Source: a virus
Taxonomy: Duplodnaviria > Caudoviricetes
Length of the DNA: 37,871 nucleotides
Reading direction: 5' to 3' (one strand)
IMG/VR virus record: IMGVR_UViG_3300044674_002189
Coordinates: 1-37,871 of that record
The position numbers and the translations under genes are program-made. Positions 1 to 37,871 of this stretch are shown one piece after another (the stretch's first letter is position 1; every line of letters begins with the position of its first letter). The notes under the pieces are model-generated. The model was not told the origin of the DNA and searched no databases. It saw only the letters and a program-made list of their open reading frames with translations.

Positions 1-149
1 CTACTGGCGTGCCGTTGTTGGGGTACAGCGAGTTGTTGGCGTTGCATCGGGAGATCGGCAAGCTGCTCGGGTTGGGTTCGCCTGCCCCGGCTTCTCCGTT
101 GACGGCGTCTCGGGCGTCTGCGTCTGCACATCGGGGTGTGCAGCGGTGA
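1..149 (+). CDS. partial hypothetical protein (5' end outside window)
   Basis: Frame from nt 3 is open to TGA at 147-149, which overlaps the next GTG (GTGA coupling). Confidence 0.5.
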   Translation, partial: TGVPLLGYSELLALHREIGKLLGLGSPAPASPLTASRASASAHRGVQR

Positions 150-343
150 GCGGCAAGGTGAACCCGTTCGATTCGGAGGGGTTGGTGTCTGAGGGGTACA
201 CGGGGTTGTCTGACCAGGTGTTGGATGACGGTCAGGTGGAGCGTGATTTGGCTGCGATCTATGAGGGTTGGGGGTTTGCGGTTGACCCGGAGGACGGCGA
301 GTCGGAGTTTCGGTATGACGATTATGATGGGGATGATCTGTGA
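146..343 (+). CDS. small acidic hypothetical protein
   Basis: 65 aa ORF with GTGA overlaps at both ends; G/T-rich codon usage like its neighbours. Confidence 0.7.
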   Translation: MSGKVNPFDSEGLVSEGYTGLSDQVLDDGQVERDLAAIYEGWGFAVDPEDGESEFRYDDYDGDDL

Positions 344-702
344 ACCCGGAGGACGTGGACGGCGACATGCCGGATTATCACGGCGAACTGTTTGATGCGT
401 TGGACGAGGAGGACCCGGTAGATTTGCGGGCGCTCGTTGATAACGCCATGCTGTACTTTGATGAGGGCAGCGTGTATGCGGTGTCTCGGTCGGGTGCGAT
501 CATGCGGGAGTCGTTGTTGAGCCGGTTGCCGTGGGTGGATTTGGAAGATCCTCAGATGCGGGATCTGATTACGGTGTTGTGCGACGAGTTGCTTCGGCCT
601 ACGATCGCAGGGTTGACGTCGTATGGTGTCGATGACGACACGACTCAGATGGCGGTGGCGGCGACGATGGCGTGCATGTTGCGGATGTTGGAGCCGGAGT
701 GA
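340..702 (+). CDS. hypothetical protein
   Basis: 120 aa ORF in the chain of coupled ORFs. Confidence 0.75.
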   Translation: MNPEDVDGDMPDYHGELFDALDEEDPVDLRALVDNAMLYFDEGSVYAVSRSGAIMRESLLSRLPWVDLEDPQMRDLITVLCDELLRPTIAGLTSYGVDDDTTQMAVAATMACMLRMLEPE

Positions 703-929
703 CGTCGGGGGATCGGGCGTGGGTCGGGTTGTTGTTGTATGTGGCCTGCTATGACTGGTGGGCCCATCGTACGGGGCGGGACACGTTGTCGCAGTCGTAC
801 GGGAGGGCGTTGGATTCGCCTCGGAGGCGTGCGCCTACGGTGGCGGTGTGGGCGTATTTGACTGCCCATTTGACGAGGAAGATTCCAGACAAGTTGGATC
901 CGTTGCGGCGGATCGGGGGAAGGGTTTGA
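699..929 (+). CDS. small actinophage-type membrane-associated protein
   Basis: GTG at 699 overlaps the upstream stop; AW-hydrophobic-YD...TLS...W.YL.AHL pattern recalled from actinophage small proteins. Confidence 0.65.
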   Translation: MTSGDRAWVGLLLYVACYDWWAHRTGRDTLSQSYGRALDSPRRRAPTVAVWAYLTAHLTRKIPDKLDPLRRIGGRV

Positions 930-1045
930 TGGTGAGGCCGAGAACTAGGCAGTGGGTTTGGAATGTGTGGCACGGGGTGTTGTTTGGTGTGGTGATTGCG
1001 GTGGTGGCGTTGTCGATTCAGCAGCTGTCTGAGGTGTACGGATGA
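929..1045 (+). CDS. 38-aa single-TM membrane peptide
   Basis: TGATG coupling; MVRPRTRQWVWNVWHGVLFGVVIAVVALSIQQLSEVYG has one hydrophobic helix. Confidence 0.6.
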   Translation: MVRPRTRQWVWNVWHGVLFGVVIAVVALSIQQLSEVYG

Positions 1046-1179
1046 CGGGGCCGTATGTGGGTCCCCGCCCGTTGCCGGAGCGGCGCTCGTGCCTGCCGGT
1101 GCGGGCGTGGTGCCGGTTGTTGGGTTGGGTGTGTGTTGTTGTTGGCGGTTCAACTATTTCCGAGGAGGAAACGAAGTGA
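1042..1179 (+). CDS. 45-aa hypothetical peptide
   Basis: ATGA overlap at the start and GTGA overlap at the end; fills the gap exactly (MTGPYVGPRPLPERRSCLPVRAWCRLLGWVCVVVGGSTISEEETK). Confidence 0.45.
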   Translation: MTGPYVGPRPLPERRSCLPVRAWCRLLGWVCVVVGGSTISEEETK

Positions 1180-1409
1180 AGAAAGCGATGATGGTGGTGG
1201 CGGTCGGGTTTGCTGCGGTGACGTTTGCCGGTTGCGAGGGTGAGGCGGCGGAGGACACGGTCACGGTGGATGTTGGCACGGCGGCGATTGAGGATAACGT
1301 TGACGCCGACGACGAGGAGGACCCTCTCCCGACGGTGCAGCAGTTGGTGCAGTATCCGCCTACGACGATCGTAGGAGAGGGGTCCTGTTCGCTGACGTCT
1401 GATGGGTGA
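1176..1409 (+). CDS. putative lipoprotein
   Basis: SD GAGGAGG, GTG start, KK then hydrophobic core then lipobox FAG-C, followed by an acidic mature region. Confidence 0.7.
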   Translation: MKKAMMVVAVGFAAVTFAGCEGEAAEDTVTVDVGTAAIEDNVDADDEEDPLPTVQQLVQYPPTTIVGEGSCSLTSDG

Positions 1410-1698
1410 CGAGGTAGCGGGCCGGGAGATCGAGGGGGCGTGTTCTCCGGTTTCTTGGTCCGCTAACCTGGCGGAGGTTGCTGCTGTCTTGGATGCCTTC
1501 TATGAGGAGGAGGACGAGGATGTGGTGGCGTTTGCCCGTAGCGTCTGCGCCGGGTGTTCTGCCCGGCGGCAGTGTTTGGACGTCGCGATGTCCACGAACG
1601 AGAAGTACGGCATGTGGGGTGGCCTGCTGCCGGCGGAGCGGCAACGGTTGCGCCGCACCGGAATAGAGCCGTATGATTTCCCCGAGGAGGAAACGTGA
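1402..1698 (+). CDS. whiB: WhiB family transcriptional regulator
   Basis: Four Cys (C...CAGC.ARRQC) and the YGMWGG...ER turn motif. Confidence 0.93.
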   Translation: MGDEVAGREIEGACSPVSWSANLAEVAAVLDAFYEEEDEDVVAFARSVCAGCSARRQCLDVAMSTNEKYGMWGGLLPAERQRLRRTGIEPYDFPEEET

Positions 1699-2195
1699 TG
1701 AGTAAGAAGATCAAGGGCCGTAAGGCCGTTATTGAGGCGGCGACGCAGGCGGTGATGTCTGACCGTAACGCAGATTATGCTCCGCCGGAGGAGAACTTCC
1801 GTCGAATTGCGGACCTGTGGAGCACGTATTTGGAGGGCCGGTCGGAGGTTACGCCGTACGATACGGCGATCATGATGGTGTTGGTGAAGGTGGCCCGCAT
1901 TCAGGCGTCTCCGCATCTTGTCGATCATCTGGTGGACATCTGTGGGTACGCCGCATGTGCGGGGGACGTAATGCCGTCCGCCCCCGAGACCGAGCAGCCG
2001 GAGCCTGAGCCGGTGCCGGAGATGTCGGAGTCGGAACGTGTCGATGCTGAGGGGGTGCCTGCCACGTATGAGGGGGCGCCGGGCCTGTATGTGAGCGACG
2101 GTGCGGGCGGCGTGTTTTACGGGGGCGGTGGCCGCAAGGTTGCGGTGACCTCGTATGGCGCGGCGGTGAAGGCTGGCGTGCTGGTGCTGTCGTGA
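1695..2195 (+). CDS. DUF6378-like protein (all-alpha nucleotide pyrophosphohydrolase-like), with C-terminal extension
   Basis: DR..DY..PEENF.RIA.LWS.YL...MM.L.K.AR...DH.VDI.GYAA pattern. Confidence 0.8.
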   Translation: MMSKKIKGRKAVIEAATQAVMSDRNADYAPPEENFRRIADLWSTYLEGRSEVTPYDTAIMMVLVKVARIQASPHLVDHLVDICGYAACAGDVMPSAPETEQPEPEPVPEMSESERVDAEGVPATYEGAPGLYVSDGAGGVFYGGGGRKVAVTSYGAAVKAGVLVLS

Positions 2196-3985
2196 AGCAC
2201 GACCTGCCCGATTGGAAACTTACTCTCGTGGAGTCGTCGGCGGATGTGGATGCGTTCCTCGGGTGGGTGGAGGGCGCCGTCGGGATGGTGTCTATTGACA
2301 CGGAGACGCACGGGTTGGATTGGACGGAGCGGGATTTCACTCGGCTGGTGACGTTTGCTGATGACCATCAGGGGTGGGCGGTGCCTGTCCGCTGGTGGGG
2401 CAGGCCGCTCGCTGCTGCGCTTGCACGGCTGCGAGATAAGGGCAACCCGGTTGCGTTTTGGAATGTCCGGTTCGATATGCATGCGTTGGAGGGCGACGGG
2501 TTCCCGGTGCCGCATTGGGCGAACGTGCATGACGGGATGGTGTTGCATCATTTGTTGGCGCCGCATGTCGGGCATTCGTTGAAGGGCGTGTCGGCTGAGG
2601 TGTTGGGCCGGTGGGCGACGACGGGGCAGAACTTGTTGAAGGCTCGGATGGCGGAGCGTGGCTGGGATTGGTCTACGGTGCCGGTCGATGAGCCTGCGTA
2701 CTGGCAGTACGGGGTGTTGGATACGTTGTTGACGCAGCGGCTGGTGCGGGAATTGACCCCGGAGGTTGAGGCCGCCGGCATGTTGAAGGCGTACGAGCGG
2801 GAGATGCACACCGCAGCGATCATGTATCGGGCCGAGGTGCGAGGCATGCGGATAGATCACCGGTATGCGGAGCAGACTAGGCGGGCGTGGCTGGCTCGGT
2901 CGATCGAGTTGCGAGATCATCTCGCTGCCCGTGGGGTTACGAACCCGAACTCGAATCAGCAGCTGGAGCGGGTGTTTCGTGACCTCGGGTGGGAGCCGGA
3001 CGATTTTACGGAGACAGGGCAGGCAGCCCTTGACAAGATCGTGCTCGGCCAGTTGGCTAAACGGCACCCGGACATCGCCCCGCAGATCATTGAATACAAG
3101 CGGTTGACGAAGTGGATCGGGGCGTATCTGGAGCCGTTTGCTGCGTCGAAGGGGCGGGTGCATCCGTCGATCAACACGTTGCGGGCGAAGACGGGGCGCA
3201 TGTCTATCACGAACCCGGCGTTGCAGACGTTGCCGTCGAAGGGTAGCGGCGGGGAGATTCGTAGGTGTGTGTTGCCGGAGCCGGGGTGCGAGTTGTGGGC
3301 GATCGACTATGATTCCCAAGAGGCCAGGGTGGTGGCTTGTTTGGCGGGAGATGAGGGGCTGCTCGATGCCTTTCGGGCGGGGGAAGACATGTATACCCAC
3401 ATTGCCCGGATGGCATGGAACGATCCGACCATCGGCAAGGGTGACGCCAGGCGGTCTACGGCTAAGGTAATCATGCTTGCCCTCCTATACGGGGCGGGGC
3501 CTTCGACGTTGGCGGCATCTTCGGGGCTGTCCGTCCTAGAAGTCCAGCGCTTTCTTGCCAGTGTTTATGCGAAGTTCCCGGGCATACGAGAAGCCACCGG
3601 CGACTTCGCTATCGGCGGCACGTACCCGGGGAAGCCAGCCCTGATGGCCGAGAAGCGGGCATCTACCGAGGGCCTGGCGTACGTCATGACTCGGGGGGGT
3701 CGCCGCTTCTCGATGCCCGACGGTGAATATTACAAGGCAGTGAACGGCCTGGCTCAGGGGTCGTCGGCGGACATGCTGAAAGATGCTATAATTAGACTAG
3801 ACCGGGCCGGGTTGTCAGATACCCTGATCGTTGTGGTTCACGATGAGTTGGTCTTGAACATTCCTACAGGAGAATCGAACATGGCATACGAAATCAGAGC
3901 CCTCATGGAGGATGACTCGTGGGAGATTCCCATGACCGCCGACGTTGAGGGGCCGTTCGCTCATTGGGGAGAGGCTTATGCCTAA
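2192..3985 (+). CDS. polA: DNA polymerase family A with 3'-5' exonuclease domain
   Basis: ExoI IDTET, ExoII NVRFD, ExoIII YGVLD; TGRMS..NPALQ; motif A DYDSQEAR, motif B RSTAKVIMLALLYG, motif C VHDEL. Confidence 0.97.
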   Translation: MKHDLPDWKLTLVESSADVDAFLGWVEGAVGMVSIDTETHGLDWTERDFTRLVTFADDHQGWAVPVRWWGRPLAAALARLRDKGNPVAFWNVRFDMHALEGDGFPVPHWANVHDGMVLHHLLAPHVGHSLKGVSAEVLGRWATTGQNLLKARMAERGWDWSTVPVDEPAYWQYGVLDTLLTQRLVRELTPEVEAAGMLKAYEREMHTAAIMYRAEVRGMRIDHRYAEQTRRAWLARSIELRDHLAARGVTNPNSNQQLERVFRDLGWEPDDFTETGQAALDKIVLGQLAKRHPDIAPQIIEYKRLTKWIGAYLEPFAASKGRVHPSINTLRAKTGRMSITNPALQTLPSKGSGGEIRRCVLPEPGCELWAIDYDSQEARVVACLAGDEGLLDAFRAGEDMYTHIARMAWNDPTIGKGDARRSTAKVIMLALLYGAGPSTLAASSGLSVLEVQRFLASVYAKFPGIREATGDFAIGGTYPGKPALMAEKRASTEGLAYVMTRGGRRFSMPDGEYYKAVNGLAQGSSADMLKDAIIRLDRAGLSDTLIVVVHDELVLNIPTGESNMAYEIRALMEDDSWEIPMTADVEGPFAHWGEAYA

Positions 3986-4463
3986 TACCAGAAAGTTTAC
4001 CCCGGAACAAGATGCCGGCCTTCGGGCCGAGTATGAGGCGGGGGCTTCGCTCGCCCGCCTGGGGAGGGAGCGTTCGGTTTCAGCTACAGCTATAAAGAAC
4101 GCTATTCTCCGGGCGGGCGGGTCTATCCGTCCTGAAGGTTCCGGCCCGAGGAGTTACGCATGGAAGGGGGGCACCCACTACACCAGTTCCGGCTACGTCA
4201 TGGAACACTGCTTGGAGGGGCCTCATGCCGCTATGGCTACGAAGGGCGGGTATGCCCCGCAGCATCGCCTACGCATGGCCGAGAAACTCGGAAGGGACCT
4301 GCGCCCCCAAGAGAACGTCCATCACATCAACGGGGTGCGGGACGATAACCGCATCGAGAACCTAGAGTTGTGGTCCCGGGACCAGCCAGCGGGCCAGCGG
4401 GTAGCTGACAAGGTGGCGTGGGCCAGAGAGATCATTGAACTATACGGGGAAGCCTATGAGTGA
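3978..4463 (+). CDS. free-standing HNH endonuclease with N-terminal HTH
   Basis: ATG 3978 after GGAGAGG; HRL.M...LGR.L...ENVHHINGVRDDNRIENLELW. Confidence 0.92.
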   Translation: MPNTRKFTPEQDAGLRAEYEAGASLARLGRERSVSATAIKNAILRAGGSIRPEGSGPRSYAWKGGTHYTSSGYVMEHCLEGPHAAMATKGGYAPQHRLRMAEKLGRDLRPQENVHHINGVRDDNRIENLELWSRDQPAGQRVADKVAWAREIIELYGEAYE

Positions 4464-4701
4464 GTACGATGAGGAAGTTGCCCGTCACGTTGCCGCCATT
4501 GGTGATGCGTTGCCGGACGTCACGTTGTTGGAGCGGTGGAAGGCGATCAATTCGCTGCTAGATTACCGGCTGGCGAACCGGTCGGATCTGGTGGCTACGA
4601 TGCTGGTGGATCTGATTCTGGAACGCATAGCGGACACGGTGCGTAGCTTGATCCCTCGGGAAGAACTTGAGAAGTTGTTGTCTACTGTGGAGTTGCGATG
4701 A
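4456..4701 (+). CDS. hypothetical helical protein
   Basis: ATG 4456 overlaps the HNH end; its stop is ATGA-coupled to the helicase start. Confidence 0.7.
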   Translation: MSEYDEEVARHVAAIGDALPDVTLLERWKAINSLLDYRLANRSDLVATMLVDLILERIADTVRSLIPREELEKLLSTVELR

Positions 4702-6800
4702 TCGAGGTTCATGCAGACCCGCACTCGATGCGGTTAGAGGTTCGGGCGCCGTCTCGGTTGGCTGACATCATCGGCCGGATTTCCGGGTTGAAGGTTGACG
4801 CTCAGGCCGGGTGTTGGGCTGGCCCTATCACCCCGCAGGTGATGTTGGCGGTCGCTAATGATCTCGGCAAGTTGTCCGGGTTCACTCCAACGCCGGAAGC
4901 TAACTCGTTGATGTCTGCGATTCAGGCTACCCGTAGTCAGATGATTGCGATCAAGGGCGGGTCGATACCTGCTGCACTTACGGAGAGGATAGATAAGTAT
5001 GAGCAAGAAATACAGCCGAACATGCGAGCGATGCGCCGCCCCGTTTCAGGGGTGGAGCAGGGAGCAGAGGTTCTGCTCTCGGACCTGCCATCTGCGGACA
5101 CGGAACACGCCGGAGAGGAACGCTCGGATTGCTCGGGAGACAGCGGAGAAGCGGGGGGACGCCTTGCGGGATCGTGGGGAGGGCAAGACGTACCGGAAGC
5201 GGAACGGGGTACACGAACATCGGCTAGTGGCGGAGCAGATGTTGGGCCGTCCGCTGGAGCCGGGGGAGATAGTGCACCACATCGACCACGACAAGCGGAA
5301 CAACGACCCGGCAAACCTACAGGTGATGACGCAAGCGGAGCACATGAGGCTGCACCTGCACTGAGGTTGTTTGAGTACCAGCGGCGAGGGATCGCAGTGA
5401 TGATCTCCCGACGAGGGTGCCTCCTCGGGGATGAGATGGGTCTAGGAAAGAGCGTTCAAGGGCTGGCTGCTGCTCGCATCGTGGGCGCCACCGCTACGCT
5501 GATCGTGTGCCCTAACTCTATGAAGTACCGGTGGGTGGATGAGGCGAAGCTGTGGTACCCCGACGCTGTCGGCATCGTGGTGAACGGCACCGCCAAACAG
5601 AAACAGGAAGCGCTGGATCAGGCCGCAGAACACATCGCCGCCGGCACCCCCGTGGTGGTGGCAGTGAACTGGGAGTCGTTGCGTACTCTGTCTCGGGTCG
5701 CAGGGTACGGGTCGCAGAAGCTGTCCGACAAGGAGAAGACGCCGGGTCCGTTGAATGCTATTGACTGGGATGTGGTGATAGCGGACGAGGCGCACCGTGC
5801 GAAGGACGCTAGCTCGAAACAGACTCGGGCTCTGTGGGCGGTGGCTCAGAATGCACGGTGGCGGTGGGCGTTGACGGGTACGCCGGTGTTGAATACGCCG
5901 GGGGATTTGTGGGCGATCGGTAGGTTCTATGACCCGGCGACGTACGGGGATTCCCGGCACAAGTGGCACAATTCTTATGTGGCGTACATCGAAACGAACT
6001 GGGGGCCGAAGGACATCGGGTTGCGGCAGGACCGCAAGGACTTGTTTGAGGCGTGGTTTGATATGAACTTTGTGCGCCGCACGAAGGACGAGGTGTTGGA
6101 TCTGCCGCCGGTCACCTATCAGACTCGGACGGTGGAGTTGCATCAGAAGCAGCGGACGGCGTACAACCGGATGGTGAAGGACTTGATCGTTGCGATTGAC
6201 GACGGCATTCTGGTGGCGACTGACCCGCTGGCGTTGCTGATTCGGTTGTCGCAGATCGCGTCGGCTACTCCGGTCGTGAACGACGACGGCGATGTGGTTG
6301 CGTTGGACACGCCGTCGAACAAGATCACGGCGCTGTTTGAGGTGTTGGACGAGTTGGGTGAGGACCGGCCGGTGGCCGTGTTTGCTCAGTCTCGTAAGCT
6401 GGTGGAGTTGGCGTGTTCGGAACTGGACCGCAAAGGAATTTCGACTGCGATGATTACCGGGGCGGTTGACCCGGCGCTGAGAGAAGCTAACGTGCAGCGG
6501 TTTCAAAGAGGGGATGCGCGTGTGGCTTTGGTGACTCTCGGTGCCGGGTCGGAGGGTATCAACTTGTTTGCGGCTGACACGGCCGTGTTCTTGCAGCGCA
6601 GCTACAGCTTTGGGCAGTCGTTGCAGGCGGAGGCTCGCATTCATCGCATCGGTCAGGAGTCCGATCATGTCACGATCATTGATCTTGTGTCGGAGGATAC
6701 GGTTGACGAGGCAGTGATTGAGGCTTTACGATCCAAAGGGGAGATGTCTGAGCAGGTCTTGCGTGACCAGGCTCGGGCGTTGCTGGAGCAAAGGGTTTGA
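4698..6800 (+). CDS. SNF2-family (SF2) helicase with a ~125-codon insert from a nested HNH gene
   Basis: Q motif LFEYQ, Walker A DEMGLGKS, DEAH, LTGTP, GSEGINL, QAEARIHRIGQ. Confidence 0.93.
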   Translation: MIEVHADPHSMRLEVRAPSRLADIIGRISGLKVDAQAGCWAGPITPQVMLAVANDLGKLSGFTPTPEANSLMSAIQATRSQMIAIKGGSIPAALTERIDKYEQEIQPNMRAMRRPVSGVEQGAEVLLSDLPSADTEHAGEERSDCSGDSGEAGGRLAGSWGGQDVPEAERGTRTSASGGADVGPSAGAGGDSAPHRPRQAEQRPGKPTGDDASGAHEAAPALRLFEYQRRGIAVMISRRGCLLGDEMGLGKSVQGLAAARIVGATATLIVCPNSMKYRWVDEAKLWYPDAVGIVVNGTAKQKQEALDQAAEHIAAGTPVVVAVNWESLRTLSRVAGYGSQKLSDKEKTPGPLNAIDWDVVIADEAHRAKDASSKQTRALWAVAQNARWRWALTGTPVLNTPGDLWAIGRFYDPATYGDSRHKWHNSYVAYIETNWGPKDIGLRQDRKDLFEAWFDMNFVRRTKDEVLDLPPVTYQTRTVELHQKQRTAYNRMVKDLIVAIDDGILVATDPLALLIRLSQIASATPVVNDDGDVVALDTPSNKITALFEVLDELGEDRPVAVFAQSRKLVELACSELDRKGISTAMITGAVDPALREANVQRFQRGDARVALVTLGAGSEGINLFAADTAVFLQRSYSFGQSLQAEARIHRIGQESDHVTIIDLVSEDTVDEAVIEALRSKGEMSEQVLRDQARALLEQRV
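4999..5364 (+). CDS. HNH homing endonuclease nested in the +1 frame of the helicase
   Basis: Own SD (GGAGAGG) and ATG; CxxC...FCSRTC zinc motif; EHRLVAEQMLGRPL...EIVHHIDHDKRNNDPANL. Confidence 0.92.
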   Translation: MSKKYSRTCERCAAPFQGWSREQRFCSRTCHLRTRNTPERNARIARETAEKRGDALRDRGEGKTYRKRNGVHEHRLVAEQMLGRPLEPGEIVHHIDHDKRNNDPANLQVMTQAEHMRLHLH

Positions 6801-6961
6801 TTGTGGGAAAACGTTGCGAAGATTACACGCTTGAGGACCGGCACAACGATTACATCCGGCATCGCCGGGAAGGTACCCCGCCGTGCGTGGCTGCCCGGGC
6901 GGCGTGGGCTAGACGGCAGCGGGCAGTTCGTGTCCGCCTACGAGGAGGAAACAATGACTAA
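6797..6961 (+). CDS. small basic Cys/His protein
   Basis: TTGA-coupled start; DYIRHRREGTPPCVAARAAW resembles the Y.RH.R.G..PC..C..AW small actinophage proteins; stop overlaps the next gene's 5' end. Confidence 0.55.
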   Translation: MIVGKRCEDYTLEDRHNDYIRHRREGTPPCVAARAAWARRQRAVRVRLRGGNND

Positions 6962-7850
6962 CGACCCGAACCTGCGTGTGCAGGTTGACTACGAATCGAA
7001 GACGATGGATGTGCGCCAGTCGGCTATTCAATCCTACTTGGATTGTCCTCGCCGGTTCTTCTGGGAGTATGTGGAGGGGTTGGAGCCGGACTACCCGGCC
7101 GGCACTCGCCCGTGGGCTACGGTGGATACGGGCACGGCGGTGCATGAGGCGCTCGGTGCCTGGTATGACGGCACCGGGCGGGACCCGCTCGTGGCGTGGC
7201 GTGCGTGGGCGGAGGAAACGTTTGATGGTGTGATCCCTGAGAGCTGCGACGCAGACTTGATTGACACGATGGTTGAGGGTCACTTGGATGATCTGGCGCA
7301 GGACGGTGCGGATCTTGGTGAGACTACCGTCGGGGTTGAGGTGCCTGTGGTCGGCTCTGTGACTGGGCTGGTTGACGGGTGGACGGTGAACGTTCACGGC
7401 CGGGTGGATCGGTTGATCGAAACGGATGACGGTTTGCGGATCATTGACGATTGGAAGACGGTGGGTCCGTTGGCTGGTGCGTTGACTCACATTCAGCAGC
7501 TGGGCCGGTATGCGGTCATGGTGCGTGCGTCTACCGGGTGGCGTGCTGATCGGGTGCGGGTGACGGAGATTCGTAAGGTGAAGCGTACGAAGGGCGGCCC
7601 GTTCTATGCTCGTAGCTGGTTGCCGTTGAACGAGGATGCGTACGCTTCTCACGCTACCGCAATGCGTGACACGTTGAACGCTATGGTTCGGGACGTCGGG
7701 TCGGGCGTGTATTTGTACAACGTGACGACCGAGTGCGGATGGAAGTGTCGGGCGCAAGACATTTGTCTCGCTCAACAACACGGGGACGACGTTGAGATGA
7801 TCGTCGATCTTCATTACCGGCCGAAGGGCCAGGAAGGAACACAATGGTAA
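6954..7850 (+). CDS. PD-(D/E)XK / Cas4-like (RecB-type) exonuclease
   Basis: SD GAGGAGG and ATG 6954; S.I..Y..CPRRF, GTAVH, GRVDRL, IDDWKT, QL..Y, C-terminal CGWKC...IC. Confidence 0.9.
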   Translation: MTNDPNLRVQVDYESKTMDVRQSAIQSYLDCPRRFFWEYVEGLEPDYPAGTRPWATVDTGTAVHEALGAWYDGTGRDPLVAWRAWAEETFDGVIPESCDADLIDTMVEGHLDDLAQDGADLGETTVGVEVPVVGSVTGLVDGWTVNVHGRVDRLIETDDGLRIIDDWKTVGPLAGALTHIQQLGRYAVMVRASTGWRADRVRVTEIRKVKRTKGGPFYARSWLPLNEDAYASHATAMRDTLNAMVRDVGSGVYLYNVTTECGWKCRAQDICLAQQHGDDVEMIVDLHYRPKGQEGTQW

Positions 7851-8581
7851 ACAAGCGATGGAGGCTCCTGCTGTTCGGGGAGCCAAAGACCGGGAAGACC
7901 TCACTGGCCGAGACGGCCCCGGGGCCGCGGCTCATCCTTGACGCTGAGGGAGGGACCGACTGGTTGTCCTCCGAGACGGTACAGTGGGACCCGACGCAGG
8001 GTGCCCCGCCGGCCGTTGAGGGTGACATCAGCGTTGTGGTTCATGTCCTCAACTGGGAGATGATTGAGCGTGTGACCCGCTGGTTGCAGAAGGGCGATCA
8101 TCCGTTTCGTTCCGTGATTCTGGACTCGCTCACCGAGTTGCAGAAGCAGGCGAAGCGGTCGATCTCTGACACCGGATTTCAGCTGAAAGATTGGGGCCAA
8201 CTCTATGATAAGATGGATGCTCCGCTGCGGGATATCAGGGATCTGACGAAGCTGCCGGGTTCCCCCGTGGACGTCGTAATCATTACGGCGCTCGCTAATC
8301 ACCGAGAGGATCGGGTAGTGCCAGACATTCAGGGCAGCATGGCCCGCTCGCTCGCAGGTCAGATGGATACCATCGCATACCTGCGTCCGGGCACCATGCG
8401 GTCGGACGGCACCGTCGGTCGGGAACTGATCGTGGACGCCCGCCAGGGTATCACGGCCGGCGACCGCACTAAGATCCTTCGGCGCCAGTTCCACGGGGTT
8501 GTGCCCGTTGACCTCGATGAGGAGACGGACACGATGACGTGGAACATTAATCAGATGCTGGAGTTGATGAACCGTGACTGA
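7844..8581 (+). CDS. Sak4-like AAA_24 ATPase / single-strand annealing protein
   Basis: Walker A GEPKTGKT, ILDAEGG, VILDSLTEL, DWG; sits between the nuclease and the SSB-like gene. Confidence 0.88.
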   Translation: MVNKRWRLLLFGEPKTGKTSLAETAPGPRLILDAEGGTDWLSSETVQWDPTQGAPPAVEGDISVVVHVLNWEMIERVTRWLQKGDHPFRSVILDSLTELQKQAKRSISDTGFQLKDWGQLYDKMDAPLRDIRDLTKLPGSPVDVVIITALANHREDRVVPDIQGSMARSLAGQMDTIAYLRPGTMRSDGTVGRELIVDARQGITAGDRTKILRRQFHGVVPVDLDEETDTMTWNINQMLELMNRD

Positions 8582-8828
8582 CCCTGTGCAGCTACCGAAC
8601 GCCATCATCACCGGGTTCGCTGTGAGCAAGACGTACGCTGTCGGCACCGAAGGTGAACGGCACGCTATCGTCGCATTGACTTTACAGCTCGCCATTTCCG
8701 AGGGTAACCTCGTACAGCAGACGTTCATCATGCACAAGGACGATGTTCCGTTGTTGCGTAGCGAACTGAAGAACCCGTCCACCATCGACCCAAATCAAGA
8801 ACATCTACCCATTGAGGAGCAACAGTAA
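8574..8828 (+). CDS. hypothetical protein
   Basis: 84 aa ORF, TAATG-coupled to the next gene. Confidence 0.65.
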   Translation: MTDPVQLPNAIITGFAVSKTYAVGTEGERHAIVALTLQLAISEGNLVQQTFIMHKDDVPLLRSELKNPSTIDPNQEHLPIEEQQ

Positions 8829-9340
8829 TGTCTAGTTTCAACTTTGAATCCGTTTTCCAGGACGCCGTCAGCGAAGGTTTCGGCCCGTCCATTGACCTGT
8901 CCCCCGGCAAGTACATTGCGGAGATCAAGTCCGCTAACTTTGGCGAGTCGAAGGCGGGAGCGCCGAAGGCCGGGTTCATGTTTGTCGCTCAAGACGGTAG
9001 CGTTAGCGCCGACGGCGAAGACATGAGCGGCGGTACCATCTGGCTCAACGCCACGTTCTCCGAGAAGGCCGCCGGGTTCGCTGCCCGTGACTGCGCTTCG
9101 CTCGGGGTGACCGGCGCTATGCTCAACGCTGACCCGCAGGCCGCCGTGCAGACGGCTATCGGGCAGGTGTGGTCGGTTGAGGTGAAGTTGTCGAAGGACG
9201 GCCAGTGGACGAACGTCTACCTGGGTAAGAAGCAGGACGGTGGCGCTGCCCTTAAGGCTGTGCCGACCCCGACTCCGGCCCCTACCGCCGCCGAGTCCTT
9301 CGAGAAGGACGTAGACACCGGCGACACCTGGGCCATCTGA
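8828..9340 (+). CDS. SSB-like (DUF669-type OB-fold) protein
   Basis: PGKY.AEI...ESKAG pattern; Pro/Ala linker and acidic tail with terminal Trp; follows Sak4. Confidence 0.7.
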   Translation: MSSFNFESVFQDAVSEGFGPSIDLSPGKYIAEIKSANFGESKAGAPKAGFMFVAQDGSVSADGEDMSGGTIWLNATFSEKAAGFAARDCASLGVTGAMLNADPQAAVQTAIGQVWSVEVKLSKDGQWTNVYLGKKQDGGAALKAVPTPTPAPTAAESFEKDVDTGDTWAI

Positions 9341-9342
9341 TC

Positions 9343-9434
9343 CACTAACGTCGGCCCGGGCAGAGGCGGTCACCTCTCCTCCCTCCGACCGTAGTGAGTA
9401 CATCCCCGCCGGGCAGGGCCCGGGACCCGGCGGG
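9343..9434 (+). ncRNA. structured non-coding segment (two GC-rich hairpins) upstream of the tRNA-like RNA
   Basis: Nested stems CACTA/TAGTG, GTCGG/CCGAC and AGAGG/CCTCT; second stem CCCGCCGGG/CCCGGCGGG. Confidence 0.45.
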
Positions 9435-9438
9435 CAAC

Positions 9439-9512
9439 GGGCGTGAAGGTTGGCTTCGCCGCACCGGCCATGTGCAGGTGCGGGTACCCGGGTTCGATCC
9501 CCGGCACGTCCA
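9439..9512 (+). ncRNA. tRNA-like RNA with alanine identity, resembling the tmRNA tRNA-like domain (no tag ORF)
   Basis: Acceptor stem GGGCGTG/CACGTCC with G3-U70 and A73; T arm CCGGG-TTCGATC-CCCGG; D region ending TTCG with at most a weak stem; 7-bp helix CCGCACC/GGTGCGG with an 11-nt loop. Confidence 0.8.
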
Positions 9513-9532
9513 CGATTATCGGAGGAGTTCAT

Positions 9533-10096
9533 ATGACTAAGCAGGCAGTGGCTGTGTTGCTCGGATTTGTGACCCTCATTTGTGGGGTCGAATTGTACGA
9601 TGCGTACATCGGTGACGGCAGCTTGCATGCTTACGGCGTTGTGCCCCGGGGCGGTTCTGTTGTGCCGGGGGTGGTGGCGTATGCGTTTATTCATGGCGGC
9701 TGGGCGCATCTGGCGGGCAACGTTGCCGGGCTGCTGCTGGCCGGGGGCATGGCAGCTACGAGAGGCGCAGCGTACCTGTCTTGGGTGGTTGCGTCTGGTG
9801 TGGTGGGAGGCGGGGTGGGCGTGTGGTTTATCGGTGAGCCCGGAGTGACGGTCATCGGTGCGTCTGGTGTGTTGTTTGCTTTGGTGGGCGCCGTTTTCGT
9901 AACTCATCTGGTCACGTTCGACAACAAGTATTACGTATCTAAGGCGGTAATGGCTGCGGCCTTGCTGGCTGTCGTCATTAGCGGGCTGATCCCTACGGAG
10001 GGTGTCTCGTGGGAGGGGCACCTTGCCGGGGCGGTGGCCGGCGTGGTTTGCGCCGCAGTGTTTCATTCCGTTGAGAATCTTGAGGAGGATTCGTGA
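9533..10096 (+). CDS. rhomboid family intramembrane serine protease
   Basis: SD GGAGGAG and ATG 9533; FIHGGWAHLAGN, catalytic GASG, SWEGHLAG; multiple TM helices. Confidence 0.92.
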   Translation: MTKQAVAVLLGFVTLICGVELYDAYIGDGSLHAYGVVPRGGSVVPGVVAYAFIHGGWAHLAGNVAGLLLAGGMAATRGAAYLSWVVASGVVGGGVGVWFIGEPGVTVIGASGVLFALVGAVFVTHLVTFDNKYYVSKAVMAAALLAVVISGLIPTEGVSWEGHLAGAVAGVVCAAVFHSVENLEEDS

Positions 10097-12582
10097 GCAC
10101 ATTTCCTGAGTTTGCTAACATAGAAGAAATCAAGGCTCGCATGCCGGTCACGTACGTGCTGCACGCTGCCGGGCACGAGCCGGTGGATCGCACGGGACGG
10201 GACCTCATGTACCTGACGCCGTGGCGGCAAGACTCGAACCCGAGCCTGGCGTGCTACGCCGCCGACGATGACGGGGTGGTGGATCGGTGGCGGGACATGG
10301 CCCGGTCCGAGGGCGGGGATCTGCTGGACTTGATCGGCAAGTTGGACACGACTCGTGAGTCGTTCTCTGACCAGTTGGCGATGGCCCGCACGTTGTATGT
10401 GCGGTTCTTGGAAGATGCCTGGTCGGCTCCCGAACCGCTGTCAACGGTCGGGTCGTTTGACATTGAAGCTGCCCGTGCCGAGATGTTGACGTGGGCAGAG
10501 TTGGAACAGCCCGGAGATTTGGAATCTTGGATGCGGGACCGGGACGATTCTGTTTCTAACTTGAGCGCCGGGTTCCTGCGAGGCACGTTTCGTGTTTCGT
10601 ACACGGGCGGGGAAGTGAAAGCCCCGTATTTGAACGCCGACGGCGAGATGGTGGCGTACAAGTACCGCCGACCCGGAGATAAGTTCATGTCGCCGGCGGG
10701 AACTCGGGGCATGTGGACGTTGTTTTACGGCGAGTGGCTCGATGACGGAGCCCGTCCTGTGGTACTATGTGAGGGAGAACCGGACGTCTGGTCAGGTACC
10801 GGCGCCACCCAGGACTATGTGTTCTTGGGGCTACCGTCGGGGGCCGGTACACGCCCCGAGAAGATGCAGTCCCGGCTCGCTGGACGCCGAGTGTATATTG
10901 CGCTCGATGGCGATGAGGCGGGCCGGGACTCATCGACGTTGTGGGCGGATTACTTGCGGGACAACAACGACGTGTACATTGTGCCGGTCCCCGAAGGCCG
11001 AGATTTGTCTTCGGTTGTGGACATTGTGGGGCTGCTGGGCCGGTCCCGACGGTACGAGTCGGAGATGCACGGGATCGTGGAGGTCGCTGGCAGGTACCGT
11101 AGGGTGTCTAACAACGGCGACCCGGGAGCTGAGCTGTCAGACTTTACGGTGACGCCCACGAGGATTATGATGGATCAGGACGGCGGCATGTCGTATGAGG
11201 TTACGGACGGCAACCGGGAGTTGTTGCTGCTGGCATCGGATCTCGGGTCGAAGAACTCGTTTCGTAAGTGGGCGCATCGGCACGGGCTGGTGTGGGCAGG
11301 GAGCGACACGGACACTGCGGTGCTGGCGTCTCGCCTCAAGTTTCGGTCGTTGTTCGTGCCGCAAGAATCGGCTTCTGACATTGCCGGTTTCCACGACGGG
11401 CACATCGTGTGGGACGGCGGGTCTATCGGTGATTCGCCTGTCCGGTATGTGCCGGGCGCTTCTATCGTCAACTTGGACATTCGGGTAACCGAAGGCCGAG
11501 GTGACCACCGACTCATCTACGCTATGCGGGAGATGAATGAACGCAACGTAGTTGATCCGATCTTGGCTTGGGCGGCGGTCGCCCCCTTCCGGTCCCTTCT
11601 CCCCCAGTTCCCGGTGTTGAACCTCGCCGGGGTGTCGGGGTCCGGTAAGACCACAACCGCCCAAGCCATCATCCCGGTGCTGACCGGGTCGCACATCTTT
11701 CAAACGTTGACATCGTCCACGCCGTACGCTGTTGAGTCGCTGGTAAACGCCACCAACGGGTTCCCTGTCGTGTTCGACGAGTACCGGCCGGGGGCTCGCA
11801 GCGCCACGCTGGAGCGGCTGGAGCAGCTGTCTCGTGACGCCTACGACGGCAACCCGTCAGCGAAGTCGATGGGTGGGGACCGGTGGAACGAGATCGCATA
11901 CATCCGTACCGAAGCGCCGATCGTTATTGCCGGAGAGCAGTCCATTACGGAAACGTCGCACGCTGAGCGCATGATTTTGGTGGACGTTCACCGGCCGAAG
12001 GTGCGAGATCCTCGCCATGAGCGGGCGTTGCGGTTCGTGCAGTCCGCCGAGGACGGCACGTTGGCGTACTCGTTTTTGTCGTTCGTGTGCAAGTCCATCT
12101 CGGAGGATTCAACCGTGTCGGTCGTGCCGTCCGGCCCGCAGTCGCTGCCGGACCGGGTGCGGTACAACCTGGGTGTGTTGGATTTGGGTTGGCGTATCCT
12201 CAACGACTTCTTAGCTATGCGTGGCGCTGAAGGGCTGGACGACCCGGACTGGTCCGGCATTGTCAGTACCACGCAGGCGGCCACGTCCACGAACCCTACG
12301 CTGGACGCTTTGGAGTGGGCGTTGGGTGACCGGTTCGCTTCGGAGAACGTGTGGATCGAAGACGACGTGTTGTATGTGCAGGTGGCCGGGTTCGTTGCCG
12401 ACGTGAAACGGTCGGGGGCGTTCACGTTGCCGGGCAACAACGGGCGCACGATCAGTAGTTTGCTGGCCGCCGAGTACGGCGCCGAGCAGACCCGTAAAGC
12501 TCCGCCGTTCGGCGGGCAGTACAAGCGTGTGTGGGCGATGCCCGCAGGCGACGTGTTCGTAGACAACAACGAAGGAGAGTGA
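10093..12582 (+). CDS. DNA primase-helicase (CHC2-like N-terminus, TOPRIM, P-loop helicase)
   Basis: LCEGEPD and ALDGDEAG TOPRIM motifs; GRDLS; Walker A GVSGSGKTT; Walker B VVFDEYR. Confidence 0.9.
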   Translation: MSTFPEFANIEEIKARMPVTYVLHAAGHEPVDRTGRDLMYLTPWRQDSNPSLACYAADDDGVVDRWRDMARSEGGDLLDLIGKLDTTRESFSDQLAMARTLYVRFLEDAWSAPEPLSTVGSFDIEAARAEMLTWAELEQPGDLESWMRDRDDSVSNLSAGFLRGTFRVSYTGGEVKAPYLNADGEMVAYKYRRPGDKFMSPAGTRGMWTLFYGEWLDDGARPVVLCEGEPDVWSGTGATQDYVFLGLPSGAGTRPEKMQSRLAGRRVYIALDGDEAGRDSSTLWADYLRDNNDVYIVPVPEGRDLSSVVDIVGLLGRSRRYESEMHGIVEVAGRYRRVSNNGDPGAELSDFTVTPTRIMMDQDGGMSYEVTDGNRELLLLASDLGSKNSFRKWAHRHGLVWAGSDTDTAVLASRLKFRSLFVPQESASDIAGFHDGHIVWDGGSIGDSPVRYVPGASIVNLDIRVTEGRGDHRLIYAMREMNERNVVDPILAWAAVAPFRSLLPQFPVLNLAGVSGSGKTTTAQAIIPVLTGSHIFQTLTSSTPYAVESLVNATNGFPVVFDEYRPGARSATLERLEQLSRDAYDGNPSAKSMGGDRWNEIAYIRTEAPIVIAGEQSITETSHAERMILVDVHRPKVRDPRHERALRFVQSAEDGTLAYSFLSFVCKSISEDSTVSVVPSGPQSLPDRVRYNLGVLDLGWRILNDFLAMRGAEGLDDPDWSGIVSTTQAATSTNPTLDALEWALGDRFASENVWIEDDVLYVQVAGFVADVKRSGAFTLPGNNGRTISSLLAAEYGAEQTRKAPPFGGQYKRVWAMPAGDVFVDNNEGE

Positions 12583-12583
12583 C

Positions 12584-13297
12584 ATGGGAAGATTAGATGA
12601 TTACATCAACATGATGTCGGTGAAGCGGCAAGGGTGGGATGTGGACGAGCCTGCCGCCAAGTTTACCCGCAGCGTGTCCGACATTCACCAGTTTGAGCTG
12701 CATCATACCGGGGCTCCGGGGCCGGCCAGCATGCATTACGGCGACAAGCGGCAGTGGCTGTTAGGCATCGAACGGTACCATGAGAACACTAAGGGCTGGT
12801 CGGACATCTTCTACCACGTGTTCGTGTTTGCTGACGGAAACATCTGGGAAGGGCGAGATTTGCGGCGGTCGTCTACGTCGCTGGCAGCGAACGCTTTGAC
12901 CGTTCACATCCCGGGCAACGACCCGGTCATCACGCCCGAGCAGCACCGGTCGCTGGTGACGGTGGCCCGGTGGGCTACCCTCGGCAACCCTGCGATGGTG
13001 CGGGGACATTCGGACCGGTCCGCTACGGCATGCCCGGGCAACAACGGGCGGGCTGAGTTGGACGCTATCCGCCGGGACTTGAGTGCAGCGGCGGCTGCGG
13101 TGTCGGCGCCTGACCCGGACGACACCACCTCCGACATGCTGCGAGACATCGAAGAGTTGTCTATGCTGGTCAAAGGCATGCAAGTGTCTATGGCTTCCTT
13201 GCGTACCCGCCTATCTAACCTAGAAAAGCTTCCTATCAAGACATCTGGGATCTCCGAATCCACCATTGAAGAGATCCGTAGGCGTCTGGTAGACTAG
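12584..13297 (+). CDS. endolysin, N-acetylmuramoyl-L-alanine amidase (Amidase_2/PGRP-like)
   Basis: LHHT, GWSDIFYH, IWEGR, GHSD...TACPG. Confidence 0.9.
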   Translation: MGRLDDYINMMSVKRQGWDVDEPAAKFTRSVSDIHQFELHHTGAPGPASMHYGDKRQWLLGIERYHENTKGWSDIFYHVFVFADGNIWEGRDLRRSSTSLAANALTVHIPGNDPVITPEQHRSLVTVARWATLGNPAMVRGHSDRSATACPGNNGRAELDAIRRDLSAAAAAVSAPDPDDTTSDMLRDIEELSMLVKGMQVSMASLRTRLSNLEKLPIKTSGISESTIEEIRRRLVD

Positions 13298-13304
13298 CCG
13301 TATG
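13287..13304 (+). promoter_or_regulatory. extended -10 leaderless promoter
   Basis: TGG-TAGACT-AGCCGT-ATG. Confidence 0.65.
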
Positions 13305-13622
13305 ATCGTGACCGCCGTTTCCGCATGCTGGGCATGGATTGCCTGCGCCACACACCTCGTGTGCTGGCGCCAGTTATCTACCGGCAAAGCCCAGTTCAGC
13401 TCTACTTGGAGCTGGCTGTCGTTGGGGACGGCGGCACTCACGTTCACGTACGCCACCGCATACACTTGGCTGGTGTTTGGTAACCCGGACCGGGCACACT
13501 GGTCCGAACTGTTAGGATACGTTGCCCTCGTGGGGTGGCCCGTCGTCTGGATACTTCCCGGGTGGGCCACCCTCTACGCTTTCCGAATTCAGCGTAGGAA
13601 CATTGCTGAGGGACAGAAATGA
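13302..13622 (+). CDS. multi-TM membrane protein in the lysis cassette
   Basis: About three hydrophobic segments; directly after the endolysin. Confidence 0.7.
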   Translation: MIVTAVSACWAWIACATHLVCWRQLSTGKAQFSSTWSWLSLGTAALTFTYATAYTWLVFGNPDRAHWSELLGYVALVGWPVVWILPGWATLYAFRIQRRNIAEGQK

Positions 13623-13912
13623 ACACCGAAATAGTAGCAGCGATTCTCGGGTCTGGTGCTCTCGGAGCGGTAGGTTCTGGAATTATGGCTGTCGTTCGGG
13701 CACGCAACGAAGCCGAAAAAACTGACGCTCACACGTTGCAAGTAGTTCACACCGTGTACGACGACACCCTCGAAACGGTGATGCACCGGGTGGACGTGCT
13801 AGAAACCCGCATCACCAATTTAGAAGAATCAAATGCGCGGCTTCGCCGCAGGATCAATCAATTAGAGTTGTATATTATTCGAGAGGGCTTGCCCCTCCCA
13901 GACGAATACTGA
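13619..13912 (+). CDS. TM plus coiled-coil protein (lysis accessory / holin-like)
   Basis: N-terminal Gly-rich TM helix and C-terminal heptads; typical of actinophage lysis cassettes. Confidence 0.7.
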   Translation: MNTEIVAAILGSGALGAVGSGIMAVVRARNEAEKTDAHTLQVVHTVYDDTLETVMHRVDVLETRITNLEESNARLRRRINQLELYIIREGLPLPDEY

Positions 13913-13924
13913 TAGGAACCCGCA

Positions 13925-14665
13925 ATGAGCCCCCGAATCCTTTACTTCGACATTGAAACGTTCCCGTTGCTCGCCCACGTGTGGTCAAAGTTTGTGGACG
14001 GCTCCGTTGTGTCTATCGAGCGAGAGTGGAGCATCGCCTCGATCGCCTGGCAATGGGAAGGAGAGAAGCGCACGCATGCGATGGACGCTAGAGACGACGT
14101 TCACAACGATAGCGACATGGTGTACAAGCTGTGGGATCTGTTTGACGAAGCCGACGTGGTCGTAGGGCACAACGCTAACGGGTTTGACATCAAGAAGGCG
14201 CAGGGCCGTATGCTGTTGCTTGGCATGACGCCGCCGTCGCCGTTCCAATCCATTGACACGCTGTCCGTTATTCGCAGACATTTCAAGTTGACGTCGAACC
14301 GGCTCGGAGACGTGTGCGAAGCCCTCGGCCTCGGAGGTAAAGTGTCCACCGGCGGTTGGGAGTTGTGGGCCGGGTGTCTTGCCGGCGACGAGAAGTCGTG
14401 GGACAAGATGGTTCGGTACAACAAGCAGGACGTCGCTTTGCTGCCCAAACTGTACCATCTGCTTCGGCCGTGGATCTCGAACCATCCGGTGCTGCACGCT
14501 ACTGGCTGCCCGAAGTGCGGCAGCGACCATTCGCACGGGCGGGGGTACACCACCACTAAGAGCGGTGTGTCTTACCAGAAGCGTGAATGTCAGGCGTGCG
14601 GCGGGTACTTTACGGTGCCGGGCCTCGTGTCGAAGGCCGAGTACAAGGACATTACCCGGCGATGA
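13925..14665 (+). CDS. RNase H-fold (DnaQ/PolB-exo-like) 3'-5' exonuclease with C-terminal zinc ribbon
   Basis: FDIET, GHNANGFD, IDTL, YNKQDV; CPKCGS...CQACG. Confidence 0.88.
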   Translation: MSPRILYFDIETFPLLAHVWSKFVDGSVVSIEREWSIASIAWQWEGEKRTHAMDARDDVHNDSDMVYKLWDLFDEADVVVGHNANGFDIKKAQGRMLLLGMTPPSPFQSIDTLSVIRRHFKLTSNRLGDVCEALGLGGKVSTGGWELWAGCLAGDEKSWDKMVRYNKQDVALLPKLYHLLRPWISNHPVLHATGCPKCGSDHSHGRGYTTTKSGVSYQKRECQACGGYFTVPGLVSKAEYKDITRR

Positions 14666-14799
14666 TTGACGACGAGTTGGCGTTCATGTTGAGGTTGCAG
14701 GCTCAGCGAGACATTACGACATCCCGGTTGTGGGGTACCCGCCGCCGGTTTGACCTGTTCAAGGGGTACCGTCCCCGAATTCTTACACCTACAAGAGAA

Positions 14800-14817
14800 T
14801 GGTATGATAGAAACATG
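14800..14817 (+). promoter_or_regulatory. extended -10 leaderless promoter
   Basis: TGG-TATGAT-AGAAAC-ATG. Confidence 0.75.
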
Positions 14818-15003
14818 GAAACATACAAGGACCTTGCTCAACGAGTCGCTTGGCGTGCAGCTGACGGCTTCCTTACTGCGGTAGTGTTTGACAACATTTT
14901 CGGTATCGGGCTTTCCGAGTGGAAAGTTGCTGTTGCTGCGGGTGCGTCTGCCGGCATCAAGCCGGTGGTTGCGTTCGTGTCAAAGAAAGCGGGGCGGGGC
15001 TGA
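14815..15003 (+). CDS. holin-like protein (r1t-like); possible longer in-frame form from ATG 14662
   Basis: KDLAQRVAW.AA.GFL...W..A..AG..A pattern, two hydrophobic segments, basic C-terminus; leaderless promoter directly upstream. Confidence 0.65.
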   Translation: METYKDLAQRVAWRAADGFLTAVVFDNIFGIGLSEWKVAVAAGASAGIKPVVAFVSKKAGRG

Positions 15004-15004
15004 T

Positions 15005-15139
15005 TTGGATATTGAACGAACTGATTTAGCCCAGTCGGAGTTTGATTCTCACGTTGAGGACATCGACTGGTCAGCCTACGAATACGAGGATCTGGCGTGC
15101 GGGGTTGAAGACCCGGAGACTTGTGAGTCTTGCCAGTAG
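15005..15139 (+). CDS. 44-aa acidic peptide ending LACGVEDPETCESCQ
   Basis: TTG start just after the holin stop; terminal C-x7-CxxCQ motif. Confidence 0.6.
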   Translation: MDIERTDLAQSEFDSHVEDIDWSAYEYEDLACGVEDPETCESCQ

Positions 15140-15169
15140 CCTCTGAGAGGGGGCCATGTATCTCTGACC

Positions 15170-15194
15170 GAGCCGCCCTTCGGGGCGGCTCTTT
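15170..15194. terminator. intrinsic terminator hairpin between the convergent arms
   Basis: GAGCCGCCC-TTCG-GGGCGGCTC followed by TTT. Confidence 0.85.
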
Positions 15195-18100
15195 CAGTCC
15201 CCGAACAGGGCGCTGGACAGGCTGCCGGTGGACCCGGAATCTAGTATTGCAGAACTTCCGGTCGCTGTCGCAGGACGATCGGTGATCCACCAGTTGTCTT
15301 CGGACATTCCGTCAGGCCAGTATTCGTACACGGTGCCATCAACCCGCCACTGGTAAACTCCCTGCACCGGGTTGTATCCGGCCTGCACCCACTCTGTCGG
15401 GAGGTAGTACGGAGTGTCGGGGTGTGCCTCGTTGTATGCTTGCCGAACGTCCTTCGGTAGCGACGAGGTGTCCGGGTTGATTTGGTACCCAACGGACAAC
15501 GCCCAGGCTTTGACTTCGGAGAACGGCGAACCGGGCCACACCTCCTTAACGTCTCGGTATGTGATCGTGTTGCCGTCCCGGTCACGGAACACGTCGTCCG
15601 GGTTGTTCAAGTTGTAGTACGCCTTCGTAAGGTTGTTGCTTAGCGGCTCTCCTTCGGCGTTGACCAGCCCGACGGACGTTGCGAGGTCGCCTGATCGCAT
15701 AGACCTAGTGTCATACATATCACCGTTCTCGTCGGCCTGATCGAAGTACCGCACTCCAGCGTCCTCAACCCACTGCTGCCAGTCAGCCAGTGTGATGATG
15801 TTGCCGTCGGAATCCGTGAACGGATCGTCCGGGTTAGCGGCGTTGTAGTGCGCTTTAGTTCGGAAATCCACCACGCCTTCCGGGTCGCCGCCATCTTTAC
15901 TAGGCCGAGTCCACCCAAGCTCCACGGCGTACTCATCTCCCCGGGTTTCCCGAGTCGTGAATCTGCCCTCTAAGTCCTCAACGAGAGCCACCGTCTGTTC
16001 CGGGGACAGCCCTGCCTGGTCAGACCACGCCGCAATGTCTGCCTCCGTGATAATCTCGTACCCGAGGCGCTGTTCCCGTTCCAGTGCTGACAGATATTCT
16101 GGGTCAGTCATCGGGTCAACCCCGAAACGTTCCAGCCGGTCTCGAATAATGAGCGACTCGGCACGGCTGCCGGACACGCCAATGTCTTCTGCGATGTCTG
16201 GAAGTTCCGGGATCAAACCCATCGCTCGAAGGTCTTGCTGAGTTCCGATGTCCACGCCACGACGTTTCGCCTCGTCAAGGATCATGTCTAGTTCGTCGGA
16301 TAGGCCAAAGATTACGGAACGTTGGGCTGCGTCGCCTAGTGGCACCACGTTCCAGCCAAACACGTTCTTTACCAGAGCAGCCCCCAGAGACATGTCTGTC
16401 TGCATCGGGGTCGGGTTGTTTCCCAGGCCAGTTCCAAACAGGCCGCCGGTTCCTTCGAGGGCGCCTCCTGACATTTCAGCGATCATCCGGTCCACCGGCC
16501 CCCACAGAGGCATGATGGCGTCAGCGAACGCCATAATGTCGCCTTCGGTTCCTCGTTCGGAAATGTCTTTGCCGTACCAATTTTCTTCTGATCGGATCTC
16601 GAAAATGTATTCAAACACAGACATCGGGCCGCCGGACATCAGCTGGGTAAGAGCAGCCGCTGTGTCTTTGCCTTCTGTTTCGCCGGGGAGAAGTTCTTTT
16701 AGCCCCGGGATTTGGTCTATGACTTTCCACGCAGCGTTGTACGGGTCGAAGGCTGCGTTGAACACGGATTCGGGGGCCATCGCAACGCCGCCCATTAGCG
16801 CCGTACCCACCACGCCTCGCTCCTTAGCCCATTCAGGAATCAAGCCACGCATTCCGCCGTCCTCATCGTCCTGCGGCACCATCGAACGGTGAGCACGAAG
16901 CTGTCGTGCAGTGCCGGCCGGGTTGTGAATAATAGCCCACGTCTGAAGCGCCGTGTTTTTACGCATGAACGTGTAGAACCTAGAGATGGATCGCATGTGG
17001 GCACGCTCGAACGGGGTCAGATCGCCGTAGTCAAACAGGTAGCGGCGCACGGACGCAGCAGCTTCTTCCGCCGAGAACCCTTTGTTGATGCGATCAATGT
17101 AGTGAGAGAGGCGGGCGTTGTTCTCCACCGCTGTGCCGACAGCACGGCCTCGCCGCACGATGGGGTTGTCCAGCGCCTTGTCGCCAACTACCTGAAGCCC
17201 CTTACCGGCTTTGCCTTTAGGGGTAGCCCGGTACACGTTGCTCAGTTCGTCGGGGGCAAGGTCTTGGAAGAAGCCGTTGCCGATAATGCCTCGATCTCGG
17301 GCACCAATCAGCAATGCCTGATCCCGGGAAGACAGCCCGAGGTGGTCGCTCTTGACAATGTCGTCAAACGACATGCCCGCAAACACAGCGTGGCGGTCGC
17401 CGGTTCCTGACACTGCACCGAGGCGACGGCGCGCCTTTGCGCCAGCGTTCTGAAGCCGTGCGGCGTGCCAGTAAACATCTGGGGTTGTTACCCCCGCCGT
17501 CAAGTTCAACATGATGTTGCCGTAGGCGTTACGCATATGGAACCCGAGGCCGTCGGCCAACGGAACCGTAGCATAGGTGCCCCAGATTTGAGACCATTTG
17601 TCCATAAACGCCCGGAAGTGTGCCAACGTTTCGTCGTTGAACATTACCTTCCGGATGTTGTCGATTTCTTTCGCAATCTCGGGGGTGGTGTAGAGAGGAC
17701 CTCGGGGCGTGTCCACCTTTACCATGCTGAATCCCTTTTCCCGCATGCGAATTTCAAGCTGACGAAACGCCCGATCGTTGTAGCCCACAGCGCCTTCGCC
17801 CCACGCAGCCAGTCTGCGTCCGGTGTTGTCCGTGAGGTCCACCAGCCCGTCCAGCATGTCCATTTGGGCTGCTGCTGTAAACGAAGACTTCGACCGCAAA
17901 GCAAACGCCACCAGCGGGTCGTCTTCAAACAGTTTGACGCCGTCTTCTAGATTGAACAAGTCCCTAGCTAGTTCATTGGCCTCGTCAATCGTAGCCTCCG
18001 GCCACAACGTACGACGCTTCTGATGCATTTGTTCATGCAACGACACAGAACTGTTCGGGTCCAGCTTGAACTTCTCCAGCAGGTAAGCGTTCTCTTTGAC

Positions 18101-20668
18101 CGCTATCTCACCCTCCTGAGTAAGGATTCTAGGAAAGTACCCTTCTCGCAGGAAGTTTTCCGGTAGCCCAGCCATGACCGCAGCATCATCCCCAGCTTTA
18201 CGCAGATCGTGAATAGCCTCCAAGTATTCAGCAGTAGCATGTTTGCCCGTGTTTCGCAACGCCTGAAGTTCCGCAGCTAACAGATCCTCATGATCCAGCT
18301 TTGCCACAACCACCGGGCCGGTAATCGGATCTCCGACCGGGCCGTAAATGTTGCCGGGCTCATCCGTCTTCTCCAACGCCTCTCGAACAATGTCATCCAC
18401 AATCGAAGGATCGTCCTTGAACTCGGAGTAAGCCTCTTTCTTTAGTCTAGTCAAAGCCCCGATGTTGTCATCCAACTGGTTCTCGGCAGTAAACTTCGCT
18501 CGCTGCTGCAACCGATACATGCCTTCAGAGGTTTGAGTGCCCGACGTGCGACGAACACCAGCCCTCGGAGTAAACCGGTCACCGAAGAACTGTCCCGAGG
18601 GTGACTGCCGGATTCGTTGAGCTAGACCCGGGGACACGATACGAGCAATGTGCCCGTTGCCCGGAACGTTCGTGATCCCCCGCACCATCGGGACAACACC
18701 CCAATCGCCGTCGATAAGCTCCCCGATCGCTTTCCAATTCGGTCCCGCAGGGTCCGCTATGTCGAACAGATTAGCTGCGTTAGGGTTGTCTCTGGCAGCA
18801 GCGATCCGTTCCCGCAGGTTACGAATCGCAGCGTACCTGCCGAACCGATCCGACCCGCCGCCGAGCGCTTTGCCCGCCGCCGGCGCCGCGCCTTCTTCCG
18901 AAAGTATTTGGCCTAGCCGGGCATCCAAATGATCCAGCCAGTCCAGCACCTCGCTAGTGCGTGCCGTGTCCAACACGAACCCCTGGTTAGTCCACGACCA
19001 CGGCTCTCCGTTTGCCCGAACCCGGATAGTGTGGAACCCGGATTCCTCCAACGTAGGAATAATGTCGTTCAACAGGCGACTGTTGACATCAACAAGTGAC
19101 CCTGCGGCGTCCGCAGGGGTCACGTCGTCAATAATCGCAGTTCCTTCGTCGTACAACGTAAACCGGCCCGTAGCCATGTTGGTTCCGTCAGGTGCTGACA
19201 CCCCGAACTGGTACCGAGCAGCCGCTGCGGTTTCTGCTGCCGGAGTCAAATCAAGCGGGGAATTTATCAGGTCCCGCAGTTCGTCTCCGTCAATGAACCT
19301 GCCGTCCAGAATACTCACACGCTTACCGAACTGCATGTCAATGGGGCGAATATCGGTCGGGTCAGGCGTTAGCAGTTTGCGGCGGGCAATCTCGTCCGCC
19401 CGTCCGGCGTATTCTACTTTCTGACGGCCCGGGAAGTTTTGAATAGCCTCCGACCCAGGGAGTCTAACTCCGGCTACGTGAACGCCCCGCCCGGATTGAA
19501 TAGCTCGGATAGCTTCCTGCGCTCGGCGGTCCGCTACCTGACTGAAGTCCATTCTGCGAAGCACCTCGTAGGCGGCACGTCTACGGCCTTCCTCCCCGAA
19601 CGCGGTCTCCAAAGATGCAGTTAGCTTACGTTTCAACAGAGCCTGGTCGCTAGCGCTCAAGACAGCATCGAGCCCTTCTCGCTCCACGACTAGGCGGGCG
19701 CCGGTGCCAAACGTTTCCTCTACCATGTTTAGCCCGCCCTTTGCGGACGCCCCTCCGAGGGTGAGGTAGTTGAGCGGGTCAAATAGTTCGCCGCCAACGA
19801 AGTTCGCTATCTCAAATATGACCCCGCCGATCCGTCCGCCTTTGCCGGAAGAGTTCGGGTTGTAGCCGAGCGCTTCGGCAAAGTCCATCCACCCGTTGCT
19901 GTCGATATCCCATCGGGCAAGTTCCCGGTCAACAGCCCCACCTTCGGTGTCGATCATTCCTAGTGTGGCAGGTTCAGCTACTCCTTCGGCCAGGATCATT
20001 AGTGCGTCGCCAATGCGTCCGTTCCTAGCAGCAGACATTGTGTTGAGCGCGGTTTGTTGCATGTGCGACATGCCGATAGCTAGGGGCTGGCCTACGTATT
20101 TGCCGAACGGGTTGTCGCCAAACCCCCAATCAACGGCGGTGCCGCCAAACTGTTTAGCCGTGTCCACAAATCGGTTACCGAAGTTGTCGAATCCGGATTC
20201 TTCGTCTGTGAACTTTGCCAGCCCGTACTGTGCCCACATTTCTGGGGGCACAACATCGGATGCCGCAAGCATGATTTCTTCCGCAGAAGATTTAATGTCT
20301 TCGTCGTCTGAGTAATATAGGCGGGCCAATGTGCCTACCATGTCTCGGAGCTGCTGGTCATCGTCACCGGTCGGAACGGCTTGGTGTTCAACAACCCATT
20401 CGATGACCCGCATGCCCCGGTCTACGTCAACGTTGTCGGTGCTGAACGCTTGCGTAGGCTGCGGATCAGCAGCAGGCTGTTGGCCTGTTGCCCACTCAAG
20501 CAAGCTAGGAGCGTTAGATGTTGTGGCAGGGGCAGGGGTGACCTGCTGGGGCTGGCTGGTGTTTCCGGTGGCCCACTCTAACAGGCCGGGCCCGGACGTG
20601 GTGGTCGTCGGTGTCCCGGTAGATGATTGAGCCCCCGAGGGGGAGATGCCGAAGGCGGCGGATAGCAC
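15194..20668 (-). CDS. giant internal virion / DNA ejection protein (1824 aa)
   Basis: Last gene of the structural arm; GFHMRNAYGN, ENNARL..Y, LFDYGDLTPFER and FYTFMRKN motifs typical of podoviral large internal proteins; exact start uncertain. Confidence 0.75.
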   Translation of the reverse strand: MLSAAFGISPSGAQSSTGTPTTTTSGPGLLEWATGNTSQPQQVTPAPATTSNAPSLLEWATGQQPAADPQPTQAFSTDNVDVDRGMRVIEWVVEHQAVPTGDDDQQLRDMVGTLARLYYSDDEDIKSSAEEIMLAASDVVPPEMWAQYGLAKFTDEESGFDNFGNRFVDTAKQFGGTAVDWGFGDNPFGKYVGQPLAIGMSHMQQTALNTMSAARNGRIGDALMILAEGVAEPATLGMIDTEGGAVDRELARWDIDSNGWMDFAEALGYNPNSSGKGGRIGGVIFEIANFVGGELFDPLNYLTLGGASAKGGLNMVEETFGTGARLVVEREGLDAVLSASDQALLKRKLTASLETAFGEEGRRRAAYEVLRRMDFSQVADRRAQEAIRAIQSGRGVHVAGVRLPGSEAIQNFPGRQKVEYAGRADEIARRKLLTPDPTDIRPIDMQFGKRVSILDGRFIDGDELRDLINSPLDLTPAAETAAAARYQFGVSAPDGTNMATGRFTLYDEGTAIIDDVTPADAAGSLVDVNSRLLNDIIPTLEESGFHTIRVRANGEPWSWTNQGFVLDTARTSEVLDWLDHLDARLGQILSEEGAAPAAGKALGGGSDRFGRYAAIRNLRERIAAARDNPNAANLFDIADPAGPNWKAIGELIDGDWGVVPMVRGITNVPGNGHIARIVSPGLAQRIRQSPSGQFFGDRFTPRAGVRRTSGTQTSEGMYRLQQRAKFTAENQLDDNIGALTRLKKEAYSEFKDDPSIVDDIVREALEKTDEPGNIYGPVGDPITGPVVVAKLDHEDLLAAELQALRNTGKHATAEYLEAIHDLRKAGDDAAVMAGLPENFLREGYFPRILTQEGEIAVKENAYLLEKFKLDPNSSVSLHEQMHQKRRTLWPEATIDEANELARDLFNLEDGVKLFEDDPLVAFALRSKSSFTAAAQMDMLDGLVDLTDNTGRRLAAWGEGAVGYNDRAFRQLEIRMREKGFSMVKVDTPRGPLYTTPEIAKEIDNIRKVMFNDETLAHFRAFMDKWSQIWGTYATVPLADGLGFHMRNAYGNIMLNLTAGVTTPDVYWHAARLQNAGAKARRRLGAVSGTGDRHAVFAGMSFDDIVKSDHLGLSSRDQALLIGARDRGIIGNGFFQDLAPDELSNVYRATPKGKAGKGLQVVGDKALDNPIVRRGRAVGTAVENNARLSHYIDRINKGFSAEEAAASVRRYLFDYGDLTPFERAHMRSISRFYTFMRKNTALQTWAIIHNPAGTARQLRAHRSMVPQDDEDGGMRGLIPEWAKERGVVGTALMGGVAMAPESVFNAAFDPYNAAWKVIDQIPGLKELLPGETEGKDTAAALTQLMSGGPMSVFEYIFEIRSEENWYGKDISERGTEGDIMAFADAIMPLWGPVDRMIAEMSGGALEGTGGLFGTGLGNNPTPMQTDMSLGAALVKNVFGWNVVPLGDAAQRSVIFGLSDELDMILDEAKRRGVDIGTQQDLRAMGLIPELPDIAEDIGVSGSRAESLIIRDRLERFGVDPMTDPEYLSALEREQRLGYEIITEADIAAWSDQAGLSPEQTVALVEDLEGRFTTRETRGDEYAVELGWTRPSKDGGDPEGVVDFRTKAHYNAANPDDPFTDSDGNIITLADWQQWVEDAGVRYFDQADENGDMYDTRSMRSGDLATSVGLVNAEGEPLSNNLTKAYYNLNNPDDVFRDRDGNTITYRDVKEVWPGSPFSEVKAWALSVGYQINPDTSSLPKDVRQAYNEAHPDTPYYLPTEWVQAGYNPVQGVYQWRVDGTVYEYWPDGMSEDNWWITDRPATATGSSAILDSGSTGSLSSALFGD

Positions 20669-20681
20669 GGCGAGTACCTGC

Positions 20682-21542
20682 CTATCTGACGTTTAGGCTG
20701 CTGGAGAGTGGGCGTGGCGCCGTCCCAACCCCGGGGGTGGGAAGATACGGGCCGGTGATTCCTGGCCCCATGCCGGCGGCCGGATCGTATGTGATTTCTT
20801 GTCCCTTGAATACGGATTCCCACTTAGCTGTGTATAGAGAAAGCAGATCCATCGCCTCGTTGGGGCTTAGCTGCTTTTCAGTGGTCAGGTATGTGTAAAC
20901 CTCTCGGCGGGCTTGTTCCCACGTGTACCCCGAGTCTAGGTAATGCTGGAAAGCCGCATCGCTTTGCGCATCGAACATATCTACTGTGTCTGTGTGCGTC
21001 TGTACCACAGAGGCAAGCCGGTCTTGCTGTCCAGTAGTGAGCATACTCCACCACGGATCTAAAGGATTGTCTCCGGTGTCGGGTCCGGTTCCCGGCCCGT
21101 CAGGGAGCCTGGGGGTAAGTCCGCTAGCCGACGCCGACGTTGCAGAAGCCGCAAGCGCATTAGCCCGAGCAGCATCAACCGCAGCCCGGTACTCGTCCAG
21201 CGCAAACACAGACGCATCAACAACGCCCTGATGATCGTCAAACCAAACATCGCTGTATTCGCCTTCACGCCCACGGCCCTCCTCAAAGATAGCCCGCTGC
21301 GCTTCAGCGTAAAGAGAACCCGCCTCCGAAGGGGCGTTCGTGCGTGCAGACAGGTCAGCTAGCGCTTCCGGCGGAATGTCTACCGGGTCAGCGGCCATCG
21401 CTGCTTGCGCAGCCGCAGCGTAATCATACTGGGGTTGGACCGTAGTTTCTTTGATCTCGTGCCCTCGGTCCGTGCGAGTAGCGAGCGCCCGAACAATGTC
21501 CCGACGTTCACCTTCGCTCATGTTGCGATCAAGTTCAGCCAT
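20682..21542 (-). CDS. putative internal virion protein
   Basis: Ala-rich helical 286 aa ORF in the ejection-protein position. Confidence 0.6.
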   Translation of the reverse strand: MAELDRNMSEGERRDIVRALATRTDRGHEIKETTVQPQYDYAAAAQAAMAADPVDIPPEALADLSARTNAPSEAGSLYAEAQRAIFEEGRGREGEYSDVWFDDHQGVVDASVFALDEYRAAVDAARANALAASATSASASGLTPRLPDGPGTGPDTGDNPLDPWWSMLTTGQQDRLASVVQTHTDTVDMFDAQSDAAFQHYLDSGYTWEQARREVYTYLTTEKQLSPNEAMDLLSLYTAKWESVFKGQEITYDPAAGMGPGITGPYLPTPGVGTAPRPLSSSLNVR

Positions 21543-21571
21543 TATGAATCTCGTCTTCGGGTCGTTGCTGA

Positions 21572-22366
21572 CTAGCGGTAGTTGGAGCCCCAGCCGCCGG
21601 TGCCGGATCTCCTCGTGGTAGTGGTGTTGCTAGTAGAAGTAGTGGATGTTCTAGGTTGCGTGTACGTTGGGCTAGAGTAGCTAGGTGCCGGGCTGGTAGA
21701 TGTGGCGCCAGTAGCGATCTCATTGGCCGCCGCCTCCGTCGCCATTTGCAAACGCATAGCCGCCGCCTCACGAGACAGCCCCAACCGCTCCTGCTCCAAC
21801 CGGCGCTGCAACTCCTCCTGCGCCCGCTGAGCCGTGTACTGCTCCTGCTCCAAATCAAACCCGATACGTTCCCGAGTTTTAGCTTCACGATTCAGGCGGG
21901 TACCGGACCGGAACAACCCCCGGTTCTCGAAATCCATTTGCGTGCCCTCAATGGCCCGGTCAGTTGCCCGAGCGTACGCTTCGCTGCGCCGGCGGGCGTC
22001 TTCCTGAAACAACGACTGACGCAACGCAATCTCGTCGTCGATCTGCGATTCGGACAACCCCTGAGCCTGCAGAAACGCAGCGTACGCAGGGTTCTGAGCT
22101 TTCCGCTGCTCATCCGCCGACTGCATTGCGGCTTCTGCCGCAGCCTCCGCCGCCGCCTGCCGCAGGGCTGCCTTCTGCTCCTCAGTAGCAGTCAAAGAGA
22201 ACTGCTTGAGCGCTTCACGTTCCTCTAAAGGAGCGGTCGCAGCAAAGTTCCTAAGTTCTTCTTGCTCCTGCGGGGTCGCTGTTGCAGCAAACTGTCTAAG
22301 AACCTCAAGCTCTTCTGGCGGCAACGCAGCAAGAGCCGCCATCTCTGCGGAAGTTAGTAGAGCCAT
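21572..22366 (-). CDS. putative internal virion (ejection) protein
   Basis: Coiled-coil with the NRGLFRSG motif seen in small ejection proteins; Ser/Thr-rich tail. Confidence 0.65.
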   Translation of the reverse strand: MALLTSAEMAALAALPPEELEVLRQFAATATPQEQEELRNFAATAPLEEREALKQFSLTATEEQKAALRQAAAEAAAEAAMQSADEQRKAQNPAYAAFLQAQGLSESQIDDEIALRQSLFQEDARRRSEAYARATDRAIEGTQMDFENRGLFRSGTRLNREAKTRERIGFDLEQEQYTAQRAQEELQRRLEQERLGLSREAAAMRLQMATEAAANEIATGATSTSPAPSYSSPTYTQPRTSTTSTSNTTTTRRSGTGGWGSNYR

Positions 22367-22369
22367 TGG

Positions 22370-22516
22370 TCATTCCTGTTCGTCTGCTGCGCGCCGGTCG
22401 GTGAGTTCGATTTGCATAGCGATGATCGCTATTTGGGTTTGGATCGGTTCTGGTGCTGCTTTGATCGCTGCTAATAGTTGTTCGTCGGTGAAAGTGATGG
22501 GGGTCGGCTCATTCAT
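22370..22516 (-). CDS. 48-aa hypothetical protein (below the ORF-track cutoff)
   Basis: MNEPTPITFTDEQLLAAIKAAPEPIQTQIAIIAMQIELTDRRAADEQE; preceded by TGA-TAGGCT-N6-ATG. Confidence 0.7.
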   Translation of the reverse strand: MNEPTPITFTDEQLLAAIKAAPEPIQTQIAIIAMQIELTDRRAADEQE

Positions 22517-22531
22517 GCCCTAAGCCTATCA
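22514..22531 (-). promoter_or_regulatory. extended -10 leaderless promoter
   Basis: TGA-TAGGCT-TAGGGC-ATG. Confidence 0.7.
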
Positions 22532-23767
22532 CACCGGTCTATTGCTTTGAGCTTCTAGCAAATGTATGCGCTGCCGCAAATCTTTGACTGCTAGCACTAG
22601 CAGAGACAGGTACGAGTTTCTGTCTATACCGGTAAGGATTTGATTACCGTCTTTGTCTGTTCCGTGAACGCCAAGAAACGGAGAGATGGCGTCCATCTCT
22701 TCAGCCATCGGGCCGATTTCTGGAAAGTCAGGTGCGTGATCTCGGGTCCACATTTTAGGCACGACTTGGTCCACCATGTCGGGGGTGAGCCAGCCTTCCA
22801 AATCTGTTTGAACTTTTCGTTTGCCTACGTCGGTAGAGGTGTTGTTTCTCAAGACTTGTACGCCGAAGACGGTGCCCCATTCTGCGGGGGTTCCTGACGT
22901 TGTCGGGGGGCTGTTAGCCACGTATGATCCTCCGGCCGTGGGGACGTACACGTTAGAGGACTGGATTTGGAACCGTGAGGTTCCGCCAGTGGAGAACCCG
23001 ATTTCGTCTGTGCCGTACCGGTACATTCCGGTGTTGGTGTCTGAACTGAAACTAAACGACGGGGTCCCTGCCGACCCAGAAGCCCCCCGCAACTGGTACG
23101 GGAGAATCATGTTTCTACCGGTGTTGAACGACATGCACAACGTGCCAAGATAAGTTACCGACACCCCGTTGACCCCGCCCACGTACGCATCCCACGACCC
23201 CGCATTGAGTCCAATATATTCTGCGGTCGCTGCGTTTTCTGCTTCGCCGTTTAGTGTGATTTCTGCGTACGCCCGGCTAGCCGTGTCGTACGCTGGGCTG
23301 CGGAGAACGAGCGACCAAAACTCGTTAGCCGCCGTTCTATTTGATGGAATAATGCCAACTTCGCCTTCGTCGTAGCCAGTGGTGGAGGGAGCAAAGAACC
23401 ATCCAGCGTTGTGCGTGGACAGCCACGAACGCACCTGAGAGCCCACCGATGTGTTGAGAGTCAAACCTCCGCCTAATGACGCTTCGACCGTAACATCGCC
23501 GTTTACGGTCGTGTCGCCATTCAACGTAGTGATACCGTTCACCACCAGATCCCCGTCAAACGTGTACGTACCCGCAGCATCAAACGTCAAATCTCCGTCA
23601 TCGTTCGCTGCCGTCACACAAAACCGGTTAATAAACTCTTCAACGTCACGCAACATGCCGTCGCCAACACCGCCCGCCTTCCGACGAACCGGCGCCTCAA
23701 CCTCCGGCAACAACGTCTTCACAAACGAATCAAACCCCGTCGTGTACGTAAACGTCCTGCCGCTCAT
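22529..23767 (-). CDS. tail fibre/spike with S74-like C-terminal chaperone
   Basis: GSAGTPSFSFSSDTNTGMY...IGFSTGG fibre motif; C-terminal TS...K...GPMAEE...LVLAVKDL coiled coil. Confidence 0.75.
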   Translation of the reverse strand: MSGRTFTYTTGFDSFVKTLLPEVEAPVRRKAGGVGDGMLRDVEEFINRFCVTAANDDGDLTFDAAGTYTFDGDLVVNGITTLNGDTTVNGDVTVEASLGGGLTLNTSVGSQVRSWLSTHNAGWFFAPSTTGYDEGEVGIIPSNRTAANEFWSLVLRSPAYDTASRAYAEITLNGEAENAATAEYIGLNAGSWDAYVGGVNGVSVTYLGTLCMSFNTGRNMILPYQLRGASGSAGTPSFSFSSDTNTGMYRYGTDEIGFSTGGTSRFQIQSSNVYVPTAGGSYVANSPPTTSGTPAEWGTVFGVQVLRNNTSTDVGKRKVQTDLEGWLTPDMVDQVVPKMWTRDHAPDFPEIGPMAEEMDAISPFLGVHGTDKDGNQILTGIDRNSYLSLLVLAVKDLRQRIHLLEAQSNRPV

Positions 23768-25377
23768 CGAATATCGTCCTGCTCATCGTAATACACCTGA
23801 ACCGTGTCAATAGCCACATTGTCAAACGTCAAACGGATACGGAACCGTGTACCAAACTGAAGGTTCGGCAACGCCACCGCCACCCGCCGCTTGTACGGAA
23901 CATCCCCCACCGTGTCCGTCCACCCCGAAGTCGTCACCGCCTGCTGAGCCATCACATCCTCCGGCGTAGCAGCCTCCGTGCCGTACACGGTAGCGTCCAC
24001 CGCAAACTCAGGTGCCGAATAGTTGCCGCCCTTCCAATAATCAATGTCGGCAACAACCTTCACCGGACGCACCACCATCCCCTGCCCGGCGGCGTGCTCA
24101 CCCAAATCAACGACCACATCCGTACCAGACGCAGTGTCCGCCTCCAACCCGAGCGCCACGCTCAACGAATCTCCCGAATTAGCGGGACGGTTCAACGTGT
24201 AATTGCGGGAATACATAGCAAAATCGGTTGCGTTATCGACCGCGCAATACAACTCGTTCGGGCGGCCCTTCGAAAACACGACGTCTTCCGTCGTAGACTG
24301 ACGCACCCACCGGCTCAACGTAAACACCTGGTTCGTGCGTTCCACCGCAAGAATGCTCGTGTCGTTAGACAACTTCCTGCCCGGCAAAAACAGCGACCCG
24401 TTCACGTCGTCGCCGCAACCCGACTGCGGCATAAACGAGTTAGACGGACGAGATTCGGTAGACCCCGGATATGCGAGCGGAGACAAATGCGCCAGCTGCT
24501 CCGTTTCAACAAACCCCGGCGCCGCAGCCACAATCCCGTGCCCCGTAGGAGACAAGAACCAGACCGTGTTGTCCACGACCGTAGCGGTCGCATGCAACGG
24601 AACAACGTCCTTACCTAACTCTTTCAACGTGCCGTTCTCCGGCGACGCGCCCGTCAACACCAGCCAACGGTTATCTTTGCATGCGATCAGCAGCGAGTTC
24701 TTCACAGACCACAACCCGATCGGGGCGCCTGCGACCGAGTCCACGTCAGCGTTAATATCAAAGAACGATGTAGAACCAATCGTTGAGAAATCGGCTGCGT
24801 TAGAGTAAAAGATGCGGCCAGGTTTCGACGCGATCCCGTAATAGTATGCACGTTCACGGTTCACGACCGCAGCCCGAGCGTCGCCGGACGCTGTCGTCAC
24901 AGCCGACACGGTACCGATCGTCGTGGCCGTAGCAAACAGCAGGTACGGCCCGATCGACGTAATGATCGACCCGTCGTTAGCTACCGGGGCCTTCGGGGAA
25001 TCGTCGTACAAGGCGGGAGAAAGTTCTGCGCCGGTGTCAGCCAAATCAGCCAACGCCCGAAGGTTGTTGTCCCACGACCCCGAATCCAAATCGAACGTGT
25101 CGAAAGCGTGAGCGGTAGCGGTCGTGTCGTACACGACAACGGCAAGGTTTTGTCCGCCGTCCGTTTCAGGATACCATTGAACGCCGACGAGTTCGTCGGC
25201 GGCCTGATCCATGCCGGGCGTGCCCGACTCGGTGATTTCTTTCCACCCCGGGCGGGGACCCAACGTGCCGTTTTCGTAAAGTTGGGCGTTCTCCGAGTTG
25301 TATTCGGCCGCTGCCGGGTCCGCTGACCCGGAGCTTCCTTGCCGCCAGTCCCGGTAGATCCGTACCGACTGGCGCAT
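23764..25377 (-). CDS. tail nozzle / stabilisation protein (podovirus type)
   Basis: TGATG-coupled start; EN......G.L..RPG N-terminal motif and RIFYSN beta-propeller-like segments; follows the adaptor. Confidence 0.7.
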   Translation of the reverse strand: MRQSVRIYRDWRQGSSGSADPAAAEYNSENAQLYENGTLGPRPGWKEITESGTPGMDQAADELVGVQWYPETDGGQNLAVVVYDTTATAHAFDTFDLDSGSWDNNLRALADLADTGAELSPALYDDSPKAPVANDGSIITSIGPYLLFATATTIGTVSAVTTASGDARAAVVNRERAYYYGIASKPGRIFYSNAADFSTIGSTSFFDINADVDSVAGAPIGLWSVKNSLLIACKDNRWLVLTGASPENGTLKELGKDVVPLHATATVVDNTVWFLSPTGHGIVAAAPGFVETEQLAHLSPLAYPGSTESRPSNSFMPQSGCGDDVNGSLFLPGRKLSNDTSILAVERTNQVFTLSRWVRQSTTEDVVFSKGRPNELYCAVDNATDFAMYSRNYTLNRPANSGDSLSVALGLEADTASGTDVVVDLGEHAAGQGMVVRPVKVVADIDYWKGGNYSAPEFAVDATVYGTEAATPEDVMAQQAVTTSGWTDTVGDVPYKRRVAVALPNLQFGTRFRIRLTFDNVAIDTVQVYYDEQDDIR

Positions 25378-25991
25378 CAGACCCACCAATCAGAACGGGT
25401 TTTCAGTTTCATTGACTGGCCGCTGCGGCGAACCTCGTCCGCTGCTCGCCGGCCCCACATGCGCCGTTCTCGGTCGGCCATCTGGTACAGGTCCGTGTCT
25501 CGGATACGTTGCGAGATTTGTACGAGAGCGATTTGCACAAGCCAATCAAGGTACCGGTCCGGCAGGTTTGGGGCGTCGGCGTCAAGAGACAACGCTGTTT
25601 CGTACGCCGAATACAGGGTGTATACGGTGTACACGCCGTCTGGGACGGGAGCGAAATGGATTTTTTCGTGTTCAATCCAGTACGCTTGCGGCTGGCCTCG
25701 GTCCTGCGAGTACGAGCCGCCTTCGGTGGAGGAGAGTTGTAGGAGTTGTTGTCCCGCAATTTCAAGGCGCAGAATTTTGGAGGCGGCAGCGGGAAGGGTA
25801 ATGGTTTGTAGGTCGGCGGTGGTGGATAGGTTGGTTTGTGCGTGGTTCCACGGCCAGTCGTGCTCGGAACTGATTTGCCTCAAAGCCCGGTTTACGATGC
25901 GGTTCATCGTGGCGTCAGGGAATCGGGCGTCGTCTGCTGCGAGCCCGGCTGTTTCAAGGATTTCTGTGCGGATGTCGGAAAGCTGAGCCAT
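25377..25991 (-). CDS. head-tail adaptor (connector) protein
   Basis: L...R........N.A...I.....WPW and P.PD..Y.......D.D.P.LP patterns. Confidence 0.75.
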   Translation of the reverse strand: MAQLSDIRTEILETAGLAADDARFPDATMNRIVNRALRQISSEHDWPWNHAQTNLSTTADLQTITLPAAASKILRLEIAGQQLLQLSSTEGGSYSQDRGQPQAYWIEHEKIHFAPVPDGVYTVYTLYSAYETALSLDADAPNLPDRYLDWLVQIALVQISQRIRDTDLYQMADRERRMWGRRAADEVRRSGQSMKLKTRSDWWV

Positions 25992-26006
25992 AGGCTCAGT
26001 CTATCA
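25989..26006 (-). promoter_or_regulatory. extended -10 leaderless promoter
   Basis: TGA-TAGACT-GAGCCT-ATG. Confidence 0.7.
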
Positions 26007-26071
26007 CTTCTTACGCAGATGATCGGGGGGTTCCCGTGCGCCAACCTCGGCGTAGATAGCCGGGTCGGGCG

Positions 26072-26422
26072 TTACGCCGGGTCGCCTTTGCCGTGTAGGA
26101 TAGAGACTCGGATGTCGGTGGATGCGCCGGAGGCGATGGCCCATACTTCGTCTGAGTAGAGGATGTTCATTTCTTTGTATCCGCCGGCGGGGATGGGTAG
26201 GCCGTTGGCGGTGGTGACGTCTGACCCTGATCCGATGTATAGGAGTTGGCTGGCGTGTGCGTTGTGGATGATTACTTCTCGGGGGACGTCGATGGTGCCG
26301 CCGATGGTGGCGATGTCTGGGCCGGATTGGTTTCCTCCGGCGCCTTCGATGAGTACAATGGCGGATGTGCCTACGGAGACTGCGTAGTTGTCGTTTTGGG
26401 ATTGGGCGATGGTTTCAGACAT
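26072..26422 (-). CDS. stand-alone ~115-aa beta-rich structural module, paralog 4
   Basis: MSETIAQS...VGTSA...HNAH.SQ.LY.G.GSDV...NGLPIPAG...W...HGKG shared by four adjacent genes. Confidence 0.8.
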   Translation of the reverse strand: MSETIAQSQNDNYAVSVGTSAIVLIEGAGGNQSGPDIATIGGTIDVPREVIIHNAHASQLLYIGSGSDVTTANGLPIPAGGYKEMNILYSDEVWAIASGASTDIRVSILHGKGDPA

Positions 26423-26437
26423 GGCTATATCCTATCA
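26420..26437 (-). promoter_or_regulatory. extended -10 leaderless promoter
   Basis: TGA-TAGGAT-ATAGCC-ATG. Confidence 0.7.
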
Positions 26438-27415
26438 TGAGAGGGTGATACCCCACTTGTCTGCCAGATAGCTTTCGGTGTCGCTGATCTGCTGCGCCGT
26501 CAACGTGCCATCCACGACAATGACTTCGGCAATATCACCGACCGGCCGAAGAAGATCCCCCGTGTAGCCGAAGGGGTCCAGCGCGTTTGTGAACGATCCG
26601 CTCAGCTCCACCGTCACAACTTTTGTAGACGAAGCAAGTTCATCGTAAATGTCGCCGCGAGTCGTCCCAGAAAACGGTGTCCCATCAAACCGAAGCGACA
26701 TCGTGCCCATATTTCCGGTCAATGTTGTGAGTGAGCTACCAGATTGGCCAACGCCTGCGTAGGTGAGGTCCTGATTTGTACCCAACAAAACGAAGTTTTG
26801 AGACGAATGCCGGAACACAGCGATCATCGTCAACCCCGTAAAAGCAAGACTTGGTGACACCATCGAGTCGTTGTCGTAATGGAGGACGTTCAAGCCGTTG
26901 ATCGTGTCCGTGCCTGTCGTGGGCTGCAACGAAGCCGTCGCTTGAGTCAGGTGGTAGCCGTTGCCTGACAGGTCGTCCCACTGCGACACGGCCCCGCCTG
27001 ATTCGGTGATCGTAGACTCGTCGGATGCGTCGAGCCACAACGCCGGAGACAAATCCAACGGAGAGAACGTAGTCGCACCTTTGCCGTGCAGCACGTACAC
27101 TCGGGTGTCCGTAGAAGCCCCCGAAGCGATAGCCCACAACTCGTCGTCATACCAGGCCCGAAGCGTGCGATGCTCTCCGGCAGGGATCGGCAAACCGTTA
27201 GACGTAGAAACGTCAGACCCCCACCCGACGTACAGCACCTGCGACCCGTGGTTGTTGTGTACCGTAATGTAGCGGGGCATGTTGATTGTGCCGCCGACCG
27301 TGATAACGCCGGACCCGGAGTGGCGGCGGCCTCCGCCTTTGGCGAGCACGACAGCGGAGGTGCCTACCGATTTGCCGTAGTTTTCGCTGGATGATTGTGC
27401 GATTGTTTCAGACAT
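26435..27415 (-). CDS. structural module fused to a LamG/concanavalin-like domain, paralog 3
   Basis: True start ATG 27415 (TAATG overlap); LWLDASD...VSQWDDLSGNG...E.IV....L......E.YLA.KWG. Confidence 0.8.
   Translation of the reverse strand: MSETIAQSSSENYGKSVGTSAVVLAKGGGRRHSGSGVITVGGTINMPRYITVHNNHGSQVLYVGWGSDVSTSNGLPIPAGEHRTLRAWYDDELWAIASGASTDTRVYVLHGKGATTFSPLDLSPALWLDASDESTITESGGAVSQWDDLSGNGYHLTQATASLQPTTGTDTINGLNVLHYDNDSMVSPSLAFTGLTMIAVFRHSSQNFVLLGTNQDLTYAGVGQSGSSLTTLTGNMGTMSLRFDGTPFSGTTRGDIYDELASSTKVVTVELSGSFTNALDPFGYTGDLLRPVGDIAEVIVVDGTLTAQQISDTESYLADKWGITLS
26451..26509. repeat. 59-bp exact direct repeat, copy A (copy B at 27772-27830)
   Basis: ccccacttgtctgccagatagctttcggtgtcgctgatctgctgcgccgtcaacgtgcc occurs twice. 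Confidence 0.92.
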
Positions 27416-27759
27416 TATGTGCCCTTTCCGTGCAACACGTACACTCGGGTGTCCGTAGCCGCCCCCGACCCGACACCCCACAACTCGTCCGTATACAACA
27501 AATCAAACTCCATGTACCCGCCCGCAGCGATCGGAAACCCCGAAGACGAAGTAACATCCGAACCCCACCCGACATACAACACCTGCGAAGCGTGAGCGTT
27601 ATGCACCACCACGCTCCGAGGCACGTTGATCGTGCCGCCAACCGTAACAATACCCGACCCTGACTGGCCGTTCCCGCCGCCCTTCACCAACACAACAGCG
27701 GAAGTGCCAACCGACTTTGCGTACGTGTCGCTCTGCGACTGTGCGATTGTTTCAGACAT
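27415..27759 (-). CDS. stand-alone structural module, paralog 2
   Basis: True start ATG 27759 (TAATG overlap); same module, ending HGKGT. Confidence 0.8.
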   Translation of the reverse strand: MSETIAQSQSDTYAKSVGTSAVVLVKGGGNGQSGSGIVTVGGTINVPRSVVVHNAHASQVLYVGWGSDVTSSSGFPIAAGGYMEFDLLYTDELWGVGSGAATDTRVYVLHGKGT

Positions 27760-28754
27760 TAGATCGTGATCCCCCACTTGTCTGCCAGATAGCTTTCGGT
27801 GTCGCTGATCTGCTGCGCCGTCAACGTGCCGTCCACAACGATCAACTCGGCAATCGTGCCATCCCATTGACGACCGGTTGCAGCTTGGTTACCGACATCT
27901 AAAACAGTCATCCCAGAGGTTCCTGCGTCACCTGAAACATCAAGCGATCCGTCCACATAAATGGACGACGAGGTTGAGTCAGCCGTGTATCGGAAAAGCA
28001 AACCGGTAGACAACGCTAGCGATGTGCTGCCTTGAAGATTTGTGCCGGAATACAGTCGAGCGGTTTGATTGATTGCCTGGAATGCTGTTGAACTTCCGTT
28101 TACAAGAAACTGCGGAGTAGCTCCTGACGTATCTAGCGTAGCTACAGCGAACAAGGTTATAGGTTGCGAAATATTGAACGACGCTGCCGATATGACATCA
28201 TTCGGAATGAAGTCGAGGACGTTCAGGCCATTCAGCGTGCGGGTGCCCGTTGTCGGCTGCAACGAAGCCGTCGCTTGAGTCAAGTTGTTGCCATTACCGG
28301 ACTTGTCATCCCACTGCGAAACGGCACCGCCACCCGGCCCCGACAACGTAGACTCATCCGACGCATCCAACCACAACGCCGGAGACAAAGACAACACGTC
28401 AAACGTCGTCGGATTACCCTTACCATGAACAACCGACACCAACGCAACAGTGTCCGCACCCGAAGCAACCGCCCACATCTCATCCAAATACGACAACCGA
28501 AACTTACGAGACTCACCCGCAGGAACCGGCAAACCATTCGAAGTCGAAACATCCGAACCCCAACCCACATACAACACCTGCGACCCATGCGAATTATGAA
28601 CCGACACCACACGAGGCAACTCGATCGTCCAACCAACCGACGCAATAGACGAACCCGAATGATTCATCCCAGCACCCACCACCAACACGAGAGCGGACGT
28701 GCCAACCGTCGTAGCATACGAATCGTTCTGCGACTCAGAAATCAACTCAGACAT
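27759..28754 (-). CDS. structural module fused to a LamG/concanavalin-like domain, paralog 1
   Basis: Same architecture as 26435-27415. Confidence 0.8.
   Translation of the reverse strand: MSELISESQNDSYATTVGTSALVLVVGAGMNHSGSSIASVGWTIELPRVVSVHNSHGSQVLYVGWGSDVSTSNGLPVPAGESRKFRLSYLDEMWAVASGADTVALVSVVHGKGNPTTFDVLSLSPALWLDASDESTLSGPGGGAVSQWDDKSGNGNNLTQATASLQPTTGTRTLNGLNVLDFIPNDVISAASFNISQPITLFAVATLDTSGATPQFLVNGSSTAFQAINQTARLYSGTNLQGSTSLALSTGLLFRYTADSTSSSIYVDGSLDVSGDAGTSGMTVLDVGNQAATGRQWDGTIAELIVVDGTLTAQQISDTESYLADKWGITI
27772..27830. repeat. 59-bp exact direct repeat, copy B
   Basis: Identical to 26451-26509. A second 28-bp exact pair lies at 26922-26949 and 28255-28282. Confidence 0.92.
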
Positions 28755-28769
28755 AACCCAATCCTATCA
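28752..28769 (-). promoter_or_regulatory. extended -10 leaderless promoter
   Basis: TGA-TAGGAT-TGGGTT-ATG. Confidence 0.7.
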
Positions 28770-29213
28770 CGTGTAGAACTCCGTACGCCCCACACCAAAC
28801 GTACGCCCAGCCTCAAAATAAAACTTCGCTAACGCATCAGCCGTAGCCGCAACCGCCTCCGACTCCCGACGCCGCTCCAACCGGGCATTCTCCCGATCCA
28901 CCGCATCCGAAATCGCCGCAGCCGAATTGCCCTCCCGATGAGTGTCCGCCCTCACCAACTGGCGAATCAACAAATTGATCGCATCCTCATTAATGTCCTG
29001 CCCCACCGGACCCCTCGACACCAACACATGACGATCCGGAAACCCCGGCGCCGGCTCATTCCGCCACAACTCCCACCGCTGCGAAATCCGCTCAAACACC
29101 AACACCAAAAACGGATCACCCGACCAACCCAACTCCGGCTTACCCTCACGCAACGGACGAATCAAACGATCCGCCACCTGCTGCCGAGGATCAAACACAA
29201 TCGGCTCACTCAC
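28767..29213 (-). CDS. hypothetical protein in the head region
   Basis: 148 aa, GTGA-coupled; GWSGDP.L.L......RWELWR motif. Confidence 0.75.
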   Translation of the reverse strand: MSEPIVFDPRQQVADRLIRPLREGKPELGWSGDPFLVLVFERISQRWELWRNEPAPGFPDRHVLVSRGPVGQDINEDAINLLIRQLVRADTHREGNSAAAISDAVDRENARLERRRESEAVAATADALAKFYFEAGRTFGVGRTEFYT

Positions 29214-29647
29214 AACTTCCTCACATTCAACCGGTCATCCGTCGGAGGCAACCCGTGCCCCACCAGCCAACCATTAATATCGTCAATATCAACAAACACA
29301 AACCGATCCTCAAACTGCTGCCACTGCGCGAGAAACCTACCCAACGGCCACAAATGCGGATCATCCCACGGGGCCGCAGCCCAATCATGAGAATAATCAA
29401 TCGTCGCCAACCCAGAAAAGAACCGGTCAGGGTCCCGGCGAGTAACCACCAACACCTCCTCCGGGTCCGGATCAACAACCCGATCCTTCAACCCGGACGC
29501 CTGACCAAACCACTCCGGCCACGCACGACCCCACCCCAACCTGCGTTGAAAATGAAAGTTCAACGTAGTCGAAGCGTTCTTATGCACAGACAAATACGCC
29601 AAACGGCCATCAGGAGAAACGCACAAATGTGCAGCATGCGGGGGCAT
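29210..29647 (-). CDS. short sulfotransferase-like protein
   Basis: 5'-PSB-like YLSVHKNASTTL, 3'-PB-like RDPDRFFSG and DPHLWP motifs of the Sulfotransfer_2 family. Confidence 0.65.
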   Translation of the reverse strand: MPPHAAHLCVSPDGRLAYLSVHKNASTTLNFHFQRRLGWGRAWPEWFGQASGLKDRVVDPDPEEVLVVTRRDPDRFFSGLATIDYSHDWAAAPWDDPHLWPLGRFLAQWQQFEDRFVFVDIDDINGWLVGHGLPPTDDRLNVRKL

Positions 29648-29662
29648 GCCAACATCCTACCA
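29645..29662 (-). promoter_or_regulatory. extended -10 leaderless promoter
   Basis: TGG-TAGGAT-GTTGGC-ATG, directly after a terminator. Confidence 0.72.
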
Positions 29663-29672
29663 TAACCGAAGA

Positions 29673-29694
29673 AGCCCGCCCCGAAGGGCGGGCT
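29673..29694 (-). terminator. intrinsic terminator after the capsid operon
   Basis: AGCCCGCCC-TTCG-GGGCGGGCT followed by TCTT on the - strand. Confidence 0.75.
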
Positions 29695-29720
29695 CCATCT
29701 GGATGTCGGGTCCGACTATG

Positions 29721-30044
29721 TCACTCGCCGAAAGCGATGAACTGAACGTCCACCACGCCGGACTGATCCGAAGCGTTACCCGCCTCAGCCATAATACCGG
29801 ACGTGCCGTCCTCGACGTTAATGACCAGCTTACCGGTAGACGGGTCGTACGAAACAACCTTCGTCGGAACCAGCGAAGACTGAGCGTTGATAATGACAGC
29901 GTCAACCGCAGACTGGAACTCCAGCTCCGCAGCAGTGATCGCCTCGCCACCAGTCGGATACGAGTTGTCAAACGCAACCGTACCAATGTAGTAGCGCTTG
30001 TCGCCCATCACGCCGCTAGCCGTCTTTGCAATAGTGAGAGCCAT
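29721..30044 (-). CDS. capsid decoration / minor head protein
   Basis: Follows the MCP; SD GAAAGGAGG; FDNSYPTGGE motif. Confidence 0.65.
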   Translation of the reverse strand: MALTIAKTASGVMGDKRYYIGTVAFDNSYPTGGEAITAAELEFQSAVDAVIINAQSSLVPTKVVSYDPSTGKLVINVEDGTSGIMAEAGNASDQSGVVDVQFIAFGE

Positions 30045-30073
30045 CAGGCCCTCCTTTCATAGTAGGGATTCAG

Positions 30074-30095
30074 GGGCGGGGCCGAAGCCCCGCCC
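30074..30095 (-). terminator. UUCG hairpin after the MCP (no U tract; attenuator or stabiliser)
   Basis: GGGCGGGGC-TTCG-GCCCCGCCC. Confidence 0.6.
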
Positions 30096-30101
30096 TCAGA
30101 A

Positions 30102-31349
30102 TCAGACGGTAAGGCCAGTCAGCTTGCCGTGAGCGTTACGCTTGTCAGTACCGAGTTCATGGTACTTGTACAGCGTAGCCTCGTAGGCGTCGGTGTTGGC
30201 AACACGGCTCAGCACCGAACCGTCACGGTCCATGAACGACCAGTCGCTCATCACCCAATGGGTGAGGTGCGAAGTGTTCACAAGGAACGCAACGTCATCG
30301 AGGCAGTCACGCTCAGCCCACAACGGAACCTCGCCACTACCAGCCTGAACGGTAAGAGCAGAGAAGCCGCCCTTCAGTTCAACAGTGTTCTGGTAACGCT
30401 TCTGGCTCTTCAAGGTCGCAGCGTACGCACGCTTTGCCTTGTGGCTGGTGATGATAAGGTCCGGCTCGTTGCCGCCAACAAGTTCAACCTCGTTCATGGC
30501 TTCCTCAAACACCGAGTCGGTCGGGGCAGCCGAAGCTGCGACCTGATAAGACTGCCAGGTGCTGTTAGCCGAACCGTCGATGCCGTGAAGCCAAGCCGGA
30601 GCTTGACCGTCAGAAGTACCAGCAGTGCTGGAACCGTCCGAGATGATGTCTTCAAGGCCGTGGATCTCCTGCGTGGCGTCCTCAGTCGCCTTCGAGGTGA
30701 TCGCAGCGCCGCCCATCGTGACACCAGTGTTGACAACCCAGTCGCCGGCATCAACGCCAGAAAGACCCGTGAAAGTAGCGGTCTTAGCGGAGATGTCAAC
30801 GCTGACGAGAACCTCGCCGGTGTCGTCCGAAGCGTAATCGCCGTCGTAGAAGTCGTAGCTGTTGCCGACTTCGAGGCGACGAACCTCAGCCTCAGTGCCA
30901 AACGTGACGGTGTTAGTAGCAACTGAAACGACGGTGCCGATAACGCCAGAGTTCGGCGTGTAGCACTGACGGTTTACGTCACGCTTCAGGTCCTGCACGA
31001 TGCCCTTCGACTCAGAGTCGATGGCACGAGTGAACGAACCACGGTTCGATTTCATCGCTTCGATGATCGGACCGGTAACCTGAAGACGGCCGTAGTTGAA
31101 CTTGACCGGGACACGGGCAGTGGTGTATGCCTGACTGCCGGCGCTCGGCAGCGTGCCGGACTCGGCGCGGGCACCAACGCCGCTGTTGCGGCCGGTGTGC
31201 AGCGAGATGACAGCTTCGCTGCCTTCAACGTCAGTGGTATTGGTTTCAATCTGAGCAAGCAGCATTGTTGCATTGTTGAGCTGCTCACGAATTGCGGGCT
31301 GATAATCGTCCTTGAGGGCGGCATCAGCTGCTGTAAAGTCTAGAGCCAT
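30102..31349 (-). CDS. major capsid protein
   Basis: ALKDDY...IREQLN, E.G.LP.AG, RNAHGKL C-terminus; strongly biased codons; follows the scaffold. Confidence 0.88.
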   Translation of the reverse strand: MALDFTAADAALKDDYQPAIREQLNNATMLLAQIETNTTDVEGSEAVISLHTGRNSGVGARAESGTLPSAGSQAYTTARVPVKFNYGRLQVTGPIIEAMKSNRGSFTRAIDSESKGIVQDLKRDVNRQCYTPNSGVIGTVVSVATNTVTFGTEAEVRRLEVGNSYDFYDGDYASDDTGEVLVSVDISAKTATFTGLSGVDAGDWVVNTGVTMGGAAITSKATEDATQEIHGLEDIISDGSSTAGTSDGQAPAWLHGIDGSANSTWQSYQVAASAAPTDSVFEEAMNEVELVGGNEPDLIITSHKAKRAYAATLKSQKRYQNTVELKGGFSALTVQAGSGEVPLWAERDCLDDVAFLVNTSHLTHWVMSDWSFMDRDGSVLSRVANTDAYEATLYKYHELGTDKRNAHGKLTGLTV

Positions 31350-31503
31350 GATGGCTGTTCCTTTGCTTTCTCCCCGGAGGGATTGAATGAGTAATGGGTT
31401 TGCTGTGCTTCGGGATCAACCCTCGGCGGAGGTGAGCTAGGTCCAGCCGTCGCTCTGATGCCGTGCCGCCTCGCCGGTCCAGCCAGAAGACGTCACTACA
31501 CAA

Positions 31504-31512
31504 AGTGTACCA
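31504..31512 (-). promoter_or_regulatory. extended -10 promoter for the MCP (about 150-nt leader)
   Basis: TGG-TACACT just downstream of the scaffold terminator. Confidence 0.65.
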
Positions 31513-31522
31513 TAAATGAAAA

Positions 31523-31545
31523 GGCCCCCGCCGAAGCGGGGGTCC
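31523..31545 (-). terminator. intrinsic terminator after the scaffold gene
   Basis: GGACCCCCGC-TTCG-GCGGGGGCC-TTTT on the - strand. Confidence 0.8.
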
Positions 31546-31570
31546 TCTGCTTACGTTAAGCTCAAGTCCG

Positions 31571-32356
31571 TTACTGGTACCCGGCCGCCCGCAACCGCTC
31601 CTCGGCTCGGGCACGAGCCTGCTCCAACGTCTTCGGAGGTCCCTGATCCAGCACGTTCGTGCCGTCAGCCGCAGGCAACTTCGGGGCGTGCTTGCCGGTA
31701 CGCAACCCGTCCATGTGCGCCTCAACCGCCTGGTCGATCGCCTCCTGCAACTGGCCCTGAATAATTTCGTGAGCCTTCTCCAACGACACGTTACGGTTCT
31801 GCGCTACCGCAAACAGATGAGCTTTAGCGGCAGGGTCAGCGTAACCCGGGGCAAGCGCTTCCGCTTCCGAAAACGCAGCCTCAACATCCGACTGCTGCTG
31901 TTGCTGCTGCCGTGCCTCCGCCAGCCGCTCCTCGACCAGACGACTAACGTCTTCCGCCGTCAGCGCCGACGAAGACGCAGCAGGCGCCTGTTCTGGGGAC
32001 TCTTGCACGGGAAATGCCTCCTGGCCCAGCTGCTTAGCTAGACGGTCAGTGACGCCCCGAAACTGCTCCAAAGCGTCTGCTTGTTTACTTGGATCATTCA
32101 ACATAGAAGCCAGACGCAGAAACTCGCCCTGCTCCGCTTCCGAATAGCCTTCAAACTTTGATTCAAAATCTCGGGTACGGGTACGCCACTTAGCGGCCTC
32201 GGACCGCAACTTCTCAACATACGACCGATCAAACGTGTCCGTGCCCTCCGGCAGCTCCTCGATTTCCTCAGGCTCAGGAGCCTCAGGAACCGGGGCGTTA
32301 GCTGCCGCCTCCGCAGCGGCACGAGCCGCAGCTTCAGGCGGTGGGGTATCTGACAT
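31571..32356 (-). CDS. capsid scaffolding protein
   Basis: FDRSYVEKLRSEAAKWR motif; acidic coiled coil; between portal and MCP. Confidence 0.85.
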   Translation of the reverse strand: MSDTPPPEAAARAAAEAAANAPVPEAPEPEEIEELPEGTDTFDRSYVEKLRSEAAKWRTRTRDFESKFEGYSEAEQGEFLRLASMLNDPSKQADALEQFRGVTDRLAKQLGQEAFPVQESPEQAPAASSSALTAEDVSRLVEERLAEARQQQQQQSDVEAAFSEAEALAPGYADPAAKAHLFAVAQNRNVSLEKAHEIIQGQLQEAIDQAVEAHMDGLRTGKHAPKLPAADGTNVLDQGPPKTLEQARARAEERLRAAGYQ

Positions 32357-32383
32357 GAGAACCTCCTGGGTTCATGTAGGGGA

Positions 32384-32402
32384 CTAGCACTAATGCTAGC
32401 AT
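32384..32402 (-). promoter_or_regulatory. extended -10 promoter for the scaffold gene with overlapping palindromes
   Basis: TGC-TAGCAT; palindromes ATGCTAGCAT and CTAGCA-N4-TGCTAG; SD CAGGAGG downstream. Confidence 0.5.
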
Positions 32403-32403
32403 A

Positions 32404-34491
32404 TTAGACGGCTCCGCCCATTTGCTGCATCAACGACATGATATCAGAAGCGGCAGCCTCCGGCGTTGGACCAGGCATTCCTAGCCCGTCCAACGCCCCC
32501 TGCGCTGCTGCCGGCAACCCGACCTGACCCGGAGGCGGCTGCGGAGACGGCATACCCATCGGGTCCAACGGAGGAACCATCGGCCCTTCCTCCGGGGTAG
32601 CTGCCTCACCCAACGCCGGGTCAAGGTTCGTACGCATCCGGGCATCACCAATCTCACGGGCAGACATCGTAGCGTGCGCCTGAATGTGCTCCGCAATCAT
32701 CTCTTTGTCTTCGTCAGACAACATCTCATAATCGACGGTCTTACGAAACTTGTTGTGTTCCTCAATGTGGACCTTGTGATTATCCCACGAGTACGGAACC
32801 GACTGGCGACCCAACCCGAAATGGGCGTTCTCCCTCCGGGCACGATCAACGTCAGGAGACGTAACCGACAACAAATCTCGCCCGTTCGGCAACTCAGCCA
32901 ACGCAATAAACGTCGCCGGCGTGATCTGCTCCGGGCCGTACGTCATCAGCATGTCTTTAGCGAACTCCATCGCAGCCGCACGAGACCGAGGCATGATCGC
33001 TTCTTCCGGCACGATCGCCGTCGTCTGCCCCCGCAAATCCTTACCGTTCCACTGAACATCAATCGGAGCGTTACCCGGGATGCGAACCGTAGACCGGCGA
33101 GACGTTTTCATCGCCTTCGTCTTGTCTTCGTAAATCGCCAACACCATCGACGCCAACCGGCCAAACGCCCGACCAGTTTCCTTCGTCAACCGCCCGATCG
33201 GGGTCGAATCTTTCTCAGCAAGAATCGTCAAACCAAACCCCGACTCGATGTTCGCCGGAGCCGACCCACGAGAAATGTCATGCACACCCATGATGTCGTC
33301 GATCTGCTCAGCCAACCGGTCAGGCTGCTGAATCCACCAGCCCGGCATCTGCGGCGGAGACAAATAGTCCGGCTTCACCGGCAAACTGTCATTGTACGGC
33401 ACCATCTCGCCGGGCAGATCCGTAAGATTATCCATCATCTCAATAGACGAATACGGAACCAGTAGCCGGGCGTTACCCGCCAGCTTCATGTGCTCAGCAA
33501 TAGACGACCAGCTCACGTTAAACAACGTCTGCAACGGGCGGGCCTGAGTCAACACCGTCTCCCCAGTCCACCGGCCCTCACGCAACGTCTCACGCATCAC
33601 AACCAGATTCAGCCGGTCAGTGAACGGGAACGGCCACTCCGACTCGAACACGACCTTGTCGTCAACGATCGTACAAACCTTACCCTCAGGGCACGACGGG
33701 TTCGGACGTTCATAATACGTCAACACCAACGTCATGTCAGAAATGTTAGAATCGCCGCCCCGATCAAAAGACATCAACTTGCGTTGGAACGGAGCCAGCC
33801 CAGACGTCGCATCAGACGCCGGCGTGTCTTCCAACCCGAACATGTCTTTCACCTGCTGCGGCGGCAACCCCACAGCCTTAATCCAATACCGGGCCTTCTC
33901 CGGGTACCGGCAGCCAGGCTCAACAACAAACTGGCTAATGTTCAAATGTTCCTCGTAGGTGTCGCCCTTACCCAACGGCGAACCCTGCGTGTCGTCAGAC
34001 AAAATCTCGGCAGCGTCCGGGTCCCAATCAACACACATTGCGGCAGTGCCGCCCGCCCACACCGCAGCCAACGCGTTCTCCCGCAGCTCCTCCCAATTAT
34101 GGTCGTGAGCAACAGCACGGCAAATCGTTTCCGCAAGGCGAGCACCCCGCACATGGCTGTCGTCCGCAGCAGACGGCGGAACCTCAAACATCAGTTCACG
34201 TTGCATCAACGTAGAAATGATCGTGCGAGTATTCGGAGCCAACCGGTTCACCGTAGCCTGCACCCGCTCCGGGTCCTCCGGCAACTGATCTAGACGGCCA
34301 GACGCCTCAGACCAAAACAGCCACTGATACCCGGACAGAAACGCAGTGTTCAGCCAGTAATCTCGCAGCTCCGTACGGATACCCTGAGTAGCTTTCCAAT
34401 ACAAGTCGTTAATGACCGCAGCGTCAGCCGCCGTAGCATTAACACCCTGATTAGATTCGAACGTCTTTGAAGAAGAGTCAGCGTCAGCCAT
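32404..34491 (-). CDS. portal protein
   Basis: 695 aa after the terminase; F..G.QW, TVNRL, Q...N...S, NH.VHIEEH motifs; Pro-rich tail. Confidence 0.88.
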   Translation of the reverse strand: MADADSSSKTFESNQGVNATAADAAVINDLYWKATQGIRTELRDYWLNTAFLSGYQWLFWSEASGRLDQLPEDPERVQATVNRLAPNTRTIISTLMQRELMFEVPPSAADDSHVRGARLAETICRAVAHDHNWEELRENALAAVWAGGTAAMCVDWDPDAAEILSDDTQGSPLGKGDTYEEHLNISQFVVEPGCRYPEKARYWIKAVGLPPQQVKDMFGLEDTPASDATSGLAPFQRKLMSFDRGGDSNISDMTLVLTYYERPNPSCPEGKVCTIVDDKVVFESEWPFPFTDRLNLVVMRETLREGRWTGETVLTQARPLQTLFNVSWSSIAEHMKLAGNARLLVPYSSIEMMDNLTDLPGEMVPYNDSLPVKPDYLSPPQMPGWWIQQPDRLAEQIDDIMGVHDISRGSAPANIESGFGLTILAEKDSTPIGRLTKETGRAFGRLASMVLAIYEDKTKAMKTSRRSTVRIPGNAPIDVQWNGKDLRGQTTAIVPEEAIMPRSRAAAMEFAKDMLMTYGPEQITPATFIALAELPNGRDLLSVTSPDVDRARRENAHFGLGRQSVPYSWDNHKVHIEEHNKFRKTVDYEMLSDEDKEMIAEHIQAHATMSAREIGDARMRTNLDPALGEAATPEEGPMVPPLDPMGMPSPQPPPGQVGLPAAAQGALDGLGMPGPTPEAAASDIMSLMQQMGGAV

Positions 34492-34506
34492 AGAACAATC
34501 CTATCA
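34489..34506 (-). promoter_or_regulatory. extended -10 leaderless promoter (portal)
   Basis: TGA-TAGGAT-TGTTCT-ATG. Confidence 0.72.
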
Positions 34507-34507
34507 C

Positions 34508-34777
34508 CTACACGCCGTGCGGCTTTTTCGCACGAGCCTCCGGGTCAGGAAACAACCCTCCCGACTGGATCAGTTCCTTCTGAAACTCCAACGCCTTCTT
34601 CGCCTGCTCATCAACATCGCGCTTCTGCAACACACGGCGGGCATCGTTCTCGCCGTTGACCTGCAACGCCGCAGCGTGCGAATCTCGCAACTCCCGAAGA
34701 AACCTCGCAGACAACCAAGTGCCCAACGCCGCCTCAACAATCACCGCAACAACCAGCACCGCAACAGCCCAAATCAT
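34508..34777 (-). CDS. small N-terminal TM protein
   Basis: Hydrophobic N-terminus; ATGA-coupled. Confidence 0.7.
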   Translation of the reverse strand: MIWAVAVLVVAVIVEAALGTWLSARFLRELRDSHAAALQVNGENDARRVLQKRDVDEQAKKALEFQKELIQSGGLFPDPEARAKKPHGV

Positions 34778-35121
34778 CGAGCCACCTCACGCACCGCCGC
34801 CAGCTGAGATTCCAACTCAGCGACCTGCCCACGCAACTCCATCACCTCAGCCTCCAACGCCTCATCCGGCGTCATCACCAACGTGTCCGGATCAATCCAG
34901 CCAACCAGCCGAGCCAACTGCTCAGCCGCATCCTGACCAATCGTAAAAAACCCGTACCACTCGTCAACGTGCTGACCCCGATACACAACCTCGCCCGGCC
35001 GTTTATTAAACCCAGACATCGCGCACCGGTGAGTGCCCTCGTTATCCGCAGGCGTATAGTTCGGCTGAATACTCCACTCAACCTCAGTAGGACTGTACTC
35101 GTAATTTGGGGTAGCCATCAT
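34774..35121 (-). CDS. hypothetical protein with C-terminal coiled coil
   Basis: SD GGAGG; 115 aa. Confidence 0.7.
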   Translation of the reverse strand: MMATPNYEYSPTEVEWSIQPNYTPADNEGTHRCAMSGFNKRPGEVVYRGQHVDEWYGFFTIGQDAAEQLARLVGWIDPDTLVMTPDEALEAEVMELRGQVAELESQLAAVREVAR

Positions 35122-35151
35122 GCGCCTCCAGTGCGCTCGGGGGTTTTCACA

Positions 35152-35160
35152 ATCATAGCA
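35152..35160 (-). promoter_or_regulatory. extended -10 promoter after terL (leadered)
   Basis: TGC-TATGAT immediately after the terL stop. Confidence 0.55.
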
Positions 35161-36876
35161 CTACCAGCGCCCAACCCCAGGCAGCCGCTTCCGGCCCCGC
35201 CGGTTCCGACCCGCCAACTCCGCAATGTGCGCCTGCGCCTTCTCCTCCGGCGTAACCGGATCACGTTTACGTTCAATCCACGGCGGCAAATTCTTGTACA
35301 CCTGCACCGCATACCCCAACGCATCAACCTGATCGTCATGCGTCGTGTTCGGAAACTTCGTCAACTCGCTCTCAAATTCCTGCAACCACTCGGCGTCCCT
35401 CGGAAACCACAACATCCCGTTCAACACCTCATACTGCACCGGCAACGCCCGAATCACCTTAGACGTATCCGCCTTCAACTTCTGAACCACCACACCCGGC
35501 ACACCAATCAGCCGCCGAATCAGATTCGTACCAAACGTCCGATCCTCAACATGCAACGCCTGCAACCCGTACCGCTCATACCAATCCAACACATGCTTCT
35601 CGTGATGCTCCGTAGTGATCCGCACCCGCTCCACCGCACGCACAAACGCACGCCGAGGGTTTTCCTTAGAAACATCCATCACCACCAACACCGTATAGTC
35701 GCTACGTTTCGTGTCCGTACCCGCAACATCCAACGTCCCAAACCGGTAACACTCCACCTCCTCAACAAACGCCGTAGCCCCATGCTCATCCGTCGTCGAA
35801 TAAACCCCGCCCACCAAATCGTAATACAAAAACGGGCGCTTAATAATGTTGCCCTCATCAAGAGACGGGTTCCCCTGATACAACGCCTCAAACCAAATCT
35901 TGCCCTCAGCAGACGTATCACGAGTCTCCCGCAACTCCGAAGCAGAAAACCGAGACGGACACAACGCCTCGCCAGGCCGGCGACCCAACGGGCAAGGACG
36001 ATCCTCCACCGCCAACGCAGGCAAATTCAACACAGCCCACCGGTCACCCGCAGACGGAACATCCGGCACCAGCTGCCCATGCAAATCCTCCTCATGCCAC
36101 CGAGTAGACATCACCACCACACGCCCAGGCGTCCCATCCGCCCACGGCTCACGACGCGTATACAACGTCGAATGCCACCAATCCAACAACTTATCCCGCT
36201 CAATCTTAGACATCGCCTGCTCAGCGTTCTTCACCGGATCATCAACAATAATCAAATGACCACCCGAACCAGTCAACGGGCCACCCGCACCAGCACACTT
36301 CATCATGCCCCGATGCCCCTCCAAATCAAACTGCATCTTAGACGCAGCCCGACCGCCCGTAACCTCAATACCAAACTCTGGATGATTAGAAATATGATCC
36401 CTAACCTTACCGCCCCAAGACGCAGCAAACGTCGCCTCATACGACGCCAACAAACACCCATACTCAGGATAATTAGACAAAAACCAGGCAGGCAAATGCT
36501 CACTCACCAAAAAACTTTTACCATGACGAGGCGGCATAGAAATAGCCAAATTAAACACCGGCCGATCCCCACGGGTGGGGTGCACCAACAACGGCCGCCC
36601 CTCATCATCCAACTCCCCATCCGCCGAAGGAACCGCCTCAGGACCCGGCCCATCAAAATACAACCGGCCATCCAACAACGCAACCAGCCACGAATTCAAC
36701 AACGCAACATGCCCATACCGTTTAGCGCCAGACACCGTCTCCGCATAATCCAACGGAGACAACAACTGCCCATGCAACTCCAACGCCCGAGCATACAACG
36801 CAACCTCATCAGGTTTCGCCGCCGCCAAATGCTCCGCAGGAATAGAAAGAACCGACGCCCTAGCCGCCGGATCCAT
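35161..36876 (-). CDS. terL: terminase large subunit
   Basis: MPPRHGKS, IIVDDPVK, TRWHEEDL, LYQGNP, D.A...SDYT, FP...HDDQVDA. Confidence 0.96.
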   Translation of the reverse strand: MDPAARASVLSIPAEHLAAAKPDEVALYARALELHGQLLSPLDYAETVSGAKRYGHVALLNSWLVALLDGRLYFDGPGPEAVPSADGELDDEGRPLLVHPTRGDRPVFNLAISMPPRHGKSFLVSEHLPAWFLSNYPEYGCLLASYEATFAASWGGKVRDHISNHPEFGIEVTGGRAASKMQFDLEGHRGMMKCAGAGGPLTGSGGHLIIVDDPVKNAEQAMSKIERDKLLDWWHSTLYTRREPWADGTPGRVVVMSTRWHEEDLHGQLVPDVPSAGDRWAVLNLPALAVEDRPCPLGRRPGEALCPSRFSASELRETRDTSAEGKIWFEALYQGNPSLDEGNIIKRPFLYYDLVGGVYSTTDEHGATAFVEEVECYRFGTLDVAGTDTKRSDYTVLVVMDVSKENPRRAFVRAVERVRITTEHHEKHVLDWYERYGLQALHVEDRTFGTNLIRRLIGVPGVVVQKLKADTSKVIRALPVQYEVLNGMLWFPRDAEWLQEFESELTKFPNTTHDDQVDALGYAVQVYKNLPPWIERKRDPVTPEEKAQAHIAELAGRNRRGRKRLPGVGRW

Positions 36877-37016
36877 TACCGCTTCTCCCGCTCATCCCGC
36901 ACATCCCGCACATCCCGCTCAGGACAATGCAACGTCCAATGAGCAGAAGACCCGCACCTCGAACAAACCCCCGAAGAAACAAACCCAAACGTATACCGGT
37001 GACCAGCCTCAGACAT
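36876..37016 (-). CDS. 46-aa CCHC zinc-knuckle protein (below the ORF-track cutoff)
   Basis: MSEAGHRYTFGFVSSGVCSRCGSSAHWTLHCPERDVRDVRDEREKR; Cx2Cx4Hx4C; TAATG-coupled to terL. Confidence 0.7.
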   Translation of the reverse strand: MSEAGHRYTFGFVSSGVCSRCGSSAHWTLHCPERDVRDVRDEREKR

Positions 37017-37482
37017 CACTACCCCCCAACTCCCGAACAGAAACATCAATCACATCATCAGCATCCAACCGGGCCGCACGTTTAGCCAACTCCGTCTGCA
37101 ACTCCGCAACCCGAGCCAACGCCTCCGCCTGCCCCAACGCCAACGCATCCGGCGTAGCATCAATCTCCAACTGCCGCTTCTCCCCATACGTAGACCGGTC
37201 ATGCGCCGTCAACCACAACTTAATCGCACCCAAATCCCCCTGCAACGCCATATCCCGCAACACCTTCTCCACACCCTCACGAGACTCCGCCAACGCCCGA
37301 GACTCATCCAAACGAAACACCTCATCATCCGCCCTACGACGCTCAACCGTACGATAAGACACCCCCACCATACGGGCAGCCTCAAACTTTAAATTCCCAC
37401 GACGCAAATAATCAAGGTACTCCTTGCGTTTATCTTCCGTAAACTTCGTGTTACCATGCGGCTTCTCGGGGGATTTAGACAT
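37009..37482 (-). CDS. terS: terminase small subunit (HTH type)
   Basis: N-terminal HTH (FEAARMVGVSYRTV), GDLGAIKLWL...YG; upstream of terL; start placed at ATG 37482 from promoter spacing. Confidence 0.75.
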   Translation of the reverse strand: MSKSPEKPHGNTKFTEDKRKEYLDYLRRGNLKFEAARMVGVSYRTVERRRADDEVFRLDESRALAESREGVEKVLRDMALQGDLGAIKLWLTAHDRSTYGEKRQLEIDATPDALALGQAEALARVAELQTELAKRAARLDADDVIDVSVRELGGSDV

Positions 37483-37498
37483 AAATTCAATCATATCA
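37480..37498 (-). promoter_or_regulatory. extended -10 leaderless promoter (terS)
   Basis: TGA-TATGAT-TGAATTT-ATG (7-nt spacer). Confidence 0.62.
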
Positions 37499-37871
37499 TC
37501 TTAGCTAGCGCGCCGGTCAGGTATCTGCGAGCCCGAGTCAGCAACTCCGGATTATCTTGAAACATCCCCAGCCCGGTGTTGCATTGAGCGCACAGCAGCC
37601 CCCGCACCTCGCCGGTTTCGTGGTCGTGATCTACACACAGAATGTCGTTATACGGTACGGTATTGCATATACGGCATTTTCCTTCCAGCAAATCCGACCA
37701 CCACAAGTACCACGGGCCGCTCAGGTTATACTTATACTTCAGTTTCTTACGTCTCGGAGCAGACAACCGCTCCCTAGCATCCGCATAGCACGCCGGACAA
37801 TGATCCAACTTAGTCTTATTACGCCCCCCACACGTCGGACAAGCCCGACGAAGATTCGCAGCCTCCTTCTG
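37491..37871 (-). CDS. endonuclease VII-family nuclease (5' end outside window)
   Basis: GKCRIC...VDHDHETGEVRGLLCAQCNTGLG.FQDN; frame stays open to the window edge with another CPTC. Confidence 0.9.
   Translation of the reverse strand, partial: QKEAANLRRACPTCGGRNKTKLDHCPACYADARERLSAPRRKKLKYKYNLSGPWYLWWSDLLEGKCRICNTVPYNDILCVDHDHETGEVRGLLCAQCNTGLGMFQDNPELLTRARRYLTGALAKMI

Follow-up and report, generated by a model that had tools for sequence, protein, structure and literature searches.

A phage SNF2-family helicase gene with an HNH endonuclease gene nested in its +1 frame

The closest described systems come from mycobacteriophages, for which Arsenault, Gosselin and Gogarten (2025, PMC11855218) reported hidden out-of-frame HNH insertions in methylases and in a helicase-methylase (ShiLan domain, Pacc40 gp60). 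That study contains no experiments. Non-canonical inteins with out-of-frame endonucleases have also been described (Gosselin et al., bioRxiv 10.1101/2025.01.02.630785). As far as the accessible part of that preprint goes, they likewise overprint an endonuclease ORF on an open host frame, while the insert studied here lacks a splicing domain. According to the portion available of PMC2988022, free-standing endonucleases such as the T4 seg and mob genes home without introns, and distant cut sites with co-conversion are known. The parallels to our locus visible in that portion are the missing splicing element, the HNH type with nicking in MobA and MobE, the co-converted flanks and a cut that may be distant; in contrast, these genes are intergenic, while our putative homing gene lies inside a coding frame. 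Aeh1 mobE/nrdA (mentioned in PMC10448857) also combines an HNH gene in a replication gene with the lack of splicing.

Here, we analyse a 37.9-kb virus record (37,871 nucleotides, 94% complete, from estuary and sediment), in the following called the window, in which an SNF2-family helicase carries such an insertion. Like the ShiLan-type inserts, it is in frame and free of stops, has insert-free homologs, contains a complete endonuclease ORF (HNH plus zinc finger) in a shifted frame, shows no recognisable intein or intron (Pfam, Rfam, fold z-score), is predicted to form a disordered loop, and has a patchy distribution suggesting homing. In both systems the insert starts with sequence similar to that which follows the site in the host gene, and a repeat was noted at the ShiLan site as well (PMC11855218). 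The two HNH proteins are homologous (36% over aa 8-119, E 7e-9). Judged by these features, our insert belongs to the ShiLan-type class, yet it is not the ShiLan domain itself. The differences concern the host gene (methylase or helicase-methylase versus an SNF2 helicase within a polymerase-primase cluster), the insertion site (here an inter-domain linker), the HNH gene (121 aa with a Shine-Dalgarno site versus 195 aa without one found, PMC11855218), the frame offset (+1 versus +2) and a putative co-conversion tract of ~950 bp, visible in the window against a near-identical empty allele. Since the offsets differ, the overlaps arose independently, i.e., related HNH genes overprinted host genes in both shifted frames.

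An initial annotation of this DNA had proposed a frame-preserving, dual-coding linker insertion that works without an intein or recognisable intron, and had considered it an undescribed strategy. The former reading stands; the latter does not, given the published phage methylases. That is, the principle itself is not new, while the host gene (a stand-alone SNF2 helicase) and the +1 offset seem to be. A literature search that covered subscription journals thinly and PMC11855218 by its main text returned no report of such an insert in a stand-alone SNF2 helicase. The locus is a clean, testable case for a class of selfish elements that was described only in 2025 and has never been bench-tested.

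The nested reading frames

The plus strand of the window encodes polymerase A, the helicase, a PD-(D/E)XK nuclease, an AAA protein and a likely primase; head genes are located on the minus strand. We recognised a WhiB-like ORF in the window by eye, and this ORF together with the closest cultured helicases suggests an actinobacterial host. The features of the helicase locus are:

4698..6800, plus strand: SNF2-family helicase ORF, 700 codons without a stop (phrog_62)
4698..4964, plus strand: helicase N-terminal domain (aa 1-89), conserved across the family, AlphaFold pLDDT 95
4982..4988, plus strand: Shine-Dalgarno-like GGAGAGG, 10 nt 5' of the HNH ATG, read as Thr-Glu-Arg in the helicase frame
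4989..5366, plus strand: apparent insertion, 378 nt or 126 helicase codons, junctions uncertain by a few codons
4999..5364, plus strand: HNH endonuclease gene in the helicase +1 frame, 121 aa, Pfam HNH_3 E 1e-15
5350..5361, plus strand: 6-nt tandem duplication at the HNH 3' end, frame-preserving, the sole length difference from the relative P0123 in the aligned part
5367..5381, plus strand: Q motif LFEYQ, immediately 3' of the insert, Q228 invariant (n=119 sequences)
5430..5453, plus strand: motif I DEMGLGKS (DEMGTGKT in the closest empty alleles), candidate cut region of the HNH protein

We could confirm the whole arrangement as initially annotated, i.e., a 121-aa HNH gene with its own GGAGAGG in the +1 frame of a stop-free helicase frame of 700 codons, with TTG 5367, the Leu codon of LFEYQ, beginning 2 nt past the HNH stop. 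The HNH ORF takes up all but ~10 nt of the insert. In the HNH protein, the zinc motifs CxxC and CxxxC are present and the HNH core is intact, and ten residues (C9, C12, C26, C30, H93, H94, N102, N106, H115, H119) are invariant among 30 aligned homologs. Its Shine-Dalgarno duplex energy of -6.6 kcal/mol is similar to that of the helicase's own site (-5.9).

Pfam assigns SNF2-rel_dom to aa 227-520 and Helicase_C to aa 542-652 of the helicase, and the core has an SNF2 fold. With regard to structure, the N-terminal domain shows a weak likeness to the XPB damage-recognition domain (XPB E 0.04) and to HARP, which is a lead only; among members of its family, DUF5710 is found in 11/68 and HARP in 1/68. 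Profiles of the N-terminal domain and the HNH protein found no match among the sequences of solved structures. The length of the insert is a multiple of three, and its helicase-frame reading is rich in Gly, Ala, Glu and Ser and predicted to be disordered; excising 4989-5366 yields a 574-aa helicase with a linker of normal length. The AlphaFold model of the 700-aa helicase (pTM 0.85) has domains mostly above pLDDT 90 and values below 50 for aa 120-214. N-terminal domain and ATPase core are thus predicted to fold and dock as usual despite the insert, although the model's input alignment consists of insert-free homologs, so that it is no proof of a tolerated loop.

No splicing element was recognised. 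With regard to inteins, Pfam gives no intein match and no Hint domain for the insert, neither a Cys/Ser start nor a His-Asn end was found at the junctions, and the +1 residue is Leu. With regard to group I/II introns, no ribozyme core was found, i.e., there is no Rfam match at E <=1 in 3700-6000. The folding of the insert RNA is not unusual (z -1.7), and no sigma-70-like promoter was detected in 3700-5700. Databases annotate the locus either as the 700-aa ORF or as HNH plus a truncated helicase of 454-466 aa; an annotation with one gene per stretch misses such nested genes.

The initial annotation had named an assembly indel as a possible cause of the continuous helicase frame. This is excluded, since the contig of an independent run (X8) spans the insert and both junctions, covering 4785-5448 with 0 differences and 0 gaps. 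Contigs of all 8/8 DNA runs, at patchy coverage, show no assembly joints, no indels in the insert and no empty allele. A JGI locus (L051) differs from the window at 2 of 3734 bases, and the invaded allele is intact across samples from several years and studies. Among 21 runs listed as containing the sequence, none is an RNA run.

We also assessed how probable an open helicase frame is by chance. The codon counts made by hand for the initial annotation are exact: 10/121 HNH codons end in T and 35 start with AA, AG or GA, while no helicase-frame stop is created. A null model of genome codon usage leaves the frame open in 3/20,000 cases (1.5e-4). We rejected this value as too generous, since codons ending in T are scarce in GC-rich HNH genes in any case. 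Using the HNH gene's own codon usage, the probability is 0.026, and the synonymous shuffling that had been proposed as a check gives, when performed as a within-gene permutation, p 0.010. T-ending codons are found at 0/28 positions at risk compared to 10/66 elsewhere (Fisher p 0.023; 0.011 at the homolog rate). Among homologous HNH genes, the corresponding frame is open in 1/14 at GC >=58% and in 0/93 below, a tally that omits the 14/121 loci with fewer than 100 codons. A fair p-value for this gene alone is about 0.01-0.07, that is, the effect is real but moderate. The main weight for frame preservation would rather be carried by two independent relatives (P0271, P0123), and the dual-frame arrangement is probably under selection.

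Insert-free alleles and the divergent tract

All 119/119 other homologs among the matches listed are 452-614 aa long; their alignments to the window's helicase cover aa 1-90 and aa 223-700 but not the stretch separating them. N-terminal domain and core are fused in frame in 79/80 viral homolog loci, and an HNH gene at the linker is present in 0/80. Given the shorter homologs and the fusion, the HNH segment is an insertion into a linker of variable length. The fusion also settles a doubt about residues 1-95, which could have turned out to be a separate gene in relatives: residues 1-97 genuinely belong to the helicase. In the one exceptional locus (L181), N-terminal domain and core are separate overlapping ORFs, from which a split form of the helicase may be viable. 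Among 28 closer loci, one is the same phage and 0/27 others carry the insert, where two of the 27 end before the insertion site and several represent one contig counted twice.

The empty allele that the initial annotation had asked for is found in the P0004 cluster (569 aa; P0004 and P0249-P0252, 5 members), which is near-identical to the window's helicase outside the following block:

4917..5861, plus strand: divergent helicase block (aa 74-388), read as a co-conversion tract; the core 4917-5666 is strongly divergent, with a milder outer part to 5861

Identity to the cluster is 100% for aa 1-73, drops to 29-64% for aa 74-318, rises to 76-89% for aa 319-395 and is 99-100% thereafter, with the last tract difference at aa 388. 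An identity that falls from 100% to about 55% so abruptly requires recombination. The tract was mapped on proteins, and on DNA only against relatives of 83-84% identity; DNA of the P0004 cluster gave 0 matches in an exact 26-nt scan of viral contigs and none in a metagenome scan. The HNH gene probably arrived together with the ~950 bp of divergent helicase sequence. Since 58/63 strongly conserved helicase columns are retained, the tract appears to be a working helicase segment.

Concerning the source of this sequence, the flank tree places the window's helicase and the P0004 cluster as sisters (100/97), while the tract tree places the window's helicase at the base of a 31-member clade. AU tests of the tract origin gave p-values of 0.22 and 0.39, where a grouping with the empty allele is not rejected (p 0.22). 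The outer tract is closest to P0005 (91%), which hints at a stepwise passage through related phages. A word-based search with aa 74-320 yielded no further insert-bearing helicase in 16 matches, and a GTDB scan with the tract returned two distant helicases, both insert-free.

The tract is lopsided, i.e., it covers ~24 codons upstream but ~165 codons downstream of the insert. This asymmetry suggests that the HNH cut site lies downstream, in the region from the Q motif to motif Ia, and has been replaced by an immune allele. The initial view that the insertion disrupts its own target site is thus probably incomplete, as a downstream cut combined with an immune allele would fit the lopsided tract better. 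The near-identical empty allele and the mapped conversion tract together point to where the nuclease should cut.

Relatives with the insert at the same site

We searched 1.84 billion representatives with the helicase-frame reading of the insert using phmmer and obtained two matches, P0270 and P0271. The former was discarded, being a tandem-repeat protein. P0271 is a 709-aa SNF2 helicase with 39% identity over 587 aligned residues, in which an insert homologous to ours (35%, E 6e-4) follows the N-terminal domain at the same site and precedes the Q motif and core. Its +1 frame fits the HNH core with 65.8 bits (next window 9.7; two insert-free controls <=17.1) and the block before the HNH core with 51.5 bits (controls <=24.4). 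The helicase frame of P0271 is open at the same site. P0271 forms a singleton cluster and deviates in motif I (SQMGCGKS), so that its function as a helicase may be compromised.

The second relative, P0123, is an HNH protein with 82% identity to that of the window. When its tail is back-translated in the helicase frame, the Q motif emerges as the top of 31,924 windows (22/5000 shuffles), and P0123 is in register with the window once the 6-nt tandem duplication is counted. P0123 thereby also appears to sit in a helicase at the same site. The layouts of both relatives are inferred from protein sequence alone: DNA of P0271 was searched for but not found, and DNA of P0123 is absent from the viral HNH scans.

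In both relatives, the HNH frame cannot stop ahead of the Q motif and no AGG precedes this motif; in P0123, the codon equivalent to TTG 5367 cannot be a start. Because neither P0123 nor P0271 keeps the landing AGG or the coupling of stop and TTG, the window's HNH stop, AGG and TTG are best seen as local accidents, not as conserved signals. Conservation seems to concern the insertion site and the frame offset, and in P0271 also the open state of the helicase frame. Taken together, the near-identical empty allele, the mapped tract and the recurrence of the insert at this position in distant helicases make the comparative evidence unusually complete.

Homing, translation and alternative readings

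The reading we prefer, and consider quite likely, is that of a selfish homing HNH gene with its own start, where the helicase is translated through the insert as a disordered loop without splicing, and where homing swaps in an immune allele. Ribosomes starting at 4698 would meet no stop, such that the default product would be the 700-aa protein, with the ~126-residue insert tolerated as a predicted disordered loop. Synthesis of the HNH protein likely begins internally, at its own Shine-Dalgarno site. When an insert-free phage is co-infecting, the HNH protein would nick the helicase allele of that phage, most probably in the conserved region coding for the Q motif and motif I just downstream; in the course of repair, the HNH gene would be copied along with the divergent helicase segment surrounding it (aa 74-388), which is presumably immune.

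Translation of the helicase in two parts is improbable. That is, the gene would be split in disguise, similar to Aeh1 mobE/nrdA, with the ATPase core produced by re-initiation at TTG 5367 or at GTG 5397/ATG 5400, coupled to the HNH stop, and with incidental read-through. The position of TTG next to the HNH stop, the SD-like site preceding 5397/5400, the split of L181 at the linker with its own ATG and SD, and five homologs among the matches listed that start at or near the Q motif are in accordance with such a split. However, TTG is the commonest Leu codon here (96/207), the Leu is invariant in the 11 closest sequences, no SD is suitably spaced from TTG 5367, and initiation at 5400 drops the Q motif. 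Furthermore, the ribosome coming from upstream meets no stop, an open frame is unnecessary if the gene is split, and the N-terminal domain is fused in nearly all viral loci. The Aeh1 nrdA gene is reportedly split into two ORFs; the helicase frame of the window, in contrast, is continuous, and its candidate second start is not kept in P0123 and uncoupled in P0271. Re-initiation at TTG 5367 had been listed initially as an alternative, as had bypassing; both are weakened by the two relatives, which do not keep the respective signals. A minor extra start downstream of the HNH gene may nevertheless exist.

Slightly less credible still is a dispensable or crippled helicase, which would put up with the insert as a parasite and owe its open frame mostly to high GC. 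The moderate gene-level p-value, the rarity of the invaded allele (0/80 other viral and 0/27 other close loci) and the deviant motif I of P0271 speak for it. On the other hand, the two inserts are only 35% alike in the helicase frame, but both are stop-free and at the same site; moreover, the imported tract keeps the motifs, and the invaded allele has persisted intact over several years and studies.

Least probable is that the insert is skipped, either by bypassing between AGG 4986 and AGG 5364, as in T4 gene 60, where matched take-off and landing codons are combined with a stop directly after take-off, or by unrecognised RNA splicing: AGG, a minor Arg codon (12/178), is present at both ends, a hop would restore a helicase of normal length and a degenerate direct repeat (13/24 bases) spans both junctions, but no in-frame stop follows the take-off codon, an insert that is skipped would be under no selection for being open and in frame, P0123 cannot contain the landing AGG and P0271 has no Arg there, no Rfam match, notable structure or room for a ribozyme was found, and a target duplication that has decayed explains the repeat better.

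Returning to the homing reading, only 0.3% of the window's 24-mers match equally well or better than this repeat, which was chosen post hoc. The repeat suggests that the HNH gene entered via the duplication of a few Q-motif codons. Related HNH genes in two other loci (L058 and L079) adjoin duplicated host segments. Tentatively, and with more doubt than for homing as such, the linker before the Q motif may long have been a safe site for a single lineage of HNH genes in the +1 frame. A cassette of ~1 kb (HNH plus immune Q motif and motifs I-II) would then home between helicases as distant as 39% identity, with both frames selected and a chimeric working helicase rebuilt at each step, and the decayed 5' copy of the duplicated Q-motif codons would now serve as ribosome binding site and start codon.

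HNH genes related to that of the window are also found in the out-of-frame intein layout, namely in six terminase loci (L012, L015, L016, L019, L020, L025). Finally, a second HNH gene is located upstream of the helicase, outside the nested element:

3978..4463, plus strand: free-standing HNH gene after the DNA polymerase gene, not in relatives

The last ~250 polymerase codons flanking this gene are 55-72% identical to relatives, compared to mostly 84-98% upstream, a tract that may be a footprint like the one in the helicase.

HNH genes beside pol and ATPase segments

In the window, the pol stop codon is overlapped by a free-standing HNH gene (3978-4463), which is missing from the two relatives used for the pol comparison, L042 and L052. 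With regard to these relatives, the last ~250 codons of pol (about 3240-3985) show 55-72% identity, and the upstream part of the gene mostly shows 84-98%. Judged by these identities, the divergent 3' segment is a putative second co-conversion tract.

HNH genes also adjoin duplicated host segments in other viral loci. In L058 (1320-1760), a related HNH gene follows a complete 3' end of pol, and downstream of it the final ~50 codons of pol occur once more, as an older copy. This HNH gene looks like an insertion that carried in its own pol end. In L079 (2363-3300), an HNH is joined in frame to the N-terminal ~20 residues of an ATPase at the Walker A motif of the latter, and the beginning of the ATPase is then repeated as a fresh copy after the fusion.

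Helicase variants

Two overlapping ORFs of locus L181 (2176-2530) encode the helicase N-domain and core separately, the core ORF having its own ATG and a GGAGG. This layout is either a natural split at the linker between N-domain and core or the result of a 4-bp duplication. The homologous helicase P0271, which carries an insert at the same site as the helicase of the window, shows SQMGCGKS as motif I vs. DEMGxGKT in the family. This deviation may be a further way of escaping the nested nuclease, or a sign of decay.

Out-of-frame HNH endonucleases

Inteins are found in phage terminase-like genes of six loci (L012, L015, L016, L019, L020, L025). The endonuclease of these inteins is of the HNH type and is encoded on the same strand in a shifted frame; the intein frame is open even at about 37% GC. 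The available part of the Gosselin preprint (bioRxiv 10.1101/2025.01.02.630785) describes inteins with in-frame HNH and with out-of-frame Endo VII; the combination of HNH and out-of-frame position is not among the types given there. A hidden out-of-frame HNH is also located within a DNA methylase of L027 (874-2553; phage GC 43%), with a frame offset like that of the ShiLan domain, i.e., the hidden HNH insertion of phage methylases (PMC11855218).

Other genes in the window

37491-37871, minus strand: third endonuclease gene, Endo VII-like, recognised by eye
26072-28754, minus strand: four tandem paralogous ORFs with near-identical MSE(T/L)I starts

The Endo VII-like gene is truncated by the record end and lies upstream of the packaging genes. 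Among the tandem paralogs, 2/4 have an extra C-terminal domain.
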